Origin: an uncultured Candidatus Bathyarchaeia archaeon | GTDB taxonomy: Archaea; Thermoproteota; Bathyarchaeia; Bathyarchaeales; Bathyarchaeaceae | Assembly: GCA_964618655.1 (NCBI GenBank) | Contig: CAZUFG010000002.1 | Span: 1-46,329, forward strand | Length of the DNA stretch: 46,329 nucleotides | Direction of reading: 5' to 3' | Part shown: piece by piece, positions 1 through 46,329 of the stretch | How the letters are laid out: every line of letters begins with the position of its first letter | How positions within the stretch are numbered: position 1 is the stretch's first letter | The notes under the pieces: generated by a model | What the model saw: the letters and a program-made list of their open reading frames with translations, nothing else | What the model was told of the DNA's origin: nothing | Databases searched by the model: none | Made by a program: the position numbers and the translations under genes

Positions 1-1
1 A

Positions 2-1129
2 ATCTGCCCTCTTCCCAATTTCTATGGAGCCTATTTGCTTGTTCCACAAAAGCGCTTTGGCGCCTTCGATTGTTGCCATGCGTAGCACCTGCTCAGCAGA
101 TAATAACGTCGGGTCTTTGCGAACTCCTTTATGCAGAAGAGCCGCAACTTTCATGATTTCAAACATGTCGGAGGCGTTGTTTGAGCAGGGGCTGTCAGTG
201 CCTAAGGCAACGGTTACTCCAGCCTTTTCTAGGGCGGGCACTGGGCTAACGCCTGAACCCAGCTTAAGGTTTGAGACTGGGTTGTGGGAAACCTTGGCGT
301 TTCGTTTTTTGAGGATTTCTATGTCGTTTTGGGTGAGGGACACGCAGTGGGCTGCGACTACATCGTTTCCTAACACGTCTAGCGAGTCTAAGTATTCTAT
401 TATTCCGCCCTTGAAAGAAACGTTGAAGGCTTCTTTAACTTTCTTGGGCTCGTCTTCGGTTTCGGCGATGTGTGTGTGCCAAATAATTGGTGCCTCAGAT
501 GAGCCGTATTTCTGGTTGAGTTCGCTGGCGACTGTCCTAAGTTCTTTCATGTAGTCTGGGCTGACTGTGTAGGGAGCGTGTGGGTCTACGCTTGTTCGGA
601 TGAGTCCGTCAGCCTTATTGTGCCAGTCGTGGGCTAGGGTTCTCAGCGCCTTAACGTCATCGTTTTTTCTCCAAGAGAAACAGACGTGTCCGACTATGCC
701 GCGTAGTCCAGCCTCGCTGAGGGCTTGGGCTTCGTTTCCTTCTGGCGTGTAGTGGTACATGGTGTTGACGGTTGTTGTTCCGCCCATGATGGATTCGGTG
801 GCGGTTAGCAGGGCGCCCACGTAAACGTCGTGTCCGCTCATGTGTTTTTCTATGGGCCATATCCATTTTTCCAGCCATTCTCTGAGTGGGATGTCGTCGG
901 CGTATCCTCGTAGTAGGCTCATGGCTGCGTGCTGATGTGTGTTCACGAGTCCTGGAATGACAACCTTCCCTTTTGCGTTGATTCGTTCGTAGCCAGAGTA
1001 TTTTCGTTTCAGCTCGGCGGTTTTGCCTACGTCGCCGATGCAGCTGTTTTCGATGACGACTGCTCCGTCGTGGATGATTCCTTCTGGGCTCATGGTGATG
1101 ATGGTTCCGTCGTGGATGAGTATGTTCAT
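2..1129 (-). CDS. mtaD: Amidohydrolase, 5-methylthioadenosine/S-adenosylhomocysteine deaminase-like (C-terminal end runs off the window)
   Basis: Absent from the ORF track because it has no stop in the window. Manual minus-strand translation from ATG (1129-1127) gives MNILIHDGTIITMS...PGLVNTHQHAAMSLLRGYADD...WHTHIAETEDE...AAHCVSL...HNPVSNLKLGSG...ALGTDSPCSNNASDMFE. This is the metal-ligand motif series of the MtaD/guanine-deaminase amidohydrolase family. Confidence 0.8.
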   Translation of the reverse strand, partial: MNILIHDGTIITMSPEGIIHDGAVVIENSCIGDVGKTAELKRKYSGYERINAKGKVVIPGLVNTHQHAAMSLLRGYADDIPLREWLEKWIWPIEKHMSGHDVYVGALLTATESIMGGTTTVNTMYHYTPEGNEAQALSEAGLRGIVGHVCFSWRKNDDVKALRTLAHDWHNKADGLIRTSVDPHAPYTVSPDYMKELRTVASELNQKYGSSEAPIIWHTHIAETEDEPKKVKEAFNVSFKGGIIEYLDSLDVLGNDVVAAHCVSLTQNDIEILKKRNAKVSHNPVSNLKLGSGVSPVPALEKAGVTVALGTDSPCSNNASDMFEIMKVAALLHKGVRKDPTLLSAEQVLRMATIEGAKALLWNKQIGSIEIGKRAD

Positions 1130-1246
1130 TATAGGCGTTTCTCCAGTCTTTAGCTGGCTGAAGGTTTGGTTATAAAATTTGAGGGGCTGTATCATGTAAA
1201 GTTTTAACTTTTGCTGTGATAGTCAACTAGGGAGGAAGCCATACGT

Positions 1247-2344
1247 ATGTTAACGTTACGAGTGGACAAATTGGCGAAGTATCTTTCTTCAGTTTACGGG
1301 AAAGACGTGGTGATCCGGTCTGTTGGAGAGTTGGGCAAGAAGAAAGCAAAGCCGAGCAGAGAATTGAAGGGCTTTGGTTACGGCGTTCCCTACCTCATCG
1401 AGTTCGTGGTTGGCAGAGAAAAGAAAAGCGTGGTTCTTGAAACCATGCGTCCCGGCGGGTTTGGGCACGATCATTTTTCGGATAGGGCTCAGGTTTTGAT
1501 TTGGCAACACTCCGCCTTCAATAGTTTTCCTAGGCATGTACGTTCTGTGGATGTGGGTGCGTTTTCTAAGGATGGAGGCTTGAAGTCGGTTGGTGATTGT
1601 GGCGAGTTTTTTATCGTTACTGAGTTGGTGGAGGGGCAACTGTACCATCTGGATTTGGACAGGATGAGGCAGGAGAGGCGTCTAACCCAGTTGGATATGG
1701 ACCGTTGTCAGACGCTTTCAGATTTTATTGCGGAGGTTCATGCTGTGAAGAAGACGGCGCCAGAACTTTATGTGAGGCGTATACGGGACTTGTTGGGGCA
1801 TGGGGAAGGCATCATGGGTTTAACGGACAGCTACCCTTCTGGGCTTGAATACGTCAGTGAGCAGGACTTATGTGAGATTGAAAAACAATGCGTGGAGTGG
1901 CGGTGGAGGATTGGGCGTCGCTATGCTCGTAGGCTGGCAAGGGTTCATGGAGACTACCATCCCTGGAACGTTTTGTTTCGGGAGGGCGTGGATTTCACGG
2001 TTTTGGACCGTAGCCGGGGCGAGTGGGGTGAGCCAGCCGACGACGTGAGCGCCATGACCATTAACTATGTTTTCTATTCGTTGCAGACTTTTGGACGGCT
2101 GACTGGACCGTTTGAAACCCTGTTTAACCAGTTTTGGGAGAATTATTTGGAGAAGACGGGTGACGAAGAAATGCTTGGGGTGATACAGCCCTTCTATGCT
2201 TGGAGAGGACTCGTCGTAGCCTCGCCAGTCTGGTATCCAAACCTAAGCTTAGATGTGCGCCGAAAACTTTTCAACTTCATTAAGAATGTGCTCAAAACAG
2301 AACAACTAAACCTGCATGAGGTCAACTCATACATTAAAGGGTAA
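1247..2344 (+). CDS. Phosphotransferase-family (APH/choline-kinase-like) small-molecule kinase, substrate unknown
   Basis: 365-aa ORF. HGDYHPWNVLF followed by VLDRSRGEWGEPADD resembles the HxDxxxxN catalytic loop plus downstream Asp of the APH fold. GGGAGGA lies upstream of the ATG. Confidence 0.6.
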   Translation: MLTLRVDKLAKYLSSVYGKDVVIRSVGELGKKKAKPSRELKGFGYGVPYLIEFVVGREKKSVVLETMRPGGFGHDHFSDRAQVLIWQHSAFNSFPRHVRSVDVGAFSKDGGLKSVGDCGEFFIVTELVEGQLYHLDLDRMRQERRLTQLDMDRCQTLSDFIAEVHAVKKTAPELYVRRIRDLLGHGEGIMGLTDSYPSGLEYVSEQDLCEIEKQCVEWRWRIGRRYARRLARVHGDYHPWNVLFREGVDFTVLDRSRGEWGEPADDVSAMTINYVFYSLQTFGRLTGPFETLFNQFWENYLEKTGDEEMLGVIQPFYAWRGLVVASPVWYPNLSLDVRRKLFNFIKNVLKTEQLNLHEVNSYIKG

Positions 2345-2386
2345 ACGGTTAAGATGGTAATCTCCTTACATTTTTAACTTTCTCAA

Positions 2387-3364
2387 TTAAGGCAAAAATC
2401 TGGATACAATATCTGGTATCTGGTCAAAATCTGTATAACCCTCAGTTTTTATCTTCATCTCATTTTTAAGAGTGCGTATCATAGAAGAGATCCACCTTGG
2501 AGGTCGTTTTCTATGTCGGTCTGTAGGAGCAGCCCATACGATGAGTAACTTCACGCAATAGTCACGAACTCTTTCAATTTCCATGAGTTGCCCTGCTTCT
2601 TCTGTAACATCAATTATTGCATACCTGCAAGTGTGCAACAACATTAGAGAATGATGATGAATCCACTTACCTGGAATGTAGACCTCATCAGCTATAACCG
2701 GAGTTAAGCCCTTAAGTATTGCAGCATTTCTAATCTCATTCAAGTTTGGTCTCTGCCTAGTAAAATTTCCCCCAATAAACACTCGTTTTTCCCACGGTTG
2801 GGGGAATCCTAATGGTTGCTTCTCAAAAATGACAGGTCTTTCAATAGTTTGAGAAAGGATGTTGTGAGCGTCAAAGTTAAGTCTCTCGGTAACTTCATTC
2901 AACATCTCTTCGGGGTCACAAATGTTCCTCCACAAGCCTGCTGCTTTTTTCTCAGCTGCAAGGCGTTTGATTTCACCTAAGATTTTTAATTTTACGCGGA
3001 AGAAATCTCTAAGTACATTTGCTGCGGGATATCGATCGATTTCATCTTCTTCCGTATAGTTTACATTTAAAGAGTCTTCTACATAAGCCAGAATAACAGA
3101 ACGGATAGCCTCCTCCATCTTGTCTCTTTGAGGTATAAGACAAATTCCGATCATGTGGAGTGGACCACCTTTATGAATGGGGCGATCTATAGCGGACTGA
3201 ATTTGTATGAGTCGTTCTAGCTCTTGTCTGTAGATACGTTCAGCATCTGTATATTTCCGTGTGAGCCATTTCAACAAAGCATTCTGGTCCAGCCTTGAAA
3301 TTTCATCACTGTAGTTTGGAGGGATACTTCGGTCGATAGGTTCTACGGCGCTCATTTTTATCAT
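2387..3364 (-). CDS. Hypothetical protein (orphan, AT-rich) with a C-terminal Rossmann-like module
   Basis: 325-aa ORF with no competing frame. No family recognised for the N-terminal part. The C-terminal KRVFIGGNF...PVIADEVYIP...YAIIDVTEEAGQLMEIE pattern is discussed in findings. Confidence 0.6.
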   Translation of the reverse strand: MIKMSAVEPIDRSIPPNYSDEISRLDQNALLKWLTRKYTDAERIYRQELERLIQIQSAIDRPIHKGGPLHMIGICLIPQRDKMEEAIRSVILAYVEDSLNVNYTEEDEIDRYPAANVLRDFFRVKLKILGEIKRLAAEKKAAGLWRNICDPEEMLNEVTERLNFDAHNILSQTIERPVIFEKQPLGFPQPWEKRVFIGGNFTRQRPNLNEIRNAAILKGLTPVIADEVYIPGKWIHHHSLMLLHTCRYAIIDVTEEAGQLMEIERVRDYCVKLLIVWAAPTDRHRKRPPRWISSMIRTLKNEMKIKTEGYTDFDQIPDIVSRFLP

Positions 3365-3536
3365 CTCTACATTTCTTTTTTATTGATAATGTTTAAGAAT
3401 TGTGTACGTCAAGAACTGGTTTGCGAATGTAGTTTACGTTCATAACATCTCAAAGCTTCTTTACAATGATTTCACTATAACTATAAATTTAGATTAGACT
3501 TGAACGTATTTCTGACTCGGGAAGGACTGAAAAATA

Positions 3537-4100
3537 ATGGCTCAAAAGAGCGGTTGGTGTGTTTGGGTTACTGGCTTGCCAGGCAGCGGTAAGTCCGTTG
3601 TCGCTGAGGCTCTGCTTGAAAAGTTAAAGGCTAAAGGCATTCAAGCCAGAATCGTTTCTTCTGACATGCTCCGTAAGGTTGTGACCCCTCAACCCACATA
3701 CAGCCAAGACGAGCGTGACATGGTTTACAACGCCCTCGTACTAGTAGCCAGACTCATAACACTGAAAGGCTTCAACGTCATAATCGACGCAACTGGCAAC
3801 CTTAGACGCTACCGAGACCAAGCCAGAAAACTGATCCCACGCTTCATAGAAGCCTACATCCGATGCCCCTTAGAAATCTGTATTCAACGAGAGACCAAAC
3901 GAGGAAAAACATTCATGGCACCCAAACAAATCTACAAAAAAGCCCTAGAAGGAAAGGCGCCCACAGTCCCAGGCATAGGCGCACCATACGAAGAACCTAA
4001 ACACCCCGAAGTAATCGTAGACTCCGACAAGCTAAGCCCAAACGAGTGCGCCCAAAAAATCCTAGAAGCCATCCAAAAACGCTTCCTCTCCAAAACCTAA
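3537..4100 (+). CDS. P-loop kinase, adenylyl-sulfate (APS) kinase-like
   Basis: 187 aa. Walker A is VTGLPGSGKS, and the size and layout are CysC/COG0529-like (SSDMLRK..., IIDATGNLRRYRD). It could be another small-molecule P-loop kinase. Confidence 0.55.
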   Translation: MAQKSGWCVWVTGLPGSGKSVVAEALLEKLKAKGIQARIVSSDMLRKVVTPQPTYSQDERDMVYNALVLVARLITLKGFNVIIDATGNLRRYRDQARKLIPRFIEAYIRCPLEICIQRETKRGKTFMAPKQIYKKALEGKAPTVPGIGAPYEEPKHPEVIVDSDKLSPNECAQKILEAIQKRFLSKT

Positions 4101-4119
4101 CCACTATATCTCTCAACCT

Positions 4120-4176
4120 CATATTTGCAGCATATTAGGATCATGTATGGGATGGTCTAGGGGCGTGTGCGCGTGT
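4120..4176 (-). repeat. 57-nt dispersed intergenic repeat, copy 1 (inverted relative to 21498-21554)
   Basis: The reverse complement matches 21498-21554 at 50 of 57 positions by hand alignment, and 37 of the first 39. It contains the CTAGACCATCCCATA core and a 14-nt alternating purine/pyrimidine tract (4163-4176). Confidence 0.85.
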
Positions 4177-4278
4177 CTGAAAAGCCCGCATACTCTTGCA
4201 AAAATTTTAAGTCTTCTCCAAACATAACAACCAAACAAAACTATAGAAAAAACTTCCATCCAGCTAGAGCTGACTACA

Positions 4279-5370
4279 ATGAGCCGAGTCATGGTTATTG
4301 TTGGCACGAGACCCGAAATCATAAAAATGGCTCCAGTCCTCCGAGCCTTACAGAACTACTCCATCCCACACGTTTTCGTTCACTGTGGACAACACTACGA
4401 CTACAACATGAGCCAACAATTCATCGAAGAACTCGACCTACCCAAACCAGACTACGGCTTCAAAGTCCGGGCCTATTCGCCTGGGCATCAAACCGCACGA
4501 ATCCTCACCATCATCGAAAAAGTCGTCAAGGAAGTACAGCCTAAACTTGTGCTCGTAGAAGGAGACACAAACGGTGTGTTAGCCTCCGCCCTAGCAGCCG
4601 TAAAACTTAACGTTCCAGTCGGCCACGTAGAAGCAGGCCTAAGAAGCTTCGACTTGCGCATGCCAGAAGAACACAACCGACGCCTAACAGACCACATATC
4701 CACATACCTGTTTGCACCCACAGAAAACGCCAAAGAAAACCTAAAAAACGAAAACGTGTGGGGCAAAATTTACGTAACAGGCAACACGGTCATCGACGCC
4801 GTGCTCCAACACCTACCAATCGCCGACAAAAAATCCGAAATCCTAAAAAACATATGGTTCAAACGATACGCGCTCGTAACAGCCCACCGAACAGAAAACG
4901 TAGACGACCCAACCGTGTTAAAAAACTTCACCGAAACTTTCCTCGAGGCACCCATACCAATCGTGTATCCAATCCATCCAAGAACCCGAAAAAGACTACG
5001 CCAACAAAAAATCTTGAGAAAGCTGTCCTCATCAGAAAACGTACAAATCCTCCCACCATTAGGCTATTTCGACTTCCTCTCACTCATGAAAAACTGCGAA
5101 ATGATGCTCACCGATTCCGGAGGACTACAAGAAGAAGCCACAGCACCGCTCCTAAGAAAGCCAGTTTTGGTCATTAGGCTCTCCACAGAACGACCCGAAG
5201 CCGTAAAGGCAGGATTCGCCGAAGTCGTAGGGGTAGAAAAAGACAAAATCCTAGCAGCCATGGAACAAGCCCTAAACGAAAGAAACAACCTCCCAGCAAT
5301 TTCACCTTTCGGAGACGGCGCTGCCGGAAAAAGAATAGTCAACATTTTAACAGAAGAAATCCGCCTGTAA
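4279..5370 (+). CDS. wecB: UDP-N-acetylglucosamine 2-epimerase (non-hydrolysing)
   Basis: 363 aa. VMVIVGTRPEIIKMAPV, HVEAGLRSFD and LTDSGGLQEEA are typical WecB/MnaA motifs. Confidence 0.9.
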   Translation: MSRVMVIVGTRPEIIKMAPVLRALQNYSIPHVFVHCGQHYDYNMSQQFIEELDLPKPDYGFKVRAYSPGHQTARILTIIEKVVKEVQPKLVLVEGDTNGVLASALAAVKLNVPVGHVEAGLRSFDLRMPEEHNRRLTDHISTYLFAPTENAKENLKNENVWGKIYVTGNTVIDAVLQHLPIADKKSEILKNIWFKRYALVTAHRTENVDDPTVLKNFTETFLEAPIPIVYPIHPRTRKRLRQQKILRKLSSSENVQILPPLGYFDFLSLMKNCEMMLTDSGGLQEEATAPLLRKPVLVIRLSTERPEAVKAGFAEVVGVEKDKILAAMEQALNERNNLPAISPFGDGAAGKRIVNILTEEIRL

Positions 5371-5495
5371 ATGGCAGCCTAAACCAAACCCAAAACAAAC
5401 ACTTTCTCCAAAACAAAACCCAAAACAAACCCAGTTCACACCCGCTGGGCTAGACCCCCCTCTACCTCTCTCCAAAAATTTTCACACACGGAAAA

Positions 5496-5505
5496 CCATA
5501 TAAAC
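5496..5505 (+). promoter_or_regulatory. TATA-like box upstream of the uL22 operon
   Basis: CCATATAAAC lies about 40 nt upstream of the GTG start at 5545. GGTGA lies 7-11 nt upstream of that start. Confidence 0.4.
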
Positions 5506-5544
5506 AACCGCACTTCTGTTGATTTGCACAGTTGGTGAAAAACC

Positions 5545-6018
5545 GTGCCCAAATGGGGCTACTCAATAACAGAACTAGACCCAGAAAAAACCGTCAAAGC
5601 CAGCGGCCGAGAACTTAGAATATCCCATAAAGCAGCCAGAGAAGTATGCAAAACAATAAAAGGAATGAAACTCGAAGAGGCCAAAGGCTTTCTATTAGGG
5701 GTTATTCAAAAGAAAAAAGCTGTCCCCTATCGCCGATTCAAAAAGAAGACCCCCCACAGGCACGGAATAGAAAAAACCTACGCAGGCAGATACCCAGTAA
5801 AGGCGGCGCAAAAAATTCTAAACGTGCTGGAAGGCGCTGAAGCCAACGCTGATTTTAAAGGGTTTGACACTGAGAGGCTTAGGATAATTCACGCTTCTGC
5901 TTATCCGGGAATGAAGATTAAAAGGTTCCAGCCAAGAGCATTTGGAAGAATGAGTCCCCGTTTTCAAATACTCTGCCACGTAGAAGTTGTTTTAGAACAG
6001 ACCGAAGGTGGAGTATAA
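5545..6018 (+). CDS. rpl22: 50S ribosomal protein uL22
   Basis: GTG start. AKASGRELRISHKAAREVC... is an archaeal L22 signature. It precedes uS3 in the conserved order. Confidence 0.93.
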   Translation: MPKWGYSITELDPEKTVKASGRELRISHKAAREVCKTIKGMKLEEAKGFLLGVIQKKKAVPYRRFKKKTPHRHGIEKTYAGRYPVKAAQKILNVLEGAEANADFKGFDTERLRIIHASAYPGMKIKRFQPRAFGRMSPRFQILCHVEVVLEQTEGGV

Positions 6019-6782
6019 TGTCTGTTATCAAACATTTCGTAGGCGAATCGGTAAAAAAAGCTGAAATTGACGAATTTTTACGAAACGAGTTTGAGAAGGC
6101 TGGATATGGCGGAGTAGACATAACAAAAACTCCGCTAGGCACCCACGTGGTCATTTATGCCATGCGTCCGGGCTTAATTATTGGGCGAGGCGGAGAAACC
6201 ATAAAAGATTTGGCCAGAGTACTCGAAGAAAAGTTTCAGCTTTCTAACCCACAAATTTCTGTGGCTGAAATTGAGGTTCCCGAATTTAACGCGTATGTCA
6301 TAGCCGCCCGCGTCACCTCAGCCCTAAAAAGAGGCGTACACTTCAGAAGGGCAGGATTCTGGGCCTTAAACCAAGTTATGGAGGCAGGAGCCTTAGGCGC
6401 TGAAATTATAGTAAGCGGAAAACTGCGGACTGACCGCGCCCGACACGAAAAGTTTCAGGCGGGATATCTGCCAAAAAGCGGGGACCCTGCCATAAAATAC
6501 ATTAGAAGAGCCGAGTTAGCTGTTCAACTGAAGCCTGGCATTTATGGAGTCAAGGTGCGAATAGTACCGCCTACCGCGGATTTTCCTGACCGCGCGCAAG
6601 TTTTTGAGGAAATTCCGAAAGTCACGGAGGAGAAGGTAACTGAAGAAGTAGAGACTAAGCCACAACCTAAAAAAAGAGAGACAAAAGGGGCAAAGGAGAG
6701 GGCGGAAACTGCAGAGGCTAAAGAAACGGCGGAAACGGAAGAGGCCAAGAAAACTTTGAAGATCGGGGAGGCAAAGGAATAA
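6018..6782 (+). CDS. rps3: 30S ribosomal protein uS3, with a Lys/Glu-rich C-terminal tail
   Basis: KH-domain motif IIGRGGETIKDL. Its ATG overlaps the uL22 stop (TAATG). Synteny supports the call. Confidence 0.95.
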   Translation: MSVIKHFVGESVKKAEIDEFLRNEFEKAGYGGVDITKTPLGTHVVIYAMRPGLIIGRGGETIKDLARVLEEKFQLSNPQISVAEIEVPEFNAYVIAARVTSALKRGVHFRRAGFWALNQVMEAGALGAEIIVSGKLRTDRARHEKFQAGYLPKSGDPAIKYIRRAELAVQLKPGIYGVKVRIVPPTADFPDRAQVFEEIPKVTEEKVTEEVETKPQPKKRETKGAKERAETAEAKETAETEEAKKTLKIGEAKE

Positions 6783-6783
6783 T

Positions 6784-7002
6784 ATGCCAATTTTACGGGT
6801 TAAGGACATTCGGTCAATGTCTTCTGAGGACCGCAGAAAAAAGCTCACAGAACTACGCACAGAGCTTGCGCGACTAAAAACGACGGTTAAAGCGGGCGGA
6901 GCAATTGAGAATCCCTCTCGCTTAAGAGAGCTTCGTAAGGCAGTTGCCCGCATCCTCACCATCGAAAACGAAGAGAGGCGTGTGGAGGAGAAGAAGAAAT
7001 GA
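6784..7002 (+). CDS. rpl29: 50S ribosomal protein uL29
   Basis: 72 aa. LRTELARLKT fits a coiled L29 pattern. Position is after uS3. Confidence 0.9.
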   Translation: MPILRVKDIRSMSSEDRRKKLTELRTELARLKTTVKAGGAIENPSRLRELRKAVARILTIENEERRVEEKKK

Positions 7003-7280
7003 AAGTCACGCCTGCTATACTTCAACACGAGTTCATCGGGCTTCACGCTAAAATTGTAAGGAGTTCGCATTGTAATTATGTGGGCATCGAGGGCAGAGTG
7101 ACTGACGAAACCCGCAACACTTTCAAAATTCTTCATGAAAATAGGGAGAAAATTGTCATAAAGAATACGGCTGTTTTTAACTTCACTTTGCCAGATGGAA
7201 CAGTTTTAGAAATCGACGGGAAAGCCATCATTGGAAAGCCTGAAAATCGAATCAAGAAACGGGTTAGGAGGTGCTGGTAA
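6999..7280 (+). CDS. rnp1: RNase P protein component 1 (Rpp29/Pop4)
   Basis: 93 aa. EFIGLHAKIVRSSHCNYVGIEGRVTDETRNTFKI is a typical Rpp29 Sm-like core. The position between L29 and S17 is conserved in archaea. ATGA overlap with rpl29. Confidence 0.88.
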   Translation: MKVTPAILQHEFIGLHAKIVRSSHCNYVGIEGRVTDETRNTFKILHENREKIVIKNTAVFNFTLPDGTVLEIDGKAIIGKPENRIKKRVRRCW

Positions 7281-7601
7281 ATGGCGGCTCTCCCATTGAA
7301 AAAGCCAAAGAAAACCTGCGACGACAAAAATTGCCCCTTTCATGGGAGTCTTCCCGTTAGAGGGCGCGCGTTAGAAGGAGTTGTTGTTAGCGCCAAGATG
7401 GATAAAACCGTCGTGGTGCGGCGTGACTATTTAAATTATGTGCCGAAATTCAAACGTTACGAACGGAGGCGTAGCCACATATCGGCTCATAATCCTCCAT
7501 GCCTTGGCATAAAAGAGGGCGACCAAGTTAGAATTGCGGAATGTCGCCCACTCAGCAAAACCGTTTCTTTTGTAGTTGTCGAAAAACTTGGAGGAGCATA
7601 G
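7281..7601 (+). CDS. rps17: 30S ribosomal protein uS17
   Basis: [17 protein letters not shown]...[12 protein letters not shown] is an archaeal S17 signature. Synteny supports the call. Confidence 0.94.
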
Positions 7602-7602
7602 A

Positions 7603-8043
7603 GTGGCGGCGAGAGCCAAAGGGCGTGCCTTAATTGCTCATGGAATGATTGGCCAGAGGCCTAAGATTTCAAGCGGCTTGTTAGCTGGCTCTGTTGTTAA
7701 GTGTGCTGATAATACAGGGGCTAGGGCACTTAGAATTGTTCAGGTACTAGGGTACAAAGGGCGGTTGAGGCGTGTTCCTAAGGCAGCCGTTGGAGATATG
7801 ATTGTTACTTCGGTGAGAAAAGGAACGCCAGACATGAGGAAGAAAATGTTTAAGGCTGTTATTGTTCGGCAGAAGAAGCCATATCGACGTGCTGAGGGAG
7901 TCTGGGTTCAGTTTGAGGACAACGCAGCCGTCATAATGACTGCGGAGGGGGAGATGCAGGGTTCAGAGATTCGAGGACCCGTGGCAAAAGAGGCGGCGGA
8001 ACGATGGCCGAGAATAGCTAGCGCCGCAAGCATCATCGTGTAA
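7603..8043 (+). CDS. rpl14: 50S ribosomal protein uL14
   Basis: The track ORF starts at 7576 and overlaps rps17. An in-frame GTG at 7603 follows GGAGGA and the rps17 stop. [15 protein letters not shown] is an L14 motif. Confidence 0.92.
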
Positions 8044-8056
8044 ACGAGGGACTTAC

Positions 8057-8533
8057 GTGAAAGCAACTAAACCTAGGAAACAGCGGAAAAAACTGTATCA
8101 GGCCCCGCTTCATGAGCGGTATAAACATTTTTCTGCGCCTCTCTCGCCTGAATTAAAATCCTCCCAAGGTGCCAGTTCAGTTCCTGTGAGGACTGGCGAC
8201 ACGGTTCGAGTTTTGAGGGGAGACCGTAAAGGCTTGGAGGGAAAGGTTACAAGGGTTGACCGAACAGAGTATAGAATTTTTGTTGAAGGGGTGACCCGAG
8301 AAAAAGTGGATGGAACCAGCATAACGGTTCCAGTTCATCCGTCAAAAGTCATGATTACCCGTCTCAATCTTGACGACAAATGGCGAAGGGAAATATTAAA
8401 GAGAAAAGGTGTTGGCAAGAAGGTCGAGTTGCCTGAAGAAGAGGTAAAGGAAGAAGAGAAACCGAAGCCGAAGGAAAAAGAAAAGAAACCGAGGAAACGC
8501 AAAACCGCCAAGAAGGAGTCTGGAGGAGCCTAA
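8057..8533 (+). CDS. rpl24: 50S ribosomal protein uL24, with a KE-rich C-terminal extension
   Basis: GTG start. The KOW motif is VRTGDTVRVLRGDRKGLEGKV. Synteny supports the call. Confidence 0.93.
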   Translation: MKATKPRKQRKKLYQAPLHERYKHFSAPLSPELKSSQGASSVPVRTGDTVRVLRGDRKGLEGKVTRVDRTEYRIFVEGVTREKVDGTSITVPVHPSKVMITRLNLDDKWRREILKRKGVGKKVELPEEEVKEEEKPKPKEKEKKPRKRKTAKKESGGA

Positions 8534-8534
8534 T

Positions 8535-9293
8535 TTGGGGAGAAAAGGTGGAAGAAGGCATCTAAAGCGAAAACCAGCGCCGAAGTTTTGGCCCATTCAT
8601 AGGAAGGAGGCTGTTTGGACTGGTAAGCCGAAGCCCGGGCCTCACCCGATTTCGAGATGTATACCCTTAACGCTTCTCATTCGTGACATGCTGGGGTTCG
8701 CAAAAACGCGGAAGGATGTCAAGGCAATAGTTTCCCAAGAAAAGATAAAGGTCGACGGAAAAGTTCAGCGAGAAATACTCTTTCCGACTGGCTTGATGGA
8801 TGTAGTCTCTATACCCGAAGCTGAAAAAGCCTATCGAGTCTTACCTTCTGAGAAAGGATTGTTTCTCCATCCAATTGGTAAGGAAGAAGCGGAATTTAAG
8901 TTATGTCGGATTGAGAATAAGAAAGTGGTAAAGGATGGTCATGTGGAGCTTAATCTTCACGACGGAAGAAACTTGCTCATTCGAGTGGAGGATCCTAAAA
9001 AGCCCAAAGAAGACGTTTATCAAACGTTGAATACGTTGAAGATGCGTGTCCCTGACCAAGAAATTGTTGGATACGCCAAGTTGGCTGAAGGTGCTCCAGC
9101 AATGATTGTTGAAGGCAAGAATGCAGGGAAGTACGGCAAAATTGTTTCTGTTGAAGAACGGCCAGGCCAAAAACGTAGGGACTCGCTCGTCACCATAGAG
9201 GATAAGAACGGAAACCGTTTCCAAACAATTCTAGACTTTGTTTTTGTCCTCGGCGAAGCAGAGCCCCTCATCTCTTTACCGGAGGCTGACTAG
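8535..9293 (+). CDS. rps4e: 30S ribosomal protein eS4
   Basis: TTG start. GRKGGRRHLKRKPAPKFWPI is the eS4 N-terminus. Confidence 0.94.
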   Translation: MGRKGGRRHLKRKPAPKFWPIHRKEAVWTGKPKPGPHPISRCIPLTLLIRDMLGFAKTRKDVKAIVSQEKIKVDGKVQREILFPTGLMDVVSIPEAEKAYRVLPSEKGLFLHPIGKEEAEFKLCRIENKKVVKDGHVELNLHDGRNLLIRVEDPKKPKEDVYQTLNTLKMRVPDQEIVGYAKLAEGAPAMIVEGKNAGKYGKIVSVEERPGQKRRDSLVTIEDKNGNRFQTILDFVFVLGEAEPLISLPEAD

Positions 9294-9294
9294 T

Positions 9295-9840
9295 TTGTCA
9301 GAAGAGGAAATTCGCAAGAAATGGGCTGAAAACCCAATGCTTAAGCCCAGAATTGAAAAGGTAATCGTCAACATTTCTGTGGGTGCGTCTGGAGAGCCCC
9401 TTGAAAAGGCAACTAAAGTCCTCAAGCAATTAACGGATCAGGAGCCATGCAAGCGAAAGGCAAAGAAGACCATACGGGATTTTGGAATTCACAAGGGCGA
9501 ACCAATCGCTTGTCTCGTAACTCTACGAAGAAGTAGGGTAGTAGATTTTCTTAAGAAAGCCTTTCATGCGGTTGACAACAAGATTTCGAAGGATTGTTTT
9601 GATCGGTATGGCAACTTTTCTTTTGGCATTAAGGAGCATATAGAAATTCCGGGCACGAAGTATACGCCGGAACTTGGCATATTTGGAATGGATGTTTCAG
9701 TGGCTCTCTGCAGACCCGGATATCGAGTTAAGAAGCGGCACCGCGCTAAGTCGAGGGTTGGTTTGCGTCACTTGTTAACGCCTGACGAGACCATGGTATT
9801 TATCAAAGACGAGTTTGGAGTTAACATCGCTGAAGAATAA
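9295..9840 (+). CDS. rpl5: 50S ribosomal protein uL5
   Basis: The track ORF starts at 9238 inside rps4e. An in-frame TTG at 9295 follows GGAGG and the rps4e stop. [13 protein letters not shown] is an L5 motif. Confidence 0.9.
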
Positions 9841-9841
9841 G

Positions 9842-10015
9842 GTGACTCGCTTGGCAAAGAAGGAAACTAAAAAAGAACGAAAATTTGGTAAGGGTAGTCG
9901 ACCATGCAGACGATGTGGGTCATATGGACCTGTTATTCGTCGTTATGGGCTGAACTTGTGTCGTCAATGCTTTAGGGAGATGGCCAAAAAGTTAGGTTTT
10001 AAAAAATACCAGTAA
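9842..10015 (+). CDS. rps14: 30S ribosomal protein uS14 (zinc-binding type)
   Basis: In-frame GTG at 9842 immediately after the rpl5 stop. [25 protein letters not shown] is the CxxC...CxxC motif. Confidence 0.92.
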
Positions 10016-10032
10016 AGGAGGCTGATGATGAC

Positions 10033-10425
10033 TTGACTATGATGGACACCCTCGCAAACGGGCTGACAACAATTCTGAACAATGAGTTGAGAAACAAACG
10101 TGAATGCGTGATCGGTCCAGCCTCGAAACTGTTGGGACGAGTTTTGAGAGTAATGCAACTAAACGGTTACGTGGGCGAGTTTGAATTCATAGATGATGGA
10201 CGTTCTGGAAAGTTTAAGGTCCAACTCCTCGGTCGGGTAAACAAGTGTGGTGCCGTAAAGCCTCGCTACTCTGTGGGTTCTAACGAGTTTGAACCTTGGG
10301 AGAAACGTTTCCTTCCTTCCAGAGATGTCGGCCTTCTTGTGCTTTCTACTTCTAAGGGAGTGATATCTCATCGGGAGGCTAAGGACAAGAAAATTGGGGG
10401 ACGACTTCTGGCGTTTGTCTATTAG
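10033..10425 (+). CDS. rps8: 30S ribosomal protein uS8
   Basis: [14 protein letters not shown] is the S8 N-terminus. The exact start is uncertain (10033, 10039 or 10042). Confidence 0.93.
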
Positions 10426-10436
10426 GGTGAGTTGGA

Positions 10437-10985
10437 ATGCGGGCCATAGAAGCTGTGAAATCTATCGAAATTCCAGAAGGCGTGGAGGTTCAAGTAGAGC
10501 GGAGAATCGTTACTGTTAAGGGCGAAAAAGGAACATTGAAGCGAGATTTTTCCCATGCTCCTATTTCCATCGAATTAGAAGGGCGCGCAGTCAAAGTTTT
10601 GGCTGACTGGCCTAGAAAAAAGGAAACAGCACTAGTAGGAACAATCGGTTCACACATTCAGAACATGATAATCGGAGTCCAAAAAGGCTTTACTTACAAA
10701 CTGAAAATTGTGTTCTCTCACTTTCCTATATCCGTGAAGGTTATGGAAAGAGCCGTAGCCATAGAAAACTTTACTGGAGAACGGAATCCTCGCATAGCCA
10801 AAATCATGGGCGACGTTAAGGTCGTGCCAAAAGGCGAAGACGTAATCGTTCAAGGAATCAACATCGAGGACGTCAGTCAAACAGCCCTAAACATCGAAAA
10901 TGCGACCAAGGTTAAGGCTAAAGACCCCCGAGTGTTTCTTGATGGCATCTACGTCTATGAGCGACATGAAGGAATGGAAGGATGA
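10437..10985 (+). CDS. rpl6: 50S ribosomal protein uL6
   Basis: 182 aa with the two-domain L6 pattern (VTVKGEKGTLKRDF...). Synteny supports the call. Confidence 0.93.
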   Translation: MRAIEAVKSIEIPEGVEVQVERRIVTVKGEKGTLKRDFSHAPISIELEGRAVKVLADWPRKKETALVGTIGSHIQNMIIGVQKGFTYKLKIVFSHFPISVKVMERAVAIENFTGERNPRIAKIMGDVKVVPKGEDVIVQGINIEDVSQTALNIENATKVKAKDPRVFLDGIYVYERHEGMEG

Positions 10986-11488
10986 AACGCAAAGAAAAGC
11001 TGGAGACTCCCCCTCAAACTAAAGAACACGCCCTAAAACTGCGAAAAAGCATCAAGAGTAAAAAGCCTGATTTTCAGCGGGAGGAAGGCTGGCGGTACAA
11101 ACGACTAAAAAGAAGCTGGAGAAGAGCACGTGGCCTAGACAGCAAAATGCGGAAAAAGTTCAGCGGCTGGCCCAAATCTGTCGAGATTGGTTACAGAGGC
11201 CCAAAAGAGGCGAGGAATCTTCATCCTTCAGGGTACGAGGAGGTTTTAGTGCGAACTCTTGACGACATTGCGAAAGTTGACCCGAAAATACAAGCAATAA
11301 GAATTGCTCATGATGTTGGAGCGAGAAAGCGCGTTGAGCTTTTGGACAGGGCTAAGGGTAGGAAGATTCACATTTTGAATCCAAGAGAAGTGAAAGAAGA
11401 GGTCATTGAAGAAGTCGCGGAAGAGGCAGAGAAGGAGAAGGCTGAAGTCAAAGAAGTGGAGAAAGAAGAAGGAGAAAAGAAAAGTTGA
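10982..11488 (+). CDS. rpl32e: 50S ribosomal protein eL32, with a KE-rich C-terminal tail
   Basis: WRYKRLKRSWRRARGLDSKMR...GYRGPKEARNLHPSG is the L32e core. ATGA overlap with rpl6. Confidence 0.92.
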   Translation: MKRKEKLETPPQTKEHALKLRKSIKSKKPDFQREEGWRYKRLKRSWRRARGLDSKMRKKFSGWPKSVEIGYRGPKEARNLHPSGYEEVLVRTLDDIAKVDPKIQAIRIAHDVGARKRVELLDRAKGRKIHILNPREVKEEVIEEVAEEAEKEKAEVKEVEKEEGEKKS

Positions 11489-11937
11489 GCCTCAGAAGTC
11501 AACGTCGTCTAGCCGCCCAAATTCTTAAGGTGGGTGAAGGCCGAGTCTGGATCGACCCCGATCGAACAGAAGATGTTGAGGCGGCGATTACAAGAGAAGA
11601 AATACGAAGACTGATTCATGAAGGCGCTATCCAAAGTCGTTCTGAGAAGGGAATAAGTCATGTCCGTGCAAATGTGAGACATGAAAAAAGAAAAAGAGGC
11701 CTAAGAAGAGGGCCAGGCCTAAGAACAGGGACTTCCGGAGCTAGAGTTTCCAAAAAGCGGGCTTGGATTCAAAAGATTCGCCCGCTACGGACGAAACTGC
11801 GAGACTTCAAGGAAGGTCATGCGATTACAGAAAGCGCGTACCGTCGACTTTATAGTATGGCGAGTAGCGGGGTGTTTGAATCTGCTGCTGACCTAGAGCG
11901 TTACATTAAAGCTCATGGGTTGTGGAGGAAACGCTGA
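11485..11937 (+). CDS. rpl19e: 50S ribosomal protein eL19
   Basis: TTG start overlapping the rpl32e stop. LRSQRRLAAQILKVGEGRVWIDP is the L19e N-terminus. Confidence 0.93.
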   Translation: MSLRSQRRLAAQILKVGEGRVWIDPDRTEDVEAAITREEIRRLIHEGAIQSRSEKGISHVRANVRHEKRKRGLRRGPGLRTGTSGARVSKKRAWIQKIRPLRTKLRDFKEGHAITESAYRRLYSMASSGVFESAADLERYIKAHGLWRKR

Positions 11938-12533
11938 TGGCAACTGGTCCGAGTTATAGGGTTCCTTACCGAAGACGAAAAGAGGGAAAAACCGATTACC
12001 AGCAGAGAAAGGCGCTTATCCTGTCTAAGTTGCCTCGGATAGTAGTTCGAGGTTCTCTTAGGCATATAAGTGCCCAAATTGTTAAGGCCAAGACGACTGG
12101 CGACGAGGTCATTGCTTCAGCCAACTCAGGTCAATTGACGAAAACTTATGGTTGGAAGGGCGGCTGTGGTAACCTTTCTGTAGCCTATCTAACCGGGCTT
12201 TTATGCGGTCATAGAGCGGTTGCGCATGGCGTAAAAAAGGCGGTTCTGGACATTGGTTTGCAGTTGCCTTCCCGAGGTGCCCGAGTTTTCGCTGTTTTGA
12301 AGGGCGTTCTTGATGCTGGTGTGGTGGTTCCTCACGAGAAAGAAATGTTGCCAGACGAAAAAAGAGTAATGGGGCAACACATTGTTGATTACGCAAAGAA
12401 GCTTTCATCAGACCAAGAGGCTTATCAGAAAAAGTTTTCCAAGTATTTGGCTAGGGATTTGCGTCCCGAACAACTTCCAGAACATTTTTCTGCTGTGAAG
12501 GAAAAGATTGTGGGCGATTTCAAGGGCAAGTAA
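11937..12533 (+). CDS. rpl18: 50S ribosomal protein uL18
   Basis: The ATG at 11937 overlaps the rpl19e TGA (the track ORF starts at 11922). YRVPYRRRKEGKTDYQQR is the archaeal L18 motif. Confidence 0.93.
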   Translation: MATGPSYRVPYRRRKEGKTDYQQRKALILSKLPRIVVRGSLRHISAQIVKAKTTGDEVIASANSGQLTKTYGWKGGCGNLSVAYLTGLLCGHRAVAHGVKKAVLDIGLQLPSRGARVFAVLKGVLDAGVVVPHEKEMLPDEKRVMGQHIVDYAKKLSSDQEAYQKKFSKYLARDLRPEQLPEHFSAVKEKIVGDFKGK

Positions 12534-12608
12534 CAATTCTGTAGAATCTGTATTCTATGTTTTGAGTTTCAAGTCGTAAAACTTACCTATCATTCTCTCG
12601 TAGAAGTT

Positions 12609-12992
12609 TTGTTTAAGAAAAGGGGACGGATCAAACTGGCTTTCAGAGAGTATCTTCACGAAAAGGCGGAGGAGTCGAGGCATAACGAAACTCTCGGATA
12701 TCTGATCGCCATCATGGGTTCTGTCTTCTTGGTTGGGGGAATACTTGAAACAGTCATGACAGCTCCGAACCCGAAGTGGTTTTTATTTTTCCCTTATGAA
12801 ATAAGCACTCATCCGTACAGCCTTTTGGGGCTATCTCTTACGGTCATTGGCATAGTGTTGCTTCTTCTCGGAATAGTCATAAGCATCCACTATGCGTTAG
12901 AAAGATCATGGTACATGAGTAAGCTAAAAGAGGCGCACACGATAGAGCAAGAAAAGCTACGATACGAATCACCACAGCAAAAAGAAATCTGA
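12609..12992 (+). CDS. Small membrane protein (two predicted TM helices) inserted between uL18 and uS5
   Basis: 127-aa ORF with hydrophobic stretches LGYLIAIMGSVFLVGGILETV and LLGLSLTVIGIVLLLLGIVISI. The start is uncertain (TTG 12609 or ATG 12714). No family recognised. Confidence 0.55.
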   Translation: MFKKRGRIKLAFREYLHEKAEESRHNETLGYLIAIMGSVFLVGGILETVMTAPNPKWFLFFPYEISTHPYSLLGLSLTVIGIVLLLLGIVISIHYALERSWYMSKLKEAHTIEQEKLRYESPQQKEI

Positions 12993-13180
12993 CGTAAGAG
13001 ATTTTCAGGAGTCTCCGTCTGTAATTTTGGCGTAAATCGTCATCTAAGAATTTTGTTCTCTTAAACTGTAAGCGAAACGGGAACTACAGATAAACTTAAA
13101 AATGTTGAATCATTAAGCATTAGGAGCCGGATAAACATGGAACAGTTAAACAATGTTTCCTCATTCATGGAGGAGAAAGC

Positions 13181-13813
13181 ATGACATCTGCCGAGGAAAG
13201 GGTAGAAGGCTGGAAGCCACGCACGAGACTTGGGAAAATGATTCAGGAGGGGCGCATCTCCTCCGTAGACGAAGTATTTGCAGAAGGGCTTAAAATACGT
13301 GAGCCTGAAATAGTAGATGTCCTCCTTCCTGAACTCCAAGAAGAAGTTATTAACATTAACCTAGTTCAAAAACAAACAGACGCAGGCGAAAAATCAAGAT
13401 TTAAAGCCATAGTTGCGGTTGGAAACCGTGACGGCTACATTGGCTTAGGCGCAGGAAAGGCCAAACAGGTGCGTACCGCTATTGAGAAAGGTGCCGCGAA
13501 CGCCCGCCTCAACATAGTTCTTGTCCGTCGAGGATGCGGAAGCTGGGAATGCGGATGTGGAAAACCTCATTCTCTTCCTTTCCAGGTTCGGGGAAAATGT
13601 GGCAGTGTAGAAATAGTACTTATTCCTGGACCCCGTGGTCTTGGTCTTGTTGCGAGCGAAGAGGCTAAAGTCATACTCGGACTGGCTGGAATTAAAGACT
13701 GCTGGACCAAAAGTTATGGCTCCACCAGAACTATTCCTTCCTTCGCTTACGCGGTGTTTGACGCCCTTCGGAAAACATGCAGGCTCGTCACGACGAAAGA
13801 GTGGGTGGGATAA
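13181..13813 (+). CDS. rps5: 30S ribosomal protein uS5
   Basis: FKAIVAVGNRDGYIGLGAGKAKQV and GPRGLGLVA are S5 motifs. GGAGGAG lies upstream. Confidence 0.95.
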   Translation: MTSAEERVEGWKPRTRLGKMIQEGRISSVDEVFAEGLKIREPEIVDVLLPELQEEVININLVQKQTDAGEKSRFKAIVAVGNRDGYIGLGAGKAKQVRTAIEKGAANARLNIVLVRRGCGSWECGCGKPHSLPFQVRGKCGSVEIVLIPGPRGLGLVASEEAKVILGLAGIKDCWTKSYGSTRTIPSFAYAVFDALRKTCRLVTTKEWVG

Positions 13814-13815
13814 AC

Positions 13816-14298
13816 GTGGCGGAGGAGAAACGAAAATGTTTGGCGGTCATCCGCGTTCGTGGAGGAGTCAATGTTTTCCGAGAAATTGAAGACACGCTGA
13901 AAATGCTTCACCTCACCCGAAACTGTCACGCTACACTGATTGATGACCGCCCAGCGTATGTTGGGATGTTACGTAAAGCCCAAAACCAAGTGACATGGGG
14001 CGAAGTTTCTAAAGAGAACATAATGTTCCTTCTGAAGGAGAGAGGCCGACTAGTCGGAGATGAAGAATTAACCAACCAATACGCTCAGCAATTGGGCTAC
14101 AAATCACTCGACGAGTTGGCTGAAGCCATACACCAAACAAAAGTCGAGTTTAGTCGTCTCAAAAACGTAAAGCCAGTGTTTCGTCTTCATCCGCCAAGTA
14201 AAGGCTTCCGGGGGAAGGTGAAGAAAAGCTATACTGCAGGTGGAGTTACTGGCTACAGGGGTGAAGCCATAAACGAACTTATAAAGCAAATGACTTAA
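13816..14298 (+). CDS. rpl30: 50S ribosomal protein uL30
   Basis: In-frame GTG at 13816, 2 nt after the rps5 stop (the track ORF starts at 13777). LAVIRVRGGVNV...LKMLHLTR is the L30 motif. Confidence 0.92.
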   Translation: MAEEKRKCLAVIRVRGGVNVFREIEDTLKMLHLTRNCHATLIDDRPAYVGMLRKAQNQVTWGEVSKENIMFLLKERGRLVGDEELTNQYAQQLGYKSLDELAEAIHQTKVEFSRLKNVKPVFRLHPPSKGFRGKVKKSYTAGGVTGYRGEAINELIKQMT

Positions 14299-14862
14299 TT
14301 GACTGATGCGACACAGTTTTTGTGGAGGAAAACTTCATTGAGCGAAGATTGGTGGAGACGAAGAAAACGCCCATGGTTCGACATATTCGAGGAATTCGAT
14401 AAACTCGAGGAAATGATGGATGAAATGATGCGTCGAGCCTTTGAAACGCCGAAAAAAGGAGCATGGGAACATAAGCCTTATGTTTACGGTTTCTCCATGT
14501 CTGTCGGACCCAACGGAAAACCCATAATTCGTGAGTTTGGAAACGTTCAGCCCAGTCGTGTCGGACCAAAAATTCGGGAGGAACGAGAACCCCTCGTGGA
14601 CGTTATAGAAGAGGACAAAGACGTGGTTGTCGTGGCTGAACTTCCCGGTGTGGAGAAAGATGACATCAACCTTAACACTACAGAAAATAATTTGACGATT
14701 TCTGTAGATACACCTCAACGAAAATATCGGAAGGAACTTCCGCTTCCAGCAAAAGTAGACCCCAAATCCGCTCAGGCCTCTTACAAGAATGGAGTGCTCG
14801 AGGTGCGCCTGAAAAAGTTCATGGAAAAAGCCTTCAGGGGCGAAAAAATCTTCGTGGAATAG
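14299..14862 (+). CDS. Small heat-shock protein, Hsp20/alpha-crystallin family
   Basis: PLVDVIEEDKDVVVVAELPGVEKDDINLNTTENNLTISV...ASYKNGVLEVRLKK is an alpha-crystallin domain. The TTG start abuts the rpl30 stop, and later in-frame starts are possible. Confidence 0.85.
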   Translation: MTDATQFLWRKTSLSEDWWRRRKRPWFDIFEEFDKLEEMMDEMMRRAFETPKKGAWEHKPYVYGFSMSVGPNGKPIIREFGNVQPSRVGPKIREEREPLVDVIEEDKDVVVVAELPGVEKDDINLNTTENNLTISVDTPQRKYRKELPLPAKVDPKSAQASYKNGVLEVRLKKFMEKAFRGEKIFVE

Positions 14863-14865
14863 TTT

Positions 14866-15330
14866 ATGCCTCACAAACTGAGGAAAACCAGAAAACAGCG
14901 TGGTTCCAGATTCTACGGATACGGCAGGGTAGGCCAGCATCGAGAAAGTGGAACCAAAGGCCACCGAAAGGTGGGTCGCCACAAACACGGATGGACATAC
15001 GTAATAAAGCATGAACCCGACTACTTTGGGAAAAGAGGTTTCACACATCCAAGAAGTGTAGGCCGAACAGTCAACGCAATCAATGTTGGCGAACTCGAAG
15101 AACTAGCCACTAAACTGGTCTCAGAAGAAAAAGTGGAAAAGAAGAAGGGAAAGGTTTTCTTAGACCTTGAAAAACTTGGATATGACAAACTTTTGGGAAC
15201 GGGCAACATAACAAAGCCCCTCATAATCAAGGTCACCTCATACTCAAAGGGCGCGGTTCAAAAAATAGAAGAGGCTGGCGGACAAATCCTAAAAGAAGAT
15301 GAGGGCGAATCTGCCCAAGCTAAAGATTAA
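14866..15330 (+). CDS. rpl15: 50S ribosomal protein uL15
   Basis: RKTRKQRGSRFYGYGRVGQHR is the L15 N-terminus. It precedes secY. Confidence 0.94.
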   Translation: MPHKLRKTRKQRGSRFYGYGRVGQHRESGTKGHRKVGRHKHGWTYVIKHEPDYFGKRGFTHPRSVGRTVNAINVGELEELATKLVSEEKVEKKKGKVFLDLEKLGYDKLLGTGNITKPLIIKVTSYSKGAVQKIEEAGGQILKEDEGESAQAKD

Positions 15331-15385
15331 TTATCATGAACTGTAATTTGCCTTAATAGACAGATGGTTGACGAGGAGAAAAAGC

Positions 15386-16828
15386 ATGGCTGGCCGGTTC
15401 CTCAGAATGTTTGAGCCCCTTTCTAGGGTTATGCCTGAAGTTGGTGCACCCGAGCGAAAAGTGGGCTTCAACGAAAAGTTGTTTTGGACCGCCTTAGCGC
15501 TTGCCCTATACCTCGTCATGTCTGAGATACCGCTCTTCGGAGTTGGAAAAGGCGCAGGATGGGAACTCCAGTACCTTCGGGTAATTTTTGCCTCTCATCG
15601 AGGCACACTGATGGAATTGGGAATCGGTCCCATCGTGACTGCTGGACTCATCTTACAGCTTTTGGCTGGATCGGGCATAATTCAGTGTGACATGTCTGAC
15701 CCTGATGATCGAGCTCTCTTCACTTCTGCAAGCAAGTTCTTTAGTTTAGTCATGATTGGAGTGCAGGCTTCCGCTTACCTAATAGGGGGGGTCTATAATG
15801 TTGGTGGCGTCGGCCTCTCACCAACCGTGTCTATCTTCGTTTTTCTGCAACTCTTAGCCGGTGGAATAATGGTAATGCTCCTAGATGAGATGGTGCAGAA
15901 GGGCTGGGGACTCGGAAGCGGAATCAGCCTCTTCATCGCAGCAGGCGTGGCTCAAAACATTTTCTGGGACAGTTTAGGCCCAACACCTAACATGGCGGAC
16001 GGGAAAAGCTACGGCGCGTTCATCACTTTCTTTCAAACAATTGCTAGCGGCCAGTCTCTAAGTAACATGATTTTCAGGGTGGATAAGGATGGCAAGGTCC
16101 AAAATCTTCCCACTATGCTGGGCTTTTTCACCACAGTAATTGTCTTTCTCATTGTGATCTATGTGGAAGGTGTCAGAGTTGAGCTTCCCGTCTCATACGC
16201 TAGTTATCGAGGGTTCCGTGGTAGGTATCCTATTAAACTTCTCTATGTATCTAACTTACCCGTAATTTTTGCCTCCGCCCTCTTTGCGAACATCTACTTC
16301 ATATCTCAACTTCTCTCAGCCCATTTCCCAAACAACTTTTGGGTCGGTCTCTTAGGACAGTATTATACACCTTCAGGGGGACAACCTCAACCTTCTGGCG
16401 GTCTCGTATATTATGTGCTACCTCCTCGAAACATTTTGGATGTTCTGAGTGATCCTACACGAGCCCTAGTGTTCACTGGTATCATGGTTACGTTCTGTGT
16501 TGTCTTTTCACTTACATGGATTGAAGTTGGAGGCTTAGGTCCGAGAACCATAGCGAAACAGCTTGTTGACTCGGGGATGCAGATTCCAGGGTTCCGAAGG
16601 TCCGGCAAGCCCATTGAGATGGTTCTTAACCGATACATTCCGGTGGTTACCATACTCGGAGGGCTAGTAGTCGGATTAATCGCTGCGGTTGCTGACTTCT
16701 TCGGAGTGTTCGGTTCAGGGATGGGTGTCTTGCTAACAGTCGGAATTCTGTATCAATACTATCAAATTCTGATGCAGGAACGCGTTGCAGAAATGTACCC
16801 AGGTTTCCGTCGCTTCCTTGGAGGATGA
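15386..16828 (+). CDS. secY: Preprotein translocase subunit SecY
   Basis: ATG at 15386 after GAGGAG (the track ORF starts at TTG 15368). About 10 TM segments. LMELGIGPIVTAGLILQLL is the SecY TM2 motif. Confidence 0.95.
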   Translation: MAGRFLRMFEPLSRVMPEVGAPERKVGFNEKLFWTALALALYLVMSEIPLFGVGKGAGWELQYLRVIFASHRGTLMELGIGPIVTAGLILQLLAGSGIIQCDMSDPDDRALFTSASKFFSLVMIGVQASAYLIGGVYNVGGVGLSPTVSIFVFLQLLAGGIMVMLLDEMVQKGWGLGSGISLFIAAGVAQNIFWDSLGPTPNMADGKSYGAFITFFQTIASGQSLSNMIFRVDKDGKVQNLPTMLGFFTTVIVFLIVIYVEGVRVELPVSYASYRGFRGRYPIKLLYVSNLPVIFASALFANIYFISQLLSAHFPNNFWVGLLGQYYTPSGGQPQPSGGLVYYVLPPRNILDVLSDPTRALVFTGIMVTFCVVFSLTWIEVGGLGPRTIAKQLVDSGMQIPGFRRSGKPIEMVLNRYIPVVTILGGLVVGLIAAVADFFGVFGSGMGVLLTVGILYQYYQILMQERVAEMYPGFRRFLGG

Positions 16829-16831
16829 CAC

Positions 16832-17416
16832 TTGGGTAAAGTTGCGGTGGTCACAGGTATCCCAGGAACGGGCAAGACCACCGTTTGCAACGAACTTTCG
16901 GACTTAGCAAAACAGTGTGGAAGGAAGATCAGAGTGATAAACTACGGATCGGTTATGCTTGAATTATCTCAAGAGAGAGGAAAAACCATTCATAGGGATG
17001 AGATAAGAAAGTCTAATCTCTTTTTTCAACATGAGCTTCAGATAGAGGCAGCCAAAGTCATATCACAGAGAATAGCAAAGACTGAAGGGGACGTCGTCAT
17101 TGACACGCATATGTCAATAAAAACAAATGACGGATATTGGGCAGGTTTACCATTCAATGTTTTACAATTTCTAGGTCCCAGCCTTTTCGTTTTGGTTGAA
17201 GCCAAACCTGGCGAAGTGCTCTCACGAAGGTTAAAAGACATAACTCGCAGACGAGATAAGGTTTTAGAAAGTGAAATTGCTGAAGAGTTTATGTTTTCAA
17301 GGCTTATGGCTGCCACCTGTGCCGTTTTGACAGGTGCTTCAGTGCAAATAGTTAAAAACTCAACTGGGAAACAAGTTGAAGCGGCGAAAGAAATCTTAAA
17401 GTTGCTGGAGAAGTGA
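16832..17416 (+). CDS. adkA: Adenylate kinase, archaeal type
   Basis: TTG start. VVTGIPGTGKTT is the P-loop. Size and the position after secY are typical of AdkA. Confidence 0.88.
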   Translation: MGKVAVVTGIPGTGKTTVCNELSDLAKQCGRKIRVINYGSVMLELSQERGKTIHRDEIRKSNLFFQHELQIEAAKVISQRIAKTEGDVVIDTHMSIKTNDGYWAGLPFNVLQFLGPSLFVLVEAKPGEVLSRRLKDITRRRDKVLESEIAEEFMFSRLMAATCAVLTGASVQIVKNSTGKQVEAAKEILKLLEK

Positions 17417-17883
17417 AAATGGACTTTATAGAGTGGTTGTTAATGCCTTATGCGCCTGGAGCAACAGTTTCTATTCTGCTACTTTCTATGGGAGTTTCGT
17501 TCCTCACCACTTTCATAAATAGTCTTTTCACCAAGAAAGAAGAACTCGCTACCATGAAGCGGGAAATTTCCGAGTGGACTTCCGACTTTACTAAAGCCAG
17601 ACGCAGCGGCGACAAAAAGCTTCTTGCAAAAGTTAAAAAGCAAGAGCCCCACATTCGGCAACTCCAATCTAAGATGATGTGGCGCTCAATGAAAGTAAGC
17701 ATAATCTTTATGATTCCCTTCTTTTTCATGTGGCAATTACTCTACATGCATTACCTTCTCAATCCTGTCGCCATCTTCCCGGGTTTCGGTCCGTTACCTG
17801 TCGTCTGGTGGTACCTGCTCTGTTCATTTTTGTTCGGAACCTTTTTTTCCCGTGTACTCGGTTTGACGATGGAGGTTACGTAA
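17413..17883 (+). CDS. DUF106 / EMC3-Oxa1-like membrane protein (archaeal YidC-like insertase candidate)
   Basis: 156 aa with a TM, charged coiled region, TM-TM layout. The position after adk is conserved in archaea. Confidence 0.75.
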   Translation: MKMDFIEWLLMPYAPGATVSILLLSMGVSFLTTFINSLFTKKEELATMKREISEWTSDFTKARRSGDKKLLAKVKKQEPHIRQLQSKMMWRSMKVSIIFMIPFFFMWQLLYMHYLLNPVAIFPGFGPLPVVWWYLLCSFLFGTFFSRVLGLTMEVT

Positions 17884-17886
17884 CAT

Positions 17887-18156
17887 ATGCCTAAACCCTC
17901 CCTGAGGACAAGAAGCGAGAAAAAGCGTTTCCTTCTGTTGCCAGGAGGACGCACCGAAATTCATCGTAAATGTGAGAAAATAGGCGTTTCGCATTGCACC
18001 CGTTGCGGTAGAACACTTTCAGCAGTTCCACGCTTGATTCCGTCAAGCCTACGCAAACTTTCCGCAACCCAAAGAAGGCTTGATCGAATGTACGGCAATC
18101 AACTATGTCACAGTTGCCTGCAAGACCTCCTGAAACATGAGGCAAGAAACCTTTAA
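17887..18156 (+). CDS. rpl34e: 50S ribosomal protein eL34
   Basis: PSLRTRSEKKRFLLLPGGR...CTRCGRTL is the L34e pattern. Confidence 0.9.
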   Translation: MPKPSLRTRSEKKRFLLLPGGRTEIHRKCEKIGVSHCTRCGRTLSAVPRLIPSSLRKLSATQRRLDRMYGNQLCHSCLQDLLKHEARNL

Positions 18157-18185
18157 CATCTGCGAAAAGGCGGACTCGCCAAGCC

Positions 18186-18806
18186 ATGAAAACTTTTCAC
18201 AAAAAATCAAGACAGAAAATTGTGATATGCATATCCGGAATGACTGGATGTGGAAAAAGCACCTTAGCCAAAAAACTGGCGGAGAAATATGAGCTGAAGT
18301 ATCATTCCGGCGGGGACGCCCTAAAATCTTTAGCCATAGAATCAGGATATAAACCCGCCGAAAGGGGATGGTGGGAAACCACTGAAGGAATGAGGTTCCT
18401 CCAACAACGAATGAGAGACTTGAAATTCGATAGGGCGGTAGACGAAAAACTTTTTGAGTGGGCTAAAGAGGGAAACGTCGTTCTCGACAGCTGGACCATG
18501 CCCTGGTTGCTAAAAGACGGTTTCAAAATCTGGATAGAAGTCTCCTTAGAAGAGAGGGCAAGGCGTCTTGCCAAGAGAGACGCCATAAGCCTCGAAGAAG
18601 CCTTCAACATCATAAGGGAAAAAGACGAGAAAACCAAAATGATTTACAAAAGCCTTTACGGCTTCAATCTTGGAGAGGATTTTTCTCCTTTCAATCTGAT
18701 TCTAGACGCAAACGAGCTAAACGCTGACGAAGTTTTCCGTGCTATTTGCATGGTTCTAGATCGTCTCGTACTAGAAAAGTGGGAAACGGCTTCTCAGAAA
18801 CAGTGA
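18186..18806 (+). CDS. cmk: Cytidylate kinase, archaeal type
   Basis: ISGMTGCGKSTLAKKLAEKYELKYHSGGD is the P-loop region. The position between eL34 and eL14 is conserved. Confidence 0.88.
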   Translation: MKTFHKKSRQKIVICISGMTGCGKSTLAKKLAEKYELKYHSGGDALKSLAIESGYKPAERGWWETTEGMRFLQQRMRDLKFDRAVDEKLFEWAKEGNVVLDSWTMPWLLKDGFKIWIEVSLEERARRLAKRDAISLEEAFNIIREKDEKTKMIYKSLYGFNLGEDFSPFNLILDANELNADEVFRAICMVLDRLVLEKWETASQKQ

Positions 18807-18859
18807 AGTTATAAATACGAGTCTGCGAATTCTCTTCAACAACTCATGGAGGTTTCGTG

Positions 18860-19144
18860 ATGCCAGCCATCGAGGTCGGAAGGATATGCGTAAAGATCGC
18901 TGGTCGAGAAGCAGGGAGAAAATGCGTTATCGTAGACGTTATTGACAAAAACTTCGTCTTGGTTACTGGTCCCCCTAAAACGACTGGCATAAAACGGAGA
19001 CGAGTCAACGTGGGCCACATAGAACCAACTCAAAAGAAAATCAGCATAAAACGAGGCGCGACCGACGAAGAAGTGACTGAGGTGCTTACTGCGGCGGGTA
19101 AACTTGAGGAAATGGCCAGCGTCGTCAAGCCTTCATTATCCTAA
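18860..19144 (+). CDS. rpl14e: 50S ribosomal protein eL14
   Basis: [29 protein letters not shown] is the KOW-type L14e N-terminus. A GTG at 18857 is also in frame. Confidence 0.92.
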
Positions 19145-19185
19145 CCCTTTTAACCCTTCTTAGCCCTTCCATTTCTACGGGATAA

Positions 19186-19417
19186 TTGATGACGAGGATT
19201 AGCGCGCCGTGGGAAGTAAAGCGAGAGCTTGTGGTTAAGGCTGAGGAAGAAACTGACCCACGCTTTGGACATATGCCAGACAAGCGACCTTTACAGGAAT
19301 ACATGAAGTTTGGAATAATCAACCTAGACAAGCCAGCAGGTCCGTCGAGCCACGAAGTTACAGCGTGGATGAAGCGCATCTTAGGCGTTGAGCAGGCTGG
19401 ACACGGCGGGACCCTAG
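19186..19417 (+). CDS. cbf5: Pseudouridine synthase Cbf5 (H/ACA RNP catalytic subunit), exon 1
   Basis: FGIINLDKPAGPSSHEVTAWMKRILGVEQAGHGGTL aligns with the Cbf5/TruB motif I-II region. The exon ends with the first base of the catalytic Asp codon. TTG 19186 or ATG 19189 could be the start. Confidence 0.9.
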
Positions 19418-19446
19418 AAGCCTACTTAGCATAGATGGCTAGGGAA
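19418..19446 (+). other. 29-nt bulge-helix-bulge (BHB) intron within the cbf5 coding sequence
   Basis: Canonical hBHBh' fold. Helices are 19408-19411/19448-19451, 19412-19415/19441-19444 and 19419-19422/19437-19440, with 3-nt bulges at 19416-19418 and 19445-19447. Removing the intron restores GTLDPKVTGVLP in frame. The intron carries an in-frame TAG. Confidence 0.88.
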
Positions 19447-20336
19447 ATCCCAAAGTGACGGGTGTTCTGCCCATCGCCCTAGAAGAAGCCACGAAGGTGA
19501 TTCAGGCTCTCCTCCTTTCAGGGAAGGAATACGTCTGTGTTATGAGACTCCATTCTGAAGTGCCCGAAGACAGGGTTCGGGCTGTTTTAGCCGAGTTTTG
19601 CGGGGTAATTTACCAACGTCCGCCCCTTCGAGCCTCAGTTAAGCGGAGACTGAGGACGCGAAAAATCTATTACAGCAACCTTCTTGAGATGAGTGGGAAG
19701 AACGTTCTTTTTAGGGTTGGATGCGAAGCTGGGACCTACATACGGAAACTCTGCTACGATTTGGGTGAGGCGCTTGGCTGTGGAGCCCACATGCAGGAGC
19801 TCCGCCGAACTCGATCTGGACCATTAGTTGAAGAAGAAGGGCTTGTAACACTGCACGACGTGTCCTATTTGTTTGGGGAATGGCAAGAAACGAAAGATGA
19901 GACTCTGCTTAAGAAGTTTATAATGCCCATGGAGAGGGCACTGGAACTACTTCCGAAAGTTTACATACGTGACTCTGCCGTAGACGCGGTTTGTCACGGA
20001 GCCCACCTCTCTGCGCCGGGCGTCTTATCTCTGGAGACGAAGATAAAACCTGGTGATGCGGTGGTTGTGTTTACTCTGAAGGGTGAGGCTGTGGCGTTGT
20101 CGAAAGCCCTAGCGTCTACGGAGGAAATTTTAAGGATGGAGCATGGGCTGGTGGCTAAAACTCAGCGGGTTCTGATGCCTCGCGGCTTCTATCCCAAAAT
20201 GTGGCGCAGCGGTTCAAAAAAGCTAAAGAACACCCATAAACCTTCTATTCATGACTGGCGAAAAAGCCGGGGTATCCTAGGGCAGAAAAACAGACAAGAC
20301 TGCGGGAAGTCCGGTAGGGAGCAGATTCAATCCTGA
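19447..20336 (+). CDS. cbf5: Pseudouridine synthase Cbf5, exon 2 (catalytic and PUA domains); the tail reads into the tRNA-Ser gene
   Basis: (D)PKVTGVLPIALEEATKV..., YQRPPLRASVKRRLRTR, GTYIRKLCYDLG and a PUA domain ending ...RVLMPRGFYPKMW. The stop TGA at 20334-20336 lies inside tRNA intron 2. Confidence 0.9.
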
Positions 20337-20421
20337 ACGAAGCTTATGCCTGGAGTTGTCTAGCTTAGACAGCCTGTGGCCCTTCGGGGCCGCGTGGGTT
20401 CAAATCCCACCCCCGGCGCCA
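20266..20421 (+). tRNA. tRNA-Ser (anticodon GGA) with three BHB introns (20281-20309, 20325-20347, 20356-20370) and an encoded CCA
   Basis: Hand-folded. The spliced 89-nt product is GCCGGGG-UA-UCCU-AGUCCGGUA-GGGA-G-CAGGC-CUGGAGA-GCCUG, then a long variable arm (GGCCC-UUCG-GGGCC), GUGGG-UUCAAAU-CCCAC, CCCCGGC and G-CCA. All stems pair and U33, G18G19 and discriminator G73 are present. Each intron is flanked by a 4-bp central helix with 3-nt bulges cut after the second bulge nucleotide. Confidence 0.85.
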
Positions 20422-20816
20422 ACAACATTGTCGAGGATGAACCCCCATGGTCTGCTATTTCCATTTTCTGACAAGAATTTTGATTCTGGCCTCTTTAAAC
20501 GGAGCCCACCACAAGCTTCTTCAACAAAACAAAACCAGCCTCAAAGTCCGATTTCAACCCTCCCGCTAGACTCCCTTCTAGGCTAACTCGCAAATTTTTT
20601 CTTCTGGGTCAGAATCAAAGGACACCTCTACAAAGGCTACCATGAATGCCCACTCTGCGGCAGACAAACCACTTAAGGCCCTTTATTGTTTAACCTCACA
20701 AATCGCTTTAATGATTCGGAATCTGAATTAAACAGATTAACTCTCCATATTTTATCTTCACAAACTTAATTTTTAACTCTTTCCAGAATTATTAATGCAA
20801 CACAGGAGACTGTTAA

Positions 20817-20978
20817 ATGAAAACCAAGAAAGCCGTCATCGTAATCCTACTAGTTAAGGAAAGTCAGTTGAAATCCAATGAGGAGATTGAGAAGGAAATA
20901 TTTGAAAGCCTTTCGAAAGGTGTGCCCAGAATCCCATGGCTCGCAGAAGTTGAAAAAGTCACAGTGTGGGAAAGATAA
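20817..20978 (+). CDS. Small hypothetical protein (53 aa)
   Basis: Below the track size cutoff. ATG preceded by GGAGAC. Sequence is MKTKKAVIVILLVKESQLKSNEEIEKEIFESLSKGVPRIPWLAEVEKVTVWER. No family recognised. Confidence 0.35.
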   Translation: MKTKKAVIVILLVKESQLKSNEEIEKEIFESLSKGVPRIPWLAEVEKVTVWER

Positions 20979-21111
20979 AGGTCGCCTTTGAATTATAACT
21001 TACAAATATTCTACATCTGATTCTGAATAATCTTTCGAGACGAAAAACTTAAAAACTGTTCAAATGCAAATTTGAAGCCCCCAATAGGGGGAACTACTGG
21101 AGAGTCTCGCA

Positions 21112-21456
21112 ATGCAAAATGTGGTTTTAAGCGAAGCGTTGGAAGATAAAGTGTTTAAAGACATTCAAGCAAGGATTGTTAAAAGTTTCTTAGACGTGAT
21201 GGTACTCATGGAATTGAGGAATAAACCGCTTGGCGGATACAATGTCATCGCATTCATCTACAAAAAATTGAATATTCTACTCAGTTCTGGCACGGTTTAT
21301 TCTCAGCTCTATTATCTTGAAAGGAACGGGTTGATAAAAGCCCATCCAAATCAGAGAAAAAGGGAGTACACTTTGACTGAAAAAGGCAAAGAAACCGTGA
21401 GAGCCATTCTGAATATTCGAGACAAAGTCAAAGTTCTGGTACAATATATAATCTAA
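21112..21456 (+). CDS. PadR-family winged-helix transcriptional regulator
   Basis: LMELRNKPLGGYNVIAFI...SSGTVYSQLYYLERNGLIKAH...REYTLTEKGKE is the PadR signature. Confidence 0.85.
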   Translation: MQNVVLSEALEDKVFKDIQARIVKSFLDVMVLMELRNKPLGGYNVIAFIYKKLNILLSSGTVYSQLYYLERNGLIKAHPNQRKREYTLTEKGKETVRAILNIRDKVKVLVQYII

Positions 21457-21497
21457 AAAAACTCTAACCCCCCATTTCTCTTACATCAAGAAAATAC

Positions 21498-21554
21498 ACA
21501 CGCGCACACGCTCCTAGACCATCCCATATATGATCCAACTAGGATCCAAATATG
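21498..21554 (+). repeat. 57-nt dispersed intergenic repeat, copy 2
   Basis: ACACGCGCACACGCTCCTAGACCATCCCATATATGATCCAACTAGGATCCAAATATG matches the reverse complement of 4120-4176 at 50 of 57 positions. Confidence 0.85.
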
Positions 21555-21640
21555 TCACGCCCACTACGCCACATTCTCAAAAAACGAGAACTGCCAGGAT
21601 CAGAAAAAAAGGGAAGATTGCGGGGGATATCACCCCGCTT

Positions 21641-21668
21641 GCGTGGGTTCAAATCCCCCCCGGCGCCA
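21641..21668 (+). pseudogene. Truncated tRNA-like fragment (T-arm, acceptor 3' strand and CCA) duplicating the 3' end of tRNA-Ser
   Basis: GCGTGGGTTCAAATCCC-CCCCGGCGCCA equals 20392-20421 except for a 2-nt deletion that breaks the T-stem. No matching 5' acceptor strand lies upstream. It is preceded by a hairpin (21620-21638) and a sequence resembling tRNA-Ser intron 1. Confidence 0.7.
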
Positions 21669-21721
21669 AAAATATCTTTTTCAACAAACCCGCAGTCTAG
21701 GATCTGAATGTTTAGGGAGTT

Positions 21722-22348
21722 TCATTTAAGTGGATTCACATTCTTCTCTACATCGACTTCTTCTGCCCAAAAGACCCATTTTTCTCCATTTCTAACTGGT
21801 ATCTCTGGGAAAAAGCCTTCTCGTTCAAACTTCTCCCTTATCAAGTCGGTAATCTTCTTGTATAAGAAGAAGGTTAGATCTTCAAAAGTCCATCTTCTTT
21901 TGGGCAGACTGGTTCTGTCAAAATTAGTTTTCAATCGATCCTTGTTTGTCTTTATGATTTTCGCTACCTCTCCAATGATCTTAGTGAGAATGGGTTCTAG
22001 GGTCTCCAGATCTGACTTCAAGACTACTGGAAAACTGGGCGAATAGTATTTTTCCCTTTTGAACGCTCTTCCGCTTTCGGGAACCTCAACTTCCTTAATT
22101 AAACCTTCGTTTAACAAATCAGCAACATGTTTGTAGATGGCTGGCTGTGACAGCCCTATTTCCTTCGCAAGTTGAGTCACGGTTTTCGGCTCCTTGTAGA
22201 TTTTGTTAATGATGATTTGGCGAGTTTCTGACGATAATGAGCCAGACCTGCTGACATAAGACCAGGGATCTTCTATGGAGTTTATGCAACTGCAAGAAAA
22301 TTTCAATATGTGTGTTTCACCGTTTCTTTTGCTCATTTGTTGCGTCAC
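21722..22348 (-). CDS. ArsR/TrmB-like winged-HTH transcriptional regulator with an uncharacterised C-terminal domain
   Basis: TRQIIINKIYKEPKTVTQLAKEIGLSQPAIYKHVADLLNEGLIKE is an ArsR-type HTH. 208 aa. Confidence 0.75.
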   Translation of the reverse strand: MTQQMSKRNGETHILKFSCSCINSIEDPWSYVSRSGSLSSETRQIIINKIYKEPKTVTQLAKEIGLSQPAIYKHVADLLNEGLIKEVEVPESGRAFKREKYYSPSFPVVLKSDLETLEPILTKIIGEVAKIIKTNKDRLKTNFDRTSLPKRRWTFEDLTFFLYKKITDLIREKFEREGFFPEIPVRNGEKWVFWAEEVDVEKNVNPLK

Positions 22349-22472
22349 CGTGAGAGAATAAATAACCGCAAGGTTAATAACCTTTCCGTTATAATAATAG
22401 AGAACAAGAAGGAGGGAGACTGTAATAAAGAAGAGCAGTCATATCAAGAAGATTCCGCATATCACCATTGGC

Positions 22473-22835
22473 GTGTCAGATTTAAAAAAGTCTGTGTCTT
22501 TCTATCAGGATGTTGTCGGTCTTGAGAAATTAGGCGAATGGCCCGCTTACGCACTTTTTGACGCCGCCGGAGTGACGTTTGGCTTGGAGCCAAAAGCTAA
22601 ACTGGATATTTGCTTTCTCGTCGATGACCTGGACAAAGCCTATCAAAATCTCAAAGATAAAGGAGCCAAATTTGTTACTCCACCGAAAGATCAATCATGG
22701 GGTGCCCAAGCCGCTACTTTCTTTGACCCTGACGGAAACAGAGTCACCATTGAAACGTTCCACTGTAAAGTCTGCGGCAAAACCTGTCAGAGTTATCGCG
22801 AGTTCCTTGAAGAACACCTAAGAAAACACAAATAA
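22473..22835 (+). CDS. Glyoxalase/bleomycin-resistance (VOC) family protein with a C-terminal C2H2-like zinc-finger tail
   Basis: VSDLKKSVSFYQDVVGLE...ATFFDPDGNRVTIE is a VOC fold. The tail is FHCKVCGKTCQSYREFLEEHLRKHK. Family similarity seems to extend upstream of the GTG (IPHITIG), so the start is uncertain; the frame is open from 22401. Confidence 0.75.
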   Translation: MSDLKKSVSFYQDVVGLEKLGEWPAYALFDAAGVTFGLEPKAKLDICFLVDDLDKAYQNLKDKGAKFVTPPKDQSWGAQAATFFDPDGNRVTIETFHCKVCGKTCQSYREFLEEHLRKHK

Positions 22836-22968
22836 ATTGTCAAAATGCCTAAGGGGCACATTATCCCGAACACCTTGCTTCCATCGAGCCTCGCTGGCTG
22901 TGAGCCTTACAACTACAAGTTGTTTAAACATCAAAAATGTCGCGATTGACTAATGCTGAGGGATCAGT

Positions 22969-23934
22969 GTGGATTGGAAAATGTCGTTAAAGAAGGATGT
23001 ATTGCAGTGGTTGCTGGATGGAGAACCCTGGGTCATTTATCGCACATTGACATGGCTCTTAGATAAGGACGAAAAAGATAACTCAGTGATGGCAGCAAGA
23101 GCGGCAATTCCAAACCACCCATTGATAAAGAAGATTTTTGCAGGTCTAAACGAGGATGGCTATTGGGGAAAGCCAAAGGACATTCACACTTGGTGGCCTA
23201 AGAAGGACACAACCTTCTGGCTACTTCCGATGTTGGGAGATTTCGGGTTTACAATAGAAGATAGAAGAATTGCTAGAGCCTGCGAATACGTGTTCAGCAC
23301 CCAACTCCAATCTGGCGGGTTCGGATGGGATCCGCCAACAAAACCCAGCGATTGCCACAGCTCCATCATAACTCAATCTTTAGCAAAATTGGGTCTCATA
23401 GGAGACTCTAGACTACAGAATGCTTATGACTGGCTCATCAGAAGACAGCGTCTTGACGGTGGGTTCTGGTGTAAGGACACTGGGCAGATTGGCGGACCGA
23501 GAGAGAAGGAGCCCAGTTGCGCTATGGCTACAATGTATGTGCTAGGAGCGTTAACTCAGAATCCCAAACTTCGAAGCAGCGAAGTTGCTAGGAGAGGAGT
23601 TGATTTTCTTCTTGGATGCTGGGAAAACAGAGGGAAGATAAAGTATGCGGGTCACGATAGTCAAGTTGGAACTGGTTGGGAGAAACTGAAGTACCCGTTC
23701 ACTGACTACAAAATCTTGAAGTTTCTGGACGTTCTGTCTCAGTTTGAATACGCCAAGCAGAGGCTTCAAGAATCAGAAATGGTCAACATACTCCTCTCAA
23801 AACAAGACGAGATAGGAAGGTTTACACCCGAATCGATCCATAAAGTGTGGTCTGATTTTGACTTTGGACAAAAAGAAAAGCCTTCCAGATGGATCACCCT
23901 CTTGGTTTTAAGAATATTGAAGAAAATAACTTAG
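22969..23934 (+). CDS. Prenyltransferase/squalene-cyclase-repeat (alpha/alpha-toroid) protein
   Basis: It carries recurrent QxxDGGW-type repeats: LNEDGYWG, TQLQSGGFGW and RRQRLDGGFW. 321 aa. Function unknown. Confidence 0.65.
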   Translation: MDWKMSLKKDVLQWLLDGEPWVIYRTLTWLLDKDEKDNSVMAARAAIPNHPLIKKIFAGLNEDGYWGKPKDIHTWWPKKDTTFWLLPMLGDFGFTIEDRRIARACEYVFSTQLQSGGFGWDPPTKPSDCHSSIITQSLAKLGLIGDSRLQNAYDWLIRRQRLDGGFWCKDTGQIGGPREKEPSCAMATMYVLGALTQNPKLRSSEVARRGVDFLLGCWENRGKIKYAGHDSQVGTGWEKLKYPFTDYKILKFLDVLSQFEYAKQRLQESEMVNILLSKQDEIGRFTPESIHKVWSDFDFGQKEKPSRWITLLVLRILKKIT

Positions 23935-24020
23935 CAAGCCCAGGAGTCTGTCTTGGCGTCTCACTAAAAATCTTTATGCCAGGTATTCTAAAGAAAGAGG
24001 TCAATTGTGGAGGTGTGTTT

Positions 24021-25226
24021 ATGGTGAAGATAGCCATTAGTGAAGGAGAATACAAGCGGAGAATCAGTAACGTCTTGGAAGAGTTGAAGAAGCGGAAACT
24101 AGACGCCCTTTACTTGACCAGTGGCACGAGTTTTCTCTATCTCACGGGATACTCCTACATTACAACGGAGAGGCCAGCGGCACTCATCATTCCAGTCGAA
24201 GGCGAAATAGCCTTTATTGGACCAGCCCTCGAAACTGACCATGTTCCCCTAAAAACTAAGCTTGTCAAGAATATCAAGACTTATCCAGACTATCCAGGCG
24301 AAAAACACCCAATCGAACATTTCTCCATTTTCCTTAAAGAGTTAGGCTTAGACAACAAGAAGATTGGCATAGACAATATGGCGGGAGCGGCTGGAATCTG
24401 GGGCTATAAAGGTCCTCGAATTACGGAAAAGTTTCCCAGCGCCAAGTTTGTTGAAGCCAAAGACATTGTTGAAGACATGCGGTTGATCAAGTCGAAGGAA
24501 GAGGTTGAACTGATCATAGAGAGCGCTAAATGGGGGAATCTGGCGCATTCGTTGCTTCAAGAATATACAGAACCAGGCTTGTGGGATGTAGAAATATCCA
24601 TGCGGGCTTCCCATGAGGCTTCAGTTGCCATGAAACGAGCTTTGGGACCAGATTATGAGCCCTGCAAATGGGGTGATTCTCCAGCAGGCGCGGGTTTCAG
24701 AGGGCAGGTTGGCGCAATGTCTGCCATTCCCCACTCAATCGGCACAAAAAGAGTGATCAAAGTCGGAGACGTCATCGTGTCAGGCGCTTCCGCAGATGTT
24801 GGCGGATACTGTAGCGAACTCGAACGAACCATGATTGTCGGACAGCCCACCGAAACCCAGAAACGATATTTCGAGGTCATGTTGAAGGCTCAAGACGCGG
24901 GATTAGCAACTTTCCGACCTGGCGCAAGATGCAGCGACGTAGACAAGACGACAGTGAAAGTTTTTCAGAAGGCAGGCTATGGCGCACTAATAAGGCATCA
25001 TAGTGGTCATGGGCTGGGCTTAGAAGGACATGAGCCGCCGTGGCTCGACGTGGGCGACGACACAGTTATGATGCCAGGCATGGTCTTCAGTTGTGAGCCA
25101 GGCATATACAAGCCAGGATACGCTGGGTTTAGGCACTCCGACACGGTGGTAATAACTGAGGACGGCGCTGAGATAATCACCTATTATCCCCGAGATTTGG
25201 AGTCGCTCACCATCCGCAAGAGATGA
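24021..25226 (+). CDS. M24-family metallopeptidase (Xaa-Pro dipeptidase/aminopeptidase P-like)
   Basis: ATG at 24021 after GGAGG (the track ORF starts at 23889 inside the previous gene). It has a creatinase-like N-domain and HHSGHGLGLEGHEPP...SCEPGIY metal-ligand motifs. Confidence 0.88.
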   Translation: MVKIAISEGEYKRRISNVLEELKKRKLDALYLTSGTSFLYLTGYSYITTERPAALIIPVEGEIAFIGPALETDHVPLKTKLVKNIKTYPDYPGEKHPIEHFSIFLKELGLDNKKIGIDNMAGAAGIWGYKGPRITEKFPSAKFVEAKDIVEDMRLIKSKEEVELIIESAKWGNLAHSLLQEYTEPGLWDVEISMRASHEASVAMKRALGPDYEPCKWGDSPAGAGFRGQVGAMSAIPHSIGTKRVIKVGDVIVSGASADVGGYCSELERTMIVGQPTETQKRYFEVMLKAQDAGLATFRPGARCSDVDKTTVKVFQKAGYGALIRHHSGHGLGLEGHEPPWLDVGDDTVMMPGMVFSCEPGIYKPGYAGFRHSDTVVITEDGAEIITYYPRDLESLTIRKR

Positions 25227-25253
25227 GCCATCCGCCTTTCAGAAACACGGTGA

Positions 25254-25679
25254 GTGGCAATGATAAAAGAGAGCCTTAGGAATCAGGATGAACGTCTTCT
25301 TAATGCTGCACTGGAAGCCATGAAGAACGCTCATGTTATCTGGGGATTTGCAGTTGGCGCAGCAGTTTTGGCTGAAGACAACAGCGTTTACGAAGGATGT
25401 AATGTTGAAAGTCGAATCTCTGGGCTTGGTGTTTGTGCCGAAAGATGCGCCATAGACCATGCTGTTCTGCATGGCAAGAAGAGAATTACGGCTGTAGCCG
25501 TTGTGATGGAAGCCGAAAACGTTAATGGGCCTAGACCGTGCGGAGCGTGTCTCCAATACATCAACGATTTTTCAGAGGGCAAGGCTAGGATAGTCATGGC
25601 AAAAGTGAAGGATGGCAAGATACTTCCGAAGGGCATCGAGGTGAAACTAATTAAGGAAATGTTGCCGTATCCACTTTAA
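25254..25679 (+). CDS. cdd: Cytidine deaminase
   Basis: The zinc motifs CAERCAI and PCGACLQYI are present, and the size is typical for Cdd. Confidence 0.88.
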   Translation: MAMIKESLRNQDERLLNAALEAMKNAHVIWGFAVGAAVLAEDNSVYEGCNVESRISGLGVCAERCAIDHAVLHGKKRITAVAVVMEAENVNGPRPCGACLQYINDFSEGKARIVMAKVKDGKILPKGIEVKLIKEMLPYPL

Positions 25680-25696
25680 CAGAGGAGGTTTAAGTC

Positions 25697-26461
25697 GTGA
25701 AAGTTAAGAGATTAACGTTGGAAGACCTGAAGAAAGCCTATCCGTGCATGCACAACTTGCCGCCCCAGTTTGCTTTTTGGGAAGCATTCGTTCCTGAGTC
25801 TCAGCAGTGGTTGAGAGCTAACCTGGACAAGCATGTGGAGGGTTACCATCTGTTTGACGGAGAAAATGTTGTCGGTCACATTTATTATGCGCCCTCTGAA
25901 AAGATTCTTGCGCCCTTTAAAACTGAACCCCACGTGGCTTTCATCTATTGTGTCTACTTAGCGGAGAGGTATAAGGGAAAGGGTCATGGAAAAGAAATGT
26001 TCGACGCCTTTAAAGAAGAAATGCGGAAGCAAGGTTTTAAGGGGATTCTAGTCAATGCCACGGACTTCCCCGAATACATGCACCAATCTCACTTTGAGAA
26101 GCAGGGCTTCAAAGTCATTCTGGAATACAGCCCAACCATGAGACTCATGTACTTCCCCATCACGAAGAAAACGATCGAGGTTAAGCCGATGGAACTGAAG
26201 TACAAACCCACAACTAAGAAAGTTGAGGTCACATTGTTCAAGAACTTCTTTTGCCCAGTCGGTGTGGCTATGCACTACAAGGTTATGGAAGTGGCAAAAA
26301 CTTTCGGAGACAAAGTGAAAATCGTGGAGATAGAGGCAACAAAAGAGGCGATGGAAAAGTATGGTGCAGCAGACGGAATTCTGGTTAATGGCAAAATAAA
26401 AATGATGGGTCCAGTTTCTGAAGAAGAGATACGAAAAGCCATTCAAGAAGAGATAAAATAA
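25697..26461 (+). CDS. GNAT N-acetyltransferase fused to a thioredoxin-fold (Thioredoxin_3-like) domain lacking CxxC
   Basis: The N-terminal half has YLAERYKGKGHGKEMFDAFKEEMRKQGFKGILV, a GNAT acetyl-CoA motif. The C-terminal 80 aa (KVEVTLFKNFFCPVGV...KIVEIEATKEAMEKYG...LVNGKIKMMGPVSEEEIRKAI) has a thioredoxin-like beta-alpha pattern with a single Cys. Confidence 0.65.
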   Translation: MKVKRLTLEDLKKAYPCMHNLPPQFAFWEAFVPESQQWLRANLDKHVEGYHLFDGENVVGHIYYAPSEKILAPFKTEPHVAFIYCVYLAERYKGKGHGKEMFDAFKEEMRKQGFKGILVNATDFPEYMHQSHFEKQGFKVILEYSPTMRLMYFPITKKTIEVKPMELKYKPTTKKVEVTLFKNFFCPVGVAMHYKVMEVAKTFGDKVKIVEIEATKEAMEKYGAADGILVNGKIKMMGPVSEEEIRKAIQEEIK

Positions 26462-26489
26462 CCGCAGTTCAACAACAGGCATAAGCACA

Positions 26490-26903
26490 ATGAATAACCT
26501 ACTGAAATATTGGTTTCCTTTGATAGCGGTCTTGACTCTAATCTTCATCGGTTCTTCTTTGCCTGGTCAGATATTAGCGCAAGAGCCTCTTTTGCCCACG
26601 CTACCGAGCACGTTAGAGCATATGGCTGAGTTTTTCATTCTGGGCGTGTTTATGTATCGGGCATTAAAGGCAACAAAGGTTGGCAGATTTAGCCTAGAAT
26701 TGGCGGTTCTTTTAGGAAGCTTTTACGGCTTCACTGATGAGTTTCATCAACTTTTCGTTCCAGGACGAGTGTGTAGCCCACTTGACCTTGTTTTCGATAT
26801 TATTGGTTGCGTCATCGGTGTATTACTCATGCGATTAGTTGTTTCTGTAAGGAGGATAAAGCAGACGGACAAAGATTTTACCCATAGTGCGATACGTTTA
26901 TGA
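26490..26903 (+). CDS. VanZ-like membrane protein
   Basis: 137 aa with four TM segments. FTDEFHQLFVPGRVCSPLDLVFDIIGCVIG is the VanZ signature. Confidence 0.8.
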   Translation: MNNLLKYWFPLIAVLTLIFIGSSLPGQILAQEPLLPTLPSTLEHMAEFFILGVFMYRALKATKVGRFSLELAVLLGSFYGFTDEFHQLFVPGRVCSPLDLVFDIIGCVIGVLLMRLVVSVRRIKQTDKDFTHSAIRL

Positions 26904-27913
26904 GCAAACTAATCCTAGTGTCTCTTTCCAACTCTGGTGGAAACGACGTGTCTAAGGCTCCTATAATTCAAACACAGGATCTCACCAAGAAATTCGGAAA
27001 ACTGACTGCAGTTGACCACCTAAACCTCACTATAGAAGAGGGCGAAATCTTCGGCTTACTTGGACCAAACGGTGCAGGCAAAACAACGACCATACTGATG
27101 CTCACGACCGTAATCCGACCAACCGAAGGAACAGCCACAGTAGACGGATTCGACATCAAAAAATCACCCCATAAAGCCCGTGAACTGATTGGTGTCTGCT
27201 TCCAAGAACCTAAGCTTCTCTGGATTAGCACCGCATGGGACGTTCTTAACTGGCATGCCAAGGTCTGTGGGCTTTCCACTCAAGAACGCAAGAGAAGAGT
27301 CAAGTGGGTACTGGAAGAATTGAACATGTGGGATGACCGTCGCAAGAGCGTTCACGCCCTCTCTGGAGGGATGAAGAAACGTGTAGAAATCGGAAAAATC
27401 CTCATCCAGAGGCCAAAGATAGCCATTGTAGACGAACCTACCGCCCAGATCGATGTGGTTGGAAAACACAGAATCTGGAATATGCTCCGTGACTTGAGGG
27501 AGGAGGGGTCAACGATAATTTTGGCGACGAACGAGCTTCAAGAAGCGGACATCCTTTCGGAGAGAGTTGCCATAATGCATAAGGGCAAGCTGCTCGTGTG
27601 CAACACGCCTAAGAAGCTGAAGGACAGCATACCAGGCGGCGACGTCATGGAAGTTCAGCTGGAAGAAGAGGCTCCAGACAGGGTTTTTACTGAACTGCAA
27701 GCTTTCAAGGAAGTTGTCAACGTCAAAAAAATAGGTTCCACCCAACTGCTGCTGTACCTAAACCAAGTTGAGGCTGTGATGCCAAAAATAATGAAACTAT
27801 TCTATGACCGTAGCCTGCGAATATCTTCCATACACATGAGTGAGCCCTCCTTAGATGATGTGTTTGCGCACTTTACTGGCTTGACTCTGGAAGAGGCACA
27901 AAAAGGGTATTAG
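26900..27913 (+). CDS. ABC transporter ATP-binding protein (ABC-2/DrrA-like exporter)
   Basis: Walker A is GPNGAGKTT, the signature is LSGGMKKRV and Walker B is IAIVDEPTAQID. ATGA overlap with the VanZ gene. Confidence 0.92.
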   Translation: MSKLILVSLSNSGGNDVSKAPIIQTQDLTKKFGKLTAVDHLNLTIEEGEIFGLLGPNGAGKTTTILMLTTVIRPTEGTATVDGFDIKKSPHKARELIGVCFQEPKLLWISTAWDVLNWHAKVCGLSTQERKRRVKWVLEELNMWDDRRKSVHALSGGMKKRVEIGKILIQRPKIAIVDEPTAQIDVVGKHRIWNMLRDLREEGSTIILATNELQEADILSERVAIMHKGKLLVCNTPKKLKDSIPGGDVMEVQLEEEAPDRVFTELQAFKEVVNVKKIGSTQLLLYLNQVEAVMPKIMKLFYDRSLRISSIHMSEPSLDDVFAHFTGLTLEEAQKGY

Positions 27914-27918
27914 AGGCT

Positions 27919-28713
27919 GTGGCGGTGGGCTTAAGAAGACTCTGGTTTGTGATTGAACGCGACCTGCGCATGTTCATTCAGTATAAGTTTCTGTTGATCA
28001 TGCGTGCGATATGGTTTGTTGCGCAAGTAGCCTTGTTTGGGCTTATTGTTAACAAGATGGTTCAAGACGCTGCTACAGAGGTGGGTATAAGCTACTTTAA
28101 TTATTATGTGGCTGGAGTAACCATAATAACATTGTATTCCACAGCCATGTTCATTGGGTACGACATTTTTGAGGAAGCTGAACACGGCGTGTTTGAATAT
28201 TTGCTAACGCTTCCCGTGAGCCGAAGAGAACTTGTGTTGGGGCGGTCGATAGGCGGAGGGCTGCGCAGTTTCATCTATGTTGGACCTTTGCTTGTGGTTT
28301 CCTTGTTTATTTTGGGCGTTTCAAATCCGATTTATTTGCTTGTTGCGGTTGCTTCTCTGTTCTTGTTCGCTTTTGGTGTTTCAGGTATGAGCATCACGTT
28401 AGCCGTGGCTATGAAGTCTGGCGACAAGTTCGACATAGTTACAGGTGTGTTGGACGCCTTAATTGTGCGGTTGAGCACCACGATGTATCCTGTGCTTTAC
28501 TTGCAGCGGGCTATGCCTGCCTACGCTTCAATCGCTAATTTTAATCCGCTCACTTATGCCTCTGACTTGTTCCGCTGGGGTACTGGAGTTGAGGGGGTTC
28601 TTCAATTCAGTCCGTTAGTTGGTGTTCTTGGGCTTTTCGTGTTCTTTTTTGCCTTCACCTTTGTTGGTGTGGTTTTCTACGAGAGAAGGCTTGAAGGAGG
28701 TAGCTGGGAGTGA
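27919..28713 (+). CDS. ABC-2 type transporter permease
   Basis: 264 aa with six TM segments. It directly follows the ATPase gene. Confidence 0.8.
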   Translation: MAVGLRRLWFVIERDLRMFIQYKFLLIMRAIWFVAQVALFGLIVNKMVQDAATEVGISYFNYYVAGVTIITLYSTAMFIGYDIFEEAEHGVFEYLLTLPVSRRELVLGRSIGGGLRSFIYVGPLLVVSLFILGVSNPIYLLVAVASLFLFAFGVSGMSITLAVAMKSGDKFDIVTGVLDALIVRLSTTMYPVLYLQRAMPAYASIANFNPLTYASDLFRWGTGVEGVLQFSPLVGVLGLFVFFFAFTFVGVVFYERRLEGGSWE

Positions 28714-29474
28714 AAGCTATTTTGCACGTCATCGAGTACGATTTTAGGAATTTCTTTCGTTTCAGATGGTTTGTTATCGGGCTCATCGCTATGAATTTGG
28801 CTGACCTTTTCATTAGCGCCGTGGTTTTTACTCAGATGACGAGTGTCGTGGATTATTTTCGGTTCTTTGCTCCGGGTTTGGCGGTTGTTGGGCTTTTTGC
28901 GTCGGCGTTCATGATTGGCAGAGAAATCAACATGGAGGTGCGTCGAGAGATTCATCATTACATGCTTAGTTTGCCCATGACTCGGACTGAGTTGGCTGTT
29001 GGGCGGGTTTTGGCTGGCGGGTTGAGGGGCATGCTTTACATGACGCCTTTGTTGATAACTAACTTCGTCGTGCTTCGTTTTCCTTCTCTGCCTCAACTTT
29101 TGCTGATACTTTTGACGCTGTTGTTGTTAGCCATTGGGATTTCTGGGGTCAGCATTTCGATCGCGGTTTCGACCACGAGTTTTGAGAAGTTTGTGACTGC
29201 TAGGGGCGTCGTGTACTATATGCTGTTCTTCTGTAGTTCGGTCTTCTACCCGTTGTCGGTCATACAAGTACTCAATACAAAGGGGCTGGGACCGTTGGTC
29301 ACTTTTGCGCAGGTCAACCCCCTGACCAACGGTTCGGACCTGATTCGTTCCTTCCTGCTTGATTCGCCTGAGTACGTTTTTTCACCGTTGATGTTGTTGA
29401 ACGTAGCCATCTTCTGTGGGATATTCGCCCTTCTCGCAACCCTTGCATACGCGAAGATTCTTGAGAGGCAATAG
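28710..29474 (+). CDS. ABC-2 type transporter permease (second subunit)
   Basis: 254 aa with six TM segments. It looks paralogous to the preceding permease (LPMTRTELAVGRVLAGGLRG versus LPVSRRELVLGRSIGGGLRS). GTGA overlap. Confidence 0.8.
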   Translation: MKAILHVIEYDFRNFFRFRWFVIGLIAMNLADLFISAVVFTQMTSVVDYFRFFAPGLAVVGLFASAFMIGREINMEVRREIHHYMLSLPMTRTELAVGRVLAGGLRGMLYMTPLLITNFVVLRFPSLPQLLLILLTLLLLAIGISGVSISIAVSTTSFEKFVTARGVVYYMLFFCSSVFYPLSVIQVLNTKGLGPLVTFAQVNPLTNGSDLIRSFLLDSPEYVFSPLMLLNVAIFCGIFALLATLAYAKILERQ

Positions 29475-29658
29475 AGCGTAGGGAACGTTTGTTAACGAGA
29501 CAGGTTCCTGAAGCATAAGCACCGTTCCAATGTTAACTTCCACAAAGTCTCTTTTTTCCTATTTCCTTCACAACTTCCTTATTTTCTAAAAATCTCCAAG
29601 AATCTTCCTTATTCAGCGAATGGAAATAGAGCAAAAATCTAGATTTATTCTTACAGAA

Positions 29659-29671
29659 ATTATTATATAAG
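29659..29671 (+). promoter_or_regulatory. TATA-like box for the AT-rich module (probably a leaderless transcript)
   Basis: ATTATTATATAAG is centred about 23 nt upstream of the ATG at 29688. Confidence 0.45.
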
Positions 29672-29687
29672 CAGCACCTATTTACTA

Positions 29688-30005
29688 ATGAACCGAACTA
29701 CTATGAAGAAAGCGGAGCGGTCACGTCTAGAAAGTCAAATTCAAATTTCTCTAGAAGAATTGCGAATCAAATTATGTTTTAAAGAAGAAGTTGAAGAAAA
29801 TAACCTGTTTTTAGCAGCGGGTCTTACTTATTTCTTTGGAGTGCTTTTTGCATGTTTGACCGAAGTAGTTGAGAGATATTTTGGTGTAGTTTTGATTTTG
29901 ACCGCAATAATGATAGTTTGGTATTTGAGAGACAAAAGAAAAGAGATACGAAGAAAATTTGAGAAAGAAATAGAATCGCTATCAAAAGGAGAGCGGAAAA
30001 TCTAA
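29688..30005 (+). CDS. Small membrane protein (charged N-terminal segment, two TM helices, basic tail)
   Basis: 105 aa. The hydrophobic stretches are LFLAAGLTYFFGVLFACL and FGVVLILTAIMIVWYL. It lies in the AT-rich region. No family recognised. Confidence 0.55.
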   Translation: MNRTTMKKAERSRLESQIQISLEELRIKLCFKEEVEENNLFLAAGLTYFFGVLFACLTEVVERYFGVVLILTAIMIVWYLRDKRKEIRRKFEKEIESLSKGERKI

Positions 30006-30037
30006 ATTTACGTTAGTGCAACATTATTTGGATTCGT

Positions 30038-30145
30038 ATGCTCACGTGGGAAATTCAAGTAACATGGGTTCTCATCTCAGTCTTCATTGCAATTTTCCTA
30101 ATTGCTGAAAGAATCCGAAGACGAAAGTTACAACAATCTGCCTAA
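30038..30145 (+). CDS. Possible 35-aa single-TM micro-protein
   Basis: Not in the track. Sequence is MLTWEIQVTWVLISVFIAIFLIAERIRRRKLQQSA, a TM helix followed by a basic anchor. Coding status unproven. Confidence 0.3.
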   Translation: MLTWEIQVTWVLISVFIAIFLIAERIRRRKLQQSA

Positions 30146-30276
30146 TAATAACGAACTTAAAGCCTTAATATCCTTTAGAGGTGAACAGAAATAGAACCAG
30201 AAGTTCACATAATTGAGAAGTTTTTCAAGAACGATAGGTTTTTGTGGAGACTACGACTAATAACCATTGATTCAAA

Positions 30277-31140
30277 ATGTCCTACTATCATGTTATTGTA
30301 AGTTTAAAAAGCAGACCTCATAGAGGTGCTATTGAAGAAAATCTTCTCGAACAAGATTTAATGAATATAATAGTCAAGCCTTATAACAAAGGTGAGCCAT
30401 TCAAATGCGGTGATACTGTAGTAAATCGAGACGACATATCATACATAAAGATAACCGAAAGTGAGCGAATTCTTGGTCGTGACCATGTGTTCGTGTCACC
30501 TCAAAATGCCTTTGCAAATCTTTGGCATGCAATAAGTCAACAAGAAGATGTTACGGATAAATTCCTTAAAACGATTTCGCACAGAAAAAAAGAAACTGTA
30601 AAGGAAATTACACCTTTTTCAAAAAACAAAGTGTTTATTGTTCATGGCAGAGACCACGAACCAATGAAGGAACTAAAAGAGATGCTTTATGATTTTGGTC
30701 TCAAACCTATAGTTCTTCATGAGCAACCGAGTGGAAGCAGAACAATAGTTGAGAAACTTGAAAAATACTCTGATGTTGGCTATGCCTTTGTAATTCTAAC
30801 TCCAGATGATGTAGGATGCTTAAGAGACGAATTTAGGATAAACACAATGAAGTTCCTTGCAATTTGTGAAGATTCGAGAAAAGTGAAACAAGCCATAAAT
30901 AGTTTTAAAGAGATCGTAAAGACACCAAAACAAAGAGCACGCCAAAACGTTGTTTTGGAATTTGGCTATTTCATGGGATTGCTTGGTCGTGACCGAGTGT
31001 GTTGTTTACTAAAGGGAGACGTCGAAAAACCTTCTGACATGCATGGAATAGTGTACATACCTTTCAATGACTCAGTTGAAGAAGTTCGAGTCAAAGTAAT
31101 GAAGGAACTTATGGAGGCTGGCTACGAAATCAAAATGTGA
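30277..31140 (+). CDS. TIR-like domain protein (COG4271 / PF10137 Cap12-PycTIR-type) with an unknown 115-aa N-terminal domain
   Basis: The C-terminal domain has KVFIVHGRDHEPMKELKEMLYDFGLKPIVLHEQPSGSRTIVEKLE...YAFVILTPDDVG...ARQNVVLEFGYFMGLLGRDRVCCLLKGDVEKPSDMHGIVYIPF. This matches the remembered family consensus (VFIVHG, TPDD, RQNVxxElGYF with the catalytic Glu, PSDxxG). Confidence 0.75.
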   Translation: MSYYHVIVSLKSRPHRGAIEENLLEQDLMNIIVKPYNKGEPFKCGDTVVNRDDISYIKITESERILGRDHVFVSPQNAFANLWHAISQQEDVTDKFLKTISHRKKETVKEITPFSKNKVFIVHGRDHEPMKELKEMLYDFGLKPIVLHEQPSGSRTIVEKLEKYSDVGYAFVILTPDDVGCLRDEFRINTMKFLAICEDSRKVKQAINSFKEIVKTPKQRARQNVVLEFGYFMGLLGRDRVCCLLKGDVEKPSDMHGIVYIPFNDSVEEVRVKVMKELMEAGYEIKM

Positions 31141-31183
31141 GAAATGCAAAAGAGTTATAGCAGAACCTTTTTACCTCACAACC

Positions 31184-31879
31184 TTAGCGATGAACTACTT
31201 CCTTTTTGATGACTTTACAGAAAATGCTGGATTCGTCCACTTCTATGATCGCCGCGTTCAACCCGAATTCATCGAACAACTCAACGAATTGGTCACCGCT
31301 GACAGTAGTAGCTCTAAAACCATCCTTGCACACGATTGTTCCATCACGCGTCTCCTCATCATCTATTTCTCCTATAAGACCAAACCGTGATTGTTTTCTA
31401 AACCATCCTAGACGCGCTTCCCATATTCTCGGAGAATAGCTCGAAAAGAGAATAGTCCCATCGTCTTTTGTCACCCTTATGGATTCGGCGATGAGACGTT
31501 TCTTGTCGACCCCAAACGCGGATATGCCGTTTTGAATACAAAATACCGCATCAAAAGTACGTGAACGAAATGACATCTGAGACGCATCCATCAGAAACAC
31601 CGTATAGTTTTGACAACTGTCCATGTATGACCTCGCAAGTTCTAAACTTTCCTTTGAAATGTCATTTCCAACAATCCAAGAAACAAACTCTGACACCGCT
31701 TTCATAACTCTACCATAACCACATCCAAGTTCGAGAACCAAACCTGTACCACGAAGATTGGAAATGACGAATTGGATTTCTGCGTCAAGATATTGTTTGA
31801 TTCTCGTAGGAGCTATCTCATAACATCTAAAGAGCTTATCAGCTGAAAGCTTCTCTCTGTAATAAGTGCCTTTGTGCAT
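31184..31879 (-). CDS. Class I SAM-dependent methyltransferase
   Basis: Motif I is VLELGCGYGR, followed by DAVFCIQNG. 231 aa. It converges on the TIR-like gene. Confidence 0.85.
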   Translation of the reverse strand: MHKGTYYREKLSADKLFRCYEIAPTRIKQYLDAEIQFVISNLRGTGLVLELGCGYGRVMKAVSEFVSWIVGNDISKESLELARSYMDSCQNYTVFLMDASQMSFRSRTFDAVFCIQNGISAFGVDKKRLIAESIRVTKDDGTILFSSYSPRIWEARLGWFRKQSRFGLIGEIDDEETRDGTIVCKDGFRATTVSGDQFVELFDEFGLNAAIIEVDESSIFCKVIKKEVVHR

Positions 31880-32293
31880 AGAACCTTTTAAGAAAAATTC
31901 AAGATTTAAATTCGTCGAGTGTCTTGCCTTCCAAAACAGGCTACTCTCAAAAATTTTTCTTCTCGTCTTTCACGTTTTTGCAGAGATAAGATATATAAAA
32001 GAGGCAACACATTAAACCTTCCCTTTCTCTCTTTGGTTTGCATCTTGTTATGGCGCAACCTGAAGGTGAAAAATAAAAATTCCAGAGAATGAAGGCTAAG
32101 TAAATGTGTAAGATTAGAAGTGGAGAAAGAACTTGTCGGAAATGTCCAGCAAGAATATATTGCACAGATAAGAAAACTAGGAGAAGATAATCAAACCCTC
32201 TCAAGTGTTTAATCTGGATAATCCATCCAGACAAATCCCTAAATCAACATACCCTAAACAGTTTTTGTAAATAACAGTTTCTGCAGAGATAGG

Positions 32294-32304
32294 TTTATAT
32301 AAAA
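32294..32304 (+). promoter_or_regulatory. TATA box of the uS13 operon promoter
   Basis: TTTATATAAAA lies about 50 nt upstream of the ATG at 32353, preceded by a purine-rich BRE-like GAGATAGG. Confidence 0.5.
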
Positions 32305-32352
32305 TCCCCCTCACTCACGTAGATAGCCTAAAACAATAACGGACGACCAAAA

Positions 32353-32820
32353 ATGTCAAAAGAATTCAGGCACATCACACGAATCGCCGAAAAAGACCTA
32401 GACGGCACTTTAAAAGTAGAATACGCCCTAAGCAAAATAAAGGGTATAGGAATCGGACTTGCCTCCGTCATTCTGAAAAAAACAGGCATCAACCCCGAAA
32501 CACGCTTGGGCTTCTTATCCGAAGCCGAAATCAAAATGCTAGAAGAAATCGTAAAATCACCCACAAAATACGGCATCCCAAGTTGGCTCCTAAACCGACC
32601 AAAAGACAGCGAAACAGGAAAGGATACACATCTCGTCAGCTCAGAACTAGTTCTCCGAACAAAACTTGACATTGACCAAATGAAAAAAATCAAATCCTGG
32701 CGAGGATTCCGCCACGCCCACGGACTGAAAGTGCGAGGACAACGAACCCGAACAACAGGCAGAAGCGGAAAAGCCATAGGTGTTAAGAAAAAGGAATTCG
32801 TGCGCAAACCCGGAGAATAG
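32353..32820 (+). CDS. rps13: 30S ribosomal protein uS13
   Basis: FRHITRIAEKDLDGT...IKGIGIGLA is the S13 N-terminus. It is first in the conserved S13-S4-S11-RpoD order. Confidence 0.94.
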   Translation: MSKEFRHITRIAEKDLDGTLKVEYALSKIKGIGIGLASVILKKTGINPETRLGFLSEAEIKMLEEIVKSPTKYGIPSWLLNRPKDSETGKDTHLVSSELVLRTKLDIDQMKKIKSWRGFRHAHGLKVRGQRTRTTGRSGKAIGVKKKEFVRKPGE

Positions 32821-32825
32821 GCTAA

Positions 32826-33416
32826 ATGGGCGACCCAAAAAAACAGCGAAGAAAATATGAAACACCAAAAAAGGCTTGGCAGACTGATGTCTTACAGATG
32901 GAACTCAAGTTCCTTGGCCAATACGGGTTGCGAAACAAAAGAGAACTTTGGCGCCACAGGACCATGTTATCCAAGTTCCGAGGCATTGCTAGGTCAATTC
33001 TGGGCATGCCCGCCGAGGAAAGAAGGGAGCTGGAAAACCAGCTTCTTGGTAGGCTAAACCGCCTCGGAATTCTGCCGGAAACTGCCGCATTAGATGATGT
33101 TTTAGACCTCTCTTTAGAGGATATTCTTGAGCGGAGGCTTCAAACCCTTGTGTTTCGAAAGGGACTAACCAAATCCATATACCAAGCCCGCCAACTCATC
33201 ACGCACGGGCACGTTGCCATCGAGGAGCATCGGGTTTCATCTCCAAGCTATCTGGTTCTAAAGGATGAAGAAGAGAAGATAACATATGCACCAACCAGCC
33301 CCATATCTAACCCTGGTCACCCGCTACGAGAATCCGTGGTCGTTGCAACCGAGCCAAAACCCATGGTTAAGACAAGGGCTAGAGAAGAAACCAGAAGGGG
33401 AAGGGGAAGGCGATGA
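32826..33416 (+). CDS. rps4: 30S ribosomal protein uS4
   Basis: [18 protein letters not shown] and the S4 RNA-binding domain [26 protein letters not shown]. Confidence 0.94.
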
Positions 33417-33808
33417 GCAAAAAATCTGAAAGATGGGCTGTTATTCATGTTTACAGCTCCTACAACAACACCCTAATACACGCCACGGACATATCAGGCG
33501 CTGAAACAATCGCCAAGGCTTCAGGCGGCATGTTCGTCAAGGCAGACCGCCTAGAATCTTCGCCATACGCTGCCATGCGAGCCGCAAGTTATGTTGCAAC
33601 CATGGCCAGAGACAAGGGAATAACCGCCATACACATCAAAGTTCGAGCACCAGGAGGATCCAACGCCAGAACGCCAGGTCCAGGTGCACAAGCGGCAATA
33701 CGAGCATTGGCGAGGGCTGGATTTCGCATCGGTCGAATTGAAGAAGTAACGCCAGTTCCACATGACGGAACGAGACGGAAAGGCGGACGCCGAGGACGTA
33801 GAGTCTAG
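33413..33808 (+). CDS. rps11: 30S ribosomal protein uS11
   Basis: [19 protein letters not shown]...[16 protein letters not shown] is the S11 pattern. ATGA overlap. Confidence 0.94.
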
Positions 33809-33900
33809 CCTTTTCTCAATTTTGTGAGAGAAAAATTGAAATAATGCCTTCTTCTCCTTATGGAGAAGCCCACATGTTTAGGGGCGTCGTTTAAAGGGAC

Positions 33901-34734
33901 TTGATAACGGTGGAGGTTCAGATCATAGAGAAAACCGATACTACTATGCGATTTGTTATTCACGGAACTGACGCTTCTTTTGTCAATGCTCTGCGCAGAA
34001 TTATGCTTTCAGAAGTCCCATCTATGGCAATAGACGAAGTTGTCATCATTGAAAATTCTTCCATACTTCATGACGAGATTCTAGCCCACCGACTGGGGCT
34101 CATTCCACTGAAGACCGATCTTGAATCTTACAATCTTCCCGAAGATTGCACCTGCAAAAGCGAGTTCGGATGTAACCTCTGTCGAGTAGCCTTAACATTG
34201 GATGTTGAAGCAGGTGAATACGCCAGAACTGTTTATTCGGGAGACATACGTTCAGAGAATCCCGCCATCATACCAGTCAGTGACAAAATTCTCATAGTGA
34301 AGTTTGCGCCAGGTCAGAAAATAAGGTTGGAGGCATACGCTCGTCTGGGGAAGGGCAGAGACCATGCAAAATGGCAACCAGTTTCGGCTTGTGCCTATAA
34401 ATACTTACCGCAGATCAAAATAGACGGAAAACGCTGCAATGCGTGTGGCGAATGCGTTAAAATTTGTCCCAAGAAGATTTTCGTAAAAGTTGAGGGAAAA
34501 ATAGAAACTCAAAACATATTTGAATGTACTCTCTGCCAAGACTGTATTGATGTCTGTCCACAAAACCCCATCGCTATTGACGTGACTTGGGACAAAACTG
34601 CGTTCATTTTTAATGTCGAATCAGCTGGGGGGCTTCCAGTAGATCGTATACTATTCGAAGCTCTCAACATCTTAGACAAGAAGTGTGAGGGCTTCCTCGA
34701 CCAGCTAATGGTGAAAGAGAGTGAAACAGATTAG
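33901..34734 (+). CDS. rpoD: DNA-directed RNA polymerase subunit D (Rpo3) with two ferredoxin-type Cys motifs
   Basis: FVNALRRIMLSEVPSMAIDEV is an alpha-like motif. CNACGECVKICP and CTLCQDCIDVCP are also present. TTG start; GTG 33910 is an alternative. Confidence 0.9.
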   Translation: MITVEVQIIEKTDTTMRFVIHGTDASFVNALRRIMLSEVPSMAIDEVVIIENSSILHDEILAHRLGLIPLKTDLESYNLPEDCTCKSEFGCNLCRVALTLDVEAGEYARTVYSGDIRSENPAIIPVSDKILIVKFAPGQKIRLEAYARLGKGRDHAKWQPVSACAYKYLPQIKIDGKRCNACGECVKICPKKIFVKVEGKIETQNIFECTLCQDCIDVCPQNPIAIDVTWDKTAFIFNVESAGGLPVDRILFEALNILDKKCEGFLDQLMVKESETD

Positions 34735-35083
34735 AGCAACTAACCCAGAGTTGATTATCCTTATTCGGTCCTTGAGAAAGAAAGCTCGAGAGAGCCAAGC
34801 TGGAATATGGAGAGACATTGCAAACTACTTGTCACGTTCAAAGCGGAGGCGCGTAGCCATAAATGTGAGCCGACTGAACCGCTGTACCCAAAAAGGAGAA
34901 ACCGTGGCGGTTCCTGGCAAGGTTTTAGGCGCTGGAAGAATTGACCATCCAATAAATGTGGCAGCCTTCGCATTCTCGGAGCAAGCGAAATCAAAGATTC
35001 TAGAAGCTAAAGGAAAATGCTTATCCTTTTCTGAATTGGTGGAGAAAAACCCAAAAGGCACCAATGTTAAAATCCTTGGGTGA
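34721..35083 (+). CDS. rpl18e: 50S ribosomal protein eL18
   Basis: GTG start. TNPELIILIRSLRKKARESQAGIWRDIA is the L18e N-terminus. Confidence 0.9.
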   Translation: MKQIRATNPELIILIRSLRKKARESQAGIWRDIANYLSRSKRRRVAINVSRLNRCTQKGETVAVPGKVLGAGRIDHPINVAAFAFSEQAKSKILEAKGKCLSFSELVEKNPKGTNVKILG

Positions 35084-35088
35084 ATAAA

Positions 35089-35529
35089 ATGGCAACCGAA
35101 CAGGCTACAATAGTTGATGCAACCGGGCTGCTTCTTGGCCGAATGGCCAGCATCATAGCTAAACGACTCTTGCAGGGCGAAACAATCATAATCATAAACG
35201 CGGAAAAAGCGGCGATATCTGGGAAAAGGCTTAGTAAAGTTGGAGAGGCGAAAAGGTTCCTCGAGGTTGGGCACCCGAGAAGAGGGCCATTCCATTATAA
35301 GAGACCTGATCGGTTTGTTCGGCGAACCATTCGAGGCATGCTTCCGCGGAAGAAACCTAAGGGACAGCAGGCGTATAAAAGGCTTCAAGTTTTCGTTGGG
35401 GTGCCTGAAGAGTTTAAAGGTAAAGAAATGCAGACCATACCTGACGCTGACGCGGAGAAGTTAAGATGCCCGTTCATATCCGTCGGAGAACTAACAAAAG
35501 AGATTGGATGGGCTTCGGCTGGTGAGTAA
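35089..35529 (+). CDS. rpl13: 50S ribosomal protein uL13
   Basis: IVDATGLLLGRMASIIAKRLLQGE is the L13 motif. ATG 35089; an in-frame GTG at 35080 is also possible. Confidence 0.93.
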   Translation: MATEQATIVDATGLLLGRMASIIAKRLLQGETIIIINAEKAAISGKRLSKVGEAKRFLEVGHPRRGPFHYKRPDRFVRRTIRGMLPRKKPKGQQAYKRLQVFVGVPEEFKGKEMQTIPDADAEKLRCPFISVGELTKEIGWASAGE

Positions 35530-35943
35530 ATGTCAAGTTCGAAAAGGATTCTGTTAACTAGTGGAAAACGAAAAACCGCCATCGCCCGAGCGACAGTAAG
35601 GCTTGGAAAAGGAAGAGTTCGCATAAACAACGTTCCAGTTGAGATTTTTGAACCAAAAATAGCCCGTGACAAGATCATGGAACCCCTTCTTCAAACCGAC
35701 GACAAGGTGTGGAAACAACTGGACATGGACATTAAAGTATCAGGCGGAGGCTTTATGGGACAGGCTGAGGCTGCACGCATGGCTGTTGCTAGGGCTCTTT
35801 GGAAGTGGACAAAGAGTGCCCGCCTTCAAACTGTTTTCACCGACTACGACCGAACTATGATTGCTGGTGACTCACGGCGAAAAGAACCCAAAAAGGTTGG
35901 CGGTCCGGGAGCGAGAGCCAAGGACCAGAAGAGTTATAGATAG
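35530..35943 (+). CDS. rps9: 30S ribosomal protein uS9
   Basis: [13 protein letters not shown]...[19 protein letters not shown]...[16 protein letters not shown] is the S9 pattern. Confidence 0.94.
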
Positions 35944-35974
35944 TTTGATTGGGTGATTGAAGAGGTCTGTCAAA

Positions 35975-36202
35975 ATGATTATACCAGTACGTTGCTTCAC
36001 GTGTGGGAAGTTGATTGCCGATAAGTGGGAAGACTTTGCTAAGCGAGTAAAGGCAGGAGAAGACTCGGGAAAGGTTCTAGATAGTCTCGGAGTGACGCGG
36101 TATTGTTGCCGTCGCATGCTTTTGTCTCATGTAGAGATAATCGACGAAGTTCTCAAGTTTTATGGAGAAAGCCGAAAAGAGAAGGAAGCGAAAACAGCCT
36201 AA
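35975..36202 (+). CDS. rpoN: DNA-directed RNA polymerase subunit N (Rpo10), with a short KE-rich C-terminal extension
   Basis: [21 protein letters not shown]...[15 protein letters not shown] is the Rpb10 zinc-bundle motif. The track ORF starts at 35957. Confidence 0.9.
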
Positions 36203-36215
36203 CGAGGATATCAAC

Positions 36216-37466
36216 GTGTCAACGATCATCGAAGAGGTCACTGCCCGAAAGATTTTCGACAGCCGAGGAGAAGAAACCATAGAAGTTGACGTAACAACAG
36301 CCGCAGGGTTTGGAAGGGCTTCCGCTCCAGCCGGCGCCAGCAGAGGAAAGGCTGAAGCAGTTCCGTATCCTGAGGGCGGAGTAAACGAAGCAATAAGAAG
36401 AGTTGAGGAACTAATCGCTCCAGAACTAATCGGCATGGAAGCGGATGAGCAGAAAGAGGTTGATATACTCCTTCATGAAATCGACAAAACTGAGGATTTT
36501 AGAAACGTTGGCGGAAACACGGCTTACGCGGTTTCACTTGCTGTTGCGGAAGCTGCTGCTACTTCATATGGTGTGCCACTGTTTCAGCATCTGGCTGGCT
36601 ATCTTGCAAGCGAGCTTCCATATCCGTTGGGAAACGTCTTGGGTGGGGGAAAACATGCTCGTGGGAAGACGCCCGACATTCAAGAGTTCTTAGTTCTCCC
36701 CCTCAAAGCGCGCGTTTTTTCGGACGCTGCAAAAGCGAATGTTTTTGTCTATCAGAAGGTTGGTTCCATCCTTCAAAAGAAGGATGTAGCATTCACTGGT
36801 GGAAGAGGAGACGAAGGAGCCTGGGCTCCCAACATAAAAAATGAAGAGGCTCTAGAAATTATGGCGAAGGCATGTGAAGAAGCTTCTGGGGAGTTGGGAG
36901 TTGACTGTAGAGTCGGCGTAGATGTTGCCGCTTCTACTCTGTGGAAGCCAAAAGAAAACTGCTACATTTATAATCAGGATGGAGTGAAAAGAAGTTCAGG
37001 CGAACAACTGGATTTTATGACGCATCTGATAGAAAAGTTCAACCTAGCTTATGTTGAAGACCCTTTCCATGAAGAAGATTTTGAGAGTTTTGCAGAACTC
37101 ACCAAGAAAGTTAAGAAATGCCTTGTTTGTGGCGATGACTTGTTTGTGACAAACAGAAAAAGACTTGCTGAAGGGGTGAGAGTTGACGCCGCAAACGCTA
37201 TCATCATAAAAACTAATCAGGTAGGAACTCTCACAGATGCTTGGGAAGCCACTAAAGCGGCTAGAAAAGCTCATTACATGCCAGTTATGTCTCACCGGTC
37301 TGGTGAAACAACGGAAGCTCACATAGCTCATCTAGCCGTGGCGTTCCACTGCCCAATCATCAAAACTGGTGTGGTAGAAGGGGCACGGGTAGCCAAAATT
37401 AATGAGCTCATTCGAATAGAAGAAACGCTTGGAAATAGAGCGGCGATGCCTATTTTTTCATTTTAG
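36216..37466 (+). CDS. eno: Enolase (phosphopyruvate hydratase)
   Basis: GTG 36216 after GAGGA and the rpoN stop (the track ORF starts at 36162). IFDSRGEETIEVDV and SHRSGETTEAHIAHLAVA are enolase motifs. Confidence 0.92.
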   Translation: MSTIIEEVTARKIFDSRGEETIEVDVTTAAGFGRASAPAGASRGKAEAVPYPEGGVNEAIRRVEELIAPELIGMEADEQKEVDILLHEIDKTEDFRNVGGNTAYAVSLAVAEAAATSYGVPLFQHLAGYLASELPYPLGNVLGGGKHARGKTPDIQEFLVLPLKARVFSDAAKANVFVYQKVGSILQKKDVAFTGGRGDEGAWAPNIKNEEALEIMAKACEEASGELGVDCRVGVDVAASTLWKPKENCYIYNQDGVKRSSGEQLDFMTHLIEKFNLAYVEDPFHEEDFESFAELTKKVKKCLVCGDDLFVTNRKRLAEGVRVDAANAIIIKTNQVGTLTDAWEATKAARKAHYMPVMSHRSGETTEAHIAHLAVAFHCPIIKTGVVEGARVAKINELIRIEETLGNRAAMPIFSF

Positions 37467-37478
37467 GAGGAAAAGTTT

Positions 37479-38168
37479 GTGTCAGAAGAAGAGAAAAAAG
37501 AAAAGAAAAAGGAAGAAATAAAAGAAGAAACGAAAGAAGAGGCTGAAGTCCCAGCCGAAGAAGTCCTTCTCTTACCCCGAGACACGCTTCTTTCAGCGGG
37601 CATCCACATCGGCACTAGAATGAGAACAAAAGACATGGACACGTTTATCTACCGTGTCAGACCTGATGGCCTATTTGTCTTAGACGTTAAAAAAACAGAC
37701 GAACGCATAAGAGCCACCGCCAAATTCCTAGCCAGATTTGAACCGTCTAAAGTTGCTGCTGTGGCGGCGAGACTATACGGACGTGACCCAGTGCAGAAAT
37801 TTTGTGAAGTGACAGGGGCAACTCCAATCGTGGGGCGTTTCATTCCGGGGATGCTTTCGAATCCCCTTTATCCGAACCGCGTTGAGCCTAGCGTAGTGGT
37901 AGTGTCTGACCCTCGGGCTGATGCTCAGGCGGTAAGGGAAGCCTCAACCATCGGCGTTCCCGTGATCGCGCTTTGCAGCACAGACAACGAGTTCAGCGAC
38001 GTAGATTTGGTTATACCCACAAACAACAAGGGTAGGCGAGCCCTAGCAGTCATTTACTGGCTTCTTGCCCGACAAATACTGCGTGAAAGAGGCGAGGTAC
38101 CGCCTGACGGAGAAATCAGCGCCTCCATCGACGACTTTGAAGTAAAACTAGCTAAAGAGGAACAGTGA
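37479..38168 (+). CDS. rps2: 30S ribosomal protein uS2, with a KE-rich N-terminal extension
   Basis: LLSAGIHIGTRMRTKDM...VVVSDPRADAQAVREAS..GVPVIALCSTDN is the S2 pattern. Confidence 0.93.
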   Translation: MSEEEKKEKKKEEIKEETKEEAEVPAEEVLLLPRDTLLSAGIHIGTRMRTKDMDTFIYRVRPDGLFVLDVKKTDERIRATAKFLARFEPSKVAAVAARLYGRDPVQKFCEVTGATPIVGRFIPGMLSNPLYPNRVEPSVVVVSDPRADAQAVREASTIGVPVIALCSTDNEFSDVDLVIPTNNKGRRALAVIYWLLARQILRERGEVPPDGEISASIDDFEVKLAKEEQ

Positions 38169-38179
38169 AGGGATGAAAA

Positions 38180-39028
38180 TTGAAGGTTAGGCACCCCTGT
38201 CGGGCGGGTATGTTTTACGCTGGCACCCCTCAATCACTGAAGGCTCAAATAGAGGAATGCTTCACCCACAAGTTTGGCCCAGGCAACCTTCCTAAGGCGG
38301 TAGAAGAAGGTCCACGCAACCTAGTAGGTCTCATTTGTCCTCATGCAGGATACGCGTATTCAGGACCTGTGGCTGCGCATTCATATTTCAGTCTTGCAAT
38401 GGACGGCAAACCAGACATTATCGTTGTCTTCGGTCCAAATCATACAGGAAGCGGAAGTGCACTAGCTATTATGAAGGAGGGAGTTTGGCGCACTCCTCTG
38501 GGGGACGTAGAAGTCGACACTGAAACCGCTACACAGATTTTGCGCGAGTCCCGCATCATCGACGTCGACGATTCGGCGCACATGTATGAATATTCCATCG
38601 AGGTTCAGCTTCCATTTCTACAGTTTTTGTACAGCAAAGCCTTCAAGTTCGTGCCCATCTGCTTCCTCATGCAAGATTTAGAATCCAGCCGTGAGGTGGG
38701 ACAGGCTGTAGGAAAAGCGTTGTCAGGCAAAAACGCCCTAGTGATTGCCTCCACGGACATGACTCATTACGAGTCCCAAGAAAGGGCTGAGCGAAAAGAC
38801 AAGATGGCTATCGACGCCATCGAAAAACTAGACGAAGAACGTTACTATTCCACCGTGGAATCCTATAACATATCCACATGCGGCTACGGTCCAACAGTAG
38901 CCACAATTACCGCAGCCAAGGCGTTGGGCGCCAAAAAGGCTCGGCTGTTGTGTTATAAAACGAGCGGGGAAATAATCGGAGACTACTCCGCTGTAGTGGG
39001 CTACGCTTCTATCTCATTTACAAAATAA
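38180..39028 (+). CDS. MEMO1-family protein (AmmeMemoRadiSam system protein B-like)
   Basis: RHPCRAGMFYAGTP..., CPHAGYAYSGPVAAHSY and GPNHTG are MEMO motifs. The position between rps2 and mvk is conserved in archaea. Confidence 0.85.
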   Translation: MKVRHPCRAGMFYAGTPQSLKAQIEECFTHKFGPGNLPKAVEEGPRNLVGLICPHAGYAYSGPVAAHSYFSLAMDGKPDIIVVFGPNHTGSGSALAIMKEGVWRTPLGDVEVDTETATQILRESRIIDVDDSAHMYEYSIEVQLPFLQFLYSKAFKFVPICFLMQDLESSREVGQAVGKALSGKNALVIASTDMTHYESQERAERKDKMAIDAIEKLDEERYYSTVESYNISTCGYGPTVATITAAKALGAKKARLLCYKTSGEIIGDYSAVVGYASISFTK

Positions 39029-39029
39029 C

Positions 39030-40022
39030 GTGTGGGACGATTCATTGGAGGTAAAAGCCTCAGCACCAGCCAAAACCATACTTTTCGGGGAACACTTTGT
39101 CGTTTACGGCGAACCAGCACTTGTCCTCGCCATCGACAACCGCGCCCACGCATCAGCCAAAATAAGGGCGGATCAACGTATACATGTAAAGTCTCCTAGC
39201 TTGGGCTTTTCAGGCTTTTTTGAAGGAGAAGTCTTTCAAGCAGAACGCGGTGGCGAAGAGGCTCGTGTGAAGCTTGAACCCATCAAGATAGCGGTTCAAA
39301 AAGTTTTAGACCTCTCAAAGAAGGAGGTTGGTGTAAACGTGGAAGTTCGCTCTTCTATTCCTGTTGCTGCTGGCTTAGGTTCTTCTGCGGCTGTTGCTGC
39401 TTCTGTAGCCGCTGCGGTAGGACAACTCTTAAACATGAAATTGTCTAAAGAAGAGATTTTTCGAATCGCTTTTGAGGCAGAGCGTTTTGTGCATGGCACT
39501 CCGTCGGGCATAGACCCAGCAGTCTCCACTTATGGCGGAGTTCTCTTATTCTACAAGGATAAGGGCTTTACCCGCATAGATGTGGAAGAAGACATACCAT
39601 TGGTGATTGGTTATACGGGAGTAGAACGTTCAACAGGCGAGCTGGTTGCCAGAGTTCGAGAAGGATGGGAACATTATCCCTCCATATTTGATCGTATCTT
39701 CAAAACTGGAGGAAAGGTTGTTCTTCGCGCTGTTAGGGCGCTGAAGATTGGCGACTTTCATGCACTTGGCGAATTAATGAACATCAATCATGAGTTGCTC
39801 TGCGCAGTAGGCGTCTCTGACGAGTCTATTGAAAGGCTAGTTTATGCAGCGAGAAAGGCGGGTGCGTTGGGGGCAAAACTCACAGGCGCAGGCGGCGGAG
39901 GATGCATGATCGCCCTGTCTCTTCCCGAGAAGCAAGAACAAGTGGTCAAAGCCATAGAACGTGCTGGCGGAACAGCCTTCATCGCGAGAAAAACCGAAGA
40001 AGGTGTGCGAATTGAACGTTAA
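39030..40022 (+). CDS. mvk: Mevalonate kinase
   Basis: GHMP kinase motifs are present: SAPAKTILFGEHFVVYG, PVAAGLGSSAAV and KLTGAGGGGCMIAL. Confidence 0.92.
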   Translation: MWDDSLEVKASAPAKTILFGEHFVVYGEPALVLAIDNRAHASAKIRADQRIHVKSPSLGFSGFFEGEVFQAERGGEEARVKLEPIKIAVQKVLDLSKKEVGVNVEVRSSIPVAAGLGSSAAVAASVAAAVGQLLNMKLSKEEIFRIAFEAERFVHGTPSGIDPAVSTYGGVLLFYKDKGFTRIDVEEDIPLVIGYTGVERSTGELVARVREGWEHYPSIFDRIFKTGGKVVLRAVRALKIGDFHALGELMNINHELLCAVGVSDESIERLVYAARKAGALGAKLTGAGGGGCMIALSLPEKQEQVVKAIERAGGTAFIARKTEEGVRIER

Positions 40023-40806
40023 GCCAACGGTTCTGAAGCTTGGCGGTTCCGTAATAACTCAAAAAGGAAAGGCTTTGACCCCAAACTTGCCAGCAATAAG
40101 GCGTTTGGCTCGTGAAATTTCAGAGGCTAAAGTTTCGCGTCTTGTTATTGTTCATGGTGGCGGCTCGTTCGGGCACCCCATCGCAAAGCAGTATAACATA
40201 AAAGAGGGCTACAGAGGTTTTTCACAGATTATTGGTTTTTCAAAGACCCACCAGGCAATGACTACGCTAAACAAGTTAGTTGTTGATTCTCTAATACGGC
40301 ATAATATTCCAGCGGTTGAGATACAACCTTCTTCTTGTATCGTTACGAAGCGTGGTCGAATACAAATCATGGAGCAAAGACCGTTAACACAACTTTTCGA
40401 AAAGGGATTCGTGCCAGTTCTCTACGGAGACGCCGTCGTCGACTCAGACATGGGATTCGCTATCTTATCCGGCGATCAACTAATGACTTCGCTTGCGATA
40501 CAACTTGGCGCAGACCGCATGATAATTGGCGTAGATGTAGACGGACTCTACACCGCCGATCCCAAAGCCGACTCCTCCGCAAGCCTCATTCAACATCTAA
40601 CTCTGCACGAGTTGAGGGGGTTGCAACACAAAATTGAAGAAGCCAAAGTGACAGATGTCACTGGAGGCATGCTGGGAAAGATGCTCGAACTAATGCCCGC
40701 CATTGAACACGGCATCCGCGTGACTATTGTGAACGCCACAAAATCTGGCAACGTTTACAAAGCGCTTCGAAATGAAAAGGTTGCGGGAACCATCATCGAA
40801 GGGTGA
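40003..40806 (+). CDS. ipk: Isopentenyl phosphate kinase
   Basis: VLKLGGSVIT...VHGGGSFGHP is the amino-acid-kinase fold typical of IPK. The start is ambiguous (GTG 40003 or TTG 40012; the track ORF starts at 39961). It follows mvk. Confidence 0.85.
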   Translation: MCELNVKPTVLKLGGSVITQKGKALTPNLPAIRRLAREISEAKVSRLVIVHGGGSFGHPIAKQYNIKEGYRGFSQIIGFSKTHQAMTTLNKLVVDSLIRHNIPAVEIQPSSCIVTKRGRIQIMEQRPLTQLFEKGFVPVLYGDAVVDSDMGFAILSGDQLMTSLAIQLGADRMIIGVDVDGLYTADPKADSSASLIQHLTLHELRGLQHKIEEAKVTDVTGGMLGKMLELMPAIEHGIRVTIVNATKSGNVYKALRNEKVAGTIIEG

Positions 40807-41912
40807 AACAGTTGCCTAACCCGATTGAAGACAGAAAGTCTGACCACATTCAAATCTGCATAGACGAAAACGTCCAAGCCAGACAAAAAACCACAGGATT
40901 CGAAGACATATCCTTTGTACACAGAGCCTTGCCTGAAATCGAACGCGACAAAATCAACCTATCCACGACTGTTTTTGGCCACAAATTTTCCGCTCCACTT
41001 ACAGTGGAAGCAATGACTGGTGGCGCCGCAGAAACGGCGAAAATTAACGCTGCTGTTGCTGGGGCTGTTGAGAATCTAGGCCTTGGAATGGGTGTTGGAA
41101 GCCAACGAGCTGCCCTTGAGAACCCGAAAATGGAAGGCACTTTTGCCATCGCTAGGAAGAGGGCTCCGAACGCCTTTCTTATAGCCAACATCGGAGGGGC
41201 TCAACTTGTGCGTGGATACGGCTTAAAAGAAGCTAGGAAGGCAATCGACATGATGAACGCAGACGCTTTAGCCATTCATCTGAACCCATTGCAAGAAGCC
41301 GTCCAGCCAGAAGGAGAAACAAACTATGTAGGGGTTCTCAAAAAGATAGGTGAAATCGCCCAGAAACTAGACGTTCCAGTCATTGTGAAGGAAACTGGCG
41401 CAGGCATAGGGGCGGAAGAAGCCAAACAACTGGAGGCTGTCGGTGTGAAGGGCGTCGATGTGGCAGGAGTCGGCGGAACAAGCTGGGCAGCCGTGGAATA
41501 TCATCGAGCAAAAGAGCTTCGAGACGAGTTTCGTCAGAGGCTCGGCGAAGCCTTCTGGGACTGGGGCATACCCACCGCCGCCAGCCTAGTCGAAGTGGCG
41601 CGGTCCGTTCAATTAACGGTTATCGCTTCAGGCGGAGTACGTTGCGGAACTCACGTTGCGAAAGCGTTAGCCTTAGGCGCGAATTTAGCGGGCATGGCTA
41701 AGCCGATTCTGCGCCCCGCCATAAAAGGTCCTGACGAAGTTGAGAAGGCACTTCGATTTGTTATTGAAGAGTTGAGGAACGTCATGTTCCTCGTGGGCAC
41801 AGATTCCATTCAAGAGCTGAAGAAAGTTCCAGTTGTAGTAACTGGAAAAACTGGTGAGTGGCTGCGAATGCGAGGTTTTCAGCCAGAACTGTATGCGAGG
41901 CGAAAGGCTTGA
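40803..41912 (+). CDS. fni: Isopentenyl-diphosphate delta-isomerase, type 2 (FMN-dependent)
   Basis: RKSDHIQIC...MTGG...VGSQRAALE...IVKETGAGI...ASGGVR is the type-2 IDI TIM-barrel motif set. Confidence 0.9.
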   Translation: MKQLPNPIEDRKSDHIQICIDENVQARQKTTGFEDISFVHRALPEIERDKINLSTTVFGHKFSAPLTVEAMTGGAAETAKINAAVAGAVENLGLGMGVGSQRAALENPKMEGTFAIARKRAPNAFLIANIGGAQLVRGYGLKEARKAIDMMNADALAIHLNPLQEAVQPEGETNYVGVLKKIGEIAQKLDVPVIVKETGAGIGAEEAKQLEAVGVKGVDVAGVGGTSWAAVEYHRAKELRDEFRQRLGEAFWDWGIPTAASLVEVARSVQLTVIASGGVRCGTHVAKALALGANLAGMAKPILRPAIKGPDEVEKALRFVIEELRNVMFLVGTDSIQELKKVPVVVTGKTGEWLRMRGFQPELYARRKA

Positions 41913-42910
41913 GCTGTTTATCTTCTGAGTTGGAAGAAACCACAGAGAAAGTGAATCGGTTCATTGAGCGAGTTGTTAGCCTCAAGTCTGAACCCAAGCT
42001 GCTTTATGAGGCTTCTCGTCACGTAGTGAATGCTGGGGGTAAGAGACTAAGACCATACCTTGTCTTAAAGAGTTGTAAACTCGTTGGGGGAAGGGAGGAA
42101 GACGCTCTCCCAACGGCTGTTGCGCTGGAACTTCTCCACACGTTTACTCTCATTCATGACGACATTATGGATGAAGACGAAAAAAGGAGAGGGGTTCAGA
42201 CTGTTCACACTCGTTGGGGAGTGCCCATCGCAATCGTGGCTGGCGACCTTCTCTTCGCCAAAGTTTACGAAATCATCACTAAATTCACCGACCCACATCA
42301 TGTGTCGCGTAAACGCATCCTACAAGTCTTAGAAGGCGTGAGTGAAGCCACCATAGCCATCTGTGAAGGCCAAACTCTCGACATGATGTTTGAAGGTATG
42401 GAAAACATTTCTGAGGATGAGTACTTCCGAATGATTGGCGCAAAAACCGCTGCACTGTTTGAAGTCTCCGCGAAGTGTGGCGGAATCCTCGGCGGCGCAA
42501 GAAAAAGTCAAGTCGAGCAGTTGGGAAAGTTTGCTTATAACGCTGGCGTAGGGTTTCAACTGGTTGATGACGTATTAGGCTTGACCGCTGATGAAAAACT
42601 TCTCGGAAAACCCGTGGGAAGCGATATTCGTGAAGGAAAACGAACTTTGATGATGGTTCACGCGCTTAAGCACGCCTCAAAAGAACAGCGGAAAACGATT
42701 CTCGGAACTTTGGGGAATAAACAAGCTTCTCCAAGACAAGTTCGTGAAGTCGTTGGCTTAGTTGCTTCGTTGGGCTCTATTAGTTATGCCGAGAAAAAAG
42801 CGGAAGAATATATTAAAAAATCCAAGAAGGCGCTGGCAGTTTTTCCAGACACGGCGGATAAGGAAGACCTCATAAGCCTCGCCGACCTCATTTTTGCTAG
42901 AAAGTATTAA
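41909..42910 (+). CDS. idsA: Polyprenyl (geranylgeranyl) diphosphate synthase
   Basis: The first DDxxD motif is LIHDDIMDED and the second is QLVDDVLG. The TTG start overlaps the fni stop (the track ORF starts at 41858). Chain length cannot be determined from sequence. Confidence 0.88.
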   Translation: MSCLSSELEETTEKVNRFIERVVSLKSEPKLLYEASRHVVNAGGKRLRPYLVLKSCKLVGGREEDALPTAVALELLHTFTLIHDDIMDEDEKRRGVQTVHTRWGVPIAIVAGDLLFAKVYEIITKFTDPHHVSRKRILQVLEGVSEATIAICEGQTLDMMFEGMENISEDEYFRMIGAKTAALFEVSAKCGGILGGARKSQVEQLGKFAYNAGVGFQLVDDVLGLTADEKLLGKPVGSDIREGKRTLMMVHALKHASKEQRKTILGTLGNKQASPRQVREVVGLVASLGSISYAEKKAEEYIKKSKKALAVFPDTADKEDLISLADLIFARKY

Positions 42911-44669
42911 GTGGCAGACCTTGACTTCCAACGAAAACAGAGAAATCATTGAGGCTATTCGAAAATTTGCTATTCTAAACGCGCTCCTTCATGGAGGAAA
43001 GGCGCAAGCTGGTCCTGTTATTGGGAAACTGCTGGCTGAGCTTCCACATCTTAAACCTAAGATAAAGGAGATTAGCCAACAAATTGCCAAGGTTGTTGAA
43101 GAGGTCAATGCGCTTTCTCTGGACCAGCAAAGGCGTGTTGTTGAGGAGAAGTGGCCTGAAGCCTTAGTTAAAGAGAAAGCCAGAGAGGAGAGGGTTCTTC
43201 CGCCATTGCCCAACGTTGAAAAGTATGAGCGAATTGTGACTCGTTTTTCGCCGAATCCCGACTGTGTTCTGCATCTGGGTTCGGCAAGAGCCATAGTCCT
43301 CTGTTACGAGTACGCGAAAATGTATAATGGCTTTTTTTATCTTCGGTTTGAAGACACTGACCCGAGATTGAAAAAGTCCGCCTTACCATTCTATGATTAC
43401 ATACGTGAAGACCTATCTTGGCTTGGATGTAAATGGGACGCTGAATTCATCCAGAGCGACCGCCTTCCCATCTATTATGAGTATGCTGAAAAAATTCTCA
43501 AGAACGGGAATGCCTACGTCTGCACCTGCAAACGTGAGGAGTTCCGCCGAAAAGTAACTGCTAAAAAGCCCTGTCCATGCCGAAACCTAACGCCCGAAGA
43601 GAATCTCACACGCTGGAAGCACATGTTGGATGGCACGTATGGTGAAGGAAAAGCCGTGATGAGAATCAAAACCGACCTGAACCACCCGAATCCAGCAGTT
43701 CGAGATTGGCCTGCTTTCAGAATCATTAACCCGAAGAGAAATCCCCATGCGAGAGTTGGCGGCAAATATCGTGTTTGGCCACTCTATAATTTTGCTTGTG
43801 GAGTCGACGATCACTTGATGGGCGTGACTCACATTATTCGTGGGAAGGAGCACCTAACGAACCAGAAAAGGCAAGAATTCATGTACCGACACTTCGGATG
43901 GAAATATCCTGACGCTATCCATTACGGCAGGCTCAAAATGATTGGGGCGTCGCTCAGCAAGTCTAAAATTGTAGAGGGTGTTAGGAGCGGCTACTTCCAA
44001 GGCTGGGACGACCCGAGATTAGCGACCTTTGCCGCTTTGAGGAGGAGAGGAATAACTCCCGAGGCTATTCGACGGATGATAATTGAGGTCGGTCCAAAGA
44101 CTGTTGACGCGACGATAAGTTGGGACAACGTCTACGCCTTGAATCGGAAAATAGTTGACCCAGTTGCGAATCGGTACTTCTTTGTGCGTGAACCGAGAAA
44201 ACTCACGGTGAGGGATGTTCCACAAGCGTTTACAGTAAGCATTCCGTTACATCCTGACCATCCTGAACGAGGTTTTCGTCGTTTTGAAATAAGACCAGAA
44301 AAGGGCGAGACATCTTTTTGGGTTTCAATCGACGACGTTAAGGCTTTGAGGACTGGAAGAAAAATCCGATTCATGGAACTCTTTAATTTTGAGGTTGTGA
44401 AGGTTGGGAAACGTCTGATTGAGGCTGTTTTTCACAGTAAGTCATACGAAGAAGCGAAAAAATTTGGTGCTCCTCTAATTCACTGGATTCCAGTGGGTAC
44501 TGGCATTCCATGCGAGGTTGTGATGCCAGACGCTTCTAAGGCGTCGGGTGTCGCTGAAGATGCCTGTAAGAGGCTTCATCTTGGCGATATTGTGCAGTTT
44601 GAGCGTTTTGGTTTTGTTCGCGTAGACAGCGTTGATGAGAAGCTGAATGCGTATTTTGCCCATCGATAG
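42894..44669 (+). CDS. gltX: Glutamyl-tRNA synthetase, archaeal type
   Basis: The HIGH-like motif is VLHLGSARAIV and the KMSKS-like motif is GASLSKSK. Class I GluRS/GlnRS core. The start is uncertain (TTG 42894 or TTG 42921). Confidence 0.9.
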   Translation: MLESIKWQTLTSNENREIIEAIRKFAILNALLHGGKAQAGPVIGKLLAELPHLKPKIKEISQQIAKVVEEVNALSLDQQRRVVEEKWPEALVKEKAREERVLPPLPNVEKYERIVTRFSPNPDCVLHLGSARAIVLCYEYAKMYNGFFYLRFEDTDPRLKKSALPFYDYIREDLSWLGCKWDAEFIQSDRLPIYYEYAEKILKNGNAYVCTCKREEFRRKVTAKKPCPCRNLTPEENLTRWKHMLDGTYGEGKAVMRIKTDLNHPNPAVRDWPAFRIINPKRNPHARVGGKYRVWPLYNFACGVDDHLMGVTHIIRGKEHLTNQKRQEFMYRHFGWKYPDAIHYGRLKMIGASLSKSKIVEGVRSGYFQGWDDPRLATFAALRRRGITPEAIRRMIIEVGPKTVDATISWDNVYALNRKIVDPVANRYFFVREPRKLTVRDVPQAFTVSIPLHPDHPERGFRRFEIRPEKGETSFWVSIDDVKALRTGRKIRFMELFNFEVVKVGKRLIEAVFHSKSYEEAKKFGAPLIHWIPVGTGIPCEVVMPDASKASGVAEDACKRLHLGDIVQFERFGFVRVDSVDEKLNAYFAHR

Positions 44670-44835
44670 TCGGGTTCAGTAGACTTTTAGATTGATCTAG
44701 TAGAACTTCCATGCCAAGAATTTTGACACTCAGTTCCTCCCTTCCTCGCCAGACCTTCCCTCTATAGAGGTAGTCTCACACGCACGCACACAAACCCACA
44801 CATCTCCAATAGTCGAAACGTTCATAAGCTTGTGC

Positions 44836-44847
44836 CATAGATAAAAC
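44836..44847 (+). promoter_or_regulatory. TATA-like box upstream of rpl7ae (probably leaderless)
   Basis: CATAGATAAAAC ends about 24 nt upstream of the ATG at 44871. Confidence 0.5.
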
Positions 44848-44870
44848 TCAACACTCATAGGGTGAGGCAT

Positions 44871-45257
44871 ATGTCCAGACCGTTTTACGCAAAATTCGAG
44901 GTCCCAAAAGAGGTGGCAGATGCAGCCTATGAAGCCCTACAAATAGCCACACAAACAGGACTCGTCCGTAAAGGCACCAATGAAACAACAAAAGCCATAG
45001 AACGCGGACAAGCGAAACTCGTAATAATTGCCGAAGACGTAGACCCGCCAGAAGTCGTCGCCCATCTTCCACTGATCTGTGAAGAACGAAAAGTCCCATA
45101 CATATTCGTGCCAAGCAAAGAAAAAATCGGCACATCCTGCGGCATAGACGTTCCAGCCGCTTCAGTATGCATAACCGAGGTCGGCGACGCCACATCATTA
45201 ATAAAAGAGATTTCCAAAAGAATCGAGGAACTGAAGAAGAAGGTCCCCAGCGAATGA
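44871..45257 (+). CDS. rpl7ae: 50S ribosomal protein eL8 (L7Ae), kink-turn binding
   Basis: [15 protein letters not shown]...[36 protein letters not shown] is the L7Ae signature. The track ORF starts at GTG 44862. Confidence 0.94.
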
Positions 45258-45529
45258 GCGAAAAAGGCGAGAAAGGCGAAAAGACTGAAAGAGCCGAAAA
45301 AATAGAGAAAGGCGAAAAAGAAGAAGAGGTCGAGTTGACCCCTGCTGAAGTCATTCAGGTCATTGGTCGAACAGGAGTCACGGGTGAGATTTCGCAGGTT
45401 AGGGTTCGAGTACTTGAGGGGCGAGATAAGGGGCGCATTATAACAAGAAACGTAAAGGGCCCAATACGAAGCAATGACATCCTGATGTTGCGAGAAACAG
45501 AGCGAGAAGCAAAAAAAATTAAGCGGTGA
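45254..45529 (+). CDS. rps28e: 30S ribosomal protein eS28, with a KE-rich N-terminal extension
   Basis: The ATG at 45254 overlaps the rpl7ae TGA (the track ORF starts at 45167). [26 protein letters not shown]...[24 protein letters not shown] is the S28e core. Confidence 0.92.
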
Positions 45530-45741
45530 TGGGGTTTTCGCCAGTGCCAAAGCCTCGACGTTGCTCATTTTGTGGATACGACTTTCCGTCAGGCACTGGC
45601 CTAATGTACGTTAAAAACGATGGTTCCATCCTCTGGTTTTGTTCAAATAAATGCAGAAAGAGCGCCATTAAACTGAAACGAGACTCACGCAAGCTTGCGT
45701 GGACAAAATATTACGGGACGGAAGAGAAGGGAAGGGCTTGA
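45526..45741 (+). CDS. rpl24e: 50S ribosomal protein eL24
   Basis: [35 protein letters not shown] is the L24e zinc-ribbon motif. Confidence 0.93.
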
Positions 45742-46190
45742 ACGAGCGCACCCTCGTTTTTCTGAAGCCAGAAGCGGTCTTGAGAAGCCTAATAGGCGAA
45801 ATCATCACACGAATCGAAAAAAGAGGGCTCAACTTAGCAGCCATAAAACTCATCCAGTTGACCACAAAACAGGTTGGCGAAATCTACGAAATGCACAGAG
45901 GCAAAGACTTCTATCAGCCACTCATCGAACACGTTACGTCAGGGCCAGTTCTCGCCATGGTAGTAGAGGGCCCAAACGCCATCTCAGTCCTTCGCAGTAT
46001 GGTTGGAAGAACGAATCCAGTTGAGGCGCAGCCTGGAACAATACGCGGCGACTATGCGCTAACCACGACAAAAAACATTATCCATGCGGCTGATAGCGCA
46101 GAAAATGCGGAGAGGGAAATCAAGATTTTCTTTAGTCCAAACGAAATTCTCAAGTATCAAAAACCTACAGAGTCCAAATACTTACTTTAA
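45738..46190 (+). CDS. ndk: Nucleoside diphosphate kinase
   Basis: The TTG at 45738 overlaps the rpl24e TGA (the track ORF starts at 45699). ERTLVFLKPEAV, TIRGDYA and NIIHAADS (active-site His) are Ndk motifs. Confidence 0.92.
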   Translation: MNERTLVFLKPEAVLRSLIGEIITRIEKRGLNLAAIKLIQLTTKQVGEIYEMHRGKDFYQPLIEHVTSGPVLAMVVEGPNAISVLRSMVGRTNPVEAQPGTIRGDYALTTTKNIIHAADSAENAEREIKIFFSPNEILKYQKPTESKYLL

Positions 46191-46194
46191 GGGC

Positions 46195-46329
46195 TTACAA
46201 GAGGGTTTTTACGACTTTCTCCCAGAGATCCTCATTGTCGACGCAGCCGATGTCGGCTCCGTTAAGGTCACCGTTGAAGTAACCGTATGACCTGGCTCGG
46301 CATCCACCGCATATGTATTTGTCTTCGCA
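46195..46329 (-). CDS. C-terminal end of a SPASM/twitch-domain (radical SAM-associated) protein; the 5' part is outside the window
   Basis: Manual minus-strand translation gives CEDKYICGGCRARSYGYFNGDLNGADIGCVDNEDLWEKVVKTLL followed by a stop. The CGGCRARS motif is typical of SPASM domain C-termini. Confidence 0.55.
   Translation of the reverse strand, partial: CEDKYICGGCRARSYGYFNGDLNGADIGCVDNEDLWEKVVKTLL

Follow-up and report, generated by a model that had tools for sequence, protein, structure and literature searches.

A bulge-helix-bulge intron predicted in the cbf5 gene of Bathyarchaeia, inside the codon of the catalytic aspartate

The window analysed here, a stretch of 46,329 nucleotides from a Candidatus Bathyarchaeia archaeon, carries a cbf5 gene that is most probably functional and interrupted by a 29-nt archaeal bulge-helix-bulge (BHB) intron, which would be spliced from the mRNA by the tRNA-splicing endonuclease EndA and the ligase RtcB. 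Judging from the sequence and its relatives, we give this reading a probability of about 0.9. The intron (AAGCCTACTTAGCATAGATGGCTAGGGAA) occupies positions 19418..19446 of the + strand, on which its two exons and the folding motif also lie, and is delimited by its fold, by in-silico splicing and by a homologous insert that 60 other species carry at this very nucleotide. Among archaeal protein-coding genes, endonuclease-spliced introns are a great rarity. The reviews published up to 2023 list the cbf5 introns found in some Crenarchaeota, plus one 5'-UTR element from a haloarchaeon, and our literature search, which had most subscription journals outside its coverage, found no report of a cbf5 intron outside Crenarchaeota. 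The bathyarchaeal intron would add a lineage to those in which this known kind of element occurs, and would alter the evolutionary picture of that kind.

The ORF list divides cbf5 into two ORFs in different frames, 19186-19434 (ending ...AGHGGTLEAYLA*) and 19455-20336. Exon 1 (19186..19417), defined by the ORF list, the in-silico splice, its DKCLD and TruB_N domains and the alignment to 2AUS, starts at TTG 19186 or ATG 19189. It encodes ...KPAGPSSHEV...AGHGGTL plus a final G, with which the catalytic Asp codon begins, and read-through from the exon ends at an in-frame TAG (19432-19434) inside the intron. Exon 2 (19447..20336), defined by the in-silico splice, its domains and the same alignment, opens with AT-CCC-AAA-GTG, which completes Asp and continues with Pro-Lys-Val. 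Deletion of 19418-19446 in silico yields a 1122-nt in-frame coding sequence whose product contains the DKCLD, TruB_N, TruB_C_2 and PUA domains. This product aligns to Pyrococcus abyssi Cbf5 (2AUS; E = 1.9e-129) residue for residue and without gaps across AGHGGTLDPKVTGVLP. The junction, ACC CTA G|AT CCC AAA, restores GTLDP within AGHGGTL-D-PKVTGVLP, the intron site being located after base 1 of the codon for the catalytic Asp78 (G|AT). The conserved Cbf5 sequence extends up to ...YPKMW (20204) and is followed by a window-specific extension of 43 codons with a stop at 20334-20336; the normal cbf5 stop codon is missing from the window's copy.

The intron and its flanks form a strict helix-bulge-helix-bulge-helix, the hBHBh' motif (19408..19451), in which 12/12 pairs are Watson-Crick. 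It comprises an outer helix (GGGA/TCCC, 19408-11 / 19448-51), a central 4-bp helix (CCCT/AGGG, 19412-15 / 19441-44), two bulges of 3 nt each (AGA, 19416-18; AAA, 19445-47) and an inner helix (AGCC/GGCT, 19419-22 / 19437-40) that closes a 14-nt loop (19423-36). From 19400 to 19460 the sequence reads GACACGGC GGGA CCCT AGA AGCC TACTTAGCATAGAT GGCT AGGG AAA TCCC AAAGTGACG, and its ViennaRNA minimum free energy (MFE) fold, at -19.2 kcal/mol (z = -2.84; 2/200 shuffles fold as well), is exactly this structure. An 8-bp stack of outer and central helices is followed by a 3-nt bulge and the 4-bp inner helix, with the second 3-nt bulge on the 3' strand between the central and outer helices. The topology is that of the canonical archaeal splicing substrate, with the 5' bulge 3' of the central-helix strand and the 3' bulge abutting the exon helix. 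The motif is defined as a 3-nt bulge, a 4-bp helix and a 3-nt bulge between flanking helices of at least 2 bp (PMC7714728); GGGA/TCCC and AGCC/GGCT qualify as h and h' in the strict sense of at least two Watson-Crick pairs in each. Pair counts with controls and an RNAalifold consensus, described below, point to the same motif. The exon-side strands of the helix are the Gly-Thr-Leu and Asp-Pro codons.

The predicted cuts fall after 19417 and after 19446. Deletion of 19419-19447 would leave an identical mRNA, each cut site being followed by an A, and the BHB rule picks 19418-19446; cbf5 introns are cleaved between bulge residues 2 and 3 (PMC2738675). In silico, a cut between these two nucleotides produces the reading frame of a functional mature Cbf5. 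The first-pass annotation of this DNA had proposed two cbf5 ORFs in different frames, separated by a BHB-folding intron whose removal at 19418-19446 regenerates GTLDP. Its account stands: the ORF list agrees, every base quoted for the helices, bulges, loop and TAG is found at its coordinate, the MFE structure is the one proposed, the spliced coding sequence aligns gaplessly to 2AUS, and cleavage after the second bulge nucleotide gives the in-frame junction, as far as in-silico splicing goes.

BHB geometry by itself occurs at chance frequency in 46 kb. We scanned both strands of the window for 4-4-3/3-4-4 motifs with introns of up to ~120 nt, using Markov-simulated controls. With G.U pairs allowed, the 46-kb window contains 107 BHB motifs versus ~95 expected. 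The cbf5 site is the sole all-Watson-Crick case on either strand, for an expectation of 0.83, or of 0.33 per window when introns are limited to at most 45 nt. Since the permissive motif is at chance frequency and the all-Watson-Crick form is expected at ~0.8 per window, motif rarity was set aside as evidence. The significance of the site comes from its single-nucleotide coincidence with the junction that restores frame and motif, together with the comparative data.

We performed a search with the spliced protein against one genome per GTDB species, which gave 80 loci, including 71 from Bathyarchaeia species representatives. The top genome matches are all Candidatus Bathyarchaeia or Bathyarchaeota MAGs, with 60-81% identity, and the remoter ones come from Odin-, Hod- and Promethearchaeota and from Methanosarcinales. 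At the DNA level, an insert is present at the identical nucleotide, between GHGGTL-G and AY-CCN, in 60 of the 71 Bathyarchaeia representatives (~85%). It is missing from 11 Bathyarchaeia genes and from all 8 parsed outgroup genes (Asgard, Methanosarcinales and the mislabelled L056), a count that leaves out the unparsed ninth outgroup locus, L079. Over 61 sequences, window included, the inserts measure between 18 and 40 nt: 18 nt (10 sequences), 19 (4), 20 (4), 21 (16), 22 (6) and 24 nt (9), then 30, 31 and 33 nt (2 each) and 26, 29, 36, 38, 39 and 40 nt (1 each). In the cultured Ca. Bathyarchaeum tardum M17C-01 (CP122380.1; locus L017), the cbf5 intron is 21 nt long. Although the length is a multiple of 3 in 41 inserts and not in 20/61, an in-frame stop occurs within 60/61, including 41/41 of those with a multiple-of-3 length, and in 50/61 this stop is the third codon after Leu. 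None of the inserts is readable as an added stretch of protein. For the window itself, an in-frame protein insertion was ruled out, the 29 nt containing a stop codon. A group I/II intron or mobile element was also ruled out, as the element is too short and its site is conserved with BHB covariation.

Covariation was assessed on a fixed-register alignment (A1) of 43 distinct sequences, in which the 15 nt taken from either side were connected through an artificial AAAA linker. The imposed BHB structure leaves 93.2% of cells paired versus 86.4% in shuffles (0/500 reach the observed value), with a covariation score of 0.319 versus 0.187 shuffled (0/500); these counts include related sequences, an effect mitigated by a slid-register control, in which only 24-56% of cells are paired, and by an independent RNAalifold result. 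Across the 43 distinct sequences, the central helix is retained in 98.8% of cells, while h is 89.5% and h' 91.3% paired. The central-helix pair 6-26 is C-G in 24/43, U-A in 18/43 and unpaired in 1/43, and its swap corresponds to a Thr codon change, ACC/ACT, with G/A as its counterpart in the intron. Double substitutions are found at 4/4 inner-helix pairs. From the real, length-variable sequences, RNAalifold independently recovered the two 3-nt bulges along with the central and inner helices, and showed a small register shift for the outer helix. Codon usage at the site follows the same structure. Intron-bearing genes use GGG (52/61), GAT (55/61) and CCC (55/61), whereas intron-less Bathyarchaeia use GGA (9/12) and GAC (11/12); in intron-bearing genes only, synonymous codons of the exons are matched to the outer helix. 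These sequences provide a large natural covariation data set for an RNA structure maintained by synonymous codon choice.

The comparative data also bear on two other explanations of the interruption. A pseudogene, or a sequencing or assembly artefact, with cbf5 disabled by a frameshift or a 29-nt insertion and the hairpin a mere coincidence, is in keeping with the two ORFs in different frames, the loss of the normal stop codon and the near-chance rate of one all-Watson-Crick BHB per 46 kb. We nevertheless consider it very improbable, given that 60 species, assembled independently of one another, are interrupted at the same nucleotide by inserts that vary in length and show compensatory changes. 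Moreover, both exons keep 60-81% protein identity to relatives, none of the four domains is damaged, synonymous codon choice suits the helix, and the gene occupies a conserved syntenic position. Translational recoding, whereby ribosomes would bypass or frameshift over the 29 nt and no RNA splicing would occur, seems more far-fetched still. The stable hairpin and the in-frame stop soon after the take-off region are superficially like a bypass element, of which T4 gene 60 is an example, but bypassing has no means of rebuilding the codon that the junction divides (G|AT). In addition, the sole downstream CTA landing codon (19439-41) leads to GGG AAA TCC and not to DPKV, the EndA recognition geometry is the only constant feature of inserts of 18-40 nt, and the corresponding crenarchaeal element is experimentally known to be spliced by EndA.

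We favour splicing of a BHB intron, for which the following steps are proposed. EndA would cut after nucleotide 2 of each 3-nt bulge, after 19417 and 19446, and RtcB would join the exons into ...ACC CUA G|AU CCC AAA..., releasing the intron, probably as a circle. The unspliced mRNA would yield only an 82-residue fragment lacking the catalytic Asp. Because of the in-frame stop that creates this dead end, active Cbf5 would depend on EndA and RtcB, the same machinery that serves tRNA and rRNA maturation. Neither endA nor rtcB was found among the genes of the 46-kb window; both enzymes are present in every circularized or near-complete archaeal genome analysed, Bathyarchaeia included, and BHB-dependent rRNA circularisation has been seen in Bathyarchaeia transcriptomes (PMC12918454). 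One may speculate that splicing is used for regulation in Bathyarchaeia, a regulatory role having been proposed for Crenarchaeota by Watanabe and colleagues (via PMC2738675).

In the window, cbf5 belongs to the order ...L22...SecY-Adk-EMC3/TMCO1-like (Pfam PF01956)-Cmk-L14e-Cbf5-tRNA-Ser, a conserved archaeal arrangement. The tRNA-Ser is followed by ~12 kb with accessory genes, beyond which come S4-S11-RpoD...S9-enolase-S2 and mevalonate-pathway genes. The tRNA gene (20266..20422, + strand) is a tRNA-Ser(GGA) with three BHB introns, at 20281-20309 (D-loop), 20325-20347 (anticodon stem) and 20356-20370 (position 37/38), and an encoded CCA at 20419-20421. Once the three introns are removed in silico, ARAGORN returns a clean 89-nt tRNA-Ser(gga), and this tRNA gene is also located downstream of cbf5 in ~40 relatives. 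ARAGORN's initial tRNA-Leu(tag) with a single 67-nt intron was dropped in favour of this gene on the basis of the relatives and of the re-prediction after splicing. The tRNA-Ser(GGA), missed by default tRNA finders, would be a second substrate of the same splicing system, its maturation requiring three predicted BHB excisions. Its D-loop and anticodon-stem introns are non-canonical, and would predict an EndA of broad specificity, of the (alpha-beta)2 or epsilon2 type. The window also harbors a 57-nt inverted repeat, which has no Rfam match, no significant fold in the arm tested and no counterpart in relatives.

Intron-less cbf5 genes occur within Bathyarchaeia. In a rough, single-gene neighbour-joining tree of Cbf5, the window is sister to the Ca. 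Bathyarchaeum clade and intron-less Bathyarchaeia appear in about five separate places. A large protein database holds contiguous Cbf5 proteins of 70-80% identity on long genomic contigs (e.g. P0121, on a 420-kb contig), and the exact sequences of ten in-silico-spliced proteins were all absent from a collection of 15 billion proteins. Comparison by BLAST of 120 contiguous Cbf5 matches with the in-silico-spliced proteins pointed to one protein, P0133, encoded on a 1568-bp JGI contig (L082). This contiguous protein is 97.5% identical to the in-silico-spliced protein of locus L013, and the two loci share 95.1% nucleotide identity over the whole contig (1.6 kb). L082 is without the 21-nt intron, the gap falling precisely on the predicted cut sites (CTT G|AT CCC), and keeps the helix-adapted codons. 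Its downstream tRNA-Ser retains three introns, and L082 is therefore read as genomic DNA with a recent precise intron loss, not as cDNA. As it may be genomic DNA, it would back the intron boundaries indirectly. Such a loss is what recombination with a copy of the spliced mRNA would produce, a mechanism of loss discussed by Yokobori et al. (PMC2738675).

The intron has practical consequences. Gene callers split or truncate cbf5 in intron-bearing genomes. As cbf5 is a single-copy archaeal marker, these split calls affect annotation and completeness estimates for Bathyarchaeia, which are among the most abundant sediment archaea; multi-intron tRNAs that default tRNA finders miss affect annotation likewise. 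Accessible test systems include the cultured Ca. Bathyarchaeum tardum and existing Bathyarchaeia metatranscriptomes.

The closest known system is the crenarchaeal cbf5 intron, reported from Aeropyrum pernix and Sulfolobus spp. (Watanabe 2002; Yoshinari 2006; Yokobori 2009, PMC2738675). It is found in most Desulfurococcales and Sulfolobales, is lacking in Thermoproteales, Cenarchaeum, Nitrosopumilus and Korarchaeum, and interrupts the catalytic residue's codon (PMC2738675). The first-pass annotation had noted that the bathyarchaeal case would extend this distribution if the genome lay outside the crenarchaeal orders, and had called for a comparison of intron positions. The genome is indeed from Bathyarchaeia, with the insert and its covariation in 60 further species, and the position is the catalytic Asp codon in both groups, with the same phase in L081. 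This comparison draws on one sequence, the Sulfolobales-like metagenomic contig L081, and on published text. A query with a Sulfolobus Cbf5 fragment from the supplement of a paper gave no close Sulfolobus protein and left L081, reached via its exon-2 ORF P0092, as the only usable locus; the intron position is not marked in the supplementary alignments of Yokobori. L081 reads GGG ACC CTA G|A GCCCC TTTAAT GGGGC GGGG AG|AC CCC. It shares with the Bathyarchaeia introns the codon, the phase, a CCCT/GGGG central helix, an AGA 5' bulge and an early in-frame TAA. Its outer helix has an A.C mismatch, unlike the strict Bathyarchaeia motifs, which fits the remark that most crenarchaeal motifs are relaxed (PMC2738675).

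More generally, both lineages carry the intron in the same gene, with exon-intron BHB cuts after residue 2 of the bulge, secondary losses in particular lineages and no ORF in introns of the same size range (16-44 bp in crenarchaea, 18-40 nt in Bathyarchaeia, 29 in the window). They differ in host, Thermoprotei for the crenarchaeal intron and the class Bathyarchaeia here, and in the motif, which is a strict canonical hBHBh' in nearly all bathyarchaeal species whereas most crenarchaeal motifs are 'unconventional' or relaxed (PMC2738675). Splicing has been experimentally shown for crenarchaeal cbf5, whereas we infer it for the bathyarchaeal gene.

Do the two introns share an origin? An intron at the same nucleotide in ~85% of sampled Bathyarchaeia either overturns an origin in the ancestor of Desulfurococcales and Sulfolobales or else marks a remarkable insertion hot-spot. 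We put at even odds that the bathyarchaeal intron was not inherited together with that of Sulfolobales and Desulfurococcales, having come from an insertion of its own at a BHB-prone site or from horizontal transfer. The intervening Thermoproteales, Nitrososphaeria-type genomes and Korarchaeum have no cbf5 intron, and a basal Bathyarchaeia pair (L069/L072) lacks it as well. The exon, GGGACCCT...TCCC, supplies half of the motif, so that likeness between the exon-pairing parts of the introns is forced, and the loops and inner helices of L081 are not alignable to those of Bathyarchaeia. On the other hand, site, phase, central helix and 5' bulge are identical, and size range and early in-frame TAA agree. 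In addition, repeated precise loss is demonstrably easy, with about five intron-less groups and one recent case, and a patchy distribution is thus expected under common ancestry. As for transfer, the Sulfolobales-like Cbf5 has ~54% identity to Bathyarchaeia proteins, intron-bearing or intron-less alike, versus 51% for outgroups; given this equality, and with no special similarity between the two proteins, nothing points to a recent gene transfer. Tentatively, the cbf5 intron might be no crenarchaeal novelty but an ancient mRNA intron that Bathyarchaeia and Thermoprotei inherited from their shared ancestor (deep Thermoproteota/TACK), retained at a single nucleotide position, with an in-frame stop in nearly all cases, because it ties production of the H/ACA pseudouridine synthase to EndA and RtcB activity, and repeatedly lost through recombination with spliced-mRNA copies; we hold this to be possible, at somewhat under even odds.

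Three further systems are comparable to the bathyarchaeal intron. The BHB intron of Haloferax volcanii HVO_1309 (Schwarz 2020, PMC7714728) is likewise an EndA-processed element in an archaeal mRNA, but it is located in a 5' UTR, interrupts no codon and belongs to a euryarchaeon with an alpha2-type enzyme, whereas the cbf5 intron lies in coding sequence. Archaeal tRNA and rRNA BHB introns, processed by EndA and RtcB, have a recognition geometry identical to that of the cbf5 intron, and the same enzymes are presumed to act on both. Unlike these introns, the cbf5 substrate is an mRNA in which codons form the exon strands of the helix, which would thus be maintained via synonymous sites. Finally, the unconventional splicing of eukaryotic HAC1/XBP1 mRNA uses the Ire1 endonuclease and a tRNA ligase at stem-loop sites. 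A protein-only endonuclease, tRNA-ligase-type joining and an active protein that needs splicing are all features proposed for cbf5, but the HAC1/XBP1 endonuclease and recognition motif are unrelated and its splicing is stress-regulated, so that the likeness is one of analogy only.

An in-frame stop codon is present in 60 of the 61 cbf5 introns, which come from the window and the relatives' loci L001-L080, and for 50 introns this stop is the third codon past the 5' splice site, usually in the run GAG-GCT-TAA. Intron length is a multiple of three in 41 of the 61, and each of these 41 contains a stop. This near-universal occurrence, including every intron that would otherwise preserve the reading frame, suggests selection against translating through unspliced mRNA, although the sequences compared share phylogenetic ancestry. 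Archaeal cbf5 genes were also observed on two contigs filed under bacterial MAG names (Candidatus Acidoferrum, Anaerolineales), L046 (DASPTR010000054.1) and L056 (JAIWAT010000001.1). The L046 gene has a 24-nt intron and groups within Bathyarchaeia, and the L056 gene groups with Methanosarcinales. Both are probably mis-binned contigs.

The contig L082 (JGI 3300033528, Ga0316588_1018302) shares 95.1% nucleotide identity with positions 2621-4210 of L013, a relative's cbf5 locus, and is without the 21-nt cbf5 intron. The gap falls precisely on the predicted BHB cut sites, and L082 still has the helix-adapted codons as well as all three tRNA-Ser introns. We interpret L082 as a very recent and precise loss of the cbf5 intron; that it represents a spliced transcript is less likely.

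The tRNA-Ser gene itself (20266-20422, + strand) was identified by in-silico splicing, ARAGORN and comparison with relatives. Neither ARAGORN at default settings nor Rfam detected it, and ARAGORN with the -i option wrongly called tRNA-Leu(tag). Removal of three BHB-type introns, located in the D-loop (20281-20309), the anticodon stem (20325-20347) and at position 37/38 (20356-20370), all on the + strand, leaves a clean 89-nt tRNA-Ser(GGA). The tRNA-Ser of relatives takes two forms, with either the same three introns or the 37/38 intron only. From the non-canonical positions of these introns, we predict that the host splicing endonuclease, EndA, is of the broad-specificity type.

The window Cbf5 ORF continues for 43 codons (20205-20336, + strand) beyond the conserved protein end, YPKMW, and shares 71 nt with the tRNA-Ser gene. 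The stop codon lies 3 to 6 codons past this tryptophan in all 19 relatives checked, and a spacer of 40-61 nt precedes the tRNA in those with tRNA-Ser directly 3' of cbf5. Judged from this comparison with relatives, the window no longer has the usual cbf5 stop codon and is missing some of the spacer. If the two genes are co-transcribed, 5' processing of the tRNA would sever the mRNA ahead of its stop codon.

The last ~35 nt of tRNA-Ser (20392-20428), comprising the T-arm, the acceptor 3' strand, CCA and the 3' flank, have a second copy 1.25 kb downstream at 21641-21675 (35/37 identities and a 2-nt gap). The stretch between the copies contains just a PadR-like gene (21112-21456) and one small ORF. 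The duplication looks like an att-type remnant of an integrated element. A separate 57-nt inverted repeat has intergenic arms (4120-4176 and 21498-21554, 88% complementary) that flank 17.3 kb holding the r-protein/SecY/cbf5/tRNA-Ser block, and its 38-nt core has a chance expectation of 0 occurrences. The repeat had no Rfam match, the fold of a single arm (4110-4200) was not significant, and copies were absent from all 82 fetched loci.

An insertion of about 12 kb of accessory genes (~20430-32800) separates tRNA-Ser from the S4-S11-RpoD cluster. Among the encoded products are regulators of the PadR and ArsR types, a glyoxalase, an M24 peptidase, a deaminase, a GNAT, VanZ, a methyltransferase, an ABC-2 transporter (26900-29474) and a protein resembling CAP12/Pycsar-type TIR-domain effectors (30277-31140; PF10137, E = 2.8e-35). 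This region may represent a genomic or defence island linked to the tRNA.

Follow-up and report, generated by a model that had tools for sequence, protein, structure and literature searches.

The 156-nt locus at 20266–20421 on the plus strand of the window (the whole 46,329-nt stretch of DNA that was analysed, contig C2 of a 1.33-Mb Bathyarchaeia MAG with 200 contigs and approximately 75% completeness) begins with GCCGGGG and ends with CCCCGGC-G-CCA. The question that it raises is whether it is a working tRNA-Ser(GGA) gene interrupted by three introns, a decaying tRNA copy, or a tRNA gene that has to be read or processed in another way. Judged from sequence comparisons, the locus is very probably a real and functional three-intron tRNA-Ser(GGA) gene of this uncultured Bathyarchaeia archaeon.

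Gene anatomy and splice motifs

A preliminary description of this DNA had proposed boundaries for the gene, coordinates for three introns, and a set of helices around each of them. All of these were confirmed on the sequence. Exons of 15, 15, 8, and 51 nt alternate with introns of 29, 23, and 15 nt as follows.

20266–20280 (+): exon 1, with the acceptor 5' strand, U8 A9, the D-stem 5' strand UCCU, and A14 G15; near-invariant in 61 orthologues

20281–20309 (+): intron 1, 29 nt, at position 15/16 in the D-loop; relaxed HBh' motif

20310–20324 (+): exon 2, with the remainder of the D-loop, the D-stem 3' strand GGGA, G26, and C27 A28 G29

20325–20347 (+): intron 2, 23 nt, at position 29/30 in the anticodon stem; full hBHBh' motif

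20348–20355 (+): exon 3, an 8-nt micro-exon with G30 C31 and the loop nucleotides C32 U33 G34 G35 A36 G37, which contain the anticodon GGA

20356–20370 (+): intron 3, 15 nt, at the canonical position 37/38; relaxed hBH/BHL-type motif

20371–20421 (+): exon 4, with A38, the anticodon-stem 3' strand, the variable arm, the T arm, the acceptor 3' strand, G73, and CCA

Removal of the three introns gives an 89-nt class II RNA, and ARAGORN called the spliced sequence as tRNA-Ser(GGA), in agreement with the identity first proposed. The acceptor stem of the spliced 89-mer has 7 bp, the D-stem 4 bp (UCCU/GGGA), and the anticodon and T stems 5 bp each. The earlier statement that the stems are perfect stands in so far as all of them are paired; since one D-stem pair is U:G, it is true only when wobble pairs are counted. 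The anticodon loop is CU-GGA-GA, the variable arm is long, with a 6-bp stem and a UUCG loop, and the discriminator is G73. A long variable arm, G73, and a serine anticodon are serine identity features. The CCA end is genome-encoded at 20419–20421. All four exons are collinear inside the 156 nt, and a split or permuted tRNA gene of the Nanoarchaeum, Caldivirga, or Thermofilum type is ruled out by this arrangement at one locus.

One putative promoter element was picked by eye upstream of the gene.

20215–20231 (+): A-rich, TATA-like promoter candidate CAAAAAAGCTAAAGAAC, 35–51 nt upstream of the mature 5' end

Similar A-rich or TATA-like motifs (AAAAAGCTAAAAA, TTTAAATA, and CTTAAATA) are found at approximately −50 to −30 in most orthologues. 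When a strict promoter regex was applied, 26 of 58 orthologues were matched, at a median position of −44, and the window sequence itself was unmatched. The motif at 20215–20231 may act as the promoter of the tRNA gene.

The preliminary description had also warned that standard gene finders could miss or mis-call the locus, and this was borne out. ARAGORN with default settings reported no tRNA across the whole window, and Rfam gave no match in the window at the gathering score; with permissive E-values on 20200–20480, Rfam returned weak tRNA-like matches to the 3' exon (exon 4) only. In intron mode (ARAGORN -i), the unspliced locus was called as a tRNA-Leu(TAG) with a 67-nt intron. Two orthologues with a single intron (L091 and L092) likewise stayed below the Rfam gathering score. 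In the whole genome of the archaeon, the Rfam tRNA model found 16 tRNAs and ARAGORN -i found 21, several of them miscalled, one example being a 'Pyl' tRNA with a 1453-nt intron. These counts and miscalls point to non-canonical or multiple introns in many tRNA genes of the genome. Bathyarchaeia MAGs will seem poor in tRNAs where ARAGORN and Rfam miss or misname such genes, as the 16 tRNAs found by Rfam here illustrate. Intron-aware tools are needed; otherwise, these MAGs appear to be without tRNA-Ser(GGA) and many other tRNAs.

In all three introns, the predicted cut sites fall after the second base of a 3-nt bulge, and the central helix is fully paired (4/4) in the window; below, an arrow marks the cut or the corresponding exon junction. 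The central helix of intron 1 pairs TCCT (20275–78) with GGGA (20304–07), that is UCCU:GGGA with U10–U13 on the exon side, and its inner helix pairs GCAG (20282–85) with CTGC (20300–03), the bulges being AG↓G and AG↓U. Because there is no outer helix, the motif is of the relaxed HBh' form, and cleavage would therefore need an enzyme of relaxed specificity, such as the EndA sequences described below suggest. Intron 2 has an outer helix of TAGG (20315–18) with CCTG (20349–52), corresponding to U20–G23 with C31–G34, a central helix of GAGC (20319–22) with GCTT (20342–45), corresponding to G24–C27 with GCUU, and an inner helix of TTC (20326–28) with GAA (20339–41); its bulges are AG↓A and AU↓G. 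In intron 3, the central helix of CTGG (20350–53) with TTAG (20365–68), corresponding to C32–G35 with UUAG, contains two G:U pairs, the outer helix is the anticodon stem, the inner helix is absent, and the bulges are AG↓U and AC↓A.

According to the mechanism that we propose, the locus would be transcribed in vivo into a precursor of approximately 156 nt plus leader and trailer, carrying three protein-spliced introns (15/16, 29/30, and 37/38). EndA would cut after the second base of every 3-nt bulge, and RtcB would join the four exons into the 89-nt class II tRNA with its encoded CCA. Both D-stem strands of the precursor would be tied up in the motifs of introns 1 and 2, and because the GGGA at the 3' end of intron 1 duplicates the D-stem 3' strand, the D-arm would be able to form only after splicing. 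Nucleotides C32–G34 are common to the central helix of intron 3 and the outer helix of intron 2. As both motifs use these nucleotides, they are mutually exclusive in time, and introns 2 and 3 would be recognised sequentially. Such mutually exclusive motifs in multi-intron archaeal tRNAs are also described in the tRNAscan-SE 2.0 paper (PMC8450103).

Keeping the exon boundaries where the cloverleaf places them, we shuffled each intron 200,000 times. The results showed that the central and inner helices had P values of 2e-5 for intron 1, 4e-4 for intron 2, and 0.03 for intron 3, the combined value, as the product of the three, being approximately 3e-10. The folding energy of the precursor was −67.4 kcal/mol (z = −2.9 versus shuffles). 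Its unconstrained minimum-energy fold includes the intron 1 BHB and the central helix of intron 2, and an 8-bp hairpin competes in that fold with the intron 3 BHB. The intron 3 motif of the window is weak, with two G:U pairs, no inner helix, and a competing hairpin.

Orthologues, intron-less alleles, and splice-site choice

Orthologues were searched for in one genome per GTDB species with a pattern composed of exon 2, intron 2, and exon 3. The search gave 68 loci, nearly all titled Bathyarchaeia or Bathyarchaeota, and several titled Methanomethylicota. Matches on bacterial contigs (Paraburkholderia, Nitrospira, and others) were rejected as chance, there being no surrounding tRNA. When the scan loci were combined with 19 loci from relatives, 61 distinct tRNA-Ser(GGA) genes could be parsed. 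Three introns at identical positions were present in 49 of the 61; intron 1 alone was missing in eight, intron 3 alone in three, and introns 1 and 3 together in one. The eight genes devoid of intron 1 came from four Methanomethylicota/Methanomethylicales, two Bathyarchaeia, one near-identical sequence titled Nitrososphaerota, and one contig binned as 'Levybacteria'.

Some of the taxonomic labels deserve comment. An archaeal tRNA-Ser(GGA) with two introns lies on L077 (MFNH01000055.1), a contig binned as 'Candidatus Levybacteria', and L081 (JAEOSH010000083.1), binned as the Asgard archaeon 'Candidatus Baldrarchaeum yapensis', and Bathyarchaeota B26-2 have identical tRNA-Ser(GGA) sequences; the contigs L077 and L081 are probably mis-binned archaeal (Bathyarchaeia-like) sequences. 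The locus and flanks of L028 (CAZTWF010000106.1, 'uncultured Nitrososphaerota archaeon') are almost identical to those of L030, from the Methanomethylicota MAG WYZ-LMO11, and the label of L028 may be wrong.

Exon identity to the window had a median of 94%, and intron identity was 52–61% (about 55%). The introns varied in length from 14 to 30 nt (intron 1), 12 to 33 nt (intron 2), and 10 to 26 nt (intron 3); apart from three introns of 29–30 nt, intron 1 of the window is the longest among the orthologues parsed. The central helix of intron 1 was fully paired in 52 of 52 orthologues (with GGGA, GGGG, or AGGG), and its bulges were of the form AG↓R and AN↓Y. The first two pairs of its inner helix (G:C and C:G) were near-invariant, and pair 3 covaried (C:G in 24, A:U in 13, and U:A in three). 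For intron 2, the outer helix was invariant, the central helix had 4/4 pairs in 48 of the 61 orthologues and 3/4 in the remaining 13, and two inner pairs covaried, the first as U:A (32) or C:G (17), and the second as C:G (24), U:A (18), A:U (4), or G:C (2). The central helix of intron 3 was often relaxed, with 4/4 pairs in 18 orthologues, 3/4 in 30, and 2/4 in nine.

Natural alleles that have no intron at one or more of these positions provide a view of the joined exons. Alleles without intron 1, from Methanomethylicota and some Bathyarchaeia, read CCTAG↓TCT/TCC/CCA/TTA GG. L091 and L092, from two further genomes of the same order, possess the canonical intron only; lacking introns 1 and 2, they contain the contiguous sequence GGTAGGGAGCAG↓GCCTGGAG (GCAG↓GCCTGGAG) and CCTAG↓TCC or TTA. 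Orthologues without intron 3 (four sequences) read GGAG↓AGCC. Thus, each predicted exon–exon junction occurs somewhere as uninterrupted DNA.

It is conceivable that the gene is real and its processing differs from the scheme above, with intron 3 cut poorly or held in another fold (the 8-bp hairpin), or with the intron 1 junction at 14/15. Exon 1 and intron 1 of the window each end in G, so that junctions at 14/15 and 15/16 would yield the same mature sequence there. BHB geometry, with the cut after the second bulge base, nevertheless gives 15/16; moreover, intron 1 ends in A in most orthologues, where the ambiguity is gone, and the intron-less alleles read CCTAG↓T. As for intron 3, the weakness of its central helix, which has just two to three pairs in 39 of 57 orthologues, and the dominance of the competing hairpin in the minimum-energy fold speak for inefficient cutting, whereas relaxed BHL-type motifs are known substrates of (alpha-beta)2 enzymes (PMC3241643). 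We therefore consider such a deviation very unlikely.

To describe how far the layout extends, a strict pattern for introns 1 and 2 was applied to sampled genomes. It was present in 13 of 13 genomes of the window's family; elsewhere in the order, outside that family, 12 of 74 genomes had it. Among 214 genomes from other orders of the class it was found in none, a figure that is a lower bound and not absence, since only genomes with the exact exon sequence can be matched. By these comparisons, the three-intron layout is stable over the family and much of the order. The intron position 29/30 is common to Bathyarchaeia and Methanomethylicota.

Splicing enzymes, the cbf5 neighbourhood, and other serine tRNA genes

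Two PF01974 (EndA) paralogues, of 185 aa (contig C185, 587–1144, minus strand) and 202 aa (contig C49), and an RtcB ligase gene are present in the genome. The 185-aa EndA retains the catalytic Tyr, His, and Lys, and its best match, with E = 1e-43, was chain 3p1z_B of A. pernix EndA, a chain that we take to be the alpha subunit. Its residues K39-P40-K41 align on K44-P45-R46 of the A. pernix protein, in the Crenarchaea-specific loop. The lysine of this specificity loop is required in A. pernix for cutting D-loop and relaxed (BHL) introns (PMC3241643). The 202-aa EndA has no catalytic His (TAKY, versus HSKY in relatives), which fits a role as structural beta subunit. From these features, we infer that EndA is an (alpha-beta)2 heterotetramer with a Crenarchaea-type specificity loop and broad specificity.

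The tRNA gene lies just downstream of, and is partly overlapped by, the following reading frame.

19455–20336 (+): cbf5 second-exon reading frame, with the Pfam domains TruB_N, TruB_C_2, and PUA

The frame has 293 residues, and its PUA domain extends to residue 240. The tail of the frame crosses the tRNA promoter region and 71 nt of the tRNA gene, and its stop codon TGA (20334–20336) is located inside intron 2. In 11 relatives with an upstream cbf5, the stop is found 36–75 nt before the tRNA, shortly past a conserved ...YPKMWR; the cbf5 of the window is devoid of this stop and has approximately 45 extra codons. The overlap has the appearance of a stop-loss extension and not of a designed arrangement. 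The linkage between cbf5 and tRNA-Ser(GGA) is conserved widely in the order.

Together with the three tRNA introns, an interruption of cbf5 itself by a BHB intron (19408–19451) makes four BHB introns in approximately 1 kb. The boundaries of the cbf5 intron read CCCTAG↓AAGCC...GGCTAGGGAA↓A, and those of tRNA intron 1 (20281–20309) read TCCTAG↓GGCAG...CTGCGGGAAG↓T, or TCCTAG↓AGCC...GGCGGGAAA↓T in relatives. The two introns have the boundary design CCTAG↓RGC...GC(N)GGGAA↓ in common, which could result from endonuclease preference or from common origin.

A truncated copy of the last approximately 30 nt of the tRNA-Ser was observed at 21601–21675 (+), 1.25 kb downstream. It spans the part from the T-arm to CCA with a few additional bases; its T-stem is disrupted by a 2-nt deletion, and TTGCGGGGGATATC and a 6-bp hairpin lie in front of it. 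In a sibling copy on contig C48 of the same genome (approximately 3360–3420, minus strand), the leader TTGCGGGTGATATC is followed by a tRNA-Cys-like 3' end. The truncated copies resemble remnant att sites from a single family of integrating elements. The sole gene between tRNA-Ser(GGA) and the partial copy is PadR-like.

We looked for another gene that could supply the same anticodon. No second contiguous Ser(GGA) anticodon arm in a tRNA context was found in the archaeon's own genome (approximately 75% complete). In the relative G019, which is 97% complete and consists of a single contig, the 3' halves of serine type were assigned to four genes, with the anticodons UGA, CGA, GCU, and GGA; the CGA gene carries a canonical intron, and the GGA gene, with its three introns, is the only tRNA-Ser(GGA) of G019. 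The intron-less Ser(GCU) paralogue of G019 shares the unusual D-arm of the three-intron gene; its anticodon stem is near-identical too, with one G:C replaced by G:U, and it scored 51 bits on Rfam RF00005. The gene of the window is probably the sole tRNA-Ser(GGA) gene of the organism. The concern that an intact rival gene exists was thus not substantiated in either genome, and the three-intron reading was upheld by 49 of 61 orthologues, intron-less alleles, covarying inner helices, and the genes for EndA and RtcB.

These results also bear on whether the locus is a decaying tRNA pseudogene with insertions, tRNA-Ser(GGA) being supplied by another gene. Such a view could draw on the cbf5 reading frame that enters the locus, the truncated tRNA-Ser 3' fragment 1.2 kb downstream, and the fact that the genome is just 75% complete. 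A relic would hardly be expected to display exons approximately 94% conserved over 61 orthologues, inserts that diverge freely while BHB pairing is kept via compensatory changes, and a spliced product in which every stem is intact; furthermore, searches of this genome and of the 97%-complete G019 revealed no other Ser(GGA). Hence, decay is extremely unlikely. The remaining reading, a tRNA-Leu(UAG) gene with a single 67-nt intron as called by ARAGORN in intron mode, is of negligible likelihood, as it leaves two mismatched D-stem pairs, two anticodon-stem mismatches, and an unpaired 'variable arm', assigns 'exonic' bases to segments whose length and sequence differ from one orthologue to the next, implies an anticodon arm whose conservation in orthologues is not seen, and conflicts with intron-less alleles that join the exons according to the Ser(GGA) model.

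Relation to known multi-intron tRNA genes

Archaeal tRNA genes with two or three non-canonical introns are well documented, mainly in Thermoproteales, and three introns per gene is the usual stated maximum (PMC4033280, PMC3218864, PMC8450103). Multi-intron pre-tRNAs were reported by Sugahara et al. in 2008, as reviewed, in Pyrobaculum calidifontis, Thermofilum pendens, and other Thermoproteales (PMC4033280, PMC8450103). The present gene resembles those of Thermoproteales, where a single gene may hold up to three BHB introns, in canonical as well as non-canonical positions and with relaxed BHB forms. Further likenesses are the close-set introns, one of which would be removed before the next motif forms, and the putative (alpha-beta)2-type EndA. 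It differs in its host lineage, Bathyarchaeia, and, unlike the recent transposition-driven intron gain proposed for Thermoproteales, its layout is stable in the family and beyond (13/13 sampled family genomes).

In A. pernix pre-tRNA-Thr(UGU), experiments have demonstrated cleavage of a D-loop BHB intron by (alpha-beta)2 EndA via the Crenarchaea-specific loop (PMC3241643). The D-loop BHB intron and the catalytic alpha subunit are similar here, with KPK on K44-P45-R46, whereas there are three introns instead of one, and cleavage, proven in A. pernix, is predicted from sequence in the present case. One eukaryotic tRNA gene also has three short ectopic introns, one of them in the D-arm, but the intron positions are different and the endonuclease complex here is archaeal. 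In the literature that was searched, no description of tRNA introns in Bathyarchaeia or Bathyarchaeota was found. The layout is not new in kind; it is known from other archaea and is common to dozens of uncultured Bathyarchaeia, and the understanding of the tRNA splicing mechanism is unchanged by the finding.

A more speculative interpretation, which we think unlikely, is that the three-intron layout is an old, selectively kept state of this tRNA and no passive relic. It is raised because the layout is fixed in 13 of 13 family genomes, because the 29/30 intron occurs in Methanomethylicota, and because the gene is tightly linked to a BHB-interrupted cbf5. If it were true, the introns might make both Cbf5 and the only tRNA that reads UCC/UCU dependent on EndA/RtcB activity for their maturation, might order folding and modification, the D-arm forming only post-splicing, or might disrupt the target sequence of an integrase.

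For the group as a whole, the finding means that tRNAs with several introns, a feature best known in Thermoproteales, occur widely and stably in Bathyarchaeia, and the 29/30 intron that Bathyarchaeia have in common with Methanomethylicota bears on the question of whether such introns are recent gains or an old feature.

Follow-up and report, generated by a model that had tools for sequence, protein, structure and literature searches.

The window analysed here, 46,329 nt of a contig from an uncultured Candidatus Bathyarchaeia archaeon, harbors three ORFs on the forward strand, separated by gaps of 32 and 131 nt, which encode a two-TM membrane protein, a single-TM peptide and a TIR-like protein (Table 1); their coordinates, strand and lengths reproduced those given in a first-pass annotation of the sequence. 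None of the three is a chance ORF: homologues of the 287-aa and 105-aa proteins are numerous, and 14 distinct loci preserve the 35-aa ORF intact. The genes occupy the G + C minimum of the window, as had been noted previously: the GC content is 0.345-0.357 over 29.5-31 kb, remains at or below about 0.40 until 32.5 kb, and is about 0.45-0.50 elsewhere.

The region had been described as part of an acquired island, and this description holds in part. DNA homology with four close relatives (L045-L048) stops at 29477-29496, and in these relatives a Succ_CoA_lig gene follows the permease in place of the low-GC, variable stretch. However, the island here adjoins core genes, no integrase was present among the ORFs scanned at ~21-35 kb, and no flanking direct repeats were found around the stretch. 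No tRNA was found in the window, and an exact look-up of S13 for right-flank synteny had nothing on record.

Table 1. Genes, protein domains and intergenic elements of the locus (window coordinates)
Feature	Position	Strand	Remarks
Low-GC variable stretch	29480-32300	.	Between conserved ABC-transporter operon and S13/S4/S11/RpoD operon; GC 0.345-0.40
Promoter-like region of membrane pair	29660-29698	+	A/T box 29660-29670 and leader motif TGA(A)CCGAAC 29689-29698
Two-TM hairpin membrane protein	29688-30005	+	ORF of 105 aa; translation probably from ATG 29703 (100 aa)
Conserved single-TM partner peptide of the two-TM protein	30038-30145	+	35 aa; 14 distinct loci
40-nt conserved intergenic element	30192-30231	+	Copies near membrane-ORF homologues
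Upstream box of TIR-like gene	30232-30279	+	CGATAGGTTTTTG (-45 to -33) ... TGATTCAAAATG
TIR-like protein	30277-31140	+	287 aa
N-terminal domain (residues 1-100)	30277-30576	+	Small alpha/beta, beta-beta-alpha-beta-beta-beta + helices; putative regulatory/sensor module
Disordered linker (residues 101-117)	30577-30627	+	pLDDT <50 for residues 101-113
PF10137 Cap12/PycTIR-type TIR-like domain (residues 118-264) and C-terminal helix	30628-31140	+	Pfam, Foldseek and profile matches
Archaeal-subfamily helical insert (residues 181-216)	30817-30924	+	Between TPDD strand and RARQNV motif
Glu228 codon, putative catalytic glutamate	30958-30960	+	Invariant in 85 homologues

A TIR-like protein of the PDC-S35 family

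The C-terminal half of the 287-aa protein had been assigned to the PF10137 TIR-like family from the motifs KVFIVHG, ILTPDDVG, RQNVVLEFGYFMG and KPSDMHGIVYIPF, all of which were found in the protein. A profile search confirmed the assignment, with a Pfam match at E=2.8e-35 and 121.4 bits against a gathering cut-off of 24.7 (residues 118-264 on positions 1-118 of the 119 in the profile), and the top seven Foldseek matches were all TIR-STING chains (9lmq, 9lmr and 7un8; E=3e-5 to 1e-3), aligned through their TIR domains. Cap12 and PycTIR chains were likewise matched in profile searches. The structure model of the whole protein has a pLDDT of 85.7; as its pTM is 0.58, the predicted geometry between the N-terminal and TIR domains is uncertain. 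The glutamate singled out earlier as putatively catalytic, E228, shows no variation across 85 homologues, nor do R220, R222 and N224, and it aligns with the glutamates of NVVFEFG in Cap12 and NVHLEFG in PycTIR, the motif R-x-N-V-x-x-E-F-G being common to all. The unusually long insert that had been remarked upon between the TPDD and RQNV motifs is modelled as two helices (residues 183-197 and 200-214; pLDDT ~88-94); its sequence differs among the 85 relatives, and it is absent from bacterial full-length members.

Membership in the Cap12, PycTIR and Thoeris systems was rejected on domain make-up and missing partner genes. Pfam and PADLOC scans of the ORFs at ~21-35 kb revealed no cyclase, STING, SAVED or ThsA partner within ~9 kb, in agreement with the first-pass annotation. 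The likeness to CBASS Cap12/TIR-STING (SfSTING 7un8; 9lmq) lies in the PF10137 TIR subtype, the best structural match and the shared glutamate motif, and, by analogy, NAD+ hydrolysis activated by oligomerisation is probably common to both proteins. In contrast to Cap12, however, the 287-aa protein lacks a STING domain and ends 23 residues past the TIR domain, its regulatory domain is N-terminal and unrelated, and no CD-NTase operon is present among the scanned ORFs; the NCBIfam Cap12 equivalog models scored 33-34 bits against a cut-off of 450, over residues 215-274 only. The PF10137 TIR effector domain is likewise shared with Pycsar PycTIR (8jsj; PADLOC PycTIR model, E=6.8e-11; PDB chain, 1.3e-5), but the TIR part alone matches, and there is neither a cNMP-binding Pfam domain in the protein nor a PycC cyclase nearby. 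Thoeris combines a ThsB TIR protein with a ThsA-type effector, whereas no SIR2/SLOG, macro or other effector lies near the gene studied here and no neighbor is conserved in homologous loci.

The architecture had been thought to fall outside known systems, but the suggested PADLOC scan matched the protein end to end with a catalogued family, PDC-S35. Model PDLC05004 covers both domains (E=1.4e-66; residues 1-286 on positions 1-260 of the 265 in the profile), the PDC-S35 models PDLC05007, 05005, 05006 and 05003 gave E=8e-64 to 6e-46, and PHROG 16442 matched at E=6.8e-53. Thus, the 287-aa protein is an archaeal member of the PDC-S35 candidate family and is not new as an architecture. PDC-S35 is a single-gene 'phage defence candidate' proposed from guilt-by-embedding, one of 145 PDCs (Payne et al., bioRxiv 10.1101/2024.01.29.577857), and a literature search for PDC-S35 found no paper naming the family.

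Among the 5178 homologues of the protein, which include full-length members on bacterial plasmids, the closest are from Bathyarchaeia MAGs. Bacterial PDC-S35 members include WP_160126742.1 of pAhaemAN59a and WP_102325912.1 of pKOB1. Like other PDC-S35 members, the protein is matched over both domains and encoded by a single gene without a conserved partner, in a family found near R-M genes and on mobile elements. It differs from the bacterial plasmid members, to which it is 29-33% identical, in being archaeal, in carrying the TIR helical insert of ~35 aa that they are missing, and in having EFG rather than EHG after the catalytic Glu. Prophage and plasmid genes annotated as 'TIR-like domain-containing / nucleotide-binding protein' (PHROG 16442; E. 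coli phages such as vB_EcoM-689R2) share a homologous TIR domain, 35% identical over residues 118-284, and resemble the gene in being accessory cargo. The TIR domain was also found on 59 IMG/VR viral contigs; most viral copies match the TIR half only.

Twelve distinct TIR-homologue loci, archaeal and bacterial, had no neighbor in common. Their contexts include an MmeI-type R-M enzyme (L016), PIN and TIR_2 genes (L018), integrases (L021, L001) and small plasmids (L049), and in L050 the homologue directly follows a Type ISP R-M enzyme near a RES toxin; toxin-antitoxin genes are further neighbors of the relatives, some of which reside in prophages. Given these surroundings of its relatives, it is reasonable to call the gene a defence candidate. 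The earlier proposal of a defence or abortive-infection candidate therefore holds for the TIR-like gene, but not for a system of three genes, as described below.

The membrane pair and its relation to the TIR-like gene

The 105-aa ORF has 42 homologues at 65-85% identity, and its product contains hydrophobic segments at residues 40-57 and 66-80, charged termini and a basic C-tail, as expected of the two-TM protein predicted earlier. Translation probably starts at Met6, because the homologues begin with MKK... and the upstream ATG falls inside a conserved leader. The protein matched no family above threshold and nothing in PADLOC or PHROG. A holin identity was considered and rejected: holin-X PF07332 scored 18.6 bits against a cut-off of 28.4, no PHROG holin matched and the protein was absent from IMG/VR contigs. 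The 35-aa peptide, previously listed only as possible, is borne out by its recurrence: at each of its 14 distinct loci the ORF is intact and lies 45-65 nt downstream of the membrane ORF. Its substitutions are in excess at third codon positions (1040 vs 644/594), and it encodes an invariant ML[PTS]WEIQ start, one TM segment and a basic tail.

Upstream of the pair, the TATA box that had been placed at 29659-29671 was recovered, with slightly narrower limits, as an A/T box about 29 nt upstream of the leader motif TGACCGAAC. In nearly all pair loci the motif TGACCGA[AC]C precedes the MKK start by 4-6 nt, with a comparable A/T-rich box ~30 nt further upstream, and we infer that this region is the promoter of the pair. 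Downstream of the pair, the 40-nt element occurs once in the window. Copies that are 84-97% identical precede membrane-ORF homologues in L004/5/6, L026 and L038, where they lie on the opposite strand; in L004 and L026 a HEPN_AbiV gene follows the element at a distance of ~80-120 nt. It has no significant RNA fold, and no significant tRNA, Rfam family, flanking repeat or RNA structure was found in the spacer at 30146-30290.

The first-pass annotation had joined the three ORFs into one module, and had proposed examining whether they travel together in other genomes. Our co-occurrence analysis, which took in 44 loci, indicated that they do not. Both membrane ORFs were found together in 14 distinct loci, none of which had an adjacent TIR gene, and the same was true of all ~19 distinct membrane-ORF loci (0/~19); conversely, neither membrane ORF lay within 6 kb of the TIR homologue in any of the 12 distinct TIR-homologue loci. 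The sole conserved neighbor of the 105-aa membrane ORF is the 35-aa peptide, and bacterial full-length TIR homologues have no small membrane neighbors. Moreover, the TIR-like gene has an upstream box of its own, which is kept in 8 loci, even where the N-terminal domains are only 30-34% identical, and which is present in loci without the pair. This box would serve as the promoter of the gene. The possibility that the CGATARGTTTTTG box is a generic promoter of this genome was rejected, as the genome contains one exact match and its two-mismatch matches occur at chance level.

It is thus very improbable that the three genes constitute a defence or abortive-infection operon in which the membrane proteins are sensor or effector partners of the TIR-like protein; PADLOC, too, lists the family as a single-gene candidate. 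The arguments for such an operon are the common strand, the short gaps and the low GC that the genes share, the sub-threshold holin-X match of the two-TM protein, a homologue of the N-terminal domain (P0177) that ends in hydrophobic segments, and, in two of the ~19 distinct loci (the L001/L002/L041 contig and L034), the presence of a PF10137 gene at 2.5-3.4 kb upstream from the membrane ORF. Because of these two loci, the TIR gene and the pair may be loosely associated through shared defence islands. Nevertheless, the absence of co-occurrence argues against a three-gene system, and the adjacency of the TIR gene and the pair is probably a coincidental co-residence in a variable hotspot. Adjacency and shared low GC are insufficient to define a system here, and the membrane pair stands as a conserved cassette on its own.

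An alternative hypothesis is that the pair is an active mobile unit, namely a small cassette of toxin/antitoxin-like, holin-like or superinfection-exclusion type that sits at the border of Bathyarchaeia integrative elements, and that the TIR gene is one cargo among many. The pair is highly conserved (65-85% aa, 70-82% nt), whereas its flanks are different at each locus, and it is often found near integrases (L001, L004, L034) or at a junction of ORFan and housekeeping genes (L029 and the window); a two-TM hairpin with a charged C-tail is holin-like in form, and elsewhere the 40-nt element is common to the pair and an adjacent HEPN_AbiV gene. We nevertheless consider this hypothesis doubtful, as the membrane protein has no family above threshold, the pair was absent from IMG/VR viral contigs, about 6 distinct loci carry the two-TM gene without the peptide, and the cassette is not bounded by inverted or direct repeats. 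It is compatible with, and not exclusive of, the explanation that we favor.

Function of the TIR-like protein and its N-terminal domain

Taken together, the locus is most readily explained, and with reasonable probability, as two independent units: a single-gene PDC-S35 abortive-infection NADase candidate and a separate conserved membrane pair. The first unit (30232-31140) would be a self-contained gene of the Bathyarchaeia type with its own upstream control box, whose product joins an alpha/beta N-domain of ~100 aa, a disordered linker and the TIR-like domain. The N-domain may keep the enzyme inactive or respond to a sign of infection; upon activation, TIR-TIR oligomerisation would follow, and NAD+ could then be hydrolysed at the Glu228 active site, so that infected cell and virus alike would starve. 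The second unit (~29660-30145) would be a two-gene cassette of the two-TM hairpin protein and a 30-36-aa single-TM peptide; in related archaea the cassette is found repeatedly in variable regions, which often contain integrases.

By analogy with characterised relatives, the most likely function of the 287-aa protein is that of a single-protein abortive-infection NADase. TIRs of the PF10137 clade have been reported as NADases with a catalytic Glu that are switched on by oligomerisation; a catalytic glutamate has been reported in SfTIR-STING, and the closest characterised relatives, Cap12 and PycTIR, deplete NAD+ (bioRxiv 10.64898/2026.04.30.722052). However, TirB and TirD of the same clade showed no NADase activity in vitro, and phylogenetic similarity among TIRs does not predict their chemistry (bioRxiv 10.64898/2026.04.30.722052). 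A conserved catalytic Glu therefore does not guarantee NADase activity. The protein might instead be a Thoeris-like signal maker, act on another nucleotide or nucleoside substrate, or be a nucleotide-binding regulator without a role in defence. Such readings would accord with the behavior of TirB and TirD, with the databases, which label the family merely 'predicted nucleotide-binding protein', with the position of the gene beside core genes where no integrase was found nearby, and with a fusion of the N-domain to a PNP_UDP_1 nucleosidase-type domain, which fits nucleotide-directed chemistry in general. We regard them as unlikely: no conserved adjacent effector is available to read a signal, the nearest characterised relatives deplete NAD+, the catalytic motif is intact and invariant, and R-M, toxin-antitoxin, integrase, plasmid and prophage genes abound in the contexts where the family occurs.

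The N-terminal domain is confidently modelled, with an AF2 pLDDT of ~90-98 for residues 1-60 and a mean of 86.6 when modelled alone. The first-pass annotation had recognised nothing in it; indeed, it has no Pfam match, and the fold searches that had been suggested returned no significant match in PDB or BFVD, the latter giving weak matches only, to small uncharacterised phage proteins. The domain is, however, covered by the PADLOC PDC-S35 models. A ubiquitin-like beta-grasp fold was hinted at by the order of strands and helices, and the weak top PDB matches were superantigen beta-grasp domains; with a best E of 0.6, the assignment was rejected. Positions Y4, H5, K11, P35, I57, I59 and T93 are kept from archaea to bacteria. 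The domain is modular: it is fused elsewhere to HNH (P0165) and PNP_UDP_1 (P0183), and TIR domains 65-68% identical bear a different, helical N-module (P0090/92/94/113). Apparent repeats of the domain in the giant proteins P0169, P0171, P0175 and P0182 were dismissed as spurious, the matches being confined to short motifs (ER.LGRDHP in TPR-CHAT proteins; PYKCGDT repeats). Hydrophobic segments are seen at the end of P0177, and the 'TM fusion' of P0181 may be a frameshift artefact.

A sensor role for the N-domain is conjectural, since characterised relatives are lacking. We tentatively suggest that the domain (M-x-Y-Y-H-V ... P-Y ... I-x-I ... D-V-T-x-x-F) could be an undescribed infection-sensing or adaptor module of bacteria and archaea, coupled to killing domains that can be exchanged for one another (PF10137 TIR, HNH nuclease, PNP-type nucleosidase and possibly TM segments), and that the Bathyarchaeia branch added a TIR helical insert that could alter oligomerisation or regulation. 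With its confident structure, its lack of a Pfam or significant PDB match, its conservation in both prokaryotic domains and its several effector types, the N-domain shows the pattern that marks a sensor module and deserves characterisation; it is the more useful lead from this locus.

Should PDC-S35 proteins prove to be defence NADases, the family would extend into the uncultivated Bathyarchaeia, whose antiviral immunity has hardly been described, and would be represented there by a variant with a distinctive insert. If the suggested role of the N-domain is true, the domain would mark out a new family of immune sensors, each a single protein, whose effectors are exchangeable.

Domain architecture and family membership of the 287-aa protein

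The three plus-strand ORFs of the first-pass annotation were located at the positions it gave, within the GC minimum of the window (29.5-32.3 kb; 0.345-0.40 versus approximately 0.45-0.50 elsewhere), and sequence conservation marks all three as genuine rather than fortuitous reading frames. Homologues number 5178 for the 287-aa protein (E<=1e-3; many span the full length, with 45-66% identity) and 42 for the 105-aa protein (65-85% identity). The 35-aa ORF was intact in 14 distinct loci, 45-65 nt 3' of a homologue of the 105-aa protein, with an invariant N-terminus (ML[PTS]WEIQ) and an excess of substitutions at the third codon position (1040 versus 644 and 594). The only exact database entry for the gene of the 287-aa protein (the TIR gene) is P0011, a protein of 158 aa starting from Met130 (MKELKEM...); it appears that the public gene call cut the protein short inside its TIR domain and wholly missed the N-terminal domain.

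The proposal that the C-terminal half is TIR-like, of the Cap12/PycTIR type, was borne out by Pfam, Foldseek and PDB profile matches. Residues 118-264 constitute a PF10137 CAP12/Pycsar-type TIR domain (Pfam: E=2.8e-35; 121 bits, cut-off 24.7). The AlphaFold model, with 85 homologues as input, was confident (mean pLDDT 85.7) and placed an N-terminal alpha/beta domain (residues 1-100) and a disordered linker (101-113) ahead of the TIR domain. The sole significant Foldseek matches in the PDB were the TIR domains of TIR-STING/Cap12 (9lmq, 9lmr, 7un8), and PDB sequence and profile searches returned Cap12 and PycTIR chains, with the query RARQNVVLEFG aligned onto their R-D-N-V-x-x-E-F-G. Across the 85 homologues, R220, R222, N224 and E228 are invariant. 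The long insert reported between the TPDD and RQNV motifs is real and forms two helices in the model (183-197 and 200-214); its sequence varies among archaeal relatives, and it is missing from bacterial members.

The N-terminal domain had been considered novel, and residues 1-100 (the N-domain) indeed have no Pfam match even at E<=1. When modelled alone (pLDDT 86.6, pTM 0.77), the N-domain resembles no PDB structure significantly (best E=0.6) and gives only weak matches in BFVD, to small uncharacterised phage proteins (best E=5.7e-3). However, the architecture is already known. The protein aligned end to end with PDC-S35, a PADLOC single-gene phage defence candidate family (PDLC05004; residues 1-286 versus profile 1-260/265, E=1.4e-66), and it was also matched by four further PDC-S35 models (E=8e-64 to 6e-46) and by PHROG 16442 (E=6.8e-53). 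The PDC collection comprises 145 untested 'phage defence candidates', originating in genes that lie inside BREX, DISARM and Type I R-M loci (bioRxiv 10.1101/2024.01.29.577857); a literature search for PDC-S35 found no paper naming it. Bacterial plasmids (Acinetobacter, Komagataeibacter and Bacillus) encode full-length relatives with 29-33% identity over residues 3-287, and Y4, H5, K11, P35, I57, I59 and T93 of the N-domain are kept in the archaeal-bacterial alignment. By its profile matches, the 287-aa protein is an archaeal member of this catalogued, untested candidate family.

Relationship between the TIR gene and the membrane pair

The two most striking claims of the first-pass annotation, an unprecedented architecture and a three-gene system, both fail. 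The TIR gene and the membrane pair (the 105-aa protein and the 35-aa peptide) do not co-occur in the compared loci. Across 12 distinct loci with TIR homologues, consisting of nine archaeal or metagenomic loci (five from Bathyarchaeia MAGs) and three bacterial plasmids, the neighbours are mutually unrelated, and in none of the 12 does either membrane ORF lie within 6 kb. In approximately 19 distinct loci with homologues of the 105-aa protein, the 35-aa peptide is the sole conserved neighbour. Only two distinct pair loci (the L001/L002/L041 contig and L034) have a PF10137 gene within 6 kb. In both, this gene is not adjacent to the membrane ORF but separated from it by 2.5-3.4 kb on the upstream side, and it has a different N-terminus that lacks this N-domain. 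In L001, the PF10137 gene immediately follows an integrase.

Ahead of the TIR gene is a box, found in eight loci (the window, L008, L010, L011, L012, L016, L018 and L021), that combines CGATAAGTTTTTG (positions -45 to -33) with TGATTCAAAATG at the start codon. Both motifs are kept even where the N-domains are only 30-34% identical. This box may act as a promoter or operator specific to the family; a motif search ruled it out as a generic motif of this genome. The DNA homology of the membrane pair is limited to 29702-30127. Because there are no shared neighbours, the DNA homology covers the pair only and the TIR gene has its own upstream box, the two look like separate transcription units co-resident in a variable stretch.

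The interval separating the 35-aa ORF from the TIR gene contains an element of approximately 40 nt (TAGAACCAGAAGTTCACATAATTGAGAAGTTTTT...). Its copies in three other loci (84-97% identity) are inverted and placed upstream of homologues of the membrane ORF; in L004 and L026, a divergent HEPN_AbiV gene lies approximately 80-120 nt downstream of the element. The element has no second copy in the window and no significant RNA fold, and it may act as a control sequence that cargo genes beside the membrane pair share.

Homologues of the 105-aa protein begin with MKK..., and nearly every homologous locus has a conserved non-coding leader (TGACCGAAC) 4-6 nt ahead of this start. As the upstream ATG of the window falls within the leader, which the first five codons (29688-29702) overlap, translation probably begins at ATG 29703. 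The A/T box noted earlier (29660-29670) is approximately 29 nt 5' of the leader, and other pair loci carry an A/T-rich box at the equivalent position.

The 105-aa protein is a two-TM hairpin with charged termini, and the 35-aa peptide has one hydrophobic TM segment and a basic tail. Neither reached a family threshold, matched PADLOC or PHROG models, or was found on viral contigs; a holin-X match (18.6 bits) was under the cut-off of 28.4. Their flanking genes are a mixture of integrases, ORFans and housekeeping genes, which suggests that the pair occupies the margins of regions that are variable or integrated. Our best guess is a small cassette of toxin/antitoxin-like, holin-like or exclusion type; in these archaea, the pair may be a marker of hotspots of defence or integration.

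Genomic setting

Features of the window and of compared loci (L numbers)
Feature	Locus	Position	Strand
PadR-like winged-helix regulator	window	21112-21456	
ArsR/MarR-like winged-helix regulator	window	21722-22348	-
ABC-2 operon	window	26888-29496	
105-aa ORF	window	29688-30005	+
35-aa ORF	window	30038-30145	+
~40-nt element	window	30192-30231	
~40-nt element copy	L004	4789-4829	-
~40-nt element copy	L026	960-1002	-
~40-nt element copy	L038	1220-1250	-
TIR gene upstream box	window	30232-30279	+
TIR gene	window	30277-31140	+
Class I SAM methyltransferase	window	31184-31879	-
95-aa ORF	window	31947-32234	-
PF10137 gene	L001/L002/L041	1856-2545	
PF10137 gene	L034	2134-3129	

The locus is flanked by the ABC-2 transporter, the methyltransferase on the opposite strand and an S13/S4/S11/RpoD operon, with housekeeping enzymes and the two winged-helix regulators further upstream. 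As first reported, no cyclase, STING, SAVED, ThsA or other partner was found within approximately 9 kb. The ABC-2 operon shares 80-85% nucleotide identity with four close relatives (L045-L048; permease 87-91% identical), in which a Succ_CoA_lig gene follows approximately 90 nt after it. Nucleotide homology stops at 29477-29496, so that on its left side the variable stretch begins just past the permease stop. Since both flanks differ from those of the relatives, the operon either sits at a synteny breakpoint or has been relocated in this genome. The window contains no tRNA gene, no flanking repeats were found, and the ORFs scanned (approximately 21 to 35 kb) include no integrase.

The rest of the low-GC stretch comprises the methyltransferase (GC 0.42), which had no homologue among the compared loci and only a generic PADLOC 'mad2' match, and the low-GC 95-aa ORF, which has no homology signal and is probably not a gene. 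A second low-GC stretch (20500-22500, GC 0.38-0.42) carries the two winged-helix regulators; their PADLOC Csa3/CARF matches extend over the HTH part only, and neither CRISPR nor defence genes were seen.

Elsewhere, the genes adjoining TIR homologues include an R-M enzyme of the MmeI type, a PIN toxin with a TIR_2 gene, integrases and, in a locus that has a RES toxin close by, a Type ISP R-M enzyme. Small plasmids carry TIR homologues too, and the TIR half was found on 59 IMG/VR viral contigs. Such surroundings are typical of accessory defence cargo.

Domain swapping and proposed function

When residues 1-115 were searched against 1.84 billion representatives, the N-domain was found fused to an HNH nuclease in P0165 (380 aa), joined to a PNP_UDP_1 phosphorylase/nucleosidase-type domain in P0183 (486 aa) and possibly fused to C-terminal hydrophobic segments in P0177 (172 aa), as well as by itself or in fragments. 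It is present in 112 of the best 120 of the 5178 homologues of the 287-aa protein. Four others (P0090, P0092, P0094 and P0113) combine a TIR domain 65-68% identical to that of the window with an unrelated, all-helical N-module of approximately 110 aa (LLDYIEK.I.DL...), which indicates that one effector has seen recent N-module swapping.

According to a preprint (bioRxiv 10.64898/2026.04.30.722052), PF10137 TIRs group in one clade, SfTIR-STING depletes NAD+ via a catalytic glutamate, CAP12/Pycsar TIRs become active NADases on oligomerisation, and two clade members carrying the glutamate are inactive in vitro. The best-supported reading of the 287-aa protein is a stand-alone, single-polypeptide abortive-infection candidate. 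What the analysis shows directly is its domain assignment, its membership of the family, its single-gene status and its modularity. By analogy with Cap12 and PycTIR, from which its catalysis, activation mode, trigger and defence phenotype are all extrapolated, the N-domain would regulate or sense, and the TIR-like domain would oligomerise and then hydrolyse NAD+ via E228. Two-way swapping is as expected where an effector is coupled to a sensor or regulator, and the remaining interest of the protein lies in what is new about it: the archaeal insert of the TIR domain and a modular N-domain without a Pfam family or significant PDB match.
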